Assembly (NCBI GenBank): GCA_009103225.1
Contig: RHPI01002910.1
Location: forward strand, 129,123-193,122
Origin: Chlorokybus atmophyticus
Lineage: Eukaryota > Plantae > Mesostigma and Chlorokybus algae
DNA length: 64,000 bases
Reading direction: 5' to 3'
Part shown: piece by piece, positions 1-64,000 of the stretch
Position numbering within the stretch: the stretch's first letter is position 1
How the letters are laid out: each line of letters begins with the position of its first letter
Notes under the pieces: generated by a model
Told to the model about the DNA's origin: nothing
Databases searched by the model: none
Seen by the model: only the letters and a program-made list of their open reading frames with translations
Program-made: the position numbers and the translations under genes

Positions 1-2481
1 TGAGAGACCAACCTCTGCTGCCTCTGCGCCAAGCACTACCACTTCCAAGCCCAGCCCCTTGTCACATACAGATGTGTCAAAGGTGTGTAGTGCTGATTGA
101 TTGTTGCAGGCATGTCTGCTTATGTCAATTCGTAGTGAAGGTGGCTGGATGCTGCACGTATGCATGCTTGAGGCAGGTGGCGCATGGGAAGGATGTCTTG
201 AAAGAACTCTTGGTTGCGCGCATGTTGTGGGTCTCTATATCCAGTCAGCAACTTGCACATCACTTATTGTGGTTGGCTATGCAGGCCACACTTCCAGCTT
301 CCCCTGCACCTGTCCTTGTTGCGCGGCCATCCACTTTGGGACCGTCAAAGCTCGGCGACAGTTCAAGCCCGTCTCCTCGCACAGGGTCACCACGAGTTCA
401 GTCTCCGCGATCATCGTCTCCACGCGTGTCCTCTCCCCGTGCTGGCACTGAACCATCACTTATCAAGGAACGGCTGCGTGTCAGGCTGCATATTGTCAAT
501 GATAAGTCAAAACGTGCCCAGGTGAGCAGCCATGTTGATGCAGGCAGACAGACAACTTCCTACGCTTGAGCAGCCAATTTATGCAACTGTACGTAAGAAC
601 TCTTCCTGATGCTGTGCAGGCTGCATATGGGCCAGGCTATGCTAGCAGTCCACTGGGTCGGTCACCTATGAAGTCGCCACTTGTTGGTGATCCAGAGGGT
701 CTCAAGGCGTTGAACCTGGAGCCGGTTGTTCCGGCTGTTCCAGAACAAGTATACAGGTTGGTCATTGCAAGTCAAGTTAACTGCTCCTGCTGTGTAGTTA
801 TCCTGGCTGGAACTGCCAGCCCCACCAGCCTTGACCAATTGCATATGACGAATGATTGTGTGGTGGGGTGTGCAGGGAATACTTGGAGTTCAAGAGCAAC
901 AAGTTGGCTAAGCCGCGAGAAGAAACAACGAATGAGCTGAAGTCTTTCAGTGAAAGCCTCTCCACGCGCACGGTCAGTGGCCACTACATAGTTGTGTGTT
1001 GTGGGATTTACGTGCTTGCTGTGTGACATCATCCTGCATGCAGATCAAGGATTCTCCGGCAGTGTCACCACGAGCGGCAGGTGTCCGCACACCCCATCTG
1101 GCCTCAACACCTGGCGGCGGCAGCACACCCCGTGCAGGTATTACCAAGGGGCGGCGTGTCGTGTTGTTACAACTTGTGTGTTGCAATATTAGTCATTCAG
1201 ACACATCCCAGCACATGGGCATAAACTCTATTCTTCCAACAGGACGAGTCGCCGCAGGTGGCGAGTCGCCGAGCAAAGCTGAAGGCGCATCCAGCACAAC
1301 AACCAGTGCAGCGACCATCTCCGCCACTTGCACAAGCGCACCCTCAGAAGCATGTGCGCTTGCTCGAGCAGCAGCTGCAGCGAGTGTTGTCACAGCCCCC
1401 AACGCGGCCACAGCCACATCCACTTCCACGCCCACAACCACCTACGAAGCCCCCTCAACGTCAGTATCCCCCTCATCGCTTGCTGCAAGTGCACTCAAGA
1501 AGTCAACACTGAATCCTGCTGCAAAGGTGTGTTGCTTATTTTTCCACTGATGAGCTTATAGGTAAGGCTCGTTTGTCTGGTGCTCACTGCTGTGCTTGCT
1601 GCAGGAGTTCAAGTTGAATCCCAATGCCAAGTCATTTACCCCGGTTCCAAAAGACTCAACACCAACCAGCAGTGCGCCTTGCTCACCCGTCCCGAACACG
1701 CATCCTGCACCTCTCAGCCCTGGGGCGGGTGCCCACATGTACGCGCCGGCCGGCATGTCCCCTGTCCAGATGCCGCCAGGAATGATGCCACAGATGATGC
1801 CATATGGGGCCATGCCCATGCCCATGGGGGTACGTGTTGTTGCATGTATGGCTGTCTTGTCGCATGGCAGGATGCACACAGACTTATCAGTAAGTTGTAC
1901 AGGGTCCACATGGTGGCTTTGTCGGTGGCCCGTACATGCCTGGTGCTCCTGGCGTAAAAATGCAGCCCGGCCAAGTGATGAATCCCATGTACGCACAGCA
2001 ACAGGCCATTCGCGCTTATGGAGGTGCGCCACCCATGCAACCGCCTGGCAATCCAGGCTTCATATACCCCAATGGGCAGCAGGTCAGGCTCTGGTCAGCA
2101 TTCATCACAACTTGTTGGCTTTGCTTCGTGAGAATCTTGACTGAACTTGAATGTGGCCCTTGCAGTTTCATCCTGCCATGGCCTATGGCCCCAACGGTCA
2201 ACCTGTCATGACATACATGCCACAGATGCCTCCGCAGCATAGTCAGTCCCCACAGCAGCATAAGCGCTTCTATCAAGCGCCACAAGGTGAGCTGCTTACG
2301 ACGGCAGCAAAGGTTGTGCAAACCAGGCGCTTTGCATTGTGCTCATTGATGACATGTTCGATTTGCTACAGGTCCTCCAGCGCAATACATCGGCCCACCT
2401 GCCTTCGTGCCAGGTCAGCCGCAGCAGCTACCTTTGCACAGTCCACGAGGTGGCAATGCAAATGCAAACATTGCCAGCTGA
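1..2481 (+). CDS. Ataxin-2/CID3-CID4-like PABP-interacting protein, 3' part (multi-exon, 5'-truncated by window edge)
   Basis: Spliced exons give the tandem PAM2 motif KKSTLNPAAK|EFKLNPNAKSFTP (intron about 1528-1604), the ALNLEP and LKSFSESL segments typical of ataxin-2 family proteins, and a Q/P/M-rich tail ending ...NANIAS* (TGA 2479-2481). GT-AG boundaries. Confidence 0.8.
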
Positions 2482-4406
2482 GTTTAGATATTAGACTGCT
2501 GGAGAGGCATGCAGCCCGTTGCTCGATGATAAGGTATATTGTGTACATTTGTGAAGTGCATGCGACGGAGGTCGTGCCAAATGCCGTTGTGCATCATGCA
2601 TGCTGATTGTCACAGTATCTTCGCCGTGCCCTGATTTTCGTGACATGGCATCTGACATGTGTGAATGATACATTTCTGTGGCAGATTGAGCAGTCTAGTT
2701 AAACATCTGTGCTCGAGGTGGTTTTTTCATGCAACGAAAATGCATGACTTGCACAGAGGTATACGCGCAGACGCATGTGCAGGTGCATCCAATACAAGTT
2801 GAAGCAAACAAGTTGACAGGATTGGATTATAGCAGCATTGGTGCAGGAGGGAGAGGATGGGCTATGACAAAACGAGGGAGATTAGGTTGTACGTAAGTCC
2901 TGGACCCTAACAGCTGCGATGTTAGCAGGGTATGCCAGTTAGAATGCATGCTCACCTAAACGCATGCAAGTATCCAGTCAGTCGCCGCCAATGTGGGGCA
3001 CTCACATTATGTTCTGATGAATGCTTCCAGCAGTCAAGAGTTGTGTACGGAAATTTCATCTCATAGCAGTTCACACCCTTCATCTCTCCATTATTCAAAA
3101 GCAATTACGTTCTTGACCCACCTGTCCATACACCTCACAATCCAAGCCTCAACACAATCACTACGCTAACAATAACAACGACAGCAACCTGCCGCAGGTT
3201 TTAACGATACGTCCTCATGCAAGCATAGGCAGTGGTGTGCGTGATGCTGGGCGCGATGTCATGCGGTTGGTGCGGGTGGTGTGCGTGACCGTGTGGGTGT
3301 GAGAATCTTGTAGATGAGCATGGCGCGTTACACGACCCCTGTACATATGTGTATAAAGTGTTGGTAGATGTACAATATGTCCTCACGCAAACGTTTGCAG
3401 CAGATGTATGTGTAATAGTTATGATGGTTGGTTCTGGTTAATGCAAATGTAGTGTGCGTGTCCTTGCTTTGTGGCACCTTTCTCTATGCTCCCATATGTG
3501 TCCACGCATTGGTTTTGCCTATGCCGTCACGTGGACGCTGTTAGCGTGGCTATCAGCGTCAGCAACACGGGGTTGAATCGCAAACGTGCACAATCGTACT
3601 CACATGTGCAGGCAGGCAACAGTTGCGCAATGAGAGACGAACCACAGAACGGGTCTGCATTACAATATGACTCCATGTGCTTGTGTAGTCGAGAGCATGT
3701 AATTGGTGAATCTAGTCATTTCTCCCGGGCACTTCGGGGATCTTTTGCCATCAGTCTTGCGCGTCACCGTAACATGTTTATCCAATGCACACCAACAGCT
3801 GACGTTGTGGTAAGGCCTCAGCGTGGTAAGCCAAAGAGACCATGCTTGCACATTAGCATTTGCAGGCAGCTACAACAACTGCATACAGTCAGAACAATTG
3901 CTGGAGTGCGTTAAGGCAACTTCCTCGACCAACCACTGATGGTCCCACAAGCATGTTCATTAAAGCCTTTAACAAACAAATGCGCACGTGTGCATGCAAC
4001 TGTGAACCTGCTGGATGGTCGGTGCTATTGAGGCTTGAAGTGAAACGACTTTTGATCTGTGAGGCTGGTCCTGCAATGCAGCTTGAAAGCACGTGGAACT
4101 ATGCAGGCAAGCTGTAAGAAGCAATGATTTCAGTACACAAGAAATTTGCAGCGCAACGCTGTAAGAGCGTTGCGCTGACATGCAGTATTGCACAGGCTGC
4201 TAGCCCAGCTACATACAGGCAGCGGTTGCTCTTGCTAATCTACGCATTGACAATCATGTGCGCCAGCACTTCAGTGCACCTCACAATCATCTCCACGTGC
4301 TCTGGTGCAATGCCAGTGTGATGTCTTGACCCGCAAGACGTGCAGGGAGCTGCAACACAAGTACAAACAACTCGTCATTTGAAGGGAGCAGATCGGGTTA
4401 TATGCG

Positions 4407-7385
4407 TCAAGACAAGCAAGATATGCTGATTGTGCACGACCAAGACAGACCTGGCACTCCGCAGCGCTCCAGGAGTATACTGGCCAGTGACTTGGACAGC
4501 TGCACCTTGTTGGATGTGTATCCTTCAAGGACAGAACGCGCTGTGGATACGGCGGGGCTGATGTGGTCTTTGCTGGGGCCCTTCCTCAGGGCCCAGCGCG
4601 CATACATGGTCTGTTCAGGGACTAGATTGGCCAGCCACTCTGCGTGCCTGCGAACGGATGCTTGCACCATGAAGTGGAGCTTCATGAGGTGCACGTCTCC
4701 CGAGAGAACAATCAAACGCTGCATGTAGTAGTCGTTCCAGCCATTCGTCAGTATGCTGAACGCTTCATAACGCTTGTCGACGGTCGTATCACTTGGAATC
4801 AACTGCTTCCAAGTCCAGGACAGCGATAGCAGCGCGTCGTCAAACGCTTCGCGCACTCGACGCGGATGGTTCTCATATTCATCAAACATCTCCTCGTCGT
4901 CGCTGTCTGGAACAGGGAAGTCGTCCAGGATGACATCGTCGTCCAACACCCAGTGCTGGGTTCATCACAAGATATAATCAGGACCCAGTAGCTGCATGTT
5001 TTTGGCTTGTGGACTGGATGTACAACTAGTTACCAAGTTGGCACGCAACAGCATTTTGGGCACATCAACTTACTGTGTAGTCTTCCCTATCCGTAGGGTA
5101 GTACGCGTCCAAGTCGCATGCTGCACAAATTGCCTTGGATCACTTTTGTAAACAAGCATGTGTTGAGCACCTTCCATGCACAGGCAGCCTGGGCCAGTAC
5201 CAATGCGATGCGATGAAGCACGAATACCAAGAGCTGTAACAACAGCGACGTTGCCACGCTACTGGACACGGCACTTACCACGGGGCCCAAACAAGAGGTA
5301 GACGAAAGTGGCTTGTATATGCACGTCTGACCAGCGGCGCGCAAGCAGCCTGATGGTGGAGGCAGCAAAGGAAGAGAGCGGTACGCACTGCCTGTCTCCC
5401 GGCAACCGCATGAGCACGCCGCTGATGACTTCGCGAATCAACATGTCTTCTTGAAGGCTGAGAACACGACAATATTTCAGTACATGCTGCTGGCCGACTG
5501 CAAGCCTGCCTCCACTACAATGAAGTTGACCGTCAGTCAGTAAACAACGACAGTAAATAATTGTGAGGTCAAGCTTCACCTCATAGTCGCAGGCACAGCG
5601 TTGCGATGCTCGTAGCAGAGAAACTTGGCTTCATCGCTAACGCGGCACAGCTCCTGCAGCAACTTCAGCGGTTTCATGTGGCTGAACTCTTCCCTAAAGT
5701 AAGCAGCCAAAAATTCCGCCAGCATTGGTGCCGTATACCCTGTCAACACTGTGTGAGCACCCTACGAGAGTCAGTTTGCATGCAGCACAGCCTCAGCTGG
5801 TACCTCTCGTGACCAACTGCAGAACTCGCCACATCTCTTTGTAGGCACTTGATAAAACGAGCTTCTTGTGCGCTGTCGTTGCCAACACAAGCTGCTTGGT
5901 AAAGACTGCCCTGTCGCTTATGCTGCAAATACAACAGCATGTCATGTCATCCGTGCTTAGAGACTTACAGCTTGCTAGCCACAGTTTGTACACTTGACTG
6001 CCAGCAAACACCCAGTTGCAAGCACTGCTTAACATGGGTGTGCCTCACCTAGCTCGTGACACACAGTGCTCAGCTAGACTGCTTCCGTCATAACTCATCT
6101 AACAGTCTTCCTAATGAGGTTAGCAACTTAAAGAATAACTGACAACCCGCGTACCTGAAGCTGCAAGCTAGGGCGCGCACCAGCTGGCCAAGCCTGCCCG
6201 GCGTCTCTTGCAGCCAGGCAGCAGGCGTTGCACTTTGCGGTGTCACCTGGCACTGTACCGCCTTCAAGACCTCAGCGGACAGAATCTTGCTGGCCAGAGC
6301 CAGCGCAGACCAGTCCCCGATCGATAGTTGCTGTAAAACCAGCATGCAAACACTGAGCTGGGTTGCGCGTTGTACATGTGCATACTGGCTGCTGCCGTTC
6401 TGACTGCTCAGTTGGCATGCAGTCAAGGGCTTAACTACTAGTAACAGTAGTACTTGCTCAGCACGCTGCGCCAAAGCTAAAAGCAACTTGACTCCACTTG
6501 GGCGCACAAGCATACAAGAGGACAAACTGACTGATAGACAGCTCTGCTAGCTTTCTACTTGCAGCCTTCCAGGCTGCAAGTAGTCAGCTACACAGGCCTC
6601 AGCCGGTAAGCTACAAGCAGTGTGCTTCGGGAGTCTTATCTGACAAAGGAAGACAACCATTGCATGTAATGGTGCACAATGCTTACCTCCAGGATAAGCA
6701 CGAGCGTGTCTCTCGGCAGGCGTTCCAGGTGACTGCCACCACCAAGTGCCTGACGCGACTTGCTGCGCGTCATGTAGTGCCTGGACATCTTCAACTTGAA
6801 GGGGCGGCCTACCACTCTCTTCAGCTGGTTCAGCTTCTGCGTAACAAGACACAAGTACCTCAACCCGTAAGCAACGTGCTTGCAGTATTGAAGCATAAAT
6901 GTGACTCCATTTGTGTTGTAGTTTACTTTGCTGTGCACACACCGACCAGTGAAGACAGCAAGAAGTGAGCATGCATGCTGCCAGACGGCATTTGCAGCTG
7001 GAATCATGCACCACAGCACTGAGCAGGTTGTCTACTGTGCTACTCAACCAGAATTTGACACAATATATGTCGCAGTAAATGCGCAGCATAAGCTAGAACA
7101 GCCAGCTTGCCTGCAGAGGCACTGAGCTACAACTCACTTCAACAGGCTCTGGCGTTGATGTTCCAGCAGCAGAGCAGCTGGCATCAGCTTCTTGCGCAGC
7201 ACGGCTCTACCTTACGTAAGTTCAAGCGCATGCAACCTCTGAATCAAGGTCTATGACACGAAGCTGCCGCCGACAGCGCCGCCGCCGCCGCTCCAACAAA
7301 GCCGACGCGGCCACTGCAACAGGAACAGCGTGGTCATGTGACTTGGAGGAGCAGCAAAGCGTAGGAGGCACTCAGCTTCTTTCAT
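4407..7385 (-). CDS. Uncharacterised large multi-exon protein (boundaries uncertain)
   Basis: 180-codon exon-like ORF 4407..4949 (WVLDDDVILDDFPVPDSDDEEMFDEYE...) plus Leu-rich helical exon-like segments at about 5300-5480, 5800-5930, 6090-6500 and 6685-6890 with GT-AG signals. No family recognised; start and end uncertain. Confidence 0.5.
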
Positions 7386-7684
7386 GAGCTACAGGCGGTA
7401 TTAGCCCATGAGTCCAAACGCTGCGTCGTTGATAGTGGCAATTATGGCAATAATAAGCGTGAAGCTATGGACAATCTGCAGGCTATGTGTGCTGTGTTGA
7501 ACTCAAGGTTGTTCAGCACTGCTTCAGCAGCTATTCGTACCTTTGAGAGTGTGCATGGAAAGTAGCGCATACAGTTATGATAGTGCGTGTAAGCTTCTCC
7601 AAGGCGATTTTTGATGATATCACAATATATAACACACCTGGTACGCTTAACACATGATGTGTGCAATTATTAATGTCATGTAAG

Positions 7685-7727
7685 AACTTTATTGAATGTT
7701 GAATAACATTCAACATTCAATAAAGTT
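7685..7727. repeat. Perfect 20-bp inverted repeat with 3-nt loop
   Basis: AACTTTATTGAATGTTGAAT-aac-ATTCAACATTCAATAAAGTT. Confidence 0.95.
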
Positions 7728-8220
7728 TATATAACTGTTGTTCTTGTAACATAAGCATTCATATTGGTGTTTTATCCAATACGAACATGAAGATAATATA
7801 CAATTTGCTAATGTGCGGATAACATCAAGACGTTAAAGTATGAACTCATGCAGTTAATCATGTCAAAACACAACATGCAGAATTAACAATTAAATTCATT
7901 CATAATGCGCAAAGACTATACTGTTCATAATACACCATATTATAACAATCATAACAATGCACATAAACATGTGAAAGATTGTTTGTTTTGATGTTGTAAA
8001 AAGCATCGATCGTGTTGAGTTTTATAAAGTTAAATGCGTGTATACGCACTTGACGTTGTAAAATTCATCACATTCAATATGCATCACTTGTGAATGACCC
8101 CACAACACAATAAGGATGTCAAAGTCAAGTTCATCATAAAAAGTAGCATTATAACATACTAACTTTTTTTCTCGCACAATCAATGTGTTCAATACCAATA
8201 ACGATCGTTAAATCAATCAA

Positions 8221-8262
8221 TATATATGTATATATATACATATATATGTATATGTATATATA
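8221..8262. repeat. (TA)n/(TATG) microsatellite
   Basis: tatatatgtatatatatacatatatatgtatatgtatatata. Confidence 0.9.
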
Positions 8263-9568
8263 ATGAGGTTGATGTGTTCATGCAAAGCATGTGTAACCGT
8301 TATAATCAACAATCAAATAAAACCTTTCCGTCGTAATTTGACTCATAAAGGTTTAATTTTGTAAGATATGTTAAGTGCTATAACATGCGGGTTCATACCA
8401 TTCGATCGACTTGCAGAGCAATTGCAAAAACTATGTCAATAAAAAACGGATACAAACAGATGAAAACGGATTAAAAATGGATTGTGTAATTGTAATACAA
8501 GTCTAGCAAAGATACACATTGTGTACATGCTTAAACATGCTTGAACATGCATCTGTTGAAAATTTAATCTGGTGCATAGCTATGCGTCTATCACGAAATT
8601 CATTATAAAGCATATACAACATATGATTCATATGATTCATAATGTTTGTCATGTCACTTTTTCAGTTTCAGCGGATTGCATACAACCCAATAAATGCAAG
8701 TTTTTCGAGGAGGTCAAGCTGTGCACATTTACCTACCCGGTAAGCTAAGGCCCAAGAGCCATATTGGCTTCTTGCTTCTGAAGGTGACAAGCTCCTTCTT
8801 GGTGCCATCAATAAATAAATAGGTGCGTTCCTTGGTGGTGTGACATGCATCGTGACTGTCATGAATTGCGACATGCCCCGCTTGGTGGTGACACAACGTG
8901 AGGCCTATGCCTTTGGCGCAGAAGGCAACGTTTTAACCACGCAACGCAATTTGTCCGCTAGCGCCGGTCCATAACTTTTCCGCCGAATTGCAAACCGGAG
9001 GTTACAGCCCTTACGCGCACCGCTGTCCGGCCGGAACGCAGGCTGAAAAGCCGTCACACCAGTCGGCGTATGCACGAGGCGGCGGCCGCTCGCCAGTCTG
9101 TGCGCACACTCCAGACCGAAGCCACTCACTGGAACGCAATCGGGACTTCATTTGCAATCCAGTTTACAAGTCAATGGCGCTGCTTGAGGCAAACCACTGT
9201 CATGGCAAAGCAAGTCCCGAACGCGCAAGGACATGATTACTCAATCGATCCCAGCCGTTGGCTGAGGTTGTACTAGATGGTCTGGCAACGAGGGTCCTGA
9301 CACAAGAAGGTATGTCCTCGGTTCTGTGACTTGACAAAGGACTTTCTCTGCTTTTGGGACCGGCCCACGCGCACACACGTACATCTTAAATGCCGCATGC
9401 AGTGACAGAGTCTGGCGGCAAGGACAGGAGGAGACGGGGGTGGCGGCAGGGGCGGCGGCAGGAGCAGGAGGAGGCAGCAGGCGGGCGTCCTTCTTGAGTT
9501 GCTGGAGAAGAACTGCGTGGCGTGCCAGCTGGTGGCGTGCTCGGGCGCTGCTGTCGAGCGGGTTTGTG

Positions 9569-11356
9569 ATGGCGCTGGGGTTGGCCACGGCAGGGGGCCA
9601 GGGTTTCATTGCCGTCCAGCGTAAGCACCAGCAGCAGCAGCAGCATGGCGGCGGCGGGGTGTCCATGTGGGCGGAGCTTCCTCCTGAAATCTTGCGAGAC
9701 ATCCTCAATCGCGTTGAGGACGACTGTTCCGACTGGCCCGCGCGCACCAGCTTCGTCGCCTGCGCCGGCGTCTGCCGCAGCTGGCGTGCAGCCGCTCTTG
9801 AAGTCGCCAAAGCTGCTCCAATTGGCACCACCCGCCTCACCTTTCCTGAAGGCCTCCGCCAGGTACTTACTAGGGGACGTCATTTGCCGCCTTTTCAGTA
9901 TGCCGTAACCGTGGCCTGCTGCATTGTGCGCCGCGTACTTGGAAGGCGTAGGGTGCATGTGACCAGATTAGGGAGTTGCACGTCGCGCGTATTTGAACAG
10001 TATGCATAGCAGGTCTATTCGCACACAGTCCCAACTTTCTTTTGCGGCCGTTGTGCATGTCTTTTCACTGCTTAATTGCAACAGTGCAAATCTCCAAGTG
10101 ACCATGCACTGCGTGTCATGTTTGCATTCTCACTGTGCATTTTAATTCAGTGCTTCCTCTCCAGTAGATTACATTACGGCAGGATCTTCAATGTGCATTG
10201 CAGTCACAGTTGTCTACCTAACTTGCCGTATGTGTGTGATTGCCTCCGTTTCTGACCTTTGCATTGACATTGTGTTTGTGCAGCCTGGCCCTGTGCATAG
10301 CCTGATGAGATGCTACATATTGCGAGATCGACACAATGGACGCAAGTATCCTACCTACGCACTTTATCTTGATCAGTCCCTTCTGCCAATGAGCCGAGAT
10401 GAGGTGTTGGCGGTTGGCGGAACATCCTCCATGCGTGAGCCTACTGGTCGCGGCAAATTTCTTCTGTCTGCTAGGAGAAGGTGGAGGAGCGCAGGCATTG
10501 ATTATGTGGTAACACTGGACCGCACATTCAGCGATGACGGCTGCATCATTGGCGAAGTTCGCTCCAATGTGTTTGGAACGCGCTTCACTGCATACGAGTA
10601 CCTGTCCTCAACTTCATCCAACTGCTGGTACATGCCTTGGAAGAACAGCGGTTCGCAGCAGCGCGCGTGTGCAACCATCTCGTATGACCTCAACTGGATC
10701 GGCACGCGTCGACCTCGGCAGCTAAGCGCTGTACTCACAGCGGCTTCTCCCGTTGTGATGACCAGCAATGGCAGCGGCAGTGGCAGTGGCGCATTAGCAT
10801 CAATTTTCTCACCAACCTCACCTTCCCAGCCTAGCGATATTGTGGGCGTTGTGTCCAGCTCGCGCCCTTGCACAGAAGTTCCGCTTCCTGATGCCGGCAG
10901 TGCTTACAGCCGCCAGGTTGTGCCTTTGGACGAGTCTGGTCTCGGCACTGATTCCAGCACAACTCTCCATCTCAAGAACAAGCTTCCGCGCTGGCATGAG
11001 CAGTCGCACTGCTGGTGCCTTGACTTCAGGTGACGGCTCTTGATGGTTGTGCATGCACAGGATAGTTGTTTGCACATCTTGCAGTTTCAGCCTTCGATTG
11101 GCCACTACAAGATTTGCTATACTGACTCAAGTTTACTTGCAGAGGGCGAGTCACAATGGCCTCAGTCAAAAACTTTCAGCTTGTGGCTGCCCATCCTGGA
11201 GAAGATAAGCCGCTTTCTGGAGACGATGGGCCAGTGCTGTTGCAGTTTGGGAAAGTGGGGAAGGACGTTTTCACAATGGACTACCGTCAGCCGCTGTCTG
11301 CATTTGAGGCGTTTGCGCTGTGCCTCTCCAGTTTCGATACGCGTCTTCTGGCGTAG
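9569..11356 (+). CDS. Tubby-like F-box protein (plant TLP/TULP family), 3 coding exons
   Basis: F-box [17 protein letters not shown]...CAGVCRSWR (exon to about 9861). Tubby domain exons 10283-11029 and 11142-11356 with [33 protein letters not shown] and [33 protein letters not shown]; TAG 11354-11356. Start is the first in-frame ATG; the frame is open further upstream. Confidence 0.93.
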
Positions 11357-13106
11357 TCGCCATGTCATGGTGATCTGTCCAGAGATCTGTCAAGAATCCA
11401 AGTTCCTTACATACATACCGTACATCTGTAAATAACAGACCACTGCGGGCGCCAGACTCTCACTGTCAGAGTAACTTTCTGTCTTTTTGTCTCTACTGTG
11501 CATAAACTACCTAGGTTTAGCGTACTGTTTGCTTGTGTGCAGGCTTTAACATAGGTTATAGTAGCCTGTAGAGTATTGTGTTGTGTAGCTACGCTGTGAT
11601 TGGTTACTCTGCTTCGGTGTCCTGGGGTGTGCACTCGCATTGTTGTTGCTGCTGCTGCTGCTTACTGGTAGTTGTTGCTCACCTGGCTCTCTTATGGTAC
11701 AAGGGTCAACAGGTTGTATCCCGTGCTGTGCTCAGTGGAGGTGGTGGTGATGCTAATTTCCACAGGCAGTCACAGGGCGCCAATCAAAGCTATCTTGTTG
11801 CCTGTATGCGTAATACCATTCACATTGTGGTATTCTGCAAGCAGGTGTGTGAGTCCTTCTGGCGTAATTGGTAGTGTAAGGCGCTGGCTCATTTCTCTTT
11901 CAGTCTGCATGTACATTTTGCTGCCAGTAGTTGTAAATGTGCATGACATCCTACAGCATGCCAAACATCATCAAAGACTAGTGGCATTAACAAATACGCG
12001 GGCACAATGTACACCATATTCGTACCTAGCCACAAACTACATGCACAGCAGCAAGCACAACAAACAAGCTACTAACTGTACGTAGCTTGGTGTGACAATG
12101 TTGGATACCAGTGTATCATTATTACTAAAGGGCCACTAATGGGTGCCAGCAGTCGAAATGCATGCCAAACAGTGTGCAAGCATATTGTAACACAACCACC
12201 AGGCTATACAAACTATGTGTTCCAACCTCACTACACTACACTCTCATACACTAACAGCGACATCGTCACACCGAGCTACGTACTGTCAACCCTGCCTATC
12301 ACTGCACAAGCATACTCACACGCATGCCAGCGGCACACTACACTAGTCTAGACCTCCCCATTGGACAAGCATACATGCGTACCAGTAGTGCATAACCTGC
12401 CAACACGGGCTCTGTTAGTTGTGCTATCCAAGTGGTTCTGATGCAAAACGCACTCACACAGTTGGCAACAGCAATCATAACAAGCACTCAGGCTAGCAAA
12501 GGAATTAAGACAGGGGCAAGGGCAGCACCTAGCTAAGTACCTTGTCTAAGTGCGTGCAAAGGGCAAGGGCGGAGGCGGCTGTATCTCAATCAAGAAGAGG
12601 AATGTTTCTTTAAGGACAACACCAATTGCAGGAAGTGACAGGGATCCAACCAACTTACCTCGCAATCTGATTACATCCAGCCTGCAATGGTCCGCTTGAG
12701 TGCGCGATGTGAGCATGGACATGGTAGTGTTTGAAACATGAGCATACCGATGGCAGTGGACTTGCGAGAGCCGTCACATGCAAGTATTCTACTTCCTATA
12801 TCGCATTTGTACCAAACCGGTCGTAGTCACTTTGATTGTTTGTATTCATCCCTCAACTGGATAGCCTAGCAAGCAGCATTCCAACACCATCTCAAACACA
12901 AGCAAGCCACCACAGAGAGTACTGGGCACACTTGCGAGTCTGTACACCTGCTATCCCTGCTATTCCAGGGACCAAAATGCATCGAGTCAGTCCCGTCCCT
13001 GACAAGCTCTTATCTAACTTGTGAGAGCCTGTGGGGCCCCTTGGTTACTACCCGGAGTTCACAGACTCGTTTCCCTGTGCAGGCTATGGCATCTGGCGCA
13101 TTGCGG

Positions 13107-16100
13107 TCATGATCCTATAGACAGTACCTTCCGACGCATCTGCTCCACTTTCTGCAGAGCCGCTTGCCGCTCTTGCTCTGTGCTCCCCAAGCGTTCGAGG
13201 TCGGCATTGGCAGCGTTTACTCGTGGTTCCAACAGTTTCGTTACCTGTGACAACAGCTCAATATGGAAAGCCCCACGATACGTGTGCATCACAAGCTTTG
13301 ACTTAGGGTGACTGCTACGCCGCCCAGCAAAAGTATTGGTGCTTGTGATGCACCACAGCCACAAAACCAAGTACTGACCTCCTGTATCGTGCTGTCAACG
13401 GCAGACGCCAACTCCTTGCTCAGTGTGGCCTCAATCTCGTCTGAGAAATTGTCCGCAGCTCGCCGCAGCTTTTGCTTGGTTTCGGACCGTCTTAGAGGCA
13501 ACCTCAGCACGCCAAACCACCTGCCATGCCAAGTTGGTATCATAAAACTACAGCAAGCAAAGCATGTAATGCATTGCTGTATTAAATTAAGCACTACTGT
13601 TTCTCTGGCAAAGCATGGCAGAGTTGTACATCTGGTCATGGAAACACAACTTACATGGCGACACCACCCACTGCAAGTGCCAGCAAATCTTCTGCTGTAC
13701 TTTGCAGCACCGTCGTCAGCAGATAGGACACTGCAAGGGCTCCTCCACCCGCTCCAGCAGTACCAACGACCTGAGCAAAGCGTGTGAATCTGAGATCACT
13801 GCACGAGGTTGCAACCGCGAGGGCACACTGCTAGCAACAGAACTAAGCAAGTTGCTGCTTACAGCCTCTCGCATCTCCTCATCGAGCAGAAGCGATGCAG
13901 CGCTGGTGTCCAGCAATGCGAGCTTCATGCTGCTACTGGGCTCAACAGAGCGAATGTCAAGTCGCGGCGGAGAATCTGGAAACAGCCCATTCTGGTTTTC
14001 AGGAGCCTCACTTCCCCAGCGCTGCCGAATGAAGTCCATGTAGTACTGCTTCTGATTTTCAACATTTTGCCTGACCCAGTCGCCGTGTGTGCTCACAGCT
14101 TGCTGCAAACAATCAACTTGCAATAAGTTGAGAATGGTCACAGGTTTTTTTTAGCATTATTCACATTATGCTTTTGTGCACGCAACCAGTTGCCAACAGC
14201 GCATACACAAGCTGTGACCCATACAGATAGGCATGGCACCTCACTCCCTACAGCCATGATTATACCTGGACATCCACATCCGCTCCACGAACAACATCTC
14301 TGTCAAAATCGTTACGGACAGGCGACGACGCATTCTTGCCCGCAAATACATATCGTGCCAGAGTAGGAATGTTGCCCAGCTGCAACGTGTCATCCACGAA
14401 CTGTTCAGCACGCTGTGCTGCACTCTTGATGATCCCTGCTACCCGCTTGCGCTGTTCTGCGGAATCAGAACTCATGGCTGCCTTGAACTGGTCCAGCTGA
14501 GATCGCACGGCCTGCCAATACCACAATGACTCATCCTCTCACCACAGCTTGAAGTGACAAGTGTGTAGACAACGAACTGACTGTGCAGACTGTGAAGAGC
14601 AAAACTCAACGACTCCCGTAACCAGAGGTGACATAGACACACCCGCAAGGTACGCAGCTCCTGACTGGCAGCATCGCTTTCCATCTGAAGTGTTCGCCCC
14701 AAACCTTCAAGCAAAGCAGCTGCAACGGCCAATGGGGTTTCCAACTTCAACCGAATGCGTTCACTGTTCTTGCCAGACAGGAAGTCAAAAACAAAATTCT
14801 CCAACGCTTCAAATCGACTGGCCTGCAAATTACAGTTGCTAAGAGACAAGCATGCATTGCATTGCATTGCGAGCTGGCAAGTGCCAAGGCAACCTGCCAG
14901 CGGGGATCGTCCTGGCGTGTAGTTTCGTCTGGGGTTGACAACTTCGCATTGAATGCAAGCTTGGCAGAAACAGGGATGACCATAGCGTCATTAACTCCGA
15001 GTAGCCGTTGTGCATTCGACTTGACAAAGGCTACGACCTCTTGCGCTTGTTCTTGCGTTTCCAGCACGTCGATCTTGTTCAACACAAAGACAACCTTCTT
15101 CCCCCACTGCCTGATGTAGCGCAAGAAGTTCACTTCGCTCTCAGTCATGGCCCGATCTGCACTTAAACAGAACAGCACCAGATCTGACTGTGGCACAAAC
15201 TCCTCCGTTAATCTTTGTTGTCGTTCCAGCACAACATTAGTTCCAGGGGTGTCCACAATGTTGACATCTTTCAAGAAGTCTGCCTGTTAGGGCACGTTCA
15301 AGTCAACAGACATTCATACCACCACGCGACAGACCACAAAACTTTACCTGAACATACTGTATGCAGTTGCCATCGGCTAGCCGGTCCATGCGTTCCTCCT
15401 TGTTCGAGGCGGCATAGCGCACTGTACAAATCTCGTTGGTAGTAGGCAATATGCCCTCCTTCAATGAACGCCGTCCCAGTAGGGCGTTGATGAATGATGA
15501 TTTGCCAGAGTTGAACTCTCCCACCACAACAATCAAGAAAAAGTCATCCAACTGCTTTACAGCGCTGCGCATGAGAGACAGCTCGGGCAGTTGTGGTGTT
15601 GACTGCTCCAAAAACTTGAGAACATCTTGAAGCAAAGCACGTTCTTCTGCAATGGCTGCTTCCGCTTCCTTATTCAACAAGTGACGCTCTGCTTTTGAAT
15701 TCTTCCTTGGGCTGCTTGTTCGCTGTGGCGTTCGATTGACAAACTGCGCCAGTCCGCCCTTTTGCTTCAGAGCCTGCACGATACGAAGTTGTTGTGTGCG
15801 TGCCAGTTCACCACAACCTCAAACGATGCTTGTTTCTCGACCACATGGATTGCAATGCTGCACATGCATCGTTATCTACCACGCCAGCGCTCAACACAGA
15901 GTGCAAACCGCAATACCTTGCGCATAACTTCCAGGGTCAGACACAAGCCGTCAGCACCCTGCTGCATTGCAGTAGAAGCTTGCTGCAGCTCTGCGGTATT
16001 GACCACGACGGGTATGCTCACACGTTGCCTCAGCGCTGCGACATGGCTCAGGTCCTAACACACCGTGAGTCAGCGTGATGGATTTGCTCTGAGAATTCAC

Positions 16101-17554
16101 TTGGAAGTTGCTTATACCAGCTCAACATCGGTACAGCAACGCTATGGCCACTCGAGACTTTGCACGAAAGTTGTGGCTTTTGGAATGTGTGTTCTCAACA
16201 ACATACCCGACTAAGAATTGATCACATCTATGCTTCCAGGCATCACTAGTGATGTTAGTGATGTATGTGTGACATGTGTACGCAGAACTATGCATTCTTT
16301 GGAACTACGAGCGCAGAAACAAGTGTTGTCCACTGCTGCGCCAACGATGCTAGACATACGTGGCACAGTCAACCTTTGCTTATACGCAGCACACGCTGGT
16401 CAGAGACATCACACTAGTGAACCTCCATACAGCTCACCTTCACGTCAAAAATGATAAAGTCAGCACCTTCCTTGGCAGCAACAGCTCCTTCCTCAACGCT
16501 TGTGACACGTCTTGCTATGAGAGGCAGATCTGATGTATCAGTATTGGACACACCTTGCATCATCCTCCTGGCAACGATGGTCGGCAGTCCTGAGTGCCAG
16601 TGTGCCATGAGAACACTGTGTAAAGCACAGCGAATCCATCTTGTGGTTGTTTTGTGCATAGCAACCCACCCGTGTTGGACAGGACGACTCCATCTGTGCC
16701 AGCGGCACCAGCAATGTCTGGTCTGTCACTCACAAGAAGGACAGCACGTCCTCGTAGCAAAGTTTTCAAGCGGCATGCAGCGTCATACAAGCCACCGCCA
16801 CTGTCCCCTGCAGAGTCATTCAATGACACCTGCAACACGCAGCCACATGTAAGAATACAGAAACAGCATTACAATAGACGCCATGCAGCAACTGCAAGAA
16901 TGTGTTGAAGCACATAGCACACGACACCTGTCCTGCATAAGCTGAGTGCAAAGCTCACCCAACTACATGATTGAAGTGCTTGCATGCGCACCACACCATC
17001 AGAAGGCGGAAACAGTTGGACGATTTGAGCTGAAGATGTAAACATTGTTGCAACTGATCACTTACAGCACAGTGCAGCAAGAGTAGTCAGCTGCTAGAGC
17101 AATGCAGGAACGAGCGCCTGGCGTGAGATTTTGCAAACACTACTGGTTCAGCCCATGCATGTGCTTGGCTTCACGCTTGGCTCACCATTGTAACACCGCC
17201 GGCAATGGCGCTGCGGATCTCCTCTTCAGTGAGGCCATTTGCACGAGACGTTTTCAGATCAATCAGCAGCGCAGGTATGTCGACTTCGGCCCTTCGTTTC
17301 CCAGCAGGGAATGCTCCAGTTCCCACGCTGCTATTGCTGCTGCTACTGAGGCCTCCGCTTCCCACAGCCTGCACAGTGACGGCGAGCGGTCTCCTCTTTG
17401 CACACCAACACCTGCGCCTGGAGCTCGTCCAAGTCTTGCGTGAGTGGGTCACAGCCGACAGTGGCGAGGACCCTGCCGACGACGACGCCCTAGCCCTGGC
17501 AATGCCAGCCGCCACTGGCGCCCCCAATGCCACCACCAGCATGCCGGCGCTCAT
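13107..17554 (-). CDS. FZL: Chloroplast dynamin-like GTPase FZL (FZO-like) with N-terminal thiamine-phosphate-synthase-like domain
   Basis: Transit-peptide-like N-terminus; TMP-synthase-like segment (LLVSDRPDIAGAAGTDGVVLS); G1 GEFNSGKSSFINALLG, G3 IVDTPGTN, G4 FVLNKID; C-terminal hydrophobic segments; about 11 exons. Confidence 0.92.
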
Positions 17555-17844
17555 GGCAAATGGCTGCTGAGATCAGCAAGCAGGGAGGACTACCCCACCC
17601 ACCCACCAGTTCTCAAGCAGCAGCAGCCTCACATCAGCTCATCTTCAGCACCACATCCTCTGCATGCAAGGACAGGAAACAGCCTCGCGAGCAGGCCGAG
17701 CCAGCAGCTGGAGAACGACCTCGCCAGACACACCGCCGCCGCCAACGCCGCCGACGCCAGCGCCAAAGCCGTTCCCGCCGGCTAGCAAGAATTTCTCCGC
17801 CCAGAGCTGAATTTCAAAACATTTGCTTTTTCAAGGGGGAGCCA

Positions 17845-17875
17845 AAACCCTAGCGCGGATTGGCTGAGCCAATTT
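17845..17875. promoter_or_regulatory. Telo-box (AAACCCTA) and paired CCAAT boxes in the FZL / neighbour bidirectional promoter
   Basis: AAACCCTA at 17845-17852 followed by ATTGGCTGAGCCAAT, between divergent ATGs at 17554 and 18110. Confidence 0.45.
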
Positions 17876-18109
17876 GGTTGAGATCGATATCAATTGGGTC
17901 ACACTGTGGCAACGCAATATCGTTGCCGATGTGGCTGCTGTCGTGAGAGTTGTTGGGGTAGGCGTCACTGTGGGCACGCATGGCGGCGATGCTGCCGTGG
18001 CGGATCACCTGCCAGTGGACAAGTGGGTTGGTAGGACGCATGTGAGAGCAAAGTGGCAGGAGCAGCAAGCTTACAAGGAGGAGGAGGAGGAAGGTTGGGT
18101 GAAAAAGGC

Positions 18110-21100
18110 ATGGCCGGTTTGCAAGCTTCTGCTCTGTCGGTTGTGGTGGCGCACTCGCCGAGCCTAAAGCTGCTTACAAGGAGGCTGCTCGAGGCGGAGC
18201 AGCAGCATCACCTTCACCGCCGCCGCCGATTTGGCCTGCGTGTGCCAGCTAGCAAGCAGCGCTGCGCTGCAGCCGCGGCGTTGCGGCACCGGAGAAGGGC
18301 TGGTTGTGCTTGCTGTGTCGGAAGCTCAGCAGCCGGTGATGGAGCGGAAAGCAGCAACGACGAACAGGTGCTTGAGCATGCATAAGCAGCGTGCGCAGGC
18401 GTCGTGTAAACTTGTCTTGAGCACGCGCAGCCACTGCTGGATGATTTGCATGGGCAGCGTGCGTTCTGGCCGTAACCTTCGTGCTGATCAGAAGTTACAA
18501 AATCTTGTAGCGCTCTCTCGTATGGCAAAACAGTGCTATGACTGGCTGGGTTACGTGCAAGCAATTGTGCATTTTGTGTTACTGGTGTTCGATGCGATTA
18601 GCAATCCGGGATTAGGGATTTTATTATTCTTTGTGCAGTAGAACGTCCAGCTTGCCATACGTTCATTTGCATGCAAGTACCGCTCTTTCAAACAGGTACA
18701 CGCACGCAATGTGGTGTGCAGTCCATGCTAACGGTCTTTGCTGTCATTATGTTTTGTAGCAGCACGTCAGCTTGCCACATGTTCAATGCATGCATGCAAG
18801 CAGAACCTTTATAATCGAACATCACACATGCACACCTTGATACATGCACTGATTGTGTGCCTATGGTTGTCTGTGCACGCAGCCAGATAGCCTACAATCA
18901 GCGGCAGCCAACGCTGCAAACGCTGTGCCATCTTCGTCCCCTGCCGACGATGCTGCCGCAGAGGCATTTACGTCAAGTTTAGATGCAGAACCCAGCCCAT
19001 CATCAGGGCAATCCACTTCTATACTTGGAGATGCTGCTTTCTTGCGCCGACTAGTCGCTTCAAAGGATGCGGACGCACTGATTGCTGCTGTAGATGAGGC
19101 TGTACACGTAGAGGGTGCAAGGGTTCTCAGCAGTGAGGACTGTGTCAAGCTGATAACAGCCAGCCTGCGCAGTGGGAACGCTGATCTTGCACTGTCTGTT
19201 TTCGATGCCATGCGTGCTTCAAGCAGACTTGGCTCACAAAGTACAGAAGGTTTGTTCCTGGCTCCCTCAAAACCCCTGTCTTGCGCGTGTGCCTGCATTT
19301 TTCCCTCACCTGATTGCACCTGCCTACATAATTGCATAGCGCAGTGTTAATGAGTCTGTGTTGCTTGACAGATGTGTGGGGTTGGCGATGGCCAGCTCCA
19401 GATGCTGCAACCCAGGCAGGTGCCTTACAGGAAACTGGGCCTGCTAGCGCTCCACAAGCTCATGTCTGGCAACTGACACGTGGTAAGTTGCAGGTTGCTT
19501 TGGTACGAGGTCTGGCAGCAGCACTACGAGTTCGGGATGCACTCACTGCTGTGAGCAGTTTGCGTCGCGGCGGAAGACTGTCGGAAGAGGTGTTTTCTAT
19601 AATCCAATTCAGCACGCAGCAGTACAGTGGTAGCGTGATTCAGCAAGAAAACAATTGTGTGTGGCAGGTTGCTTTTGGCCGAGTAGTTGACTGCCCAAGA
19701 TGCAAGAAGCCACTGACTGTCGTCCAGCCACAAGAGGGAAGGCAGGTAACATTGCTACAGGAACTGCTTACTGCTGCTTATGGCAGTTAGGGCTTATCTG
19801 CATGACCGACTTCTTACTACTGGTGTTGTTGGACAATGGACCATGCAGGTAGCACCTTGCTGCATATGTTGCTACGAGTACGAGCTTGTGTCAGGGGACC
19901 TTACGAGGATAGAGTCAGAGGCTTTAAGGTAAGTACTGGTCTTCCGACCTATCTGCCTTGCAAGCTCAGTATGCTGCATTCTGCATGTCATTACACAGCT
20001 CTTAGCGCTCACTGGCTGTTGGGCCCTGGGCGCTGTGTTGTAGCCCTGAAGCAGGTGCTTGGAAGACTGTCGCACGGGTGTTGAGGTTGAGAAAGCCTGC
20101 GCCCGCTGCAGTGCACTCACTCCTGGTGAGAAGTGGTTGAAGCACACGACCGTATGCACTCACTGTTGCTAGAACGGTCTGTTATGCATCAACAACACGC
20201 ACATCCAAAGCATGCGGACGTGCATCTGTGCAAGCCGCCAAGATGACCAACTGACTGATATCTTAGCCCCCCCTCCCCCTTTGCTGCGTGCACGTCCTCC
20301 TCCCTTGTAGCCCTCCCATCCCGGGGCTTCATTTGCAGGCAACTTGATGTAGTAACAAGGTTGCTACAGCAGTGGTTGAGAAGCTTATCGACCTCAACTG
20401 CGTCAAAGTTGTTGTTCATGATGCACAGATTGAAACAGTTGTTGCTTGTGGCTGCATTCTAGTCGTGAGCTGTAGCGTGGGTGAAAGCGGTAAAAAGTTG
20501 TGTATGCTGTATATACTCAGGGCTGTTGAACAACACGTTGTTGCTTGCAGCTGTCAGCACCAGACGGTATGGCCAGGACTTTCAGGTTTGCGACAGACTC
20601 TTCAGAAGTGCCAGCGCAAGAGGGGGAACGGGTCACTGTGGCTGCCGCTGCTCCTCGGGAGGCAACAGGTAGACAATGCAAATTTGAGTTTGCGCTTGAT
20701 CATCATGTTGGGCATGAGCCCTGCAACCAGCAGTTTGTCGGATTGAGAGTTGTCGACTGCTGGCCGGTGTAGCTCCGTGTATAGTAAGCTTTGCCATGCA
20801 GGTGCCATGTTGAACAGACCTGCACGAGCTCCTGGTTTGGCCGAGAGTGAGCCCATGTCCATTACGAATCATAACACTGGCAGAACTTTAGGACTGTCAA
20901 GAGCACCGCCACCTTCAGGTTTGTCTGCATGGAGTGCATGCTTGTATTTTTGCTAGGCTTCTGTAGAAATTGGCTGGCCAATCATGTTATGTATTGCAGG
21001 GCAGCAGCAGGGTCCTGGGGCTGCTTGGTTTCCTATCATACTTGCGCTGATTGGAACAGATGCACTCAGCGCATTTGTCGACCCAACAATGCCCCGTCTT

Positions 21101-22410
21101 CTAGCCTCTCTTGTTGTCGGCAGCATAGTTGCAGCTGCTGTGGGCAATACGTTTGTTGTTCCCCGTCTCAACCAGGTATCAGCCCCCCCACCCCCCACCC
21201 CCCACCCCCCACACATAACTACAACAACATTGCCACCAAAAAAGTAAACAACCAGCTGGTGCGCATGCACAATGACCCCACCTGCACACACTAGTCTCCT
21301 GTCTGCCAGAGGTTGCAGGCATGGTGCAAAACCAGTTCTTCTCCTGATAAGTTATCAGGCGATGCACTGAGTCTTGGAGTACTAGTTAGCCCCAAGGCAA
21401 CACGTCATACTCGGATGTCACTGCTGTAGCTTCATTGGGTTTTCTGCTGCAGCTTTCTTCAAGGTCGATTGAGCGCGGAGCGGTTCGGCAAAAACTGCTT
21501 GAACAGCATGATGCGCTGGAAAAGCGGCTTGCAGAACTCACAGAAGCAGCCAGTGCTGAGGTGATACACTTCACATGCTATGTGTATGGTTGCACGTACA
21601 TGCCTCTACAATGGGTACGTCTGGGTTTTCAGGTGCGAACAATCGCCAAGCTTTGGCAACTTGAAAATAAAATGGAGGCTGTTGGGCAGCAGTCCTACAG
21701 GTATTGGCCACTTGACACCATTATTGCGCATGTGCAGTAAGGATGCTCAAGGTTGACGCGTGTAAAAACCACACGTCCACAGTGGCTGCATCTGGACTGA
21801 TCTGATGTTTCTTTTTGCTTGTAGTGCGCGCATTGATCGTGTACGTAATGCAAGGCAAGGGCTAGATGAAAGGCTTGCCAGCAGGCTTGAATTGATTGAT
21901 TCCTATGCCAAGGTCCAACCTAGCACAACGCACACGCTTTCAGCAGGTTTACAAACAAGGTGTATGCTAACCAACCCCTGCCCGCAGGTAGCTGCCATGA
22001 TTGAGATCGAGGTGGAGATGGATGCTGATGTGCCAGCTGCAGAGATGACTGTTGCAGTGGTAAGTCTCCATCAATTCATGTAAAGCAGTTGAGCAGCAAT
22101 TGTTTGATGAGCCAAGCAATGTTGTGGCCATCTTTATTTCTGATGACTGCTTGCACTTCAGGACGGTATTACAGAACAAATAACTCGGTTGATGGAGGTG
22201 GAGAGCTTGCAACAGGTCCACATTGTTGCATCTTGCAATGTGCCTGAGTACTTTGCAGTCTGTCACACTCATGTCAGGGGCTCTCTGCCCAGTTGTTGAT
22301 GGTTGTTGGTTGACTGGCAGGAGTGGCAATGGCAAGCTGAAGCCAATGAGGAGGTGGAAAGGCTTCTACGCTCTGAGCCAGCTCTCAAAGAGTCAATGCG
22401 TGCTGCTTGA
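18110..22410 (+). CDS. Conserved plastid-type protein with N-terminal PPR-like helical repeat, CxxC segment, hydrophobic segments and C-terminal coiled coil (resembles Arabidopsis At1g64430-type proteins)
   Basis: ATG 18110 with a Ser/Ala/Arg-rich transit-like leader. Exons give NADLALSVFDAMRAS, VVDCPRCKKPL, RTFRFATDSSEVPAQEGERVT, LELIDSYAKVAAMIEIEVEMDADV and WQWQAEANEEVERLL; TGA 22408-22410. Family assignment is from memory only. Confidence 0.65.
21183..21210 (-). repeat. (C6A)4 tract, G-quadruplex-forming on the minus strand, intronic
   Basis: cccccccaccccccaccccccacccccc. Confidence 0.85.
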
Positions 22411-23279
22411 GCACTTGATGACTGTCTTGTAACATATTGAAACATGTACATCGCAATCCAAGCTGCGCAACACACCTGTGCTTTGCGAGCAGTTAAGGTT
22501 TGGTGCCAAGTTTGCTCCGCATACAAACCAGTCCTCCACGAGTTGTCTTGCAACATGCCCGTTGTTACTTAATCCATAGACCGCATAGAAATCTAGTGCC
22601 ATACTATACTAATCTGTTTACAAGCACGCTTTTGCGTCCCATATCTTACACGCTTTGCACAGTGGATGTGCATGTATGTGCATGCATACAAGCATTGGAA
22701 TCTTGAACAAGATGACACAAGCCACCTATTACATCGTGACATCATGTGTTTCATGCTGAGTTTCAGCAATAATAAGGAATGGTATCGGTACGTTCACCAA
22801 ACACTACTGAAGTTGAAGCTATTGTAGCACGCTTGGGAACATATTACCAAGTGTATCTCATAATAGAAAAAGTATGTCTACCTTGAACGGTGGGCGTAAG
22901 GCCAGACTAAAGCATCAGTTGCCATTGTTGTTGTCGTCATCGTTGCCTCCTATGAAACTGCTTTTGGGCAGGCATGAACCATCTCATGTTGGCCCTGCAC
23001 TCTGCAAGTTGTTGACACTAGCTTGTCATGCTGCTCTGCCTACTCCCACGTCCTGCTTGAGGATCCGCTTAGTGTACAGAATATGCACGTGATGTATGTC
23101 TAAGTAGTCTACAAAGTCTTGGTTGTTTAGTTGTAAAGCACTGTCTTGGCCCCTGCCTGATCTGACATTGGTTGCCTTATTTGCTTATCGTGTGCTTGTG
23201 CATTTGCACATCTTGCCCTCTTGAGCTTGAGCTTGCTGTTAAGCAGCTCTTATGCAAGTTTTGTAAATGGCATAAGAGC

Positions 23280-25220
23280 TGTTTAGATACTACATGAAAT
23301 ATTCTATGCACAATTTGCATGCAACTCCAGAAGGTTGCTTTGACAAGATGGAACTTACGTCTACCATGGTCATGACATACATGAAATAAAAACCGTCCGT
23401 CAGTGCAATGTAATGTACAATATATGTATATGCAATTGGCAAACAATGCATGTTAAGTTTATGTGTCAGCAAGACAAAATACAAGATTTGTTATCTCATT
23501 GCATGTACGATGCATCATATTCTGCACTTAACATTCATTTGCATCAAACTTGTGCTACCAAGTTATCTGTTGGGTGTAAACGATGTTTATAACAATATCG
23601 TGATCCACACATATGTTTCGATACCATAATGTTAATGATATATGTGATATCATGGTAAGTGTGTTTATAAAGTGCTAACATTTGCAATGTTCATGTAGCG
23701 AATTGAGATATGTTATTGTTGGCTCAGGCATATCATATTGTGCATGCATATGGTAGTGTGCACCAAGTAATGTATGATTATATACTTATGACAGATGCAT
23801 GTATATGCATCTGTTATATGCATATATAACATGCACATGTCGTTATACCCTATTTATATAAACGTGATAGCATTATAACTGACTTCATGGATGGAAGCTT
23901 TTAAGGGTGCACAACAGCAAAACCGTTACCTTATTACTTTTCATGCGTCATGGCACGATCATTCTGCATACCCTACCTGCTACATGATTGGATGATAATT
24001 AGATGTTGCGCTACAATTCTTTCTTTAAATGTTAACTTCTTTGCATGAAACCTTCATTGCGCGCATAATGTTTTATGTTAAAAAGGCATCATTGAAAGGT
24101 AACATGTCCGTTTTGCATGCAACTACAATCCAACCTCAGTAAATACATATTTAATAAGGGCATGCCAGCAATTGGCATAAATTTTGCCGTCGTAACGCTT
24201 TTTGGTAATGTTTATGATGAGGTCATCATTAAGATGTTTAGGTATACATTGCCATAGTCTACACAGATACGACCATTGAAAGCATACTTGCACAATCTCG
24301 CAGCTATACATATTGCATACTGCATAATACGCGTATTGATCGTGAATAATATTAAATAAATGTAGCTTAACACCTCTGCGATGTCATGTGCATACCGTGT
24401 AACACATGAAGATTGAGCTGGCAAATAATGGAGAAATACCTTTCCCTGCAGCATGCAATTACTACAGGCAGTTTTCAGTGAGGAAATAAGGGGAAAGATG
24501 CGGGGCCGCCAAATAAGTATGGTGATGGTATAATTAGAAATTGATACTATATGTACATGCATATCGGTATCTAACTTTTCACCCGAGCCGTTTTTCAAGC
24601 CTAAGCTATCACGTTTGCCCATCATCTAGAACCTTATATATTCCAAAATTAGCTTTCGATTTTTATGTAGATATTTGTATTAATTGTGAATAGTATTCAA
24701 TACCGTATACGCATTGTGCAAATTGAGTTGAAATAACTTCTATGAGGTTAAAGTTATTAAAACTTAAGTAAATCAGTGTCGAGTTGCTAATTAAATGCAT
24801 AATAATTTTTGCAGACTATGCGGTCATATAAGTGCATACGTTATGCACTTGAAAAGTGTGCATGATACATGCACCAAAACAAGTTGCACATAAACATTTT
24901 TGTTAAGTGGTACCGATGATGCATATACAGTTATCATTTTTACTCTACTCGGCCCATAAAGATTCAGCCTTCAAATATAAATCCCTCATAGACATCCGTC
25001 ATCCCTCATAGACATAACCACTTAAGAAATTGGTGGTTCACCTCGCAAATATTGATAGAGACTATCACTTATTGATTGAGGCTATCACTCATACTCACAT
25101 GACATGTATGATTAGAATCTTCATTGAGTCTAATGTATACGGTATATAATATACCATATAATAGTCGACGATTTATCACACGGTATGCCCTTGCATCCAG
25201 GCTTAATTTGGGTCCTACCA
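23280..25220. other. AT-rich island 2 (about 33% GC), probable decayed repeat or foreign DNA
   Basis: Hand count of 23581-23760 gives 33% GC. Several short hairpins lie in or at its edge (23244-23281, 23791-23814), with a tandem ATCCCTCATAGACAT near 24980-25015 and a residual 137-codon minus-strand ORF 24212..24625. Confidence 0.7.
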
Positions 25221-25696
25221 TCTGATGATGTTCATTGTGTACCTGTCAGACTCACACATGTGTGTGGTTAGGGTTCATAGCTCAGGTACGTCACGAGGCC
25301 ACACACGCATGCACGAGACCCGCAGCTCAGCAAGCGAGAGAGCTGCTCTGCGCCTCCTCGCGTGCACCGGGGACCGGTCGCCTCTCACCTTCCATTGCCC
25401 TCGCGTACACGTCATACGCATGCGCGCGCACGTGACACCTCTCGGCAGAGGCGCGCACCGCAGCTGGTACGACAATGCCACTCCTGGTTCGTACATGTAC
25501 CGCATAACTATCCTAGTCTCTCATGACGGCGCGCAATGCTCGCCTTGTGATCATCATTGCTATGTACGGGCTGGAAGCTGGCCGGTCCATTGCTGCTCCC
25601 CGCAATCACATGTGACAATGAACCCGTCATGCAGTGCAAAGCCACACAACAAGAGCAAGAACCAGCCTGTAAAGTGCCGCCTGCTGCATGCATGCG

Positions 25697-25739
25697 TTCC
25701 AGTAAAGCGTGCGTGCCTGGCACGCACGCTGTACTGGAA
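25697..25739. repeat. 43-nt near-perfect palindrome
   Basis: TTCCAGTAAAGCGTGCGTGCC-t-GGCACGCACGCTGTACTGGAA, 21-bp stem with one mismatch. Confidence 0.9.
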
Positions 25740-26520
25740 ATTCAGTGTCCTCAAAGGGCTCTGAAGGTGCCTGTATCAGTTGTAAGGGTACTATGGGGGC
25801 CATGCATGTCGCATGAGAGCTGTGGCGGCGATCCACCACCGGTTCTACCTTAAAGTTACCGGTAGGCCTGATGGCTATGTTACCAGAGCCATGCATGACG
25901 GTTTTGTCGGCTAGTCCCCACAAACCCGGAGCTATTATCGACACACCACAGAGCAAGTCATGTTATTTTATGACTTTCCCCTATTACAGCCTATGATTGT
26001 GAGGCATCTTTCTTGGCGCATTCTTCCTACCTATGCAGTCACGTGGGGTGAGGTAGCCAAGGCGTGCGTGTCGGTCACGTCATCTCAAGACACGCCAAGG
26101 AGCAGTGTTGGTGTTAGAGGCTTTGTGTGATACCAAGCAAAGTCTCAAAGGTGCCAAGTTAGAGGGGCCGCTGGTGCTAGTACTACTACGTGTCCTAGTT
26201 TTAATGCACTGTACTATGCGTAGCCGTCCGGCCCCTTGCGAGGTAGATAGAGAAGCCCACAAACCTTTCTTCTGAGATGCATACGTGCACTGCTGCTACA
26301 CTGTGTGGGCCTACCTGCCTTTTGCCTTGGCATCTCTCTCAGCATGCAGCAGGGGCCGCCAGAGGACGAGCAGGAGGAGGAGGAGGAGTAGGGCTAAGTG
26401 TCAGTCTACGTGTGCATAGGGATACACATCGTATGTGTGTGAGAGGGTACACTGAAAGAAAGACACAGGCACACAGACACAGACACAGAGCGAAGGAGAC
26501 AGGAGGAGAGAGTGGCATAG

Positions 26521-28512
26521 ATGTGGAGGCGTAGTGGTGATATGGAGCGGAAGGGCGAGCTTCGAATGGACAGTGCGGCGGCAGCGGTGGTGGATGATGA
26601 AGAGGCCATGATGCTGAGCCTGCCTGGCTCTACGAGCGCCCTCCGCCACCGCCACATGCACAACAACAACCGACGCAGCCCCGCCGCTGCTGCTGCCTGC
26701 GACACCCCTGCTGCGCCTTACATCAATTGGGAGAGCATACAGGTGCATGGGGATGCATTGTGCTTTCTTAAGTTGTGACACACAACAACGCATACACAGG
26801 CCAGCTGATCTGCAAACAGCTTAACCAATGTATCTCTGCTCGTGCAGTATTTGCCTAGGAGTCACCACCACAATCAGGGCGCAGAAGCTGATGCACTGTC
26901 TGAAGCATCGGAATTCCCTGCAGCTGCATCGCACTCGAGATTTCGTCCAGTTTCTCCTCCTAAACGACAAGGTACCAGGCATGCATGCCAACAGTTACAC
27001 ACGTGCACACCCTTGCGAGCGTACACACCCGCATGCTGGTGCGCACGTACCCTCCCATGCATACAAGGACACGTGCAGGCACGCACATACACTCACGCTC
27101 GATCGAGTGCACTCCTCGTTGATGCATGCACACATGTGTGCACGCCCTTGCGCGTACACACACGCACATGCATGCGCCCAAGCAAACACACAAGGCCAAC
27201 CTGTGTCTGTACTGTAGCACTCAGGGAGCACAACGCCACTGTGGCAGACAGCTGGCGCCCCGCGCACGGACACAACAAGCTATGCATTACGATCCCAACA
27301 AGTCCCGTTCGAACGCCGCCCCACACTCCAACAACAACTCCACCACCCACAACGACCATCACAACCGTCAGCCCACGCACGCCGGCACCCAAAAGACGCG
27401 GCGCGAGCATACGTGTCACAACTCCCAGCGCTGTCGCTGATAGGGTGAGGATGCATATGTGGGGTGTGTGGGTGAGTTAGTCGAAAAGGTACTCATGAGT
27501 CTTTTTGTTGCAGAAGCGAAGGAGTCACATGAATGATCGGTTTGACTGCTTGCGAGTGCTCGTGCAAGGCGATACGGTAAGACTCACGCAATGTTGGTTT
27601 GCCAACAGTATGTCTATGCCATCTATCATGCAATGTTGCTCAACTACACTCACTGTAAACAGGTCTCATCCTCCTCTCTTTCAAAGGCAGACGTGCTCGA
27701 CGCGGCGATTAAACACGTGAAGCAGCTGCAAGCCCTGTGCGAGGTGAGTGTGGCAAAGATAGTGTTGACAATCACACATGCCAACATACAACTTGACATA
27801 TGTTGGGTGGTCACAGAGAAGGGATGCCCTTGAAAGTGGTGACGACAGCAAGGACGTCGCCGACCTAAGCGGCGTGTCCGTGCACACGCGTGACGGTATG
27901 GACGGCGCTGTCACGGTCATGGCCGAGCTGCGCTGCCCTAACCGATGCGCGCTGCTGCCGGAGATACTCCACCGATGCGACCAGCTCTCCCTGCAGGTGC
28001 ACTAGGATACAAGTACACAACTCATTCGCATGCACGCGCACACAGTCACACACAAGTAGATAGACACACACGCACAAGTGCGCTTGTGCGCTCCGCGTGT
28101 GGCACACTCACACGCGCGCATGCTCTGATCTGTTGAGCTCCACAACAACTGTTCAGCTGAGACACACAGTCACACACCACAACCCCAACCCAAGCACATG
28201 TTCCTTCACTCATCCCCACCAACACCCACCCCACCCCACCCCAACCCACAGGTCCTTCACGGCACGGCGTGGGTGGACGGCCCCACTCTCCACGCCCGCC
28301 TGCGCATGAAGTGCGGGTCGAGTCGCCGCGTGTCCGCGGGGCAGGTGCGTCGCGTGTTGCTGGCGGCCATCCACAGCGTCGACGACCACAACGACCACAA
28401 CGTCGATGCGGATGATGGAGACAGCAGCAAGCAGAGCGCCGTGTCGGTGCTGAGCGCGTGCGCGACGTCGCTGAGACATGCCAAACTGTCGGCCTCGCCT
28501 CCTTGCGCGTGA
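26521..28512 (+). CDS. bHLH transcription factor with C-terminal ACT-like domain, about 7 exons
   Basis: Spliced PSAVADR|KRRSHMNDRFDCLRVLVQGDT|VSSSSLSKADVLDAAIKHVKQLQALCE (helix-loop-helix), followed by ELRCPNRCALLPEILHRCDQLSLQ|VLHGTAWVDG (ACT-like); TGA ends at 28512. Confidence 0.85.
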
Positions 28513-29140
28513 CTGGGCTTCACCCTCTCACTGCACTAAACTGTTAGTCATCTAGATATATACAATTGCACACTGTCCGGCAGCACGCGCTGTCATCACG
28601 ACACGACACCCACACCGCACCATCACTCGTACTGCACATTAATTAGTGAGCCTGTGTATAAGTATCACTGCGTACAAGTGTACTACTCGCTCATGGGGCG
28701 ATGGGGGTACACCATGCTAGGTGTTTGGCCCAAACTGAAGTATCATAGTATCAGGCAAGGTATGCGAGGTGTTGGCTGTAACCAAAAATTACAGTGTACA
28801 GAATATGCATGTGATATATGCAACATGCACGTCACATGCATAGACACTTAACCACACTCACCTCTATCACGACCGTGTGTACCTAAGTTAGCCCACATGT
28901 GTAAGCGCAACAATACTATTGAAACCTTGACATCCTTTGCGAATACATGTTGCAAGCATTGCCCTCCTGCTTCCTTATGGTTTCGGTGCACACAAGCTCT
29001 CATGTTTGTCTACATGCAACCGAACTACAACATGGCAAGTATTTCTAAACACTCATGCCTAACACTGGAGAAGTACAAAGAATTCGTACCTTCAGCAATT
29101 TCAGCAAACTTCTGGAAACCAATTGCTTCTAACTACTAAG

Positions 29141-30635
29141 CTACTGCGTGCGGTCCCTCGACATATCAACAGTTGACGGGACATTTATTGCAACCTCATC
29201 CACGCGAGTTGCGCCACCAACATCACCCGCATCCTCCGACAATATGTCGGGGTAGTCCGTTCCCGTGCCACATGTGCCGGGTCTCTCCCCTAGGCATCTT
29301 CCCGGTTTGAGGCACGGTAGCATCGAGTACACGTTGAGCTTCATCCTCATGCGGAAGCGGGCAAACTGCTCCGCGTGGTCCCGCGTGCCCGCGGCGATCA
29401 CATACGAGGCGACGTGTGTCTTGGGTAGAGCGGGGTTGAGGTCCTTCTCGCCCATGAGGTGGTTCGCCGTGTTGAGGTACAACACCGGTCGCATGGTGAG
29501 GGTGCTAGGAGAAGGGAGCCACTTGTCCCACACGTCGTGAGTGAGGTCCACCTTGTAGTGGTACACCAACGAGAACCACCACAGGCAGTCCCCTTTGGCT
29601 CCTTGGGAAAACGTCTGCGCAGCGCCGACAACACATTTGTGAAAAAAACTGCATGCACACACGCTCACAACAAAAACACACACACCTGCCCATGCACACA
29701 CAAGACACTTGCCACACAATTGCAGAAGTCTGCGCAATGACAGAAACGCAGGCATACTCTGAGATACACACGTACGCATAACGCTGAACAAAACACATGC
29801 GTGTTTGCCCATGTGTAAGCATATGCCCACGCACACGCGTCCAACACGCAAACACACACACTCCTGACCCTCCTTGCACACAAAGCCTCTTGTCCCAGTC
29901 AGCACACCTGTTTGCCGCAATGGTCATTCGTGCGTATGCTCTTCCACCCGACCTCGCCCTCCGCGGCATGGAGGTTGACTCCCCTGATGGTGAGGTAGTT
30001 GAGGTCTGCGGTGCGACCCCACACGTATCGGTTGAACGTGCGGTACCAGAACGTGGCAAAGTGGTTGTGGCGGTTCGGATTGGTGCGCTGGAAGTTGCCC
30101 TCGCCCTGGACAACAAACAAACACAACTAAGCAGGGATGTGGCTTGAACAACAACCATGTCAATACTACTCAACATACAGTATACTCATGTTGTAGTAAC
30201 AACAACTACTGGTCAGTTTTACTTTTTGTTTTCAAGTACACTCATGTTACTGCACTACACAAAATGCGTAGTGAGTAACATCAGCTTACGGCAACACCCT
30301 TGTAACTGCATTGCTTCCACAGCTTGCTATACACATAGCAGTACTTTGACTTGAAATGCGTTACATACATGTAATCAACTGCAACCACACAATCAACAGC
30401 GCCAACGCGTAGCTTCTCACACCCAGCTTGACACAGCTGTCGGTCTCACCTCAAACACAATGACCATCTTGCACATCGTTTCCCCCTGGGCGTCCGGGTC
30501 CTCCTCGAAGGACGCGAACACCCTCGCGAGCGCGTAGCCGCACTTGATGTCGATGGAGCACTGGACGAACACGGGCGCGAAACGACGGAGCCATACGACC
30601 TCGGCGTCGGTGAAGCGCGGGGAGGGCGGGGCCAT
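29141..30635 (-). CDS. Unrecognised Trp/Tyr/His-rich protein, 3 coding exons
   Basis: ATG 30635; exons about 30635-30450, 30107-29907 and 29614-29141 join in frame at GT-AG sites (MAPPSPRFTDAEVVWLRRFAPVF...YVWGRTADLNYLTIRG...RPVLYLNTANHLMGEKDLNP). GC-rich, codon-like composition. Confidence 0.7.
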
Positions 30636-31608
30636 ACAACCCTGGAGGTGCGGGACTCAATACTCTGTGTGTGTGCGCATGTGCGTACGCGTTCTTGTTT
30701 GTGCGTCAGGTATGTGCATGTGGTTGGTTGGGTGCATGCGTATGTTCTCAATCGCCAATGAAGAACTCTACAACATGCTTGGATTGCACAACCCATGCGG
30801 TGCATAGTGTATATCTGCATGTTGAAAACCTCGCACTCAACTTGACAGCAATACATACCACACATGCATAGCCGCAACAACCACTATCGAACTCTGCACT
30901 GTCTGGTGCTGTGCACTCTTTGAGAATGCACTGCTATGCTGCCTGAACCCATCAGCATCACCATACATCCACGCACGCAAAGTGAGTCAACGGGCGAAAC
31001 ATGCGAGGGGCGGACAACGTGGCAAAATGCGACTAGTACTACTTTATGTTTATGTCTTATTCAGTTTATTTCCTAATCAGTTCAACGTTGCCTCTGGAAT
31101 GCGGACAGCGTGTGTCACAATTTGCGGTAGGGCCAACGCAACCAACTTACACCTTGTTCACGCAATACGAGCAGCAACTGACATGCGTCACAAGCAGCAT
31201 GCGGGGACAGATCAAGTATTACCCAGAGCTCACCTGCGAAGGAAGTGGTTGATACCGCAGCTCCCCGGCGCTCGCCAGCTCTTCTCCCCACCACCGCTCG
31301 CAGGCTACATCATTCCCCCTGCCTCGCAACACAGTCGGTCGCACAGAGGCCGCTCGAGACACACTGCCTTTCAGCGGAATATAGCAATAGAGCTACGCCA
31401 GCTGGCAGCTGGCTTATAGCGGATGCTCTTGGCCTTCCGCCCTCTGTTTCAGCCACCAGCTCCTTCTCAGCAGCAAACCATCAACTCTCTCGCTGCATCC
31501 TCAGCCCTTCTGCCGCTCCAACCCAGGTTTCAAGGCTGACTGTACTGCTAGCCCTAGGCCTTGCAGTCCTTCTCCTCCCGCTCCTGCCCCTCCTCCTCCT
31601 CCTCCTCT

Positions 31609-31639
<31 letters not shown>

Positions 31640-31856
31640 CCTGCTGCGCCCCTTGCCCGATCTCGCAAGGAATTTATCAACTACTTGGTAACACTGGGTC
31701 ACGGTGGATACAGGGACCCTGAACTACATGAATCCCTTGCTGGTCAACTCCTCTCTGTTTTCATTCGCGGCCAGCGAGTGAAACAAGGGAGCTCGGTTAG
31801 CAGTGGTGCTGAATCCCTGCTAAGCTTAATGTGCTGGCCTGGCTATATCTGCACTC

Positions 31857-31883
31857 GGGCGGGCGGGCGGGCGGGCGGGCGGG
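31857..31883 (+). repeat. (GGGC)6GGG G-quadruplex-type tract upstream of the ABC locus
   Basis: gggcgggcgggcgggcgggcgggcggg. Confidence 0.85.
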
Positions 31884-32272
31884 TGAAGGCGGCGCTGGGG
31901 TTGAGGTGGGTCAAGGGATGTGCTGCAATCTTCCAATCCTCATGCCATGCGTCACTGCCGTCGTCATGTGCATGGGGGTCAATTGCGTGAGCGTGTACGC
32001 ATGCTCCCGACCGCTTGGGGTTCTTTTTGTTGGTGCTTCAATTGTGTATGGAGCTTGCATAGATGTACTGTGGAGAAGAGGCCGTTGGCTGCAAATCACA
32101 TCCGGTTGCGGCAACCGCTCAGTGCTAAGTCAGGGTTTCGTGAGGCGTTGGCTCATGAACAATCAATGCAACATGCAGCTTGCCGTCCCAATGTCTTGCC
32201 GCTGATAGTGACCTGTGATCTCCAGTTGGTGTGGATGCACTTTTGTTCGAGTTGCTGCGTGCATGGCAAGCT

Positions 32273-33667
32273 ATGACGCTTGTGCTCAGTGGCCTTTGCA
32301 AAAGCGTGCCGCTGTCCACCAGCACTAAGAGCAGCCAAACCAACCTCCAGCAAGTGCACAGCGACTGGGAGGTAAGCCGCCGCCGGGATTGCATAACAGA
32401 TTGCAGTGCAGTTTGATACATTACTTATTACTGTTTTTGCTACATGCGCCAGCTTTTTGCCATCACTCTTTTGAGCTAAGGCTCTTGCGTACGGGGACAA
32501 TGCTCATCCGATCTTTCTTGTCACATCTGCAGCATGTCTTCACTCATCAGTCATACATATAGACATAGAGCGCAATGAGCATGCCATTGTAGCCTAAGTA
32601 ATGAGGGTGTGGTGCATGCCAGTATCCAGCTTTGTCTTGCTCTGAGCCTAGGCTGTTAAGTTTGGTTGCAATGGAGCTTCTTGTAATGGCTTCAAGGCTG
32701 CAGCACTGTTTGCAGTCAGGCTAAACTTCTGCATCAACATACTTCGCTTTTAGGACTCGGAGCATCCTGGGCAGCGGAGCATTTTCAAGGCCCTTGACCT
32801 GACTGTCGCCTCGGGCGCCCGCTGCGTGGTGACGGGGCCGTCCGGCTGCGGGAAGAGCACCCTGCTGCGCGCCATCGCCCTGCTCGACCCTCTCGACGGC
32901 GGACAACTGAGCCTGAACAACTTGACTGTTGAAGAATTGGGCGTGTGCGAGTGGCGCAAACAGGTGTGTGTTACTGTATCTCTTTCAAAGCAGTGAAACA
33001 GTGTAACGTATTTATGCATTGTTACACTGTTGCATGTAACATTGTAAACAATGAGACAGTGGTTATACTATTATGGAACCATGTAATATGTTCCAACACT
33101 GTACATAAGAATGTTTTGCTTGGGCATACACGACTGATGATTTGATCTTTGGTGTTTTGGGTTTCCAGGTTGCATACGTGCCGCAGCGTGCACCGATCAG
33201 TCCCGGCGGGTCCAAATCGCCCGCAGAGCTTGCGTTGGTTGTTGAAGGGTTGCAGATCAACAAGCGTGACGGCCGCCTTTCGGTACATGCTGTTGCATGT
33301 AACTATGTCCTGCTTGTAGCTATGTCACTAGGCTTACGGTCCTCTTCTCTCAATGCAGCCGCAGGCCGGTTTGTTGTTGGCCGCCCAGCGCGTCGCGTCT
33401 GCGTGGGGCATCGACGAGGACACGTTCGCTCGTCCGTGGGACCAGTTGAGCGGCGGCGAGTCTCAGCGTTGCGCCCTCGCGGTCGCGGTTGCCACCCGTC
33501 CGGCGGTGCTGCTGCTGGACGAGCCCACGTCCGCCCTGGACGAAACCACCTGCCTGGCCGTCGAACACACGATCGTCTCGTCGGGATTCACCGTCGTGTG
33601 GGTCACCCACAGCCACGCACAGGCCCAACGCGTGGCCACGCAATACCTGGAACTCCCTCAGAAGTAG
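32273..33667 (+). CDS. Stand-alone ABC transporter ATP-binding subunit, FetA/YbbL/STAR1 type (ORF1 of a bicistronic locus), 243 aa
   Basis: Exons 32273-32371, 32754-32963, 33169-33282 and 33359-33667, all phase 0. Walker A TGPSGCGKSTLLR, Q-loop VAYVPQ, signature LSGGESQR, Walker B/D-loop LLLDEPTSALD, H-loop WVTHS; TAG 33665-33667. Confidence 0.9.
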
Positions 33668-33685
33668 AGTATTGTCCTCTCAGTC

Positions 33686-35694
33686 ATGGTTTCGTTTCAA
33701 GATGATCCAAGCGCTCAAGACAGCGGGCCCAACCTGTCTTTCACCGCCACGGTGCTCACGGGTTTGGTGATGGTGTTTGTCGGTGCTGTCACGCGGTACT
33801 TGCGTTTGGACCTCGAGAAGAAGATTGCCGTCGCATCGGTGCGATCCATCCTGCAGCTGACGGTGCTGGGCTACGTGCTCACACCCATCTTCACAGCCAA
33901 CAACCTCTACTTGGTGCTGGCGCTGACGGTGTTCATGCTTCTTGTTGCTGCAACGGAAGCACAGGTACTACTTGCTAGTGGTCGGCATCATGCAACATCA
34001 TTGCCATTATGCTCCTTGCACATGTGTCGCTGCTTATTAATGTTTCTCACATCATGTCATCATAGAGTTTCTACCATGTATAATAAGCTGTTGCTTCAGC
34101 ACAGCCATGCTTGCGCTCTTATTCTCTCGTTGCTAGCAACGCATTTTCGACCAGTATGTAAAACGTTTGTTGAGCAACTGAAGTTACTGTGCAACATGTG
34201 CGGATTGCTAACTTGGTGCGAGTTTTGTGCTGGCTGTTTCAAAGTGTTTGTTGTGTTGTTATGCAGGCCCAGCTACAGTACAGTTACCGCGGCATGTACA
34301 CCGACACCCTCTTTGCAATGGCTAGCGGGGTTGGTGTGAGTTGCGCCATTGGCATCTTCCTGATTGTGCGTCCTCGGCCCTGGTGGCACCCCAACACGTC
34401 CGTCCCGCTGTGGGGGATGATCCTCGGCAACGCGCTCACCGCCGTCGCGCTGGGACTAGGAACCACCATGAACACGCTGGGAAACAGAGCGGAGCGAGAC
34501 AACATCGAGTACATGCTAGCAAGAGGCGCACGTAAGTGATGAAAGGCTATCAGCTGGATTGCCACATCAGCTGATGCGCAATTACATGACGCATTGTCCT
34601 TGGTCTTCCTTTTGTATTGTGCAATCTTTTATTGGTAAGAGCTCGCGTATTGGCGTATACTATTGTTGCAAGTGTAGTGTTGAGATTAGATGAAACCATG
34701 TATGTCTATGTTTATGTTCACTTGCAGCATAGGACTGGAGTGATGTGCTGCAATGCTGGCTTGCAGGTTTGTGGGAGGCTTGTTTGCCTATCGCAAAGGC
34801 GGCCGTGCTTCGCGGTCTCACCCCAACCCTCAACAGCATGTCCGTCATCGGCCTTGTGGCTATCCCTGGCATGATGACGGGGCAGATTCTCGGCGGGGCC
34901 TCACCCATGCAGGTAAGGAATGCACCATGACACTAGGCACCTGTGGACATGGCACTCCTCCAAGCGTCCACATTGTGACACATGCTGTGCAATGCTCGCT
35001 TGCAGGCAGCTCGGTACCAGATCGTTATCATGTTCCTGCTCGCCTGCAGCGCAACTACTGTTGTCATCACCTCTGTTCTGCTCACACTACAGGTACAGAG
35101 GAAAACACCCCACTTTTCAGGCTTCAGTCGTCACAATTCAGTTGTCACAGTCCATACACCGTCGCATGCATCTGCTGGCCATCTTGGCATGTACCCCTGC
35201 ATCATCAGTCCATTTTCACAACATGCATCTCTTGCTATGTGTTTTGTACATGACCCTCACTCACTGCATGGACACAGCACTCTCAAAGCAACGCTTTGCC
35301 AACAACGCGGTGCTGTTTCAATTGCAACAACGTATTGTGCAAAGTCCCTCACAGTGTGTCTATTAGTAGCAGTGTGGATGCACCTACACCTTGTTGCACA
35401 GTCCATTGCAGATGTCATTGTCCAAACACCAGGCTCAATCGCTCCCCTTACACCGTCTGACCTTGCCAGGCCTTGACGGACAACATGCAGCGGCTGCGTC
35501 CTGAGCGTCTGACTCCCAAGCCGAAGGGCTCCGACGTAGTGATGCGTCTGCTGGCCGCCATCTGGCAGCTGCTCACCCTTGTGGGCCGATGCCTATCATG
35601 GCCGTGCCGATACTGCGTCGACCGCGTCAGGAAGCGGCAGGATCCGCACCACTTCAGTGCCGTGCCCGTCGAGGAAGCGGAGGAGACGGCTTAG
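33686..35694 (+). CDS. UPF0014 family ABC permease, FetB/YbbM/STAR2-ALS3 type (ORF2 of a bicistronic locus)
   Basis: ATG 33686; exons 33686-33964, about 34267-34531, 34769-34912, 35007-35091 and 35471-35694. Motifs LDLEKKIAVASVRSILQLTVLGYVL, PLWGMILGNA and GLVAIPGMMTGQILGGASPMQAARYQIVIMF; TAG 35692-35694. Confidence 0.92.
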
Positions 35695-36107
35695 AACTGT
35701 GAGGGTCCGTTGACTTGTGTGGGGGTGAAGCCGAACCAGCGGACCGCGTACGCCACATCCCACCCAAGTATGAAATGAACAACCAGTTAGCAGAAGAAGA
35801 CAAGCAGAGAAGGAGCAGTTCAGACTGATGCACAGGCAGTGTTTTTGGTTTTGAGGTGTTGGTTGGGGGATGAGAGTCAGATTTGGTATATACCTTTGTG
35901 CGGTTGTGAAGGGCAGTAGTAGTACTAGACTGGTGTGTGCAAATTGAGGTACGAAGATTGTGTTTTTCCCAGCACCTTCTGGCAGCCTTGATTGTAAAAA
36001 CGAAATTTTCTTATAGAGCAGCCACGCAGATATTGGTCCACTTTAGCGACTCTGAACAGGTCGATTACTAATCAGTTTACCTGGCTGGAGCACTATGGTT
36101 CACACTG

Positions 36108-36286
36108 CAGGCGTCACGCGATTGTAGTGCACAATGGGAGGCAATTGTGCACTACAATCGCCATACACTGTGGTGATGTATGGCGATTGTTAACCCAGGC
36201 GTCTCGCGAATGTAGTGCACAATGGGAGGCAATTGTGCACTACAATCGCCATACATTGTGGTGTGATGTATGGCGATTGTTAACCC
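36108..36286. repeat. Two tandem ~88-bp units, each with two overlapping inverted repeats
   Basis: Units start at 36108 and 36196 (CAGGCGTC...). Stem A GCGATTGTAGTGCACAAT/ATTGTGCACTACAATCGC (18 bp); stem B ACAATCGCCATACA/TGTATGGCGATTGT (14 bp). Confidence 0.92.
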
Positions 36287-36288
36287 AA

Positions 36289-36358
36289 ACTCAGAAACAA
36301 CAATGTCCTTTGCAGCAACACTGCAGTGTTGCTGCAAACGACATTGTTGTTCCTGAGT
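36289..36358. repeat. 70-bp near-perfect palindrome
   Basis: ACTCAGAAACAACAATGTCCTTTGCAGCAACACTG|CAGTGTTGCTGCAAACGACATTGTTGTTCCTGAGT, 33 of 35 pairs, no loop. Confidence 0.95.
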
Positions 36359-36650
36359 GTGAAGTCATATTCTACAGACCATCGTCACTCAACCCAATCA
36401 AAGAGCCACCAAGCGCATAGCATAGCGCACTTGGTCTGTCTACCGACAAACCAAGTCCTCTCAACCTTGCAAACACTGAGGCAACAATCAAATTGCAGGG
36501 AACAACTGATACCACCAGATGTATCTATACCCTTTCCCTTTCCACCGTCAGTACGACTGTTCAATGCAACCAATCAATCAGCGTTTACAACCATCCAGTC
36601 AATGCATAACATCACCGACATACGACCGCCCTCATCGTCATTCAACACCC

Positions 36651-38537
36651 TCACGCGAGCTTGGGGCAGTTGGGCGCGACCGTGCGCGCAGTCGGACACG
36701 TGGCGAAGCATGGCTGGGCCCTGGCCTCGTCCTCCTCGATTGGCGGGGGAACCTGACCGAAGATCATCTCGCACGAGAGGTCCTCGAAGTTGGGCTTCAT
36801 TGTCAAAGGCATGCTGCGAGAGACAAAGGAGAGGTAAATGAGTGGACATGTGTCTGGTGGGTAGAGTTGCATGTCGTGTTGATGTGTCTGGTTGTAGAAT
36901 GTTACCCCATCTCTTCGGTAAAGAACTTCTGCGTGGGGAACTTGCAGAGGTTGACGCACATTCCAACACACCCGCTCGTCTGCAATAAGAGGCCAACTCA
37001 AAACAGCAGCAGGGACCATGCACATGTACACGCACACTTGCACACTCTGTCATGCACATTCGCGCACGCAGCACCAGCATCACCAATACTAACTATTACT
37101 TAATCTCGTCACGGACTCACCTCGAGGTAGCGACATTTCTTGATGTGGACTTGCGAGTGCTGAGTGACACCGTTGATCTCGACGTTTTGTACCTCCATGG
37201 GACCGACGAGCCACGTGAAGAAGGTGGGCGTGATCCACGCGTTGAGCTCCGCGCCCCACTTCGTATACGCAAACACTTTCCGGAACCACTCTGGGACCTT
37301 GTGACAACAAGCGTCATTACCACAATGTTGTATAAACCCAACAAAACAACAAGGGTTGTCACTCACGCGCTCAATATGTCCAGTATCAATGACACGCACT
37401 GGACATAACAAGTGCGTGAGGGAGAGAAGGCAAAGCAAACAAAATGTGCACAGTGCGGTACAGTAGACCAAACTGACCTTGGGAAAGCCTTGCAATACAG
37501 CTTCATGCTGCTGCTTAGCTGTTCTGCTCTGCATTGCATAATAGAGGTAAGGGAGGGAGCCTTGGACAACAAGGCACGTACTCATGTTGCAGAATCTGCC
37601 TTCTGTAGGGGGAGACAAACACAGACAGCGCGTATGGGCAGCGCACGTACCCTCATCATTGCGTGTGACACCTCGACCATACCCAAGTAGCCCTCCTTGA
37701 AGCTCCGCGGAGACTGCATCCAACAAGTAAAAGTGCGTGAGTGTGCGCATGCATGTGCCGCAAGCGATACCCGTGTGCATGCGTGTGCGTCGCATATGCA
37801 TATGTGAGTGTGGGCATGCTAGCATGTGCATGGGCGTGCGCATGTGTGCAAGGACACACTTCCGCTCACTCCAACCAACAACTCACCTGCCAGCCCGCCA
37901 CTCTTCCATAAGCCTGCCTCATGAGCGCAATGAACATCAGGTCTGTAAATGAGTCTTTGTACTCGGTCTTCTCACTAGTCGTGGCCGCCTCCCCTGTTCC
38001 CACAGCAACATTGCCCTCCCTGCCAACATTGTCACCACTACTGCTGCTACTCGCCCTGCACGCCAACTGAGCGCCTCTCCTCTTGCTTCTGGTGGGGTTC
38101 AGTGCTGGTCTTGATGGAGTGTTGTTGGGCTTGGAGGCATGTCTTGACTTGGGTGTTGGTAATGTGCGGAGGGAAGCTGCTGCTGAAGTGAGACTGCAGT
38201 GCATACAAGCAACAATAAGAAGGTGGTGGACAAAGGGAGAGGGCAATGGTGATGGACGCACGAACGCAAGGGAGCAAGAGAAGAAGGAACTGCAGTGACT
38301 GATATGCCATACACTACACGAGAATTGCTGTGTGACGTGTTACACAACACAGGTTGTAACACTCTGCGCTCAAACTCAGTGGCCTAGTCCAGGTCAGTGA
38401 GTGTGCATCAGCTTGGTGGTGACCAAGGCACTGAGTCAACGCACTGCTACAGACCAGTTGCGAGGCGCACACAGCTCATTCATTGTGCGCTCCACAGGGA
38501 AAGTGGTATAGACTCACCACAGCTGATGCGCCGCCAT
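36651..38537 (-). CDS. D27: DWARF27-family beta-carotene isomerase (DUF4033), plastid-targeted
   Basis: MAAHQLC|LTSAAAS... transit-like leader; EYKDSFTDLMFIALM; FFTWLVGPMEV...VHIKKCRYLE; CVGMCVNLCKFPTQKFF; LTMKPNFEDLSCEMIFGQVPP; TGA at 36651-36653 (minus). Could be a D27-like paralogue. Confidence 0.88.
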
Positions 38538-38742
38538 GGGTTAAGTATGGCTTGAAGCCGTCTACCCGCACACCAGCCACCTTTCCGCAGGCGACCAAGC
38601 TTGCCACGACCGCCGCCGCCGCCGCCGCCGCCGCCGCCAACGAAGTCTGACGCTGCACGCACACAAAGCCACGTTAGTGCCGCATTGTGTTAGACTTTGT
38701 CTCTTGTGCGCTTGTGCGCCACTGTTTTGTGCGCTGTGCGGC

Positions 38743-38753
38743 TTAGGGTTTAG
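38743..38753. promoter_or_regulatory. Telo-box (TTAGGGTTTAG) in the D27 / CEP97-like bidirectional promoter
   Basis: Single plant-type telomere unit between divergent ATGs at 38537 and 38793. Confidence 0.45.
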
Positions 38754-38792
38754 TTCAGCTGTGCTAAGGTTTAGTGTAGGCTAACAGTGGCC

Positions 38793-41700
38793 ATGCATGC
38801 CGCCACGGCGGCGGCGGGGCGGGTGAAGGACAGCGCCGCCTCCTCTACAGCTGCTGCGGAGACGGTGCTGAATCTACGGAGTCTCCAGCTTACGGCTCTC
38901 CCGGCGTCGCTGCTTGCAGGCGGCAAGTACGCTGATCTGAAGGTGAAGCCTCTGATTTGGTCTGGAGACCAATGCAATGCCGCCTACATGCTGTTTGCGC
39001 ATAAGGACCGTAGTTTAATGTAGACATCAACAACTTAGCAAGTGCAATATGCAGAGTTCCTGCCTTATTGCATGGTGTTCTTTGATACGACTATAATTGG
39101 AGGAGGCCTGGCGTGCATGCCTTGCATGGCCAGGCGCAACCATACCATGAGAGTCTTATCACGCTGCTGAGGGTTCAACAAAGACAGTACTGTCAAGCTA
39201 GGCGTAGTCGTGCAATGCTTATCGTAGGTCGCTTGCATAGTTTATTTGTGCTAAGTGATGAGTGAAGACACTACTGTTAAGCTAGGCGTAGTCGTGCAAT
39301 GCTAAACGAATGATATGGCGCTTGCTAGGTAGTTCGTGCTGTGCATGCACTTGTTATTCAATAATTCCGTAGCAGCTTGTTGTTGTATAATCAATGAGCC
39401 TCCCTCCCACAAACATAGCGGTGTTGTGAGCAAGTGAGCCTTCTGAGCGCACGAGTCACTCAGAAACACAGTTCGAAATCCAACAATCAACCCTGTTCTC
39501 TCGAGCTTTCCGCTGGGAATGGCATTGATGATCCCTTTTCTGCTTTCAACCAATGTTGACCCACCCAGGTGCTCGACATCAGCAACAACCGCGTGCTGAC
39601 TCTCGAAGGCCTCTGCGCCGCCTGCCCGCTCCTCGAGGAGCTGCGCGCCTCCAGCAATCGCCTGGTGCGCCTCGACGGCCTCTCAAACGTCGGAGGAGGC
39701 CTCCCGCGCCTTCGCATCCTCCTTCTCGCCAACAACAGGCATGTGCAGCAAGCATAGCGTTGAACTTGTCTCAGGTAGTGTGAGGCGATACTGGGTGGCT
39801 ATTGCAATGGATATAGCCACTTACGCTGTGCTTGTATTTGTCCGTTGCCTTTGTGTAGAGAGGAGAGTCTCTTCATGTGAAACTTATCGTCCCCTTCGTG
39901 CAGTTTGTGTGACACGAGCGGGTTGGAGGGCTGTCCAGCCTTGGAGTTTTTGGACCTGCGCGACAACGACATCTCCTTATTGTCACCCGCATCCTTCCCT
40001 TCTCTCCCTCATTTGACTCATCTGGGCCTTGCGTCCAACAGCATCGACAGTGTTGGTGACTTGTCCCCGCTGCGCGCTTGCTGTCCGGCGCTGCAGCGGC
40101 TGGACTTAAGAGGGAACTTCATCTCTACACTTGACGTTGCGGGGAGGTGTCTCCCATCCTCGCTGACAGCGCTCTCCCTCGCGGACAATGCCCTCAACAA
40201 TGTCGCGGACATTAAACACATCACCAGCTTCGCGCAGATAGCTGAGTTGGCTGTGGCAGGGAACCCCTTTGTTGAGACTGCTGCGAACGCCGGCTATGAC
40301 TACCGCCCTTTCGTGGCCTTCCTTCTCCCACGCCTCGCATGGTAGAGGGATTTGTGAATGCACAGCAGCACAGAGGATAGATGAGTCCCAACCATGTGCT
40401 TGTTGTTTCAGGTTGGATGACGAGAGTGTGGCGCGGTCGGCCTGGGCGAGGCAGGCAGACCGCCTCGTGCTATCTGACCAGCTCGTGCGGCTGCTCGGTC
40501 CCTCGGGCCAGCAGCAGGGCGCTCTCGCACGGTTTTTAGCACAACAGGTGAGATAACACAATCATCCCTACCCACGCACGTAAACCCACTACTAGAGTGC
40601 ACTGTTTGTTGATGTGTCTTTTGACTTGCAGTTTCCCTTGTCAGCAGCAACACAATCAAGTGGTGGTGGCGGTGCCAGCGTAAGCCATGAAGCAACCCCT
40701 CGCGCTGCGAGTCCACGTGCTCGACACGCCTCCCCAACCGCAAGTTCACCAACCGGGCGGTCCCAACACAAACCAACTCGCGCGCAACAACCACAGCAAC
40801 GACAACAACCACCGCAGCAACCACAACAGCAACAGCAGCGTCAGAGTCCCAATGGCAACGCAGTGAACACTTCAAACAAGGACGGCGTCGCTGATGTTGG
40901 TTTTGACCCCGCACAGTTTGCAGAGCTTCAGGCACAGGTTGCCAAGCTGCAGCACGCACTCACAAGGTTTGCCCGGCGCACCCAGAAGGTATACGTGAAT
41001 GCTGGTCGTAGGTTGTGTTTGGGACATGCCCTACACGACTTGTTGTTGAAACAAGCCTCCATCGCAGACAACGGGCGTAAACGCGGCAGTTCAAACGACA
41101 GATGTGGCTGGAGGTACACATGCATACCTCCGCTCGTAATCTTGCAATTTCCAACATGTGGAAGATGTCATGTGGACGACATGTTGTGTACCGTGTGCGC
41201 AGGTAGAGATGCACAGCCATCAACATCTGGTCAAAAAACTGCTGACACCCACACAAACGCCAAACCACCTTTCGTACCAACGCTGGACTGGGTCAGTTGC
41301 ATTGGCAGCAGCAGCGCAGTCACGAGCAGCACACGCTCGTCATTGTCCAGACAGCCGCTGACACGAGAGCAGCATGCAGCCATTGTGCTGCAGAAATGGC
41401 AAGTCACACGCAGGCTCTGCGTCTTGCATCATTTCGATTGTCAAGCTACATGTCGAGTTGTCAATGAACACGTCATCGCTTACAGGTGCATAGGCAGGCT
41501 AGTAAGGCGAAGGTTGCATATGTATGTGCAAGCTTCGCACGCCGCAGCGATGGTTCAGAGTACGTGGAGGGGCTATCGCGCCCGCCGCGCGCTGGCCAGG
41601 GAGCTTGCGTTGAGGCGGGTGCAGCGGTTTGAGCGGGAGAATGCGCGACTTCAGGGGCTCGTTGCTTCGCTGCAGGTTGGTGGGGGGAGTGCATGTCGTA

Positions 41701-42942
41701 AGTGGATTCCTTCTTTCTGCGTTGTCGTGTGATGATGTGCTTATGACAGGTGCGGCTCGAGCAAACAGAGGAGAGGATGTGGCTGCAGGATGATGCGCTC
41801 AGGCAACTCTGGACTGAGGTGAGTTGAAGCAAATCTCACTGTTGTCCAATTGACCTGATCTTTAACGTGTCTCAAGCCTTCTCCTCAAGGTGGCGGAGCT
41901 CAAGCGCTGGCGGCTGCAAAGCCAAGCACACAAGCAAGAGGGCAACAGAGGGCTGAGGGTTGAGGTGCGGGGCCTTCGTGAGCGGCTTGACGAGTTGGAA
42001 GCAGCTGCCGCGTGTTCGAGCAAAAGCGTGGACGAGACCGTGGACGTGGACGCGCTGCGCGAGGAGGTCCTGCAGCTGCGGGAGTTGCGGATCGAGCAGC
42101 GGGCGCTCATGGGCTTGACAGAGGAGGTGGAGGAGGACGAGACGGAAGAGGAGGACGCAACACTGTTGTTGCTGTCGACTTCCACGTTGCAGACAATAAC
42201 AACAGAGCGTGAACAGGTTTGTTTGCGTGGACGCGTGTCTCCTGTGAGTTGTTGTGCTGGCAACACTGCCTAGTGCTGAGTTGTGATTAATTGATTGGTC
42301 CGTCACATGCAGGCAACAATTGGTAGTCAACAAGTCGCTGTTTGGTCTCCCAAGCCTTCCCGGCCCGCAATGTTGTCAACCAGACATGCGGAAGGAATAG
42401 AGAAAGCAGAAGAAGGAGAAGGAGAAGGAGAAGGAGAAGGAGAGGGAGAAGGAGGAGGAGGAGGAGGAGGTGGACATGGCGAGGACTCCCTATTAAAAAC
42501 TCAGGCGGACGACATGGCCGTGCGCGTGGAGCAACTGTTTGCCAGCTGGAAGCACAACCTCATTTTTGAGTATGATCCGTCGGACGCGTCTTCCGAGGGC
42601 GCAGGAGCCACTGCTGCTGCGGAAGAAGACGCACCGAATCCGGAAGTCATAGCTGCCCTTGTCCAAACAGAGGCAAGAGACATCGCAACTGTGGTTGTTC
42701 ACGTACTTGGTCAGTTGTGGAGTGCAGTTGCTGTTTATATAAGCGGTCGTTGACGAGGCACACGCCATGCACAGGTGGTGCATGTTGGTGGTGAGGGCTT
42801 GTCTCCCGCAGCAAGCCCGCCTAATCCCGGCGGAGCTCATCCGCACCAGGACGCGTGGTCCGCAGCGGGCCGAGCGCTGCAAGAGTTGGATGTACATGCA
42901 ATCAACAAGGATGAGGACGAGGATGGCATGTACCTCCCTTAG
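38793..42942 (+). CDS. CEP97: Leucine-rich-repeat, IQ and coiled-coil centriolar protein, CEP97-like
   Basis: LRRs (VLDISNNRVLTLEGL, LEFLDLRDNDIS, LPSSLTALSLADN), LRR cap AGNPF...YDYRPFVAFLLPRL, ALARFLAQQ, IQ-like QSTWRGYRARR and EERMWLQDDALRQLWTEV. This order matches CEP97 as I recall it; TAG 42940-42942. Confidence 0.72.
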
Positions 42943-43240
42943 GGATGTCTGCAACAAGCGTTGTGTGACACTGTTGTGTACAGCGCTGTGTGGATGAGGT
43001 AGTGTGATTGGTGTTGGTAATGCGTTGATTGTACAGTTGTGCATGCAGCTTGATCTCGTTTGCTTAGTTGCACAACTGTGCCGACACACTGGGTGCACAC
43101 CGGCAGCCAACACTGTGAGAGCTCGCGACCATACAAGCATGTACCTCTTGCATGTGGGACAACCGCTGTACAGGCTCTATACACATTTATGTCACAGTAC
43201 ACGTCAAACAAACGGTCCACTGCAATTCCTACGCTATGTA

Positions 43241-44790
43241 TCATTGCGCCTTTTTGCGCGTTGCATCCGACCCGGTGCAGGTGCGGGCGGCGCTCTTCTC
43301 GTCCAGCCTGGCCTGCCGAATGATGAATAAACAGGTTTCCGCGAGCATGCCGAGGATGAGGCCAACCACCCCAACTAGGTATTGCTGCACATAGACACCA
43401 GGAGGATGTGTGAGTATCCTCTGGCTGCAATGCCTTCAGTAGTGATGGAACGCAACAAGAACCTGCTGTGACTGATGTCGATGCTTACCAATGCTGCGTC
43501 GTCGAACAGCCTCCGGCCAACGTACAACCCCAACATGTACAGCGTGCCCATCGCAACAATTACCTGCATACCTGCCACGCACATACTCATATAGACGCCA
43601 CCCATCGAATGTTGGTAGAGCCACTATTGGCTGTTATCTTAGTGCTTGCATGTGCTTGACACACAAGTCATCGCAGAATGCACCCTTAGCACGTACCGAA
43701 CCCGAGTTGCTGGCGATACGTCCCAAGTAGCTCCACATCCTGGTCTCCCTCCCCACCCTCCCCACCTCTCATTGCTGTGTTCTCCGGCGTGGCCATGCCG
43801 GCGCCAGGGACGTCGCTCACCATCGCGGCGTATGCGCGGTCCTCAGCCGCCGTGCGCAGCTGCTCCAGCCGCTCCACCAGCTCTGGAGACTGGACAGGTG
43901 GTACGCTTAGAAGGTGTGTGTGAGTGTGTGTGCACGCGCGCGAGCGTGCGTATGACGGCGAGTGAACTGATTGGAAAGGCTCTGGAGCATGTTGCAATCT
44001 ATGCAAAGACGCAGGTTGGTGGGTAGCGTGCATGCGCTCTATAGAAATAATCATTCCGCCGCACGCATGTGCTGGATAGTGGATGGACCGACTCGTGCAT
44101 GTGCACAGTATCGAGCACACGCAATCGCCCGCAACGCATACGGGCGCATGCACGTGTGTGCGTGTGGGCACATACAGGTGAGTTCATGCGTGCGCGCACT
44201 GCTCAGAGGTGTGTGAATGTAAACCAATCTGGATACCACACACATGCATGTATGTGCATGAACAATATCAAGCATGCGCACTTGCAACGCACCTGGGCGT
44301 CATGCATACTACATGTGTGCAGCCCGGGCTGCGTGTCACGCCAATGCACATGCACTCAACAGCGGCATGCCATGACGCAACGCTGTATGCCTTGACAACA
44401 TGGGACGCGCCATCGCCATAGTCCTCAAGGCTAAGAGAATTAGTTCAGCCCAAAGCTTGCGACAGCACGCACCTTCTCTCTGGGCGCAGGCGACTTGAGC
44501 ACAACCCGGCTGCCTGCGGTGATCTCATGCAGCCAGCATGACTGCTGCTCACCACCCAAGCCTGACCCATGCTTCTTCTTCTCCTTCTCCTCTCTGGCCC
44601 TCAGCGCCACCACCGCCCGCTTCAGCAGGCCGTACGGCACGGGCTCGCCGTCCCTGCCGCCGCCCGCCGCCTCGCACTCCCGCCGGAACACCTGCACGTC
44701 CTCTACTCCGACCACCTCCGCCTCCGTCACTACCACCGTTGTCGCCTCCCGCAATGCCGCCCTGATCGCCGCCGTGCTCCCCAGCTCCAT
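43241..44790 (-). CDS. VMA12: V-ATPase assembly factor Vma12/TMEM199 family
   Basis: GSRVVLKSPAPREK|SPELVERLEQLRTAAEDRAYAAMVSDV, then two TM segments (QVIVAMGTLYMLGLYVG; GVVGLILGMLAETCLFIIR) and a basic tail; TGA at 43241-43243 (minus). Confidence 0.85.
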
Positions 44791-44961
44791 CCCGGCCGCC
44801 GCCGCGCACCTAGACTGCGGCACGGTGGTCTAGTCTGGCCCAGCGCCAAATCACCAGGCTTGGATCTGGTTCCTTTTACTCAAGACTTAACCCGGGTCAG
44901 TGAAGTCCCTGGACGATTCGGATCCGTTTCGACCGTTTGCGCAAAGCTGAGTTTTGAGTGT

Positions 44962-47900
44962 ATGCAACCCATTGCTTTAGGGTCAGGCGGCGGTAGCGGT
45001 GGCGGCGGCGGCGGCGGTGGCGGTGGCGGTGGGTGCAGGTATGTCCAGGCACTTACTGAGTTGAGAGAAAATTATTGCTCTTGGTTATTCGTCGGTCTTT
45101 TGCCTGTAGATTGCCTCCGGACGTCTCTGTTGTCTTGCAGCATTGTGCATTTTCAGAGTCAGTAGGTGCAGCTTCATTCACTGTTGTGCACATGGGCATT
45201 GTTGCACATGGGCAGTGTTCTTCATTGCCCAATGTGAGCCTTCACACTTGGGTTGAGAGGTTGCACAGACCATTGCCCAAACTTTAACCTGCATTGATTA
45301 ACAATACATTTCTTTGTGTTAGATCTGGACAGTGTGTGGTGTTGTTGTTCGTGTTGGGAATGACAATTGTACGCACAACGCAACTGTTCGTGCACACGCG
45401 CACACCAAAACAAACACGCATGCATGCACGCACGCACGTGCACGTGTGCGAGTGTGTGTGTTTTGTGTGCAGTTTCCGCACAAAACACACACACTGCTGA
45501 CACATTTACAAACGTGTTACTACTTTACTGCAATCGGCGGCGTTAACTTGTGAAGGACGACATACGTGCGTGCGCGTGCGTGTGTGTGGGGGCGCGCGTG
45601 TGTGTGTGGTGGTGGTGGGGTGGGGTGGGGTGGGGTGGGGTGAGGGGGCGTATGCGTGTGGACATGTGCGGAGGGATGTGCGTGTGCGCGTGCGCATACG
45701 TGTAAGTCTTCGAATTTTTGCCCNNNNNNNNNNCCCCCCCCCCCCCCCCCCCCCCCCCCAAGCTAGACTGTTTGCAGGGATGACTGCAACAGTGGACGAC
45801 GACAACAGCAACGACGATCACATCGTCACCACCACCAACAACAACAAGAACAGCGACAACAGGAACAACAACAAACAACACAGCAAGAAGACTGCTGACT
45901 ATCAGCAGCAGCGCCGCCGGCAGGTAAATAAAGCGGGTCTCTTGTATCAAGCAGCTTTACACCATCTTACAACAGGTCTGTGAATTGCACAGGTAGTTGT
46001 TGGGCCATCTGTATCTTCATCCGATGAAGACGATCGCGCGTCAAAAAAGAGCCTCAACGGTGAGTGCATGGTCAATCACATCAAGCATTGAGAGGAGAAG
46101 TGTGGTAGACATACCAACCCACAAAAGCAAGCAAGTATTTACAAATCAGGCAGTCAAGCCAGCAGCCAGGCTCATCGGATGCTCATCGGCCGGCTCGGCC
46201 TCGCCTCCAAATCCAAAGCTAATGCTACAATCACTGCGAAGGACATAAACAAGTCCTCCTTTGCAACCAAGAAAACTCCTGTATCCCAAGTAATCAAGGA
46301 CCCAACCACCATCGTGTGCGCGGCGACACACACCCGCGCTCGCACTTGCACGCGCACACGCATATACACCCATGCGCTCGCACGCACCCACAATATAGCG
46401 TGTTTTGTTTCTGCAGAGATTCTATCGCGCAACAGTCTGCATGTCGGACGCGACCTTGCCTCACCCGCACAAGCAGCCTCCTACACGTGAGAAGGAGAGA
46501 GGCGGGAACCACCACACCAATAACAACAAGAAGCAGCATCAGGACCCCAACGCAAGACACAACGACAACGACAACGAGGACAATGATGATGGCGAAGATG
46601 GCGAGGATGATGGTGATGATAGGGATGATGCACGCAACAGCAATGAGATGGTCGTCGAGGCCGAGAGCAAAAGGGGAAAGGGGCGGGACGGAATAGCGTT
46701 GGAGGTTGCGGCGGGAGGGTCAGACTCACGGGTGGGTGCGGGTTTGGAGGGGTGTGTTGTGGCTGTGTGGGGAGTGCGCACTCATGTGGGAGCGTGCGTG
46801 TGTTAGTAGGCGGTGAGGGCGCTGGCAATCGAGGCTGCGAGCGCGAGGGAGGAGCTGAGGCGCAGCGAGAAGCGCCGCGCCCACTCCACCGCGAGGCATG
46901 TTGATGGTGCTAGTGCTGCTGCTGTTGCTGTGTGTCGTGGTCGCATGTTGTGTTCGGCGCATGTGTTGATTATTGTTGTCTCTCAGGTGTCAAGAGCTGG
47001 AGTCCAAGTGTGCGGCGCTGGAGAAGGACGCCAACGAGCTCAAGTACTCCAACACGCAGCTGCGCAAGGAGCTCCAGGCAACAGGTAAAGCTGGATGCAT
47101 ATTAGACAGCATTTCTTGCAGTAAAGCACGCAGCTCACACGCACACACACACACACAGGTGAGGCGGCGGCCTCTGCTGCCGCACGCAACCGGTCTGCCT
47201 TGGGCGTGCTTCGTTCGGGTCTTGCGGCCGTGGAGGAGACCGTCGCGCGGCGCTCTGCTTTGGGCTTCCAGCACCTACAGGCAGTCTTCGCCTCACTCCA
47301 GGTACACGCATGGGGAGGGCATTGCTTTTACCAACATGACGGTCTGTACACTTGTGGCTGTTTGACGAGCATTGTCTACATCCACACCAGTCCGGTTGCC
47401 AAGAGTAGCTTCTCACTGACAGTAAGTGTTTGTGTGTGGGTGCTGGTGTGTATGTGTGCATCCACAGCAACTGCAGGGTCTTCTGCTCTCCCCCGCCGTG
47501 TCCCTGAGCGTCCCCGCCGCCAGCGCGCAGGCCCGCAGCGTGCTCTCCGAGTCCTTCTCCCGCCTCTCAGCCCTCAGCAAGTACACACGCACACAAGCAC
47601 AACCCCCTCCCAACCCTTCCCCAACACACGCACACACGAACCAACATACCACCTCTCCTCACGCAGCGCGCTCGGAGGCCAGCCAGACACCGTGCGCGGG
47701 GACCCGCCCGCCCTGCTGACGGCATCCGGGAGGAACAACAACAACAACAAGGACGGAGTGGGTGTGGAGGGTGGGCGTGATGGTCATGGTTATGGGGAGG
47801 TGGGCAGTGTGGCAGAGAGGAAGCTCGCTGAGATGGAGAGGGAGAAAGGGAGGCTGTCGACACAGCTGGCGGAAGCGCAAGCTGAGGTATGTCGTGTATG

Positions 47901-49292
47901 TAGCTATGCTTTTACACGCTGTGATCGTAAAGCTTCACCAGATGCATCAAGTCCTCTTCTGAGTGTGAAAGCGTCTTTCCTTCTGCTTTGTGTCTCTTGG
48001 CTGTCCCCCAGTTGGCGCGGATGCGGGAGGGTGGTGCGGGCAACAACACTACGGCATCATCGGAGGCTGCGGCGGCGGCTTCTCAGCTTCTTCCTCAGTA
48101 CCGCGCGGCGCTGGTGCGTTCCCGCGCGCAGTGCGCGGCGATGCGTGAGCGGCTGGCGGAGGCGGAGCGGGCGCGACGAGCCGCGAGACAGGAGATGGAG
48201 ATGATGCAGAGACTGATACGACAACGGTGAGAGGGGGCGTGTGTGGGTGGGGGTGGGGGTGCGTGCTAGCGTGTGCAAGGACACACACGCCTACGCGCAC
48301 ACGTATGCATGCTCACACACACACGCGCACGCTCATGCGCGCGCGCGTGTGGCGCACGCATGCATCTTCAGGCCTGCGCGTGTGATGGTGCGTATGTTGG
48401 GGCAGGGTTGTGCTTGTTCAAGTGTGACGCTGCTGTAACCCATGCAGTGAGTTGGAGAAAGTAGCGGAAGTGTCCGAGGTGGCCAAGCGGGCCGCCACCG
48501 AACAGCAGCACCAATACAGCCAAGACCTCCAAGTAAGAGAGGGCCCAGCAACAAAGAAACATTTCCAATGTTGCACTGCATCACTCTCACGCACAACGTG
48601 TTATGGTGGGCCTCAGGTGCTCAGGCAGAAGCTGATGCATGGCGACGAGGCGTACCGCAGGTTGAAGCTGGACCATCAAGCTCTCCAGGTGTGCATCATT
48701 ACAACTCGATTGCTGCATCAGATGTAGGTGTGCATCATCACATTGTGTGGAAATGTACGTACAGGTTCATGCGGCGGAGCTTGAGGAGAACGTGGAGCAG
48801 CTGCGCGCGACGGTATCGGAGCTGCAGGTTACTGTATCTGAGCAGCGCGCGGATATCCGCGCTGCGCTTGAGATGGTGATGTCGCGCCGGACACGCAGTG
48901 GGGGAGGAGGAGGCGTGGCGGGACCCAACATATCGCGCATGATGGCGGACATACTCTCTAGCCACATATCACCCTTTCCACCACGCGACGCGTCGCACGC
49001 AATGCCAACAGTAGCCGCCACAATGGACGACTTCCTGTTACATGACGACTACAATGGGGGTATACCCTTACACGATGACTTTCTGTTGGGATCGGATCTC
49101 AACTCTCTCCCGTTGAGAGAGCCGAGTAGCGTCACGCCCGCAGCGCAGTTTCAACAAGTTAATCAGAACTCGGGGCCTGTTGTGTTGGACACGCTGCAGC
49201 GAGACATTGCTGCGCTGGACGCGGACATCAGTCATCTGCAAGCTAGCTTAGAGTCTACTGCTGCTAACACCCATGCGATGCGCGTCGATTGA
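44962..49292 (+). CDS. Uncharacterised long coiled-coil protein, many exons
   Basis: ATG 44962 (MQPIALGSGGG...). Heptad-rich exons (ELESKCAALEKDANELKYSNTQLRKELQ, AERKLAEMEREKGRLSTQLAEAQ, ELEENVEQLRATVSELQ) and C-terminal LQRDIAALDADISHLQASLES; TGA 49290-49292. One N gap in an intron. Confidence 0.7.
45617..45759. repeat. (GGGGT)5 tract, 10-N gap and C26 homopolymer in an intron
   Basis: G4 runs 45617-45640, N 45724-45733, poly-C 45734-45759. Confidence 0.9.
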
Positions 49293-50156
49293 CAGGGTGT
49301 GTGAATGTGTTGTGTGGTCGTCTTGGCTGCGAGACTCGCATGTCCACGCCCACCGTAACTAATACTTTTCATACATATCCATCATGGTCAGGCAGTCGCC
49401 TGCAATAAGGACTGCTGTCATGGTTGGTTGTGATCGGGGCGCTTAGTAACGTGCATGTGAGTGTTGACGACCGCAAGACTCAGCTGCTGTGACAACAAGG
49501 CCTCTATTGCAGCCAGGGAATGGCCCTTAGGTAAAGCAAAATGCAATGCTTACACCAGTAGTGTGCAGTGCAAGGCAAAGCACACTTGCGGGCGATGAGG
49601 CTGTGCTTTGTGTATATATTGAAGTGTTGTTGGACAAAAGACCAGCAGCTGGCATTGAGTCAACTGGCTTCATGTCAGCAGCAGTTGCTTGCCACGCCCA
49701 CACACAGTTCCGCGTCGTGCTTACACAGTGAGTGATGCGGTGTCACTCATGTGTGCGGCATGTGATATAACCTTGGCCAATGCAGCACACAGATTTCCTG
49801 CAGTCCTGAACTCAATCAGAACAAATGAATGGCCCTGGGTAAAATGTAACTTGATACCGTCTCACAGAGTTCTCGTCTCTATTGGACTTGACGCATTTAA
49901 CTGCAGACCATACAAAAAGAGGGGAGTAGCAGCACGCGACAACATGCACTTGTGCTGCACAAGTACCATATCAATAGTACGCGTAGCCCTGCATGAGGCA
50001 TGTCTATCCTTATTGTAGTGTAGACACTTAGTACCTACTCAGTACAACCGCATCTCTCCTCCGCAACGGCAAATATGTACAGAGCCTGCCAAGGCAGACA
50101 ACAATAGCTTCTAACTCTAATCACACACAGCATCGCCACCAGCACTACCCACTGTA

Positions 50157-52374
50157 CTAGTGCTTTGGTCGTCGCTTTCCAGAGTGCATCGCGGGGCGTG
50201 CTTGCGTGTTAGCTTTGCGCAATCTGTGCAGCGACTTCTGCAGTGCAAGGCGCTGGACGCTACGAGGGTGCATGAATGCGAGCAAGACCCCAAGCGACTG
50301 GTGCCAGATGGACGCCATGCGAAGCGCGATGGGCTGTGTTCGTCTGCTCGTGGCCACGAGCGAGGCAATCCCACGCAGGCTTCCCCAGTGCTCCAGAAAG
50401 TTTAGCCAATGTTGCTTGGCATTGTACTGCACAGTGACAGCAGCATCGGACAAGCGCGGGTGCGCAAGGAACAGCTCCTCATCGCATAGATAGATGGCCT
50501 CCAACACGTCAACCATGTGCTGGCGAAATATGGCGTGCCGTATGCTAGCGCCAGCCTCAAGCACTCCTTGCACAATGCTTCTTCTACCGCTAGTCGTTGG
50601 CTGCTCATGTGGCTGCGAAGGTATGTACTGCAGGCTGCCATGGGTGCTCGTGCAAGCAATCATTTCACAGGAAGTGTCGCCTTTGCAAAACGACATAAGC
50701 CACTGCTCCCAACTTGGTCCCTCCCCTGCACAGTACAGAGTTAACGTATCAATCAGACAAGTGCTACGAATGCCAGTGCACATTGCTAGGATTCAAATGC
50801 ACTCAGATTGGACTCTCAGGTACCTGCAGGGCTCCCGCTGACAAACACTTGAAGGCACAGCTCAGGCTCACCATTCGCGTTCTCCACCCACTCAGCGAGC
50901 ACCACATCTTTCATAAGGCGAGCATACCACGAGCTCGGTGCATGATGCTCTGGTCCTACTGTGACCTTCAGGGTGCCCGAAAAGTCATCATGTGTAACAG
51001 TGTATCTGCAAGTTAAGAGTACCAAATTTAATTTACAAACTTAAGCACATGCTAATGTAAACGCCACACTGATCAACCACTTCTCCATGTTACCTGCGCG
51101 TCCTGGACAGAGGGCATGCTGTGTAATCAGCTTCACTGGAGAAGCCCCTCATTTTCACACGCACAAGGTGGCCTTCACTGGTCACAAGTGGTACACGGCA
51201 GCTGCTGCGGAGGGGACCCTCCACCTCAGTCTGTTCTGTCACCGCCGTCGATGCAATAAGCACTGCCTCATCGGCAATCGGCTCTGGCAAGGGCTCTAAC
51301 AAGGGCTCTAGTGGCTCTGCCAGCGTGCCTGAAATAGCTAGGGAGTCATCTACGATAGAGGTGACGTCTATAACAGACATTGTGGTGGCATCTGGCGTTG
51401 GCTCCAACACACATAGTGGCTTCCGGTCCATCGCTAGAGTAGCTGCTGCAGGCTGCAAAATCGAAGTCAATTGTTATGAGCCATAAAACTTTGCAGCCAG
51501 TGTGCTGCTATGTGTGCTAACAAACTTACAAACTACGCAATATGGCGCTCGACTGTGATGCAATATTTCTCACATGCACACACGGGCATGCGCACCAGTG
51601 TGTCAACAATGGCAGCGCAGTAGTTACTGCACGATCATCTACACAATGTTCACTCTGCATGCAATAACCGAAAGCTGTGTAACACATGAGTCAGGGCCAA
51701 TGCTGCTCTGTTAGAGCCAGAAATAACCAATGCTGATTGCGAGTTGCATATGCTCTGCCTTCATATGCCATTGCACACACACATACAATCGCACATTAGA
51801 CCTACTTGTGGGGTGCGTGCTGGGCGAGGGCGATTTTTGCGAGACCTGCCTCGACTTCCAACCCTCACTGCTGTCGCATGCCCAGGCGCGGCTTGACAAG
51901 GCTTGGTCCCAGACAGAACCCGTGGCCTTCGGCGCTGCATGCGACATGGGCTCCCACTGCTGTGCGTCACTTGCGGGCTTCGCCACAGTGCCACATGGCA
52001 ACTGGTGGGCGTGCCAACCATCTCCAACCTGTGAGACTGCCCTCACTTGACCGCAGCGTCACCACTGCTACATGTCACTGCGCAGCTTGCGCCACTGGGA
52101 GTGTCACGCCAACCATCGTTCTGTTATTCTGCAGCACGCACTCTGACATTCAGCACAAAAACGCAATCAGCCGCTGCCGGCAATGTAGGGCACTTCTTCA
52201 TAACTGACCACAGCATGCAACTGTGCAGTGACGAAAGCCCAACGCAGGCAGCAACTATGATGAGAAGCTACATACACAATGCAAGAGCGAGGTAGAGGAA
52301 CGCCAGCAAGGGCATGCGCATAATTGAATGGGCCTTGCAATGATGGTGAAATCAACAAGCGAGAACGCAACCAT
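50157..52374 (-). CDS. SGR: Staygreen (Mg-dechelatase) family protein with a long N-terminal extension
   Basis: RYTVTHDDFSGTLKVTVG, RLMKDVVLAEW, LCLQVFVSG, RHAIFRQHMVDVLEAIYLCD...FLAHPRLSDAAVTVQYNA...LEHWGSL align with the Staygreen domain. No Cys-rich tail, so possibly SGR-like. Start ATG 52374 is tentative. Confidence 0.8.
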
Positions 52375-52699
52375 GACTGCTGCAGGTGCAACACTGCAGG
52401 CAGGCCAGCAGTGAGATCGGTACACACCATGCACCCAACGAAGCGGTAGATGCACCGGATCCCTCCACCTGAGCGCCTACCAGCCCTATGTCAGGCCAGG
52501 CCAGCGATCTCGCCTGCCGCCGCCGCCGGCCGACCACCAGTCTGCAATCAGCTGGCCATCGCCGCAGCAGCAACCCTGCGCTTATCCGCTGCCTGCTCGC
52601 CCCTGGCCAGCAATAGCTCCTGCTAGGCCGCAATCTTCTCTCCACGTCCTGCTCCCCGTCCACCACCGCCGCCGCCCTGCTAGCGCCCTTCGCGGTCGC

Positions 52700-52731
52700 G
52701 CCACGTGGCACCAGCCACCGTCTAACCCTAA
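52700..52731. promoter_or_regulatory. Palindromic G-box GCCACGTGGC and TAACCCTAA telo-like box upstream of the SGR coding region
   Basis: GCCACGTGGC 52700-52709; CTAACCCTAA 52722-52731. Confidence 0.35.
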
Positions 52732-52993
52732 TGCTCAGCGGGTTGCATTGACGTGCGAAGGTGGTTTGAGGAGACGCGCGCTGCGGGTTGCGGCAACTTG
52801 CGGGGCAGCTACCGCGGGCGGGCAGCGCTCTAAATTGGGGGTTTGAAACTCTCAATTTATCTGCCCCCAACCAGTGAAATGCGATTGGCTGTGGGCAATG
52901 AGTGGGCAGGCGACGTGGACTCAACGACGCCTCGCTATCACCGTATGAAATTCTACCGTGAACAAATTCATTCATTCATTCGTTCATTCCTAG

Positions 52994-55900
52994 CAGTGTT
53001 AACGGTGCTTCCTCCGGGCCCTTGGCGAAAGGTGCAAGCTCATTGGTGCATCTGGCGAATGCTGGCGAAACTTGGTGAAGCCTGCCAGAAGCTGTGTATG
53101 TAGCAGCAGTAGCATTTGCACTTGATTAGCTAAGTAACTTACGTGTATGGAACCACGCCGTGATGTGTAATTATGCCAACTTAGCCACTTCTACTCATTA
53201 CTGCATTACATGCATCCAATCCTCATATAACTTGCCATTCGTGCGCGCATGCGCATGCGCACGAGTGCCATATCACATGTCGGTTTTTGTAAGTCATGTG
53301 TCCAGTATTGATATGATATGTGCATGATAAATATACATACAGGCTGCCACAGCAAGTACAGCATGAGGAAGGAAATGTCACTAAACTACATCAACCTACT
53401 GTTGCTGGTTGGCGGGTTACGTGCTTGGTACAAACCAAGCTCTACCTAACTGGCTATGCATGTACTGTTCATAAGTGACATGCCTAGCTGCAGCACGCAA
53501 CTTGGGGGGGGGGGGGGGGGGGGGGGNNNNNNNNNNNNNNNNNNNNNNNNNNNNNNNNNNNNNNNNNNNNNNNNNNNNNNNNNNNNNNNNNNNNNNNNNN
53601 NNNNNNNNNNNNNNNNNNNNNNNNNNNNNNNNNNNNNNNNNNNNNNNNNNNNNNNNNNNNNNNNNNNNNNNNNNNNNGGGGAGGGGGGGCAGAGACGTGT
53701 GTGGATGCGGTGCTCTGCTGACTAGGCATGTGATGTTGGGAGCGCAAGTCCATGGCAGACGCGGGGACAGGCATGGGTGCAAAGCTTTGCTGGCTGCCCA
53801 TGAAATAGGCCTGCAGCTGAGAGTGGACAAACGTGTGAGCACGCATGTGCTTATTAAGCATCTGCTGAAAGTTGGTGTCGCTGAATGGGCCCAAGCCAAG
53901 GGTAGAAGGTGCAGGCTGAGTGAGCACATGAATGTAGGAGGGTAAGAGCATGGGGTGGTCCAAGTTGAAGCCCGTCAGCACCTGGTCAACGTTAGCCTCG
54001 GGTGCGTGGGTGTAGTCATCATCACAAGCAACATTGTAAATACTGTCAATGGCAGCATCCAACTCATCAGGCTCAACATCTTGAGGTGGCTCCTCTGTCA
54101 GCATGGCATTGGCCTCCCAACCGGTGTTGTCGTCATGCTCATCAAGCGACTCTTGTTGTGACCTGCAAAGTGCATGGATTCATTGCTTGCACATGCAGCA
54201 TAACTACCTGCCAGATTTGAATCTCAATGTCATGTAGCATATTGTCTATGTTACTCACAGCAAGCTCAAGGTATTTACCACGTTGGCGGAGGAGTGTAAG
54301 CCAACTTGATAGCCGTCATCATGCTCACAGTGGTACAACTCATGCGGTTGCGGCGTTTAGAGTGAAACAACCCATCAAGGAAAATGTCCCCTCCGGGGCA
54401 ACTGCGTGTGGCACAATGTCAAGGAGCAGCACTGCAAGGTTGACTAGCTCTTTCGTGCTTGCTTGGCAGATACTTAGCCACCACGCTCTGACATTGAACT
54501 CTTCTCCCCCTACTGGTGCGTTGAAAGGGGGTAGAGAGCTCTTGTACATCTGCATCTGCTTGAGCAAGCCGTGAACTTCACTCATGCCGTGCCCTCTCTT
54601 TTTGTGCAGCGGTCAAGCCTGCACGGTGTGCATTGCCGCGCTTAAGAACTTACTGTAAACAACAACAACACACAGCACCATGCAGCACAACACAGCCACA
54701 CATGATGTGACTTTGCACAAGTGAACTCACCTCTTGCACAAGTAGCTGCCATTTCACAGGGTCTTCAGCAGCATGCTTGTAGCGGGGGTCAAGGAAGAGG
54801 GCTAACCTTGCCAGAGTTGTATCTAGCTCCTTCACCCTCGTGTTGAATAAATGCACCACATGATGGCGCATGTCTGCATGTGCTGACTGCGTGAGCATGT
54901 TGTGTTCGTACTCAAGACAAAACTGCAAGCAACAATCAAAGCACCTGCAGGGAGGTTGATCTCTTTGATAGCTCTGGCGAGGTAGAGCCAGTACCGGGTT
55001 ATATCAGCCAGTGTGGCATCAGCTGCTTGCACAGCCATGATGACTTTGCTGAATGGCTGCAGCAGCTCACACAATGACGCCAAGCCTTCCCAGAAGGAGT
55101 GGTCGTCAATGATGGCAACAACTGTATTGTTCCTCATGGCATCACGGTGTTGCCTGTGCACCAACCTCAAGGGGCCCTCCAGATGTTGCACAGACTCCAA
55201 GCACCTTCGACAAGCGGAACCAACTCAATGACAGAGCATGCATCGCAATAACCAGCTTGTACATGCATATGTTGATTTGCCACTCTCTCACCGTGAGAGG
55301 TGTGACACCTATGCACGGAAGTGAAGCGGGTCTTGTTAGAACTGTACAGTGTGGTGTTTATCCCATGTGCTTTGGCAGCGTTTTTCAGCAGAGCCAGAGG
55401 CCTATGTGATGTGCGGAAGTATGTCACAATTATTGGGCACTTACAATGATGTTCTTGGCCCATGAGTAGTCCACCACTGAGCCCATTGCAAGAAAAAAGC
55501 CATGTATGTAGCACCTGTGCAACAACATGTGCTGTTAAGCATATGCACAACCATCACTTCCGCACGTTAACTGACAGTAACTTACCGCAATTCAATGATG
55601 TGCGTATAGTCCTCTTTGCTGACCAGCAACTTCCTAGCTGCTTTTATGTTGGCGGCATTAGCAGTGGCCAGAGCTGCCACCTTTGTTGCCCCAAGGCAAT
55701 CAATGCACTCACAAAATACCTCTGCAATTGAGCACATGTATGAGCACATGCGCCTTCATGTGCTGCTATGCTACAAGCACAAGCATGCACAATGATTGAT
55801 GGCCCTCACCTGCTAGATACGGGGCTGTATGTTTGTCCTCGCTAAGCTCTAAGGTTGCAGCAAGTGTGCCACACGGTCAGTGGTAATCACCATACAACCA

Positions 55901-56923
55901 TACACCAACTGGTTGTTGACGTTCGTTAAACCGTTAAAAGTGATGGTGGCGTTTGTCTCCCCCTTCATACGCTATGTGAACTGATGCTGCACTATTGCAT
56001 GCTGGTCGACCAACAACCTAGTTTGCAACTTGATTGCACCTGTCGAAGCAAGCATGCATAGCTAAGCACGAGCGTTCAGGCACACATGTACACGCTCACA
56101 TACATGCACATACATGCACATTGGCACGCACACACATGCAATTTTTTCATATATACACTGTTGCGCACAATTAGATTTACCAAGAGGTGTATATAAAGGG
56201 CGCAACGTCTGCACCAGACAAGTGAAGTACTTGCTGTTAGCAACGTGGTATGGTATGCCGCACATGACAAAAAACATCAACATCTTGGCATCCAGCTCAT
56301 CACACAGTCCTTTGCCAAGTGAGCCACTCTCAGAATGGGCAATAAGGGAAGATTGCTCAACTCAACGCTTGCGCCTCCCACCACTACATCTGCCGACTGT
56401 GAGGCAGCCCTGCCACGCTTGGCAACTAACGCCCCAATGTTGCACTTCGCACAGGCTGAGTTACCAACCTGCACTCTTTTGTAGTGTGCCTCTCCATCGC
56501 CTCCACACGTGCATCCTTGTACTGCTTGCCGCAGTAATTGCACTTATCTCCAGGGCGCCTGTTTCTGTTGCCCATGCCCTCCATCTCAGTGAAGTGCCAT
56601 ATCATGGACTTGGGCGCACCACCAGGATTTTATAGGCTGGGGTCAAGGCGCTGTCTTTCTGCTGCAACGTGGACTCCTCCTCCTCCTCTTGGTTGTCCTC
56701 AGACAAGCTGATGGCAGCGTGCGTCGCCATGGCCGAACGCCGCCGCCGCCGGCGGCTAGCAACTGCCTCACAGGGCGGGCGGGAAGGGCGCGACACTTAG
56801 TCGAGTTCGGCGGGAACAATGGGGTTTCGCCAATGGCGACGGACAGACACCCTTGGTGCAACTTGGCGAGAGTGACAGCGAAACACGCATTGGCGAAACT
56901 CCGAAGAAGCACCGTTAACACTG
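52994..56923 (-). mobile_element. hAT-superfamily DNA transposon, full length, non-autonomous relic
   Basis: Perfect 18-bp TIR CAGTGTTAACGGTGCTTC (52994-53011; reverse complement 56906-56923), 8-bp TSD ATTCCTAG (52986-52993 and 56924-56931), subterminal TGGCGAA repeats at both ends and an internal transposase. Contains a 151-N gap (53527-53677). Confidence 0.96.
53680..56730 (-). pseudogene. Intron-containing hAT transposase pseudogene (BED zinc finger, DDE core, hATC dimerisation domain)
   Basis: BED finger WHF...CNYC...ERHTTKEC; LVQTLRPLYTP; CxxH (CYIH); NKTRFTSVH; LALFLDPRYK; WW...LAVLLLDIVPHAVAPEGTFS. Frameshifts near 56620 and 55850, in-frame stops near 56360 and 55970; catalytic motifs read TITFNGLT (DG to NG) and ATANAAN (TDN to TAN). 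Confidence 0.9.
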
Positions 56924-57010
56924 ATTCCTAGTAGTGCATGCGATAGCGGGAATGCATGCACCGGTGTGCTGCGTGATGGTGCCATCGTCTTGATGCATCC
57001 CCCCCCCCCN

Positions 57011-57781
57011 AGAGAATGGTTGCACAACAAGCCATGCATTCACCTTCATGTAAGCGGCTTCGGTCTCACGTATCGTCCGATCGCACTCGTCGCGTCCTGT
57101 TCAAGTTCGTACGGTTCACACAGTGAGTCAGTCAGTGTTGCGAGAGGATTTGATTGGCGCTATGCACAGCAGTCCTCAAAAGAGGATGGTGGCTACTGCA
57201 GGCGTCCGGTCAAGCAACCATTGCAGGCACGTGCGCACGCATGTGCGTGCATGTCTGGTGTGCGCATGAGTGTCACCTCCCGGTGCACAACCATCTCGAT
57301 CACATGCGCGCGCTTGCGTGCGTGCGTGCGTGCATGCGTGTCATCTCCCGAGAACAGTGAAATGTGTTGCTGACCTGCGGTGTGTCGGGCCAGACTCTCC
57401 TCGATCTGGTGCAGTCTCTTTGTCAGCACGGCGATGTCGTTCTGGATGCGGGCGCGCTCCTCCTCCTCCTTATGCACCTGCACATGACGTCCAGCATACC
57501 CTTTTCCGTGAGTTGATTGAACTAACCACACCGCTCCCACAATATACCCAACTAGTAAGCGGCGTTGTCAAGTTACACAATCAAGTTGCCGTTGAAACAC
57601 ACAGTGTGCTGCAACTTCACTCAGTGTTGAAAGCACTTTCATACCTGTTTGGTCAGCTCTTCTCTCCTCTCTTTCAGCTCCTCAATGCCTGCAGTGTGAA
57701 GTCCCTCTCTGATAATGTTACTTGGTGGTTGCAAGCAGTAGTAGTTAGCTGCCACTGTTGGATTGACGACCGCGAAGGGTA
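57011..57781 (-). repeat. 771-bp apparently identical copy of 61932..62702 (SSNA1 exons 2-4)
   Basis: Same sequence and identical ORF translations at an offset of 4921 bp. Begins right after a single N that follows a poly-C run and ends at a G-rich run. Confidence 0.93.
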
Positions 57782-57819
57782 GGGGGGGGAAGGGGGAGGA
57801 GGCGCAAATACAATATGAT

Positions 57820-58410
57820 GTTGAAGAAATTTTTAGCCTTGAATGCAAATAAGAGTACATAAGCTAAACAAGTTATAATGCATAATTTATGTAAATTCAA
57901 AAGGTCGTTTTACATCAATGCGATCGGGATCTGGCGGTGTGACGCATATGCAGTTGTTATCTTTATGTTTGTGCAAACGTGAAAGATATAATAGCGTAAT
58001 CACGATCAAAAAATTGCATGCAGGGAAACCAATATGTCCACACAGCATATCAATACATTTGCATGTGCATTATAATAATTTGTCGATTGTTGTATAGCCA
58101 TTAAATAATCTTATCATGCATTGCATTCGATTGCAATGATTAGCAAACTTATGAGTTTGCGTGTGCACATAATGTGTTGAAGATTGTGCAAACGTGTACA
58201 CTCTTCAACTCCGTTGACCAACTATACTATGATGCAATAAATACATAGTCATTACGCAAATTCAATGATTTCTTATCAGGTTCCCAATATCCTCGACGCA
58301 ATACGTTAAGCTTGTCTGATCGTAATATAAAAATAATCAAACATTGATTTCTTACATTTTGAATACCGGTATAGTAGAAATAAATAAAGGTTCATGACCA
58401 TAGTACTTAG
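57820..58410. other. AT-rich island 3 (about 32% GC)
   Basis: Hand count of 57961-58140 gives 32% GC; no long ORF; lies upstream of the DnaJ promoter. Confidence 0.7.
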
Positions 58411-58717
58411 GGTCTTGAGGGTCTTCACCCAAACGCGATCGGGCAGTCAACACGGTTGACTCACCAGCCCGCCACGCCAGCTTCCCGCCCGTATCGCGCG
58501 ACGCACACTGCGCCACGGCCCGCGAACGCCGCGCCCGGGCACCCGCACCTTGAACCCGTGCGGGCGCACAGTCAGCATTTGCCCCGACCGAAGCCTGACC
58601 GATGTATACCAGTCACTCTGCAGCTTTATTGCATACAACCTGACGCAAAAAGACGTAGATGGATCGTGATACAAACGGCCACTTTATCGGCTCTCAATGG
58701 AGTGCTTTTCGATACAA

Positions 58718-58726
58718 TTAGGGTTT
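58718..58726. promoter_or_regulatory. Telo-box (TTAGGGTTT) upstream of the DnaJ gene
   Basis: Single telomere-like unit about 480 bp before the ATG, in the GC-rich leader region. Confidence 0.4.
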
Positions 58727-59204
58727 GTATGGATGAAGTTGGAAAGAGATAGAATTCAACGTTTGCACGCCTTTTTAGCCTTAAGCAGCGGCGGCAGTGT
58801 GACGTGGAGCCATTGTGGCGGCGGCTGTGTGCGGGGCGGCCGCGGTCTGGTTCGGCCTGGGTTCGTCTGCTTCGGCCTGGTTCAAGTATTCGTTAAGTGG
58901 CCTGGCTCAGTGGGCTAGCGGTCAAGCTCAAGGGTGTACAAAATCGAGCGGGCGGGCGGACGGGCGGGCGGTGCGAGCCGCGGCTAGCTTGTGGTAGTGA
59001 TTGAGTGGTTTAGGCTGGGCTGGTAGATCTCCCTTGGCTGAGTCTTTGTGGTGAAGCTCTCTGGTGGTCTGGTGAGATTGGGTGTGCCTGTTGGCGTAAG
59101 CTTGTGTACGCAAGCAATGTCCAGCTGAGGCAGCGGTTGGAAGGAGAGCTGAGCACTGGAGAGGCTGCTGCTGCTGTTGTCGTTGGGAGCAACTTCACAG
59201 CGCA

Positions 59205-60468
59205 ATGGAGGAGGTAAGCTGTTGTACCTTCGCTGTGGGCGTCGACAGCTGTGCGAAGGGTTGCGTCTTGGCATTGTTGCGTGACGTGTGGTCAAGTGCA
59301 AAGTGCAGGACAATGCCGTGTCTGCTTGCTGAGAGTTGCAGCATGCAGGGGTACTTCGCTTTCGAAGAAGATGAGTGCTACTCCTCCTCCTCATCGTCCT
59401 CACCCTTCACGGGCTGTGGCCCCGGTTGCGGCTTCGGTTGCGGCTGCGAGGCGGACGGCGGAGGCAAGGACTTCTACGGCCTGCTCGGCGTGGACTTGCG
59501 AGCCACAGCGGACGAGATCCGCTCGGCTTATCGCCGCCTAGCTTTGGTATGAATCACACCTCTCGCCTTTCCAAACTAAGCAGAATTTCTAGCTCTAGTT
59601 GTGTGAATGGAACACACTGGATCTGGCCAGGTCTCAAAGGGTGCCCGACCTGGCTTGAAAGTCTCTAGCATGTTGGCTTTCGAGTCTCGGAGCGTTTAGC
59701 AGCACGATTCCTGCACGGCATATCTGCATGCTTAGAAGCACACTGTGCATGGTGATGTTCTTACTCCGGCCATGGTTGCAGAAGTGGCATCCTGACAAGC
59801 ATAGTGGCGATGATTCTGCCAAGCGTCACTTCCAAGAGATTTGTGAGGCTTACCACAGTAAGTGCAATGTAGCTGCATTGCTTGATTAAGGCTTCGGTTC
59901 AGTGCTAAACAGCCCATGGCTTGCTCTTTTTGTGTTTTTCCAAAGTGGCCTTGCTTGCTCTACAGTTCTGATGGACCCTGGCAAGCGAGAGGCTTACATA
60001 ATGTCCACAAAGTTTGCGCAAATGCAGAGTGTAGAGGTGAGAGTTGTTCGGAATGCATGTATTGGAAATGTATCATGTCTGGTACAGAGCTTGATTATCA
60101 TAACTGCAGGACTACCTTGCACGGTTCCATGCGTTCGTGCTCACCTCCAGCGGGCTTGGGTTGGGCGTCACACAATTTTGTCGCAACTATCAGCCCAGCT
60201 GGTTGCTGGCCTTACCAGGTAAGGCATGGAACAGTGCTGCCTATGCGTGTACTGTTGCATGCACTAGGTGTACGCCCATGGAGCTTACACACACACATGC
60301 TCCATCATTGAGTGCACGTGCTTCCGAGTGTGGCCCCGAGTAGCGGCATACATCACTGCAAGTTGCATCAAGACGCACAACTGTACATGCATGCCTGTCT
60401 GGCACACCTTTATTCGTTTCGTTTATGGCATCTCTATACTTGCAGAGCCTGGACGAGTTCACCAGTGA
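59205..60468 (+). CDS. Small J-domain (DnaJ/Hsp40 type III) protein
   Basis: MEE|GYFAFEED...KDFYGLLGVDLRATADEIRSAYRRLAL|KWHPDKHSGDDSAKRHFQEICEAY|VLMDPGKREAY; HPD motif; TGA 60466-60468. Confidence 0.88.
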
Positions 60469-61760
60469 TGGCTGGCGCCAATCATCCATGCCGGTAAAAG
60501 TTGTAGAGGACAGGTCACGTGCCAGAGATGCACCTGCATTCAGCTCACCCTGGCAGTGCGCGTTGTATATGTAGATAACAGAGTAGCGTGAGAGTTAGGA
60601 GATACAGGATTGCTGTTGTTTGATAATTGATTGGTTGTTTGCTTGAGGTGCTTGTCCTTATGCTGCTTGCGGTGCAAGTAGTAGTCTATGTAGCAGAAGT
60701 GCATGCGTCTGTCCTGTCTACCAGCAGTATACTTGCAAGCAGCATATAGCCAGTACACCGTCCATTTGACTGTTAACCATGAGTTGCACACCTCATCGGC
60801 ATACAGCCAAAGCCTAGTTGCCTAGTTGTGCTGAGGTTGCAGCTTGTGAAGTGCTCACCCTGTCACTCTTTCTTCGCTAATCCAGTTAAGCCTGGCAGAA
60901 ACAGACGCTCTGTGTCTTGCTGCGAGTGGTGGTGATTGAAAATGTTAGTGGGCAGCGAGTGCTTTGAGAGGGGGCTTGTCCTTGTATGAGAAACTATTCT
61001 CTCAACACCTCACCCATTACAGCAAGATTCAATATTTGGCAGTGCAAAAACTCGATACCTATCAAGCATGCTTGGCTACTACTGATTGCCATGAACAGCC
61101 AACAAGCAGAGGTTGTTGCCGATGGGATAAAGCAGCTACCTTACTTTTACGACTCATCGGAAGTTTTGAGGTAGTTGCGTTCCTGCGACCAAAGCAAAAG
61201 GGTTGTGACAACTTAGGCATTGGTTCCGCAATGTGTGTGCCAGCGGTGCAAAGGTACGCATCGCAGCACAATGCAAGTGTTCATCTTTGCAAGTATATCT
61301 GTGCAAGTACAGTTGCAAACTTTTATCTCTCATGCAAAAGACCGTTGATGTTGAACAATAGCCTGTTGTAATATTGCGGTGAACTGCATGCTCGCATTCG
61401 TGGCTACTGACAATGTAGCCACTATGGCTTTCTTCTGTTGACGTGCAACACAGGCAGGGACGCATCACATCAACATGGATGCACAGCGTGTGCAAAACCC
61501 GAGCCCTGCAAGAGTTTTGTTGACCGATCACAAACACTGTGTATGCGTTTGTGCACCAGTAACTTTTCCCCACACTCACACAGGGTGAACAAGCAACTGT
61601 GGCAGTGTTTACAGCATTATGTAACCCTCCGCCTTCCGAGCAATACACCAACTCAAACAATGTGCTTAAGTACTGTACGACAATACTATACTAACTATGC
61701 TCTATAGTGGATGCGCACTGAGCGCAGAGCAGCGATGAGCTAACTACAAATACGTGACCG

Positions 61761-62917
61761 TCATGACGAGTTCGCTGAGCTGAGTTTCTTGGCTATATGC
61801 ACGCTCTCTCGCTTCACCACCGTCAGCAGCGTCTGCGAGCTCTCCAGAATCTGCTCTCATAAGCACACACAAACAAGTGCAGTGTGAGGCATTGTCAAGT
61901 TTGAGGTAAAGCAGCAGACGAAAGCATGCTTAGAGAATGGTTGCACAACAAGCCATGCATTCACCTTCATGTAAGCGGCTTCGGTCTCACGTATCGTCCG
62001 ATCGCACTCGTCGCGTCCTGTTCAAGTTCGTACGGTTCACACAGTGAGTCAGTCAGTGTTGCGAGAGGATTTGATTGGCGCTATGCACAGCAGTCCTCAA
62101 AAGAGGATGGTGGCTACTGCAGGCGTCCGGTCAAGCAACCATTGCAGGCACGTGCGCACGCATGTGCGTGCATGTCTGGTGTGCGCATGAGTGTCACCTC
62201 CCGGTGCACAACCATCTCGATCACATGCGCGCGCTTGCGTGCGTGCGTGCGTGCATGCGTGTCATCTCCCGAGAACAGTGAAATGTGTTGCTGACCTGCG
62301 GTGTGTCGGGCCAGACTCTCCTCGATCTGGTGCAGTCTCTTTGTCAGCACGGCGATGTCGTTCTGGATGCGGGCGCGCTCCTCCTCCTCCTTATGCACCT
62401 GCACATGACGTCCAGCATACCCTTTTCCGTGAGTTGATTGAACTAACCACACCGCTCCCACAATATACCCAACTAGTAAGCGGCGTTGTCAAGTTACACA
62501 ATCAAGTTGCCGTTGAAACACACAGTGTGCTGCAACTTCACTCAGTGTTGAAAGCACTTTCATACCTGTTTGGTCAGCTCTTCTCTCCTCTCTTTCAGCT
62601 CCTCAATGCCTGCAGTGTGAAGTCCCTCTCTGATAATGTTACTTGGTGGTTGCAAGCAGTAGTAGTTAGCTGCCACTGTTGGATTGACGACCGCGAAGGG
62701 TAAACAAGATGCGTGTCGAGAGTGCTGTGCTTCAAAGTTTCATATGCAACCTCAGCGCCGACGATAAAGCACAAAGCAATTGCTTTGCTTACAGAACAAA
62801 AGCAACAGTGGCAGCTTACGAGCAGTGCACACCACCAAGTAGAACCACAACCAGCCTGTGCTTACACTTGACAAGCTCGTTGTTGTGGTTCTGCAGCGCC
62901 GCCCCCGCCGCTGCCAT
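61761..62917 (-). CDS. SSNA1: SSNA1/NA14/DIP13 microtubule and centriole protein, 5 exons
   Basis: MAAAGAALQNHNNELVKC|IEELKERREELTKQ|VHKEEEERARIQNDIAVLTKRLHQIEESLARHTA|GRDECDRTIRETEAAYMK|ILESSQTLLTVVKRES...; exon phases consistent. Confidence 0.95.
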
Positions 62918-63026
62918 CAGGGCCAGCACCAGACCAAACGAACAGTCAAAACACTCCAACAAACACAACAGCCAGGCCACAGTTAGGCTTCTCAGTTACA
63001 GTCTGACCAAACGTATAACTGCGGTT

Positions 63027-64000
63027 ATGGCGGCGGCGGCGGCGGCGGCGGTGTCCCTGGCGGCGAGGCACACCTGCCTCAGGAGCTGCTGCTCCTCCGT
63101 CATCTCCGCCTCCGCCGTGCGACTGGTGGGTCGGCAGCAGAGACGCAGCAGAAGCGGCGGCGGAGGGGCTGGGTCATTGTTTCCTTGTCCACCACAGTGT
63201 CTCGAAGCATGGAGTGGTAGCAGGTGTGGTAGCAGTAGCAGTAGTAGAAGGGGAAGGCAGCAACCATCCTTGCAGAGTGCTTGCGTTAGAGCTTCAACTT
63301 CAGCTGCTTTGGCTAGCGTTGGTGGTGGTGCTGCTGTAGATTTGCGCGATCCGTCGGTGATTGTACTTGGGATTGAGACCAGCTGCGACGAGACCGCTGC
63401 AGCAGTGGTGAGCTTGAGTATGAGTATGAGTATGAGGTTGACTACTTGCATGCGTTTAACAATGTTGGCCAGCTGTCAAACCGGAACCTTCTGAACAGCG
63501 AAGCGCAGCTACTGAGTGGTTGGTGTTGGGTTGCGTGGTTGATGTATGGAATGCGTGCCTGATTCCAACGTTGCGTGCACGCGTGTTGCAGGTCAGGGGC
63601 GATGGGAAGGTGTTGGGTGAAGCACTGGCATCGCAGGTATGGTATCACACGCTTCTTCACTCAAGTGCCTTGCTTCTGCTGCATGCATTCACGCAACCAA
63701 CACTCGCATTGCAACCCTTTCACTTGCTTGCTCGAGGATGGCTTCACACTCACTCACTCAATCAACACTGTGATGATGTTGAATCGCACGTTTTTTACTT
63801 CCCGGTACAGCCCGAGATGCTCGCAGAGTGGGGCGGCGTGGTCCCGAAGCTCGCGCAGTCCGGTCACGAGCGCGCCATCGACGGCGTCGTGCAGCAGGCG
63901 CTGGACGCGAGCGGCGTCGCGCCGAAGGACCTGTCCGCCGTCGCGGTTACGATCGGGCCGGGACTAAGCCTGTGCCTGAAAAGTGAGCGGTGTGGGGGGT
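63027..64000 (+). CDS. GCP1: Organellar tRNA t6A threonylcarbamoyltransferase (TsaD/OSGEPL1/GCP1), 5' part
   Basis: Targeting-like leader, then VLGIETSCDETAAAVV, GKVLGEALASQ, WGGVVPKLAQSGH and LSAVAVTIGPGLSLCL; runs off the window. Confidence 0.93.

What the first reader, a model, noticed from the sequence alone, without database searches (positions are those of the whole stretch)
32273..35694. Operon-like bicistronic locus encoding both subunits of a FetAB/STAR1-STAR2-type ABC transporter
Seen: a complete 243-aa ABC ATPase ORF stops at TAG 33665-33667 and a complete UPF0014 permease ORF starts at ATG 33686. The 18-nt spacer (AGTATTGTCCTCTCAGTC) leaves no room for a polyadenylation signal plus promoter. 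The end of ORF1 and start of ORF2 lie in one uninterrupted exon (33359-33964), and both ORFs carry spliceosomal introns. Established: these families are partner subunits, encoded as an operon in bacteria (ybbL-ybbM/fetAB) and as separate genes in land plants (STAR1, STAR2/ALS3); bicistronic nuclear mRNAs are reported in chlorophyte algae. Inference: a eukaryotic bicistronic mRNA co-expressing two subunits of one complex, possibly an intronised bacterial operon and possibly from a streptophyte lineage.
Basis: partly seen in the sequence, partly recalled or inferred. Interest (0 to 1): 0.9.

Follow-up and report, generated by a model that had tools for sequence, protein, structure and literature searches.

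The report
Two-gene ABC transporter mRNA in Chlorokybus
A streptophyte alga (Chlorokybus) encodes the ATPase and the membrane subunit of one small ABC transporter back to back, 18 bases apart on what looks like a single spliced mRNA, an operon-like layout already catalogued for the same gene pair in a chlorophyte alga, so this is a well-supported new case of a known oddity.

Summary
ORF1 is a 243-aa ABC ATPase in 4 exons, ending at TAG 33665-33667. ORF2 is a 333-aa UPF0014 permease in 5 exons, starting at ATG 33686. They share exon 33359-33964, lie in the same frame, and are 18 nt apart.

All seven coding introns are GT..AG joints in RNA-run contigs. One 2,051-nt spliced contig runs from ORF1 exon 2 to the 3' UTR.

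The TAG and spacer are unchanged in four runs, including a strain that differs at 22 listed positions. ORF2 is the annotated protein jgi/Chlat1 Chrsp76S07618, so the organism is the streptophyte alga Chlorokybus.

No ATG occurs in any frame for 747 nt between the two start codons (shuffles give a mean of 5.5, P about 0.0004). The same ATG desert and ATPase-then-permease order recur in Nannochloris, Pavlova and several unnamed cDNA-like contigs. A Mesostigma gene model merges the two genes.

Best reading: a true bicistronic mRNA whose second ORF is reached by ribosomes that pass the first AUG.

It is not new in kind. Duenas et al. 2025 (PNAS, Dataset S01B) list the same pair as a curated bicistron in Auxenochlorella, also with no ATG before ORF2. 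The streptophyte and haptophyte cases appear to be new.

Long-read proof of a single molecule is missing. Two other first-stage notes of this scan cover this same stretch, and one raised the ATG lead.

The parts
31881..31905 (+). Known part of the first, non-coding exon of the 5' leader. The true start is upstream, inside or before the (GGGC)n run.
   Evidence: X2 contig record 5 carries 26 loose letters before 32224 that match 31880-31905.
31906..32225 (+). 5'-UTR intron (GT..AG).
   Evidence: (loose end at 32224) read against the sequence.
32226..32272 (+). 5' leader in exon 2 with two upstream ATGs. The one at 32235 opens a 13-codon uORF whose TGA overlaps the ORF1 ATG. The one at 32263 opens a 21-codon uORF that overlaps the ORF1 start.
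   Evidence: the leader is present in X2 contig record 5.
32273..33667 (+). ORF1, an ABC ATPase of 243 aa, in exons 32273-32371, 32754-32963, 33169-33282 and 33359-33667. Walker A is at 32835-32858, the signature LSGGE at 33446-33469, Walker B and D-loop at 33509-33541, and the H-loop at 33599-33613. There is no internal Met and no ATG in any frame.
33665..33667 (+). TAG stop of ORF1, in frame with ORF2.
   Evidence: unchanged in runs X1, X2, X3 and X5.
33668..33685 (+). 18-nt inter-ORF spacer with no ATG and no notable RNA structure.
   Evidence: fold z-score +0.41.
33686..35694 (+). ORF2, a UPF0014 (FetB/ALS3 family) permease of 333 aa, in exons 33686-33964, 34267-34531, 34767-34912, 35006-35092 and 35470-35694. 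The start context is GTC-ATG-G. It is the annotated protein Chlat1 8163.
35695..36092 (+). 3' UTR. The only exonic TGTAA is at 35993-35997. RNA contigs end at 36021 (X2) and 36092 (X1).

Best explanation
This is a nuclear bicistronic gene of Chlorokybus. One promoter and one polyadenylation site produce a spliced mRNA of at least 2.15 kb. It carries first the ATPase subunit and, 18 nt later, the UPF0014 permease subunit of one FetAB-type ABC transporter.

Shown here: both ORFs are intact, spliced and under purifying selection. RNA-derived sequence is continuous across the junction. No ATG exists between the two start codons.

Inferred: some 40S subunits initiate at the ORF1 AUG (G at -3, A at +4). 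Others pass it and, finding no further AUG for 747 nt, initiate at the ORF2 AUG (G at -3, G at +4). They pass either by leaky scanning or after translating the short uORF that begins at 32263 and overlaps the ORF1 start.

This co-expresses two partner subunits from one transcript, with a ratio set by start-site strength. The layout keeps the order and tight spacing of bacterial fetA-fetB operons and has been inherited as a unit, because the trees of the two proteins agree.
For: - RNA continuity. X1 record 2 is one 2,051-nt contig with six coding introns removed. It spans 32752-36092 across the TAG, the spacer and the ATG. X3 and X5 contigs also bridge 33559-33725.
- ATG desert. There are 0 ATG in 747 nt, against a mean of 5.5 in dinucleotide shuffles (P about 0.0004). 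ORF2 has 18 ATG in 1002 nt.
- The desert recurs in relatives. Nannochloris: 887 nt, none of 3,000 shuffles had so few. Pavlova: 708 nt, none of 3,000 shuffles had so few. L004: 659 nt, P 0.0007. L013: 662 nt, P 0.0013. L002: 675 nt, P 0.006. A bacterial fetA-like gene has 4 ATG.
- Met content of relatives. ATPases of this family that are separate or fused carry internal Met in five of six cases: Coemansia 3, Porphyridium 4, fusions 0, 3, 3 and 4. The median over 120 homologues is 3.
- Published precedent. In Auxenochlorella, UTEX250_A04.07340 (ABC ATPase, 729 nt) and UTEX250_A04.07335 (UPF0014) are a curated bicistron with 0 ATG before ORF2. Colinear hits in other trebouxiophytes are tabulated, one of them entered as PACBIO (PMC11892635, Datasets S01B and S02).
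- Mechanism tested elsewhere. That paper tested leaky scanning by mutation in Auxenochlorella.
- Polyadenylation signal. The only exonic TGTAA is at 35993, 28 nt before the end of the X2 contig.
- Selection. Nine of 11 coding differences between the window and X1 are synonymous: 2 of 2 in ORF1 and 7 of 9 in ORF2.
- Co-inheritance. In both protein trees, Chlorokybus, Mesostigma, L002/L003 and the L004 group form a starred clade: 100/99 for ORF2 and 99/95 for ORF1.
- Mesostigma. The model Mv09354 joins the C-terminal half of the ATPase to the permease.
Against: - A de Bruijn contig across two genes does not prove one molecule. No long reads, cap data or poly(A) site data were available.
- The X2 contig that covers ORF2 begins at 33654. 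The ORF1 part of X2 has about half its depth (6.1 against 13.7). This is compatible with an internal start site, although 3' bias or a coverage gap would explain it equally well.
- The 5' leader is at least 72 nt with two upstream ATGs. The ORF1 AUG has a purine at -3. Published algal bicistrons instead tend to have short, ATG-poor leaders and weak ORF1 contexts.
- At the protein level a Met-free ATPase is not rare: 13 of 120 homologues have none after residue 30, several of them in the related eukaryote-like group. Given the protein, having no out-of-frame ATG has P about 0.32. For this species alone the conservative significance is therefore roughly 0.02-0.03. The strength comes from recurrence across lineages.
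- ORF1's stop lies upstream of four exon junctions, which would normally invite nonsense-mediated decay.
- Translation of either ORF has not been shown.
Confidence: 0.7

Rival explanations
1. There are two separate, overlapping mRNAs. ORF2 has its own start site inside ORF1's last exon, and ORF1's mRNA ends inside ORF2. The RNA contig merges them only because they overlap by more than one k-mer.
For: The X2 contig over ORF2 starts at 33654, 11 nt before the TAG, and has twice the depth of the ORF1 contig. The tool itself warns that a contig across two genes shows no single transcript.
Against: There is no TGTAA or AATAAA in any exon before 35993. An ATG-free ORF1 has no purpose if ribosomes never scan through it, yet it recurs in several distant lineages. 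Spacers from -4 to +33 nt in relatives leave no room for a promoter. L002 is a cDNA-like contig that begins with a template-switch adapter and holds both ORFs. [quoted passage not shown]
Confidence: 0.1
2. There is one mRNA, but ORF2 is translated by termination-reinitiation. Ribosomes that finish ORF1 stay on the mRNA and restart at the AUG 18 nt downstream, as in bacterial translational coupling and some viral stop-restart sites.
For: The spacer is very short here (18 nt). In relatives it is 33 nt (L002), 5 nt (L012-L015), 3 nt (Pavlova), or a 4-nt ATGA overlap (L004). This resembles a bacterial fetAB-like pair, which overlaps by 4 nt. Leaky scanning alone does not require such closeness.
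Against: Reinitiation after a 243-codon ORF is normally very inefficient in eukaryotes (established knowledge). It does not explain the purge of ATGs from ORF1. Trebouxiophyte versions have spacers of 98-515 nt. No structured element is found at the junction (z +0.41). Mutational tests on other Auxenochlorella bicistrons favoured leaky scanning.
Confidence: 0.12
3. Programmed read-through of the in-frame TAG makes a fused ATPase-permease half-transporter, either alone or alongside the separate products.
For: ORF1 and ORF2 are in the same frame, with a single TAG and six sense codons between them. The same is true in L002 and Pavlova. Natural ATPase-permease fusions of this family exist: P0131 is one by its sequence, and P0394 of the same MMETSP cluster has the length of a full fusion.
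Against: The frame is not conserved. L003, L004, L012-L015 and Nannochloris are out of frame. That is 3 of 7 loci or locus groups in frame, close to the one-third expected by chance. The context UAG-AGU-AUU is not a known read-through motif (own knowledge). No stimulatory structure follows the stop. ORF2 keeps its own AUG in a strong context. The ATG desert is unnecessary for read-through.
Confidence: 0.05
4. The TAG is a sequencing or assembly error in a single fused gene.
For: None was found, apart from the shared reading frame.
Against: The TAG and spacer are identical in four runs, including a diverged strain and a DNA-like run. Relatives have independent stops at the same place.
Confidence: 0.01

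Closest known systems
Auxenochlorella protothecoides bicistronic locus UTEX250_A04.07340 (ABC ATPase) / UTEX250_A04.07335 (UPF0014), in Duenas et al. 2025, PNAS, Datasets S01B, S02 and S05 (PMC11892635)
   Same: It has the same two protein families in the same order. ORF1 is almost the same size (729 against 732 nt). It has zero ATG before ORF2 and was curated as bicistronic. Colinear copies occur in other trebouxiophytes.
   Different: It belongs to a different clade of the family: 38% identity for ORF1 and 41% for ORF2, and it falls in a separate starred clade in both trees. Its spacer is 147 nt against 18 nt here. Its 5' UTR is 16 nt with no ATG, against at least 72 nt with two uATGs here. 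It is a chlorophyte, not a streptophyte. The locus appears only in supplementary tables and is not discussed in the paper's text.
Green-algal obligate polycistronic mRNAs in general (Gallaher et al. 2021, PMC7896298; Duenas et al. 2025)
   Same: Colinear conserved ORFs, a short inter-ORF distance, ATG depletion upstream of ORF2, and introns in both ORFs.
   Different: ORF1 here (732 nt) is about twice the published median (291-357 nt). The two products are recognisable subunits of one complex. In the 2021 study about 80% of polycistronic transcripts encode at least one protein of unknown function. The host is an early-diverging streptophyte. No paper in the library reports nuclear polycistrons in Chlorokybus.
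Bacterial fetA-fetB (ybbL-ybbM) type operons, for example the Deltaproteobacteria MAG locus L016
   Same: The order is ATPase then UPF0014 permease. The juxtaposition is tight, with a 4-nt overlap in L016. ORF2 is 47% identical to that FetB-named protein.
   Different: The window's genes have seven spliceosomal introns, a eukaryote-type C-terminal extension on the permease, and an ATG-free ORF1, whereas the bacterial ATPase gene has 4 ATG. ORF2 scores 121 bits against the 410-bit equivalog cut-off of TIGR00245 FetB.
Land-plant STAR1/STAR2 (rice) and AtSTAR1/ALS3 (Arabidopsis)
   Same: The same two families. The ORF2 model superposes on the ALS3 and STAR2 models with TM-scores by hit of 0.79 and 0.74.
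   Different: Identity is only 29-30%, no closer than E. coli FetB at 29%, so orthology is not shown. From established knowledge, not tested here: the plant genes are separate monocistronic loci, and their reported roles are in aluminium tolerance, with UDP-glucose as the reported substrate in rice.
CDC26-TTM3 bicistron of land plants and Chlamydomonas (cited in Duenas et al. 2025)
   Same: A bicistronic locus conserved across both major green lineages.
   Different: The proteins are unrelated. It shows that bicistrons in streptophytes are not unprecedented.

Membership tests
Green-algal type bicistronic mRNA translated by leaky scanning | Two conserved, non-overlapping ORFs on one strand with a very short inter-ORF distance | tested here: met
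   The spacer is 18 nt within one exon. Both ORFs have Pfam domains and homologues.
Green-algal type bicistronic mRNA translated by leaky scanning | Single mature capped and polyadenylated molecules spanning both ORFs (full-length cDNA) | tested here: inconclusive
   A spliced 2,051-nt RNA-run contig spans both ORFs, but it is an assembly. No long reads could be laid.
Green-algal type bicistronic mRNA translated by leaky scanning | Depletion of ATG between the 5' end and the ORF2 start | tested here: met
   There are 0 ATG in 747 nt after the ORF1 AUG (P about 0.0004). The known leader does carry two uATGs.
Green-algal type bicistronic mRNA translated by leaky scanning | Weak start context at ORF1 and consensus context at ORF2 | tested here: inconclusive
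   The ORF1 context is GCT-ATG-A (G at -3, no G at +4). The ORF2 context is GTC-ATG-G (G at -3, G at +4). No Chlorokybus consensus was built.
Green-algal type bicistronic mRNA translated by leaky scanning | Both ORFs translated (Ribo-seq or proteomics) | not testable with these tools
   Only indirect evidence exists: 9 of 11 coding differences between strains are synonymous, across both ORFs.
Green-algal type bicistronic mRNA translated by leaky scanning | Colinearity conserved in other species | tested here: met
   Mesostigma (merged model); Trebouxia, Nannochloris and Myrmecia; Pavlova; L002-L004 and L012-L015.
UPF0014-type (FetAB / STAR1-STAR2) ABC transporter | Permease carrying the UPF0014 domain (PF03649) with the family fold | tested here: met
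   Pfam hits on four exons in profile order. The model has pLDDT 88 and superposes on FetB with a TM-score by hit of 0.87.
UPF0014-type (FetAB / STAR1-STAR2) ABC transporter | Separate ABC ATPase with intact Walker A, signature, Walker B and H-loop | tested here: met
   GPSGCGKS, LSGGESQR, LLLDEPTSALD and WVTHS are at the expected places. ABC_tran is found. FetA is among the NCBIfam matches of both exon pieces, and is first or second for the full-length homologues L006 and L004.
UPF0014-type (FetAB / STAR1-STAR2) ABC transporter | Equivalog of E. coli FetB (NCBIfam TIGR00245 cut-off of 410 bits) | tested here: not met
   The score is 121 bits. It is a family member, but not an equivalog, so iron export cannot be assumed.
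UPF0014-type (FetAB / STAR1-STAR2) ABC transporter | Orthology with the land-plant ALS3/STAR2 branch | tested here: not met
   Identity is 29-30% to ALS3 and STAR2, equal to that with E. coli FetB. No plant protein was named among the best 120 word-search hits or among the 20 representative hits whose source names were looked up.
UPF0014-type (FetAB / STAR1-STAR2) ABC transporter | The two products form one complex and transport a defined substrate | not testable with these tools
   Inferred only from family knowledge and from the congruent trees of the two proteins.

The most novel reading that the evidence does not exclude
A fetAB-like bacterial operon entered eukaryotes once, or a few times, and has survived as an intact two-cistron unit in several deep lineages: streptophyte algae, chlorophytes, a haptophyte and unnamed protists. 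Its first cistron has been purged of every AUG so that scanning ribosomes can reach the second. In some lineages the first cistron has even lost its AUG start (L002). In others the pair fused in either order or separated. This would make it a natural series showing how eukaryotes domesticate an operon.
Probability: 0.4. Interest if true: 0.7.

Novelty: new member of a known kind. Interest (0 to 1): 0.55.

Why it matters
Bicistronic nuclear mRNAs are established in chlorophyte algae. In the 2021 study about 80% of polycistronic transcripts encoded at least one protein of unknown function. This locus is a clean case in which the two cistrons are the two subunits of one machine, in bacterial operon order, in an alga from the earliest branch of the plant lineage.

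The relatives found here are Mesostigma, Pavlova, trebouxiophytes and several cDNA-like contigs. Together with them, the locus suggests the arrangement is ancient and is kept under selection: a 660-890 nt stretch free of ATG has been maintained independently in each lineage.

That gives a compact natural test bed for three questions. How do eukaryotic ribosomes translate a long first cistron and still reach a second? How is subunit stoichiometry set? How do such mRNAs escape nonsense-mediated decay?

It also flags annotation errors. The Mesostigma and Myrmecia models are artificial fusions. The Chlorokybus ORF1 was not found in the protein collection.

Tried and rejected
- Sequencing-error or fused-gene reading. 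Rejected, because the TAG is present in four runs.
- Read-through as a conserved mechanism. Rejected, because the reading frame is not conserved among relatives and there is no structure at the junction.
- Annotated ATPase-permease 'fusion' of Myrmecia bisecta (P0063). It is a gene-model artefact. The genome has a stop at L001 7118 and an ORF2 ATG at 7634, and the model skips the last third of the ATPase.
- Looking up P0001 and P0241 on contigs. Neither is on record, so the Mesostigma locus could not be read as DNA.
- Finding the Chlorokybus ORF1 protein in the databases. A search with its closest relative did not return it. It seems to be unannotated. The spliced ORF1 therefore could not be passed to the tools that need an id, so it was not folded and no whole-protein search was run with it. 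It was analysed by exon pieces and in scripts.
- Identifying the organisms behind L002-L004. The SRR accessions are in no held paper.
- Solved structures. There is none for this fold, by sequence or by Foldseek.
- The ATG desert is not universal. L003 has 4-5 ATG in ORF1, and its ORF2 has no ATG at the expected start. The Trebouxia and Myrmecia ORF1s have 1-2 Met near the C-terminus.
- Resolving a bacterial donor. Deep nodes of both trees are weak.
Full report
**1. What is in the sequence**

Reading 31800-36300 and assembling exons at GT..AG borders gives two complete ORFs on the + strand.

- ORF1 has exons 32273-32371, 32754-32963, 33169-33282 and 33359-33667. It is 732 nt and encodes 243 aa. 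It ends at TAG 33665-33667.
- ORF2 has exons 33686-33964, 34267-34531, 34767-34912, 35006-35092 and 35470-35694. It is 1002 nt and encodes 333 aa.
- The end of ORF1, the 18-nt spacer and the start of ORF2 all lie in exon 33359-33964.
- The two ORFs are in the same frame, separated by one TAG and six sense codons.

Pfam finds ABC_tran in ORF1 exons 2 and 4. It finds UPF0014 (PF03649) in ORF2 exons 1-4 in profile order. Walker A, the signature motif, Walker B with the D-loop, and the H-loop are all intact.

**2. RNA evidence**

Four public runs were laid on 31400-37000. The main results are:

- All seven coding introns appear as GT..AG joints.
- X1 record 2 is a single 2,051-nt contig from an RNA run. 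It runs from ORF1 exon 2 (32752) through exons 3 and 4, across the TAG, spacer and ATG, through all ORF2 exons, to 36092.
- X3 (RNA) and X5 also bridge 33559-33725. X5 contigs include introns, so it is DNA-like.
- X2 record 5 shows a further 5'-UTR intron (31906-32225) and exon 1.
- X1 comes from a strain that differs at 22 listed positions. It has the same TAG and spacer. Of its 11 differences in coding sequence, 9 are synonymous: 2 of 2 in ORF1 and 7 of 9 in ORF2.
- The only TGTAA in any exon is at 35993, 28 nt before the end of the X2 contig. There is no AATAAA.
- The next transcript downstream is on the other strand, shown by a CT..AC joint at 36813/36906.

Limits of this evidence:

- These are assembled contigs, whose depth is flat, so neither 5' ends nor poly(A) sites can be read.
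- The X2 contig over ORF2 starts at 33654. Its depth is twice that of the ORF1 contig. An internal start site is therefore not excluded by these data alone.

**3. Organism**

The first exon of ORF2 retrieves a 333-aa protein that is 100% identical, named jgi/Chlat1/8163/Chrsp76S07618. Chlat1 is the JGI code of Chlorokybus atmophyticus (my own knowledge), an early-diverging streptophyte alga.

The gene is not on record in the contig index. ORF1 did not come back from a search with its closest relative, so it is probably unannotated.

**4. The ATG desert**

An earlier first-stage note on this same stretch raised this lead. I tested it.

- Between the ORF1 start codon and the ORF2 start codon there is no ATG in any frame over 747 nt.
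- Dinucleotide-preserving shuffles give a mean of 5.5 ATG, and 0 in only 0.04% of trials.
- ORF2 has 18 ATG in 1002 nt.
- The main cause is that the ATPase has no internal methionine.
- Among 120 homologues, the median count is 3 Met after residue 30. Thirteen have none, and several of those belong to the related eukaryote-like group.
- Given the protein sequence, the absence of out-of-frame ATG has P about 0.32.

Taken alone, this species therefore gives a conservative P of a few percent. The weight of the argument comes from recurrence across lineages, described next.

**5. Relatives**

Homologues of ORF2 were traced to contigs.

| Source | Spacing, ORF1 stop to ORF2 start | ATG-free stretch before ORF2 | Shuffle result |
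|---|---|---|---|
| L002 | 33 nt, same frame | 675 nt; no ATG anywhere before ORF2 | P 0.006 |
| L004 | 4-nt ATGA overlap | 659 nt | P 0.0007 |
| L012-L015 (four samples) | 5 nt | 662 nt (L013) | P 0.0013 |
| Pavlova lutheri | 3 nt, same frame | 708 nt | none of 3,000 shuffles had so few |
| Nannochloris | 98 nt | 887 nt | none of 3,000 shuffles had so few |
| Trebouxia | 153 nt (annotated gene ends) | 1 Met near the ORF1 C-terminus | not tested |
| Myrmecia | about 515 nt | 2 Met near the ORF1 C-terminus | not tested |

- The L002 contig begins with a template-switch cDNA adapter.
- The closest relative of ORF2 is a Mesostigma viride model, Mv09354, at 49% identity. It joins the C-terminal half of an ATPase (55% identical to ORF1) to the permease. 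The two genes are therefore colinear there as well.
- L003 is an exception. Its ORF1 has 4-5 ATG, and its ORF2 has no ATG at the expected start.

Lineages in which the ATPase is separate or fused carry internal Met in five of six cases:

- Coemansia, 3; Porphyridium, 4; ATPase-permease fusion P0131, 3.
- Permease-ATPase fusions, 0, 3 and 4.
- In the fungus Choanephora the permease has no ATPase gene next to it.
- A bacterial comparator has the same order with a 4-nt overlap, and 4 ATG in the ATPase gene.

**6. Trees**

- In the ORF2 tree, Chlorokybus and Mesostigma are sisters (90/69). They sit inside a starred clade (100/99) with L002/L003, the L004 group and a diplonemid-labelled transcript.
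- The trebouxiophytes and Pavlova fall elsewhere in that tree.
- The ORF1 tree recovers the same clade (99/95) and a separate trebouxiophyte clade (100/98).

The two cistrons therefore share one history, meaning they were inherited as a unit. Deep nodes are weak and the trees are unrooted. Neither a single eukaryotic origin nor a bacterial donor can be claimed.

**7. Literature**

- Gallaher et al. 2021 (PMC7896298) established hundreds of polycistronic mRNAs in chlorophytes.
- Duenas et al. 2025 (PMC11892635) showed weak ORF1 contexts and ATG depletion before ORF2, and supported leaky scanning by mutagenesis.
- Their Dataset S01B lists UTEX250_A04.07340 as ORF1 (729 nt) and UTEX250_A04.07335 as ORF2. 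The 5' UTR is 16 nt, the inter-ORF distance is 147 nt, and there are 0 ATG before ORF2.
- Dataset S05 annotates those two as an ABC ATPase and a UPF0014 protein. Dataset S02 records colinear hits in other trebouxiophytes, one of them entered as PACBIO.
- ties these to proteins P0412 and P0410, which are 38% and 41% identical to the window's ORF1 and ORF2.
- The main text of that paper mentions neither this locus nor any streptophyte. No held paper links Chlorokybus with nuclear polycistrons.

The kind of feature, and even the gene pair, are therefore known. The streptophyte and haptophyte occurrences, and the breadth of the ATG desert, appear to be new.

**8. Family membership and function**

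- The ORF2 model (pLDDT 88) superposes on the AlphaFold models of E. coli FetB (TM-score by hit 0.87, 29% identity), Arabidopsis ALS3 (0.79, 29%) and rice STAR2 (0.74, 30%).
- There is no solved structure of this fold.
- ORF2 scores 121 bits against the 410-bit equivalog cut-off of TIGR00245 FetB.

It is a member of the UPF0014/FetB family. It is not an equivalog of FetB, and it is not shown to be an orthologue of the plant proteins. Its substrate is unknown. Iron or UDP-sugar export are only family-level guesses.

**9. Mechanism**

*Shown.* One continuous RNA-derived sequence covers the locus. There are two intact, selected ORFs. There is an ATG desert.

*Inferred.* Ribosomes that do not start at the ORF1 AUG continue scanning and start at the ORF2 AUG. 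The ORF1 AUG has G at -3 and A at +4. The ORF2 AUG has G at both positions.

The known leader holds two upstream ATGs in poor context (T at -3):

- The ATG at 32235 opens a 13-codon uORF whose TGA overlaps the ORF1 ATG.
- The ATG at 32263 opens a 21-codon uORF that runs past the ORF1 ATG.

Ribosomes that translate the second uORF would bypass ORF1. If they resume scanning, they would meet ORF2's AUG next. The desert therefore serves both leaky scanning and reinitiation after a short uORF.

Termination-reinitiation after ORF1 is a weaker rival. It is suggested by the tiny spacers, but it is not needed to explain the desert.

Read-through of the in-frame TAG is unlikely. The frame is not conserved in relatives, the context is not a known read-through motif, and the junction is unstructured (z +0.41).

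How the mRNA avoids nonsense-mediated decay is open, since four exon junctions lie downstream of the ORF1 stop.

**10. Verdict**

This is a new member of a known kind, of moderate interest because of its phylogenetic position, its operon-like logic and the comparative series uncovered here.

Noticed in passing
L002:1-745: The contig starts with a template-switch cDNA adapter (GTATCAACGCAGAGTACGGGGG), so it looks 5'-complete. It has no ATG at all before ORF2's ATG at 745. The intact 214-codon ATPase ORF therefore has no AUG start and would need a near-cognate start, for example the TTG at 67.
   Followed up: partly
L003:1100-1900: This is a close relative of L002, with at least one retained intron in ORF1. 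ORF1 has 4-5 ATG. ORF2 overlaps the ORF1 stop and has no ATG near its expected start. It may be an unspliced or odd copy, or it may use another way of starting or frameshifting.
   Followed up: no
L009:708-3378 (also L010, L011): Pavlova lutheri contigs carry ABC ATPase, then UPF0014 after a 3-nt spacer, then a bacterial-type Ribosomal_L19 ORF about 200 nt (L009) to about 490 nt (L011) further on the same strand. This could be a third cistron or just a close neighbour in a compact genome.
   Followed up: no
L001:5001-13374, and proteins P0063 and P0241: The public gene models of [Myrmecia] bisecta (556 aa) and Mesostigma viride Mv09354 (554 aa) merge the ATPase and the permease into one protein. 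The Myrmecia model does so by skipping the ATPase stop and the ORF2 start. These are annotation artefacts of a two-ORF locus.
   Followed up: partly
Proteins P0249, P0257, P0258, P0261 and P0131: The same two domains also occur as single-chain fusions in both orders: permease-ATPase of 548-681 aa (P0249, P0257, P0258, P0261) and ATPase-permease (P0131, with P0394 of the same cluster). The organisms are unnamed.
   Followed up: partly
window:32235-32328: There are two short uORFs in the 5' leader. The first ends in a TGA that overlaps the ORF1 ATG (ATGA). The second runs over the ORF1 start in another frame.
   Followed up: partly
window:31858-31884: A (GGGC)n microsatellite lies in or just before the first 5'-UTR exon. 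Contigs break there, so the transcription start could not be placed.
   Followed up: no
window:36108-36290: Just beyond the 3' end of the transcript there are two tandem copies of a unit of about 86 nt. Each contains an internal inverted repeat (GATTGTAGTGCACAAT...ATTGTGCACTACAATC). It looks like a small foldback element. The X1 contig ends at 36092, just before it.
   Followed up: no
window:36464-37000: A convergent neighbour gene lies on the minus strand, shown by the CT..AC joint at 36813/36906. Its 3' end is about 400 nt from the end of the bicistronic transcript.
   Followed up: no
Same genome, other windows (notes s1-078875 and s1-183755): Other first-stage notes flag further possible polycistrons in this genome: a prefoldin-like ORF overlapping an ankyrin ORF at ATGA, and a urease-ureF-ureD cluster. 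They are unchecked. If real, bicistrons are not a one-off in Chlorokybus.
   Followed up: no

Follow-up and report, generated by a model that had tools for sequence, protein, structure and literature searches.

Introduction

The bacterial fetAB (ybbL-ybbM) operon for iron export encodes proteins of the same families as the pair of Chlorokybus atmophyticus genes described here, and in the same order, the ATPase first and the permease after it. The bacterial homologues contain Met at the rate usual for the family and their cistrons are translated independently, whereas the algal genes carry spliceosomal introns. In rice and Arabidopsis, STAR1 and STAR2 (ALS3) are encoded by separate genes located on different chromosomes. 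The STAR1 ATPase and the UPF0014-type STAR2 (ALS3) reportedly form one transporter, as Huang et al. are said to have described in 2009 in Plant Cell.

Hundreds of polycistronic mRNAs have been described in green algae, with leaky scanning as the favored mechanism of their translation (Gallaher et al. 2021, PMC7896298). Green-algal bicistrons are characterized by weak Kozak contexts of ORF1 and by depletion of AUG before ORF2 (Duenas et al. 2025, PNAS, PMC11892635). Leaky scanning was tested in vivo in Auxenochlorella, where the output of ORF2 depends on the Kozak context of ORF1 (PMC11892635). The same work lists, in its Dataset S01B and InterPro annotation table, an Auxenochlorella protothecoides pair formed by UTEX250_A04.07340.1 (ABC ATPase) and UTEX250_A04.07335.1 (UPF0014), which belongs to the curated high-confidence bicistronic set (PMC11892635). 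In this pair ORF1 is 729 nt long, the 5' UTR 16 nt and the inter-ORF segment 147 nt; start codons number 0 in the 5' UTR, 0 in ORF1, 0 in the inter-ORF segment and 18 in ORF2 (Dataset S01B, PMC11892635). Five further trebouxiophytes have the two genes in colinear arrangement, and no match is given for C. reinhardtii (Dataset S02B, PMC11892635); for the Chlorella sorokiniana orthologue, PacBio support is indicated (PMC11892635). The published green-algal medians are 291–357 nt for ORF1 and 40 and 183 nt for the inter-ORF segment. Another pair, CDC26-TTM3, is also bicistronic and is conserved in both branches of Viridiplantae; it differs from the present locus in that its proteins are unrelated to the ATPase and permease and its ORF1 is very short.

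The Chlorokybus locus resembles the Auxenochlorella bicistron in the families and order of the two genes, in the length of ORF1 (732 and 729 nt, respectively), in the absence of ATG from ORF1 and the inter-ORF segment and in the number of ATGs in ORF2 (18 in each). In contrast to the chlorophyte Auxenochlorella, Chlorokybus is a streptophyte and its spacer measures 18 nt instead of 147 nt. Its leader is at least 73 nt long and contains an intron and two upstream ATGs, whereas that of Auxenochlorella has 16 nt and no ATG. The two pairs are probably orthologous, as suggested by their domain content and by a tree in which the Auxenochlorella sequence is absent. With green-algal polycistrons in general (PMC7896298; PMC11892635) the locus shares two full ORFs per mRNA, a short spacer, AUG depletion and a good context of ORF2. 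It departs from them in that ORF1 is about twice as long as the published median and encodes a full enzyme subunit, the predicted partner of the ORF2 product, and in that a weak Kozak context of ORF1 could not be shown in Chlorokybus.

Leaky-scanning bicistrons and an ATG-free chlorophyte orthologue are already published, and the idea itself is not new. What is new here is the streptophyte host, the haptophyte and other protist cases, the leader intron together with two upstream ATGs, and the contrast with lineages in which the genes are separated. No literature linking Chlorokybus to nuclear polycistrons was found.

Results and Discussion

Exon structure of the probable two-gene mRNA

The locus is probably a nuclear bicistronic gene of Chlorokybus atmophyticus, in which an ORF for an ABC ATPase (ORF1) is followed by an ORF for a permease (ORF2). 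The RNA evidence consists of assembled contigs from three runs (X1, X2 and X3) belonging to two studies. The X1 contigs are identical to the window (the whole 64-kb stretch of DNA analyzed, to which all positions refer), those of X2 are ~99% identical and those of X3 ~92% identical; the source of X3 is probably another Chlorokybus lineage. The features of the locus are as follows.

31880..31905, + strand: 3' end of 5' UTR exon 1; 26 unaligned letters of the X1 RNA contig at 32224 match here
31906..32225, + strand: 5' UTR intron of 320 nt, GT..AG, with 12 ATGs; deduced from the loose end of the X1 contig and the GT/AG ends
32226..32272, + strand: 47-nt second exon of the leader, containing both upstream ATGs; X1 spliced contig
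32235..32276, + strand: uORF1, 13 codons, its TGA overlapping the ORF1 start (ATGA); translation and context
32263..32328, + strand: uORF2, 21 codons, out of frame, spanning the ORF1 start and ending at 32328; translation and context
32273..32371, + strand: ORF1 exon 1, N-terminus of the ABC ATPase, start context caagctATGac; junction 32371/32754 in X1 and X3 contigs
32754..32963, + strand: ORF1 exon 2, Walker A; Pfam ABC_tran, E=7e-10; junctions in X1, X2 and X3
33169..33282, + strand: ORF1 exon 3; junctions in X1, X2 and X3
33359..33667, + strand: ORF1 exon 4, signature motif, Walker B and H-loop, TAG stop at 33665–33667; Pfam ABC_tran, E=1.9e-9
33668..33685, + strand: inter-ORF spacer, 18 nt, ATG-free; spanned by contigs of X2, of X3 and of X1 (record 2, beginning at 33654)
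33686..33964, + strand: ORF2 exon 1, UPF0014/FetB-type permease, start context tcagtcATGgt; Pfam UPF0014, E=7.5e-15
34267..34531, + strand: ORF2 exon 2; Pfam UPF0014; junctions in X1, X2 and X3
34767..34912, + strand: ORF2 exon 3; Pfam UPF0014; junctions in RNA contigs
35006..35092, + strand: ORF2 exon 4; junctions in RNA contigs
35470..35694, + strand: ORF2 exon 5, TAG stop at 35692–35694; sequence and five-exon model
35695..36021, + strand: 3' UTR with TGTAA at 35993; end of the X1 contig at 36021, of the X2 contig at 36092

ORF1 comprises 732 nt (243 aa) and is divided into four exons, all of phase 0, separated by GT..AG introns. The exon coordinates proposed for it by the first-pass annotation are exact, and re-splicing of its 96+210+114+327 nt path gives 747 nt. 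All seven coding introns are spliced out exactly as modelled in the RNA contigs of the three runs. In regard to alternative ATG-containing exons, on which the proposed exon structure could have failed, the spliced contigs match the modelled exons. The five-exon model of ORF2 (1002 nt) gives a protein of 333 aa. The public Chlorokybus protein EukProt EP00898_Chlorokybus_atmophyticus_P007958 (jgi Chlat1 8163) has the same length of 333 aa, and the ORF2 exon 2 query matches it at 100%.

Record 3 of X2 (2051 nt) extends from ORF1 exon 2 through the stop codon, the spacer and ORF2 into the 3' UTR with the introns removed, and record 4 of X3 (1925 nt) extends, likewise without introns, from the leader to ORF2 exon 4. 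Each ORF has a start and a stop of its own, and the two are found together on spliced X2 and X3 sequences, which are contigs and not single reads. In X1 the ORF2 contig starts at 33654, and its depth is ~2 times that of the ORF1 contig of the same run. Neither TGTAA nor AATAAA is found between ORF1 and ORF2 in the 18-nt spacer, and a TGTAA at 35993 lies just upstream of the ends of the RNA contigs. The spacer is short in comparison with ordinary intergenic distances; the green-algal medians cited above are 40 and 183 nt.

The leader, as read from the X1 contig, is interrupted by one intron and in its mature form has at least 26 + 47 nt (at least 73 nt). The segment 31880–31905 is the 3' end of the non-coding first exon. 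The segment 31832–31905 contains no ATG. A (CGGG)7 repeat is located at 31856–31883.

Protein families

Pfam searches were run exon by exon, and the exons were joined for ATG counts, blastp and MAFFT. ORF1 encodes an ABC ATPase, recognized by Pfam ABC_tran on exons 2 and 4, with intact Walker A, signature motif, Walker B and H-loop at residues 61, 171, 191 and 223, respectively. ORF2 is matched by Pfam UPF0014 (PF03649) on three exons with E=7.5e-15 to 5.5e-18. Several homologues are named FetAB subunits by their sources, and homologues of the ORF2 protein are named FetB. On the basis of these matches, ORF1 and ORF2 are predicted to encode the ATPase and the membrane subunit of an ABC transporter of the FetAB/STAR1-STAR2 type.

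ATG desert in the spliced path

The spliced path 32276–33685 (ORF1 after its start codon together with the spacer, 747 nt) contains 0 ATG in any frame. This recount agrees with the first-pass annotation, which had described the path as ATG-free and the ATPase as lacking internal Met; the only Met of ORF1 is indeed the initiator. ATGs were also claimed to be present in the introns and in the first exon of ORF2, and they are: the three introns within ORF1 contain 9, 8 and 5 (22 in total), and ORF2 exon 1 contains 4 including the start. The whole of ORF2 has 18 ATGs in 1002 nt, 15 in frame and 3 out of frame.

The number of ATGs to be expected in the 747-nt path depends on the model. It equals 11.6 with equal base frequencies, 7.5 with the base composition of the path itself and 5.5 with a first-order Markov model. 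The out-of-frame ATGs expected are 1.3 when the order of codons is shuffled (P(0)=0.24) and 2.1 with synonymous resampling (P(0)=0.09). The baseline for in-frame Met, taken from the ATPase core of 50 distant homologues, has a mean of 1.9, and 8 of the 50 (16%) have none. The expectation of 7–12 ATGs put forward initially was therefore too high: composition gives 5.5–7.5, and a null that takes codon usage and the Met-poor family into account gives ~3–4. With the latter, family-aware null the locus alone corresponds roughly to P ~0.01–0.05. This single-locus statistic is weaker than first supposed, because Met is scarce in the ATPase family and GC-rich codons are favored.

In the whole 64-kb window, no contiguous ATG-free stretch of 747 nt is found on either strand. 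GC-matched stretches of this length in the window contain 10–12 ATGs on average and 3–4 at minimum, and of its four longest + strand gaps without ATG, two fall in ORF1. In the X3 relative, a G-to-A substitution at 32306 creates an in-frame ATG at codon 12 of ORF1, a V12M change; the ATG count for X3 is partial, as it is derived from the differences listed, and 70 further differences are unlisted.

Start contexts and upstream ATGs

Four ATGs are met along the mRNA up to the start of ORF2, which is the fourth and the first one after the 747-nt desert. The first upstream ATG (32235) has T at −3 and C at +4, the second (32263) T at −3 and G at +4, the ORF1 ATG (32273) G at −3 and A at +4, and the ORF2 ATG (33686) G at both −3 and +4. 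By these two letters, the contexts seem to improve in the order of the ATGs. The ORF2 context had been called stronger than that of ORF1. This argument is thin: G occupies −3 in both, the only difference is at +4 (G vs A), and the comparison is one of the −3 and +4 letters. With a purine at −3, the ORF1 ATG is not clearly weak. In Helicosporidium, G stands at both −3 and +4 of the ORF1 ATG.

The two upstream ATGs had been considered as possibly lying in the leader, and the X1 RNA contig places both of them in its mature form. The proposed 13-codon uORF at 32235, with its TGA overlapping the ORF1 start (ATGA), is borne out by translation. The X3 contig is colinear with the window through at least 32073–32225, i.e. 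through part of the leader intron, and therefore an unspliced ATG-rich leader or an alternative start also exists. Both upstream ATGs are unaltered among the X3 differences listed.

The same tandem in other lineages

Contigs of other organisms were fetched with the permease as a handle, and ATGs were counted from the ORF1 start, or from the contig start, to ORF2. The tandems compared are the following.

Helicosporidium: spacer 46 nt; 0 ATGs in 766 nt
L001, a marine RNA-like contig (Logan run ERR1711871): spacer 11 nt; 0 ATGs in 496 nt
L002-L007, metatranscriptome and Logan contigs: ATGA overlap; 1 in-frame ATG in 652 nt
L012: spacer 33 nt; 0 ATGs in 744 nt
Pavlova lutheri (haptophyte): spacer 3 nt; 0 ATGs in 708 nt

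The ORF2s of these tandems contain 13–29 ATGs each. As regards the orthologues, in which the same depletion might be sought, an ATG-free ORF1 is found in Helicosporidium, Pavlova lutheri, L001, L012 and Auxenochlorella. In four lineages taken together there are 0 out-of-frame ATGs in ORF1 against 9.9 expected from codon shuffles, with a joint P of ~1e-5 assuming independence; the ORF2 controls for this test are at or above the null. The ATPase core is Met-free in 31 of 35 algal-type homologues vs 8 of 50 from bacteria and fungi (Fisher's P 1e-11); none of these comparative tests takes phylogeny into account. In Chlamydomonas incerta and in Mucor, where the ATPase gene does not adjoin UPF0014, the protein has 3 and 6 internal Met, respectively. 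The comparative evidence is the strong part of the case: the ATG desert is common to distant lineages that keep the tandem.

In Mesostigma and Myrmecia the gene models fuse both genes, and the ATPase part is without Met. A quick tree, which lacks the Auxenochlorella sequence, groups Chlorokybus with Mesostigma; the permeases of eukaryotes do not fall within the bacterial clade sampled in it. In C. eustigma, UPF0014 exons are colinear downstream of the ATPase, within a separately annotated gene. Land-plant STAR1 and STAR2 do not occur among the 120 matches listed in the search with either protein.

Two candidates were discarded. L013 was set aside as a comparator for ATG counts, being genomic with introns and a GTG-called start. 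The pair Cre11.g475432/475400 (ORF1 of 744 nt, 0 ATG) was rejected as the Chlamydomonas orthologue, since it is an unrelated BRCC36 pair.

Proposed translation of the second ORF

Leaky scanning on a bicistronic mRNA appears to be the best explanation of these data, and we hold it to be likely. One spliced, capped mRNA would carry ORF1 (243 aa) and, 18 nt further on, ORF2 (333 aa). A part of the scanning 40S subunits would start translation at the ORF1 ATG, with its G at −3 and A at +4, and those passing it would meet no ATG for 747 nt and then initiate at the ORF2 ATG (G at −3 and +4), so that a single mRNA may give both predicted subunits of one transporter. The two upstream ATGs of weak context probably add to the leak. 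A ribosome engaged on uORF2 would pass the ORF1 start, and if it resumed scanning, the next ATG would be that of ORF2. From the in vivo tests in Auxenochlorella (PMC11892635) we infer that one and the same mRNA molecule serves for the synthesis of both proteins, by leaky scanning.

Scanning of 40S subunits through ORF1 would predict a conserved three-frame ATG desert. Selection has probably cleared the ATPase gene of Met codons as well as of out-of-frame ATGs. The first-pass annotation had proposed such selection for a clear path to the second start, and this reading gains support because the spliced contigs join the two ORFs, the desert recurs with the tandem, and the same signature is published for green algae (PMC11892635). 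Several observations count against leaky scanning. ORF1 is 732 nt long vs published medians of 291–357 nt; the leader contains two ATGs and exists in X3 in an unspliced ATG-rich form; X3 has the in-frame ATG at codon 12, and the −3 position of ORF1 is a purine.

The ribosome might instead finish the ATPase ORF and its 40S subunit reinitiate at the nearby start of ORF2, the desert being irrelevant or secondary. In eukaryotes, reinitiation is generally inefficient once a long ORF has been translated. The spacers are nevertheless very short or overlapping in Chlorokybus, Pavlova, L001, L002-L007, L012 and Helicosporidium (from overlap to 46 nt), and this may leave room for some reinitiation. Bicistronic expression based on reinitiation is reported in yeast (PMC11952965). 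Reinitiation does not, however, predict loss of ATG in three frames across 243 codons, which is the conserved feature. Furthermore, the spacer of the Auxenochlorella orthologue is 147 nt long, and the ORF1:ORF2 ratio is shifted by Kozak manipulation in green algae, so we regard reinitiation as an unlikely account of the locus. A related route leads through the uORF at 32263: it would be translated, scanning would resume, and ORF2 would be reinitiated, so that the use of this uORF would set the split between ORF1 and ORF2. The presence of both upstream ATGs in the mature leader agrees with such a bypass, as does their preservation among the X3 differences listed, and so does the geometry of uORF2, which covers the ORF1 start and stops at 32328, with the ORF2 start as the next ATG. 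Both upstream ATGs, however, have T at −3. Moreover, the uORFs are not needed for the conserved design, because Auxenochlorella has the same desert behind a 16-nt leader free of upstream ATG. It is improbable that the bypass is the main route.

Two overlapping monocistronic transcripts, with the start site of the ORF2 transcript inside ORF1 exon 4, could be merged in the contigs, since a contig over two genes does not show one molecule and an additional ORF2-only RNA is compatible with the contigs; the ORF2 contig of X1, which begins at 33654 and is deeper than the ORF1 contig, would suit this. Yet X2 and X3, two diverged lineages, both have contigs that cross from ORF1 to ORF2, PacBio support is indicated for the Chlorella sorokiniana orthologue and the Auxenochlorella pair stands in the curated high-confidence set. 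Two transcripts would also give no reason for a conserved ATG-free ORF1, and such an arrangement seems very unlikely. As for the desert itself, a GC-rich gene of a Met-poor family might be free of ATG by chance or composition, given the family mean of 1.9 Met per core, the 16% of distant homologues at zero and the mere 1.3–2.1 out-of-frame ATGs expected. Against this, the zero recurs in at least five separate tandem lineages, with ORF2s that agree with the null, Met occurs in the ATPase where its gene does not adjoin that of the permease, and no 747-nt stretch of the window is ATG-free. Chance is hardly credible as the explanation.

Evolutionary implications

It is conceivable, though we would put it forward only tentatively, that the ATPase-then-permease bicistron is an ancient eukaryotic "operon" derived from a bacterial operon of the fetAB type, the first cistron of which was purged of AUG. 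Streptophyte algae, chlorophytes, haptophytes and other protists would have retained it, or acquired it whole, over about a billion years. The two genes would have come apart only in lineages such as land plants, core Chlamydomonas and fungi, with Met returning there. The lineages with separated genes represent a natural experiment in this respect, as they appear to have regained Met.

If leaky scanning operates at this locus, the mechanics of translation constrain the protein sequence itself: a subunit of 243 residues is kept Met-free, and its codons avoid out-of-frame ATGs, so that the start of its partner remains reachable. The position of Chlorokybus on the earliest streptophyte branch, together with the haptophyte case, suggests that two-gene mRNAs read by leaky scanning are not confined to chlorophytes. 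Annotation pipelines mishandle such loci, as can be seen from the fused models of Mesostigma and Myrmecia, and a test for ATG deserts could flag hidden bicistrons.

Related gene pairs in other organisms

Two public gene models merge the permease with a portion of the ATPase in one polypeptide: P0002 from Mesostigma viride (554 aa) and P0333 from [Myrmecia] bisecta (556 aa). Both are free of methionine from residue 2 up to the permease part, the first internal Met being residue 274 in the former and residue 240 in the latter. These are probably bicistrons squeezed into single-gene models. True fusions of the two proteins exist in other organisms, in the reverse order, with the permease followed by the ATPase (P0012, 527 aa, and P0013, 610 aa), and methionines are present along their whole length. 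The reverse fusion is an alternative solution for co-producing both subunits.

The ATPase-then-permease order was found at loci of two further algae:

L010:8001-15146, both on the same strand, ATPase and downstream UPF0014-bearing gene model of Chlamydomonas eustigma
L014:708-2456 and L015:745-2493, ATPase-then-UPF0014 tandem of Pavlova lutheri (haptophyte)

The C. eustigma ATPase lacks internal Met, and the gene model downstream of it (569 aa) contains UPF0014 exons. This locus may represent a further unrecognised bicistron, in a chlorophycean host. The ATPase of C. incerta is solitary and contains methionines. The two genes of the P. lutheri tandem are separated by a spacer of only 3 nt in both contigs, and ORF1 has no ATG beyond its true start, the ATG at 738 in L014. 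Two-gene mRNAs of this type are not known to have been described in haptophytes. A long ribosomal L19 gene lies downstream of the tandem on the Pavlova contig.

Variation and flanking elements of the Chlorokybus transcript

In the RNA run X3, which derives from a ~92%-identical Chlorokybus relative, a G-to-A substitution at 32306 replaces the Val12 codon of ORF1 by an in-frame ATG; among the X3 differences listed, no other creates an ATG. The 5' UTR intron (31906-32225) carries 12 ATGs and is removed by splicing in the contig of X1, the RNA run identical to the window; the contig of the X3 relative keeps at least 32073-32225 of it. Such alternative leaders, with the intron spliced out or at least partly kept, could gate translation of ORF1 and ORF2.

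Repeats are located near both ends of the transcript:

window 31856-31883, perfect (CGGG)7 microsatellite
window 36108-36287, tandem pair of an 88-nt unit, 94% match

Part of the microsatellite falls within the beginning of the 5' exon stretch represented in RNA (31880-31905), and the rest lies further upstream. The tandem pair sits shortly beyond the transcript 3' end; its unit looked as if it had internal inverted repeats and may be a small mobile element.
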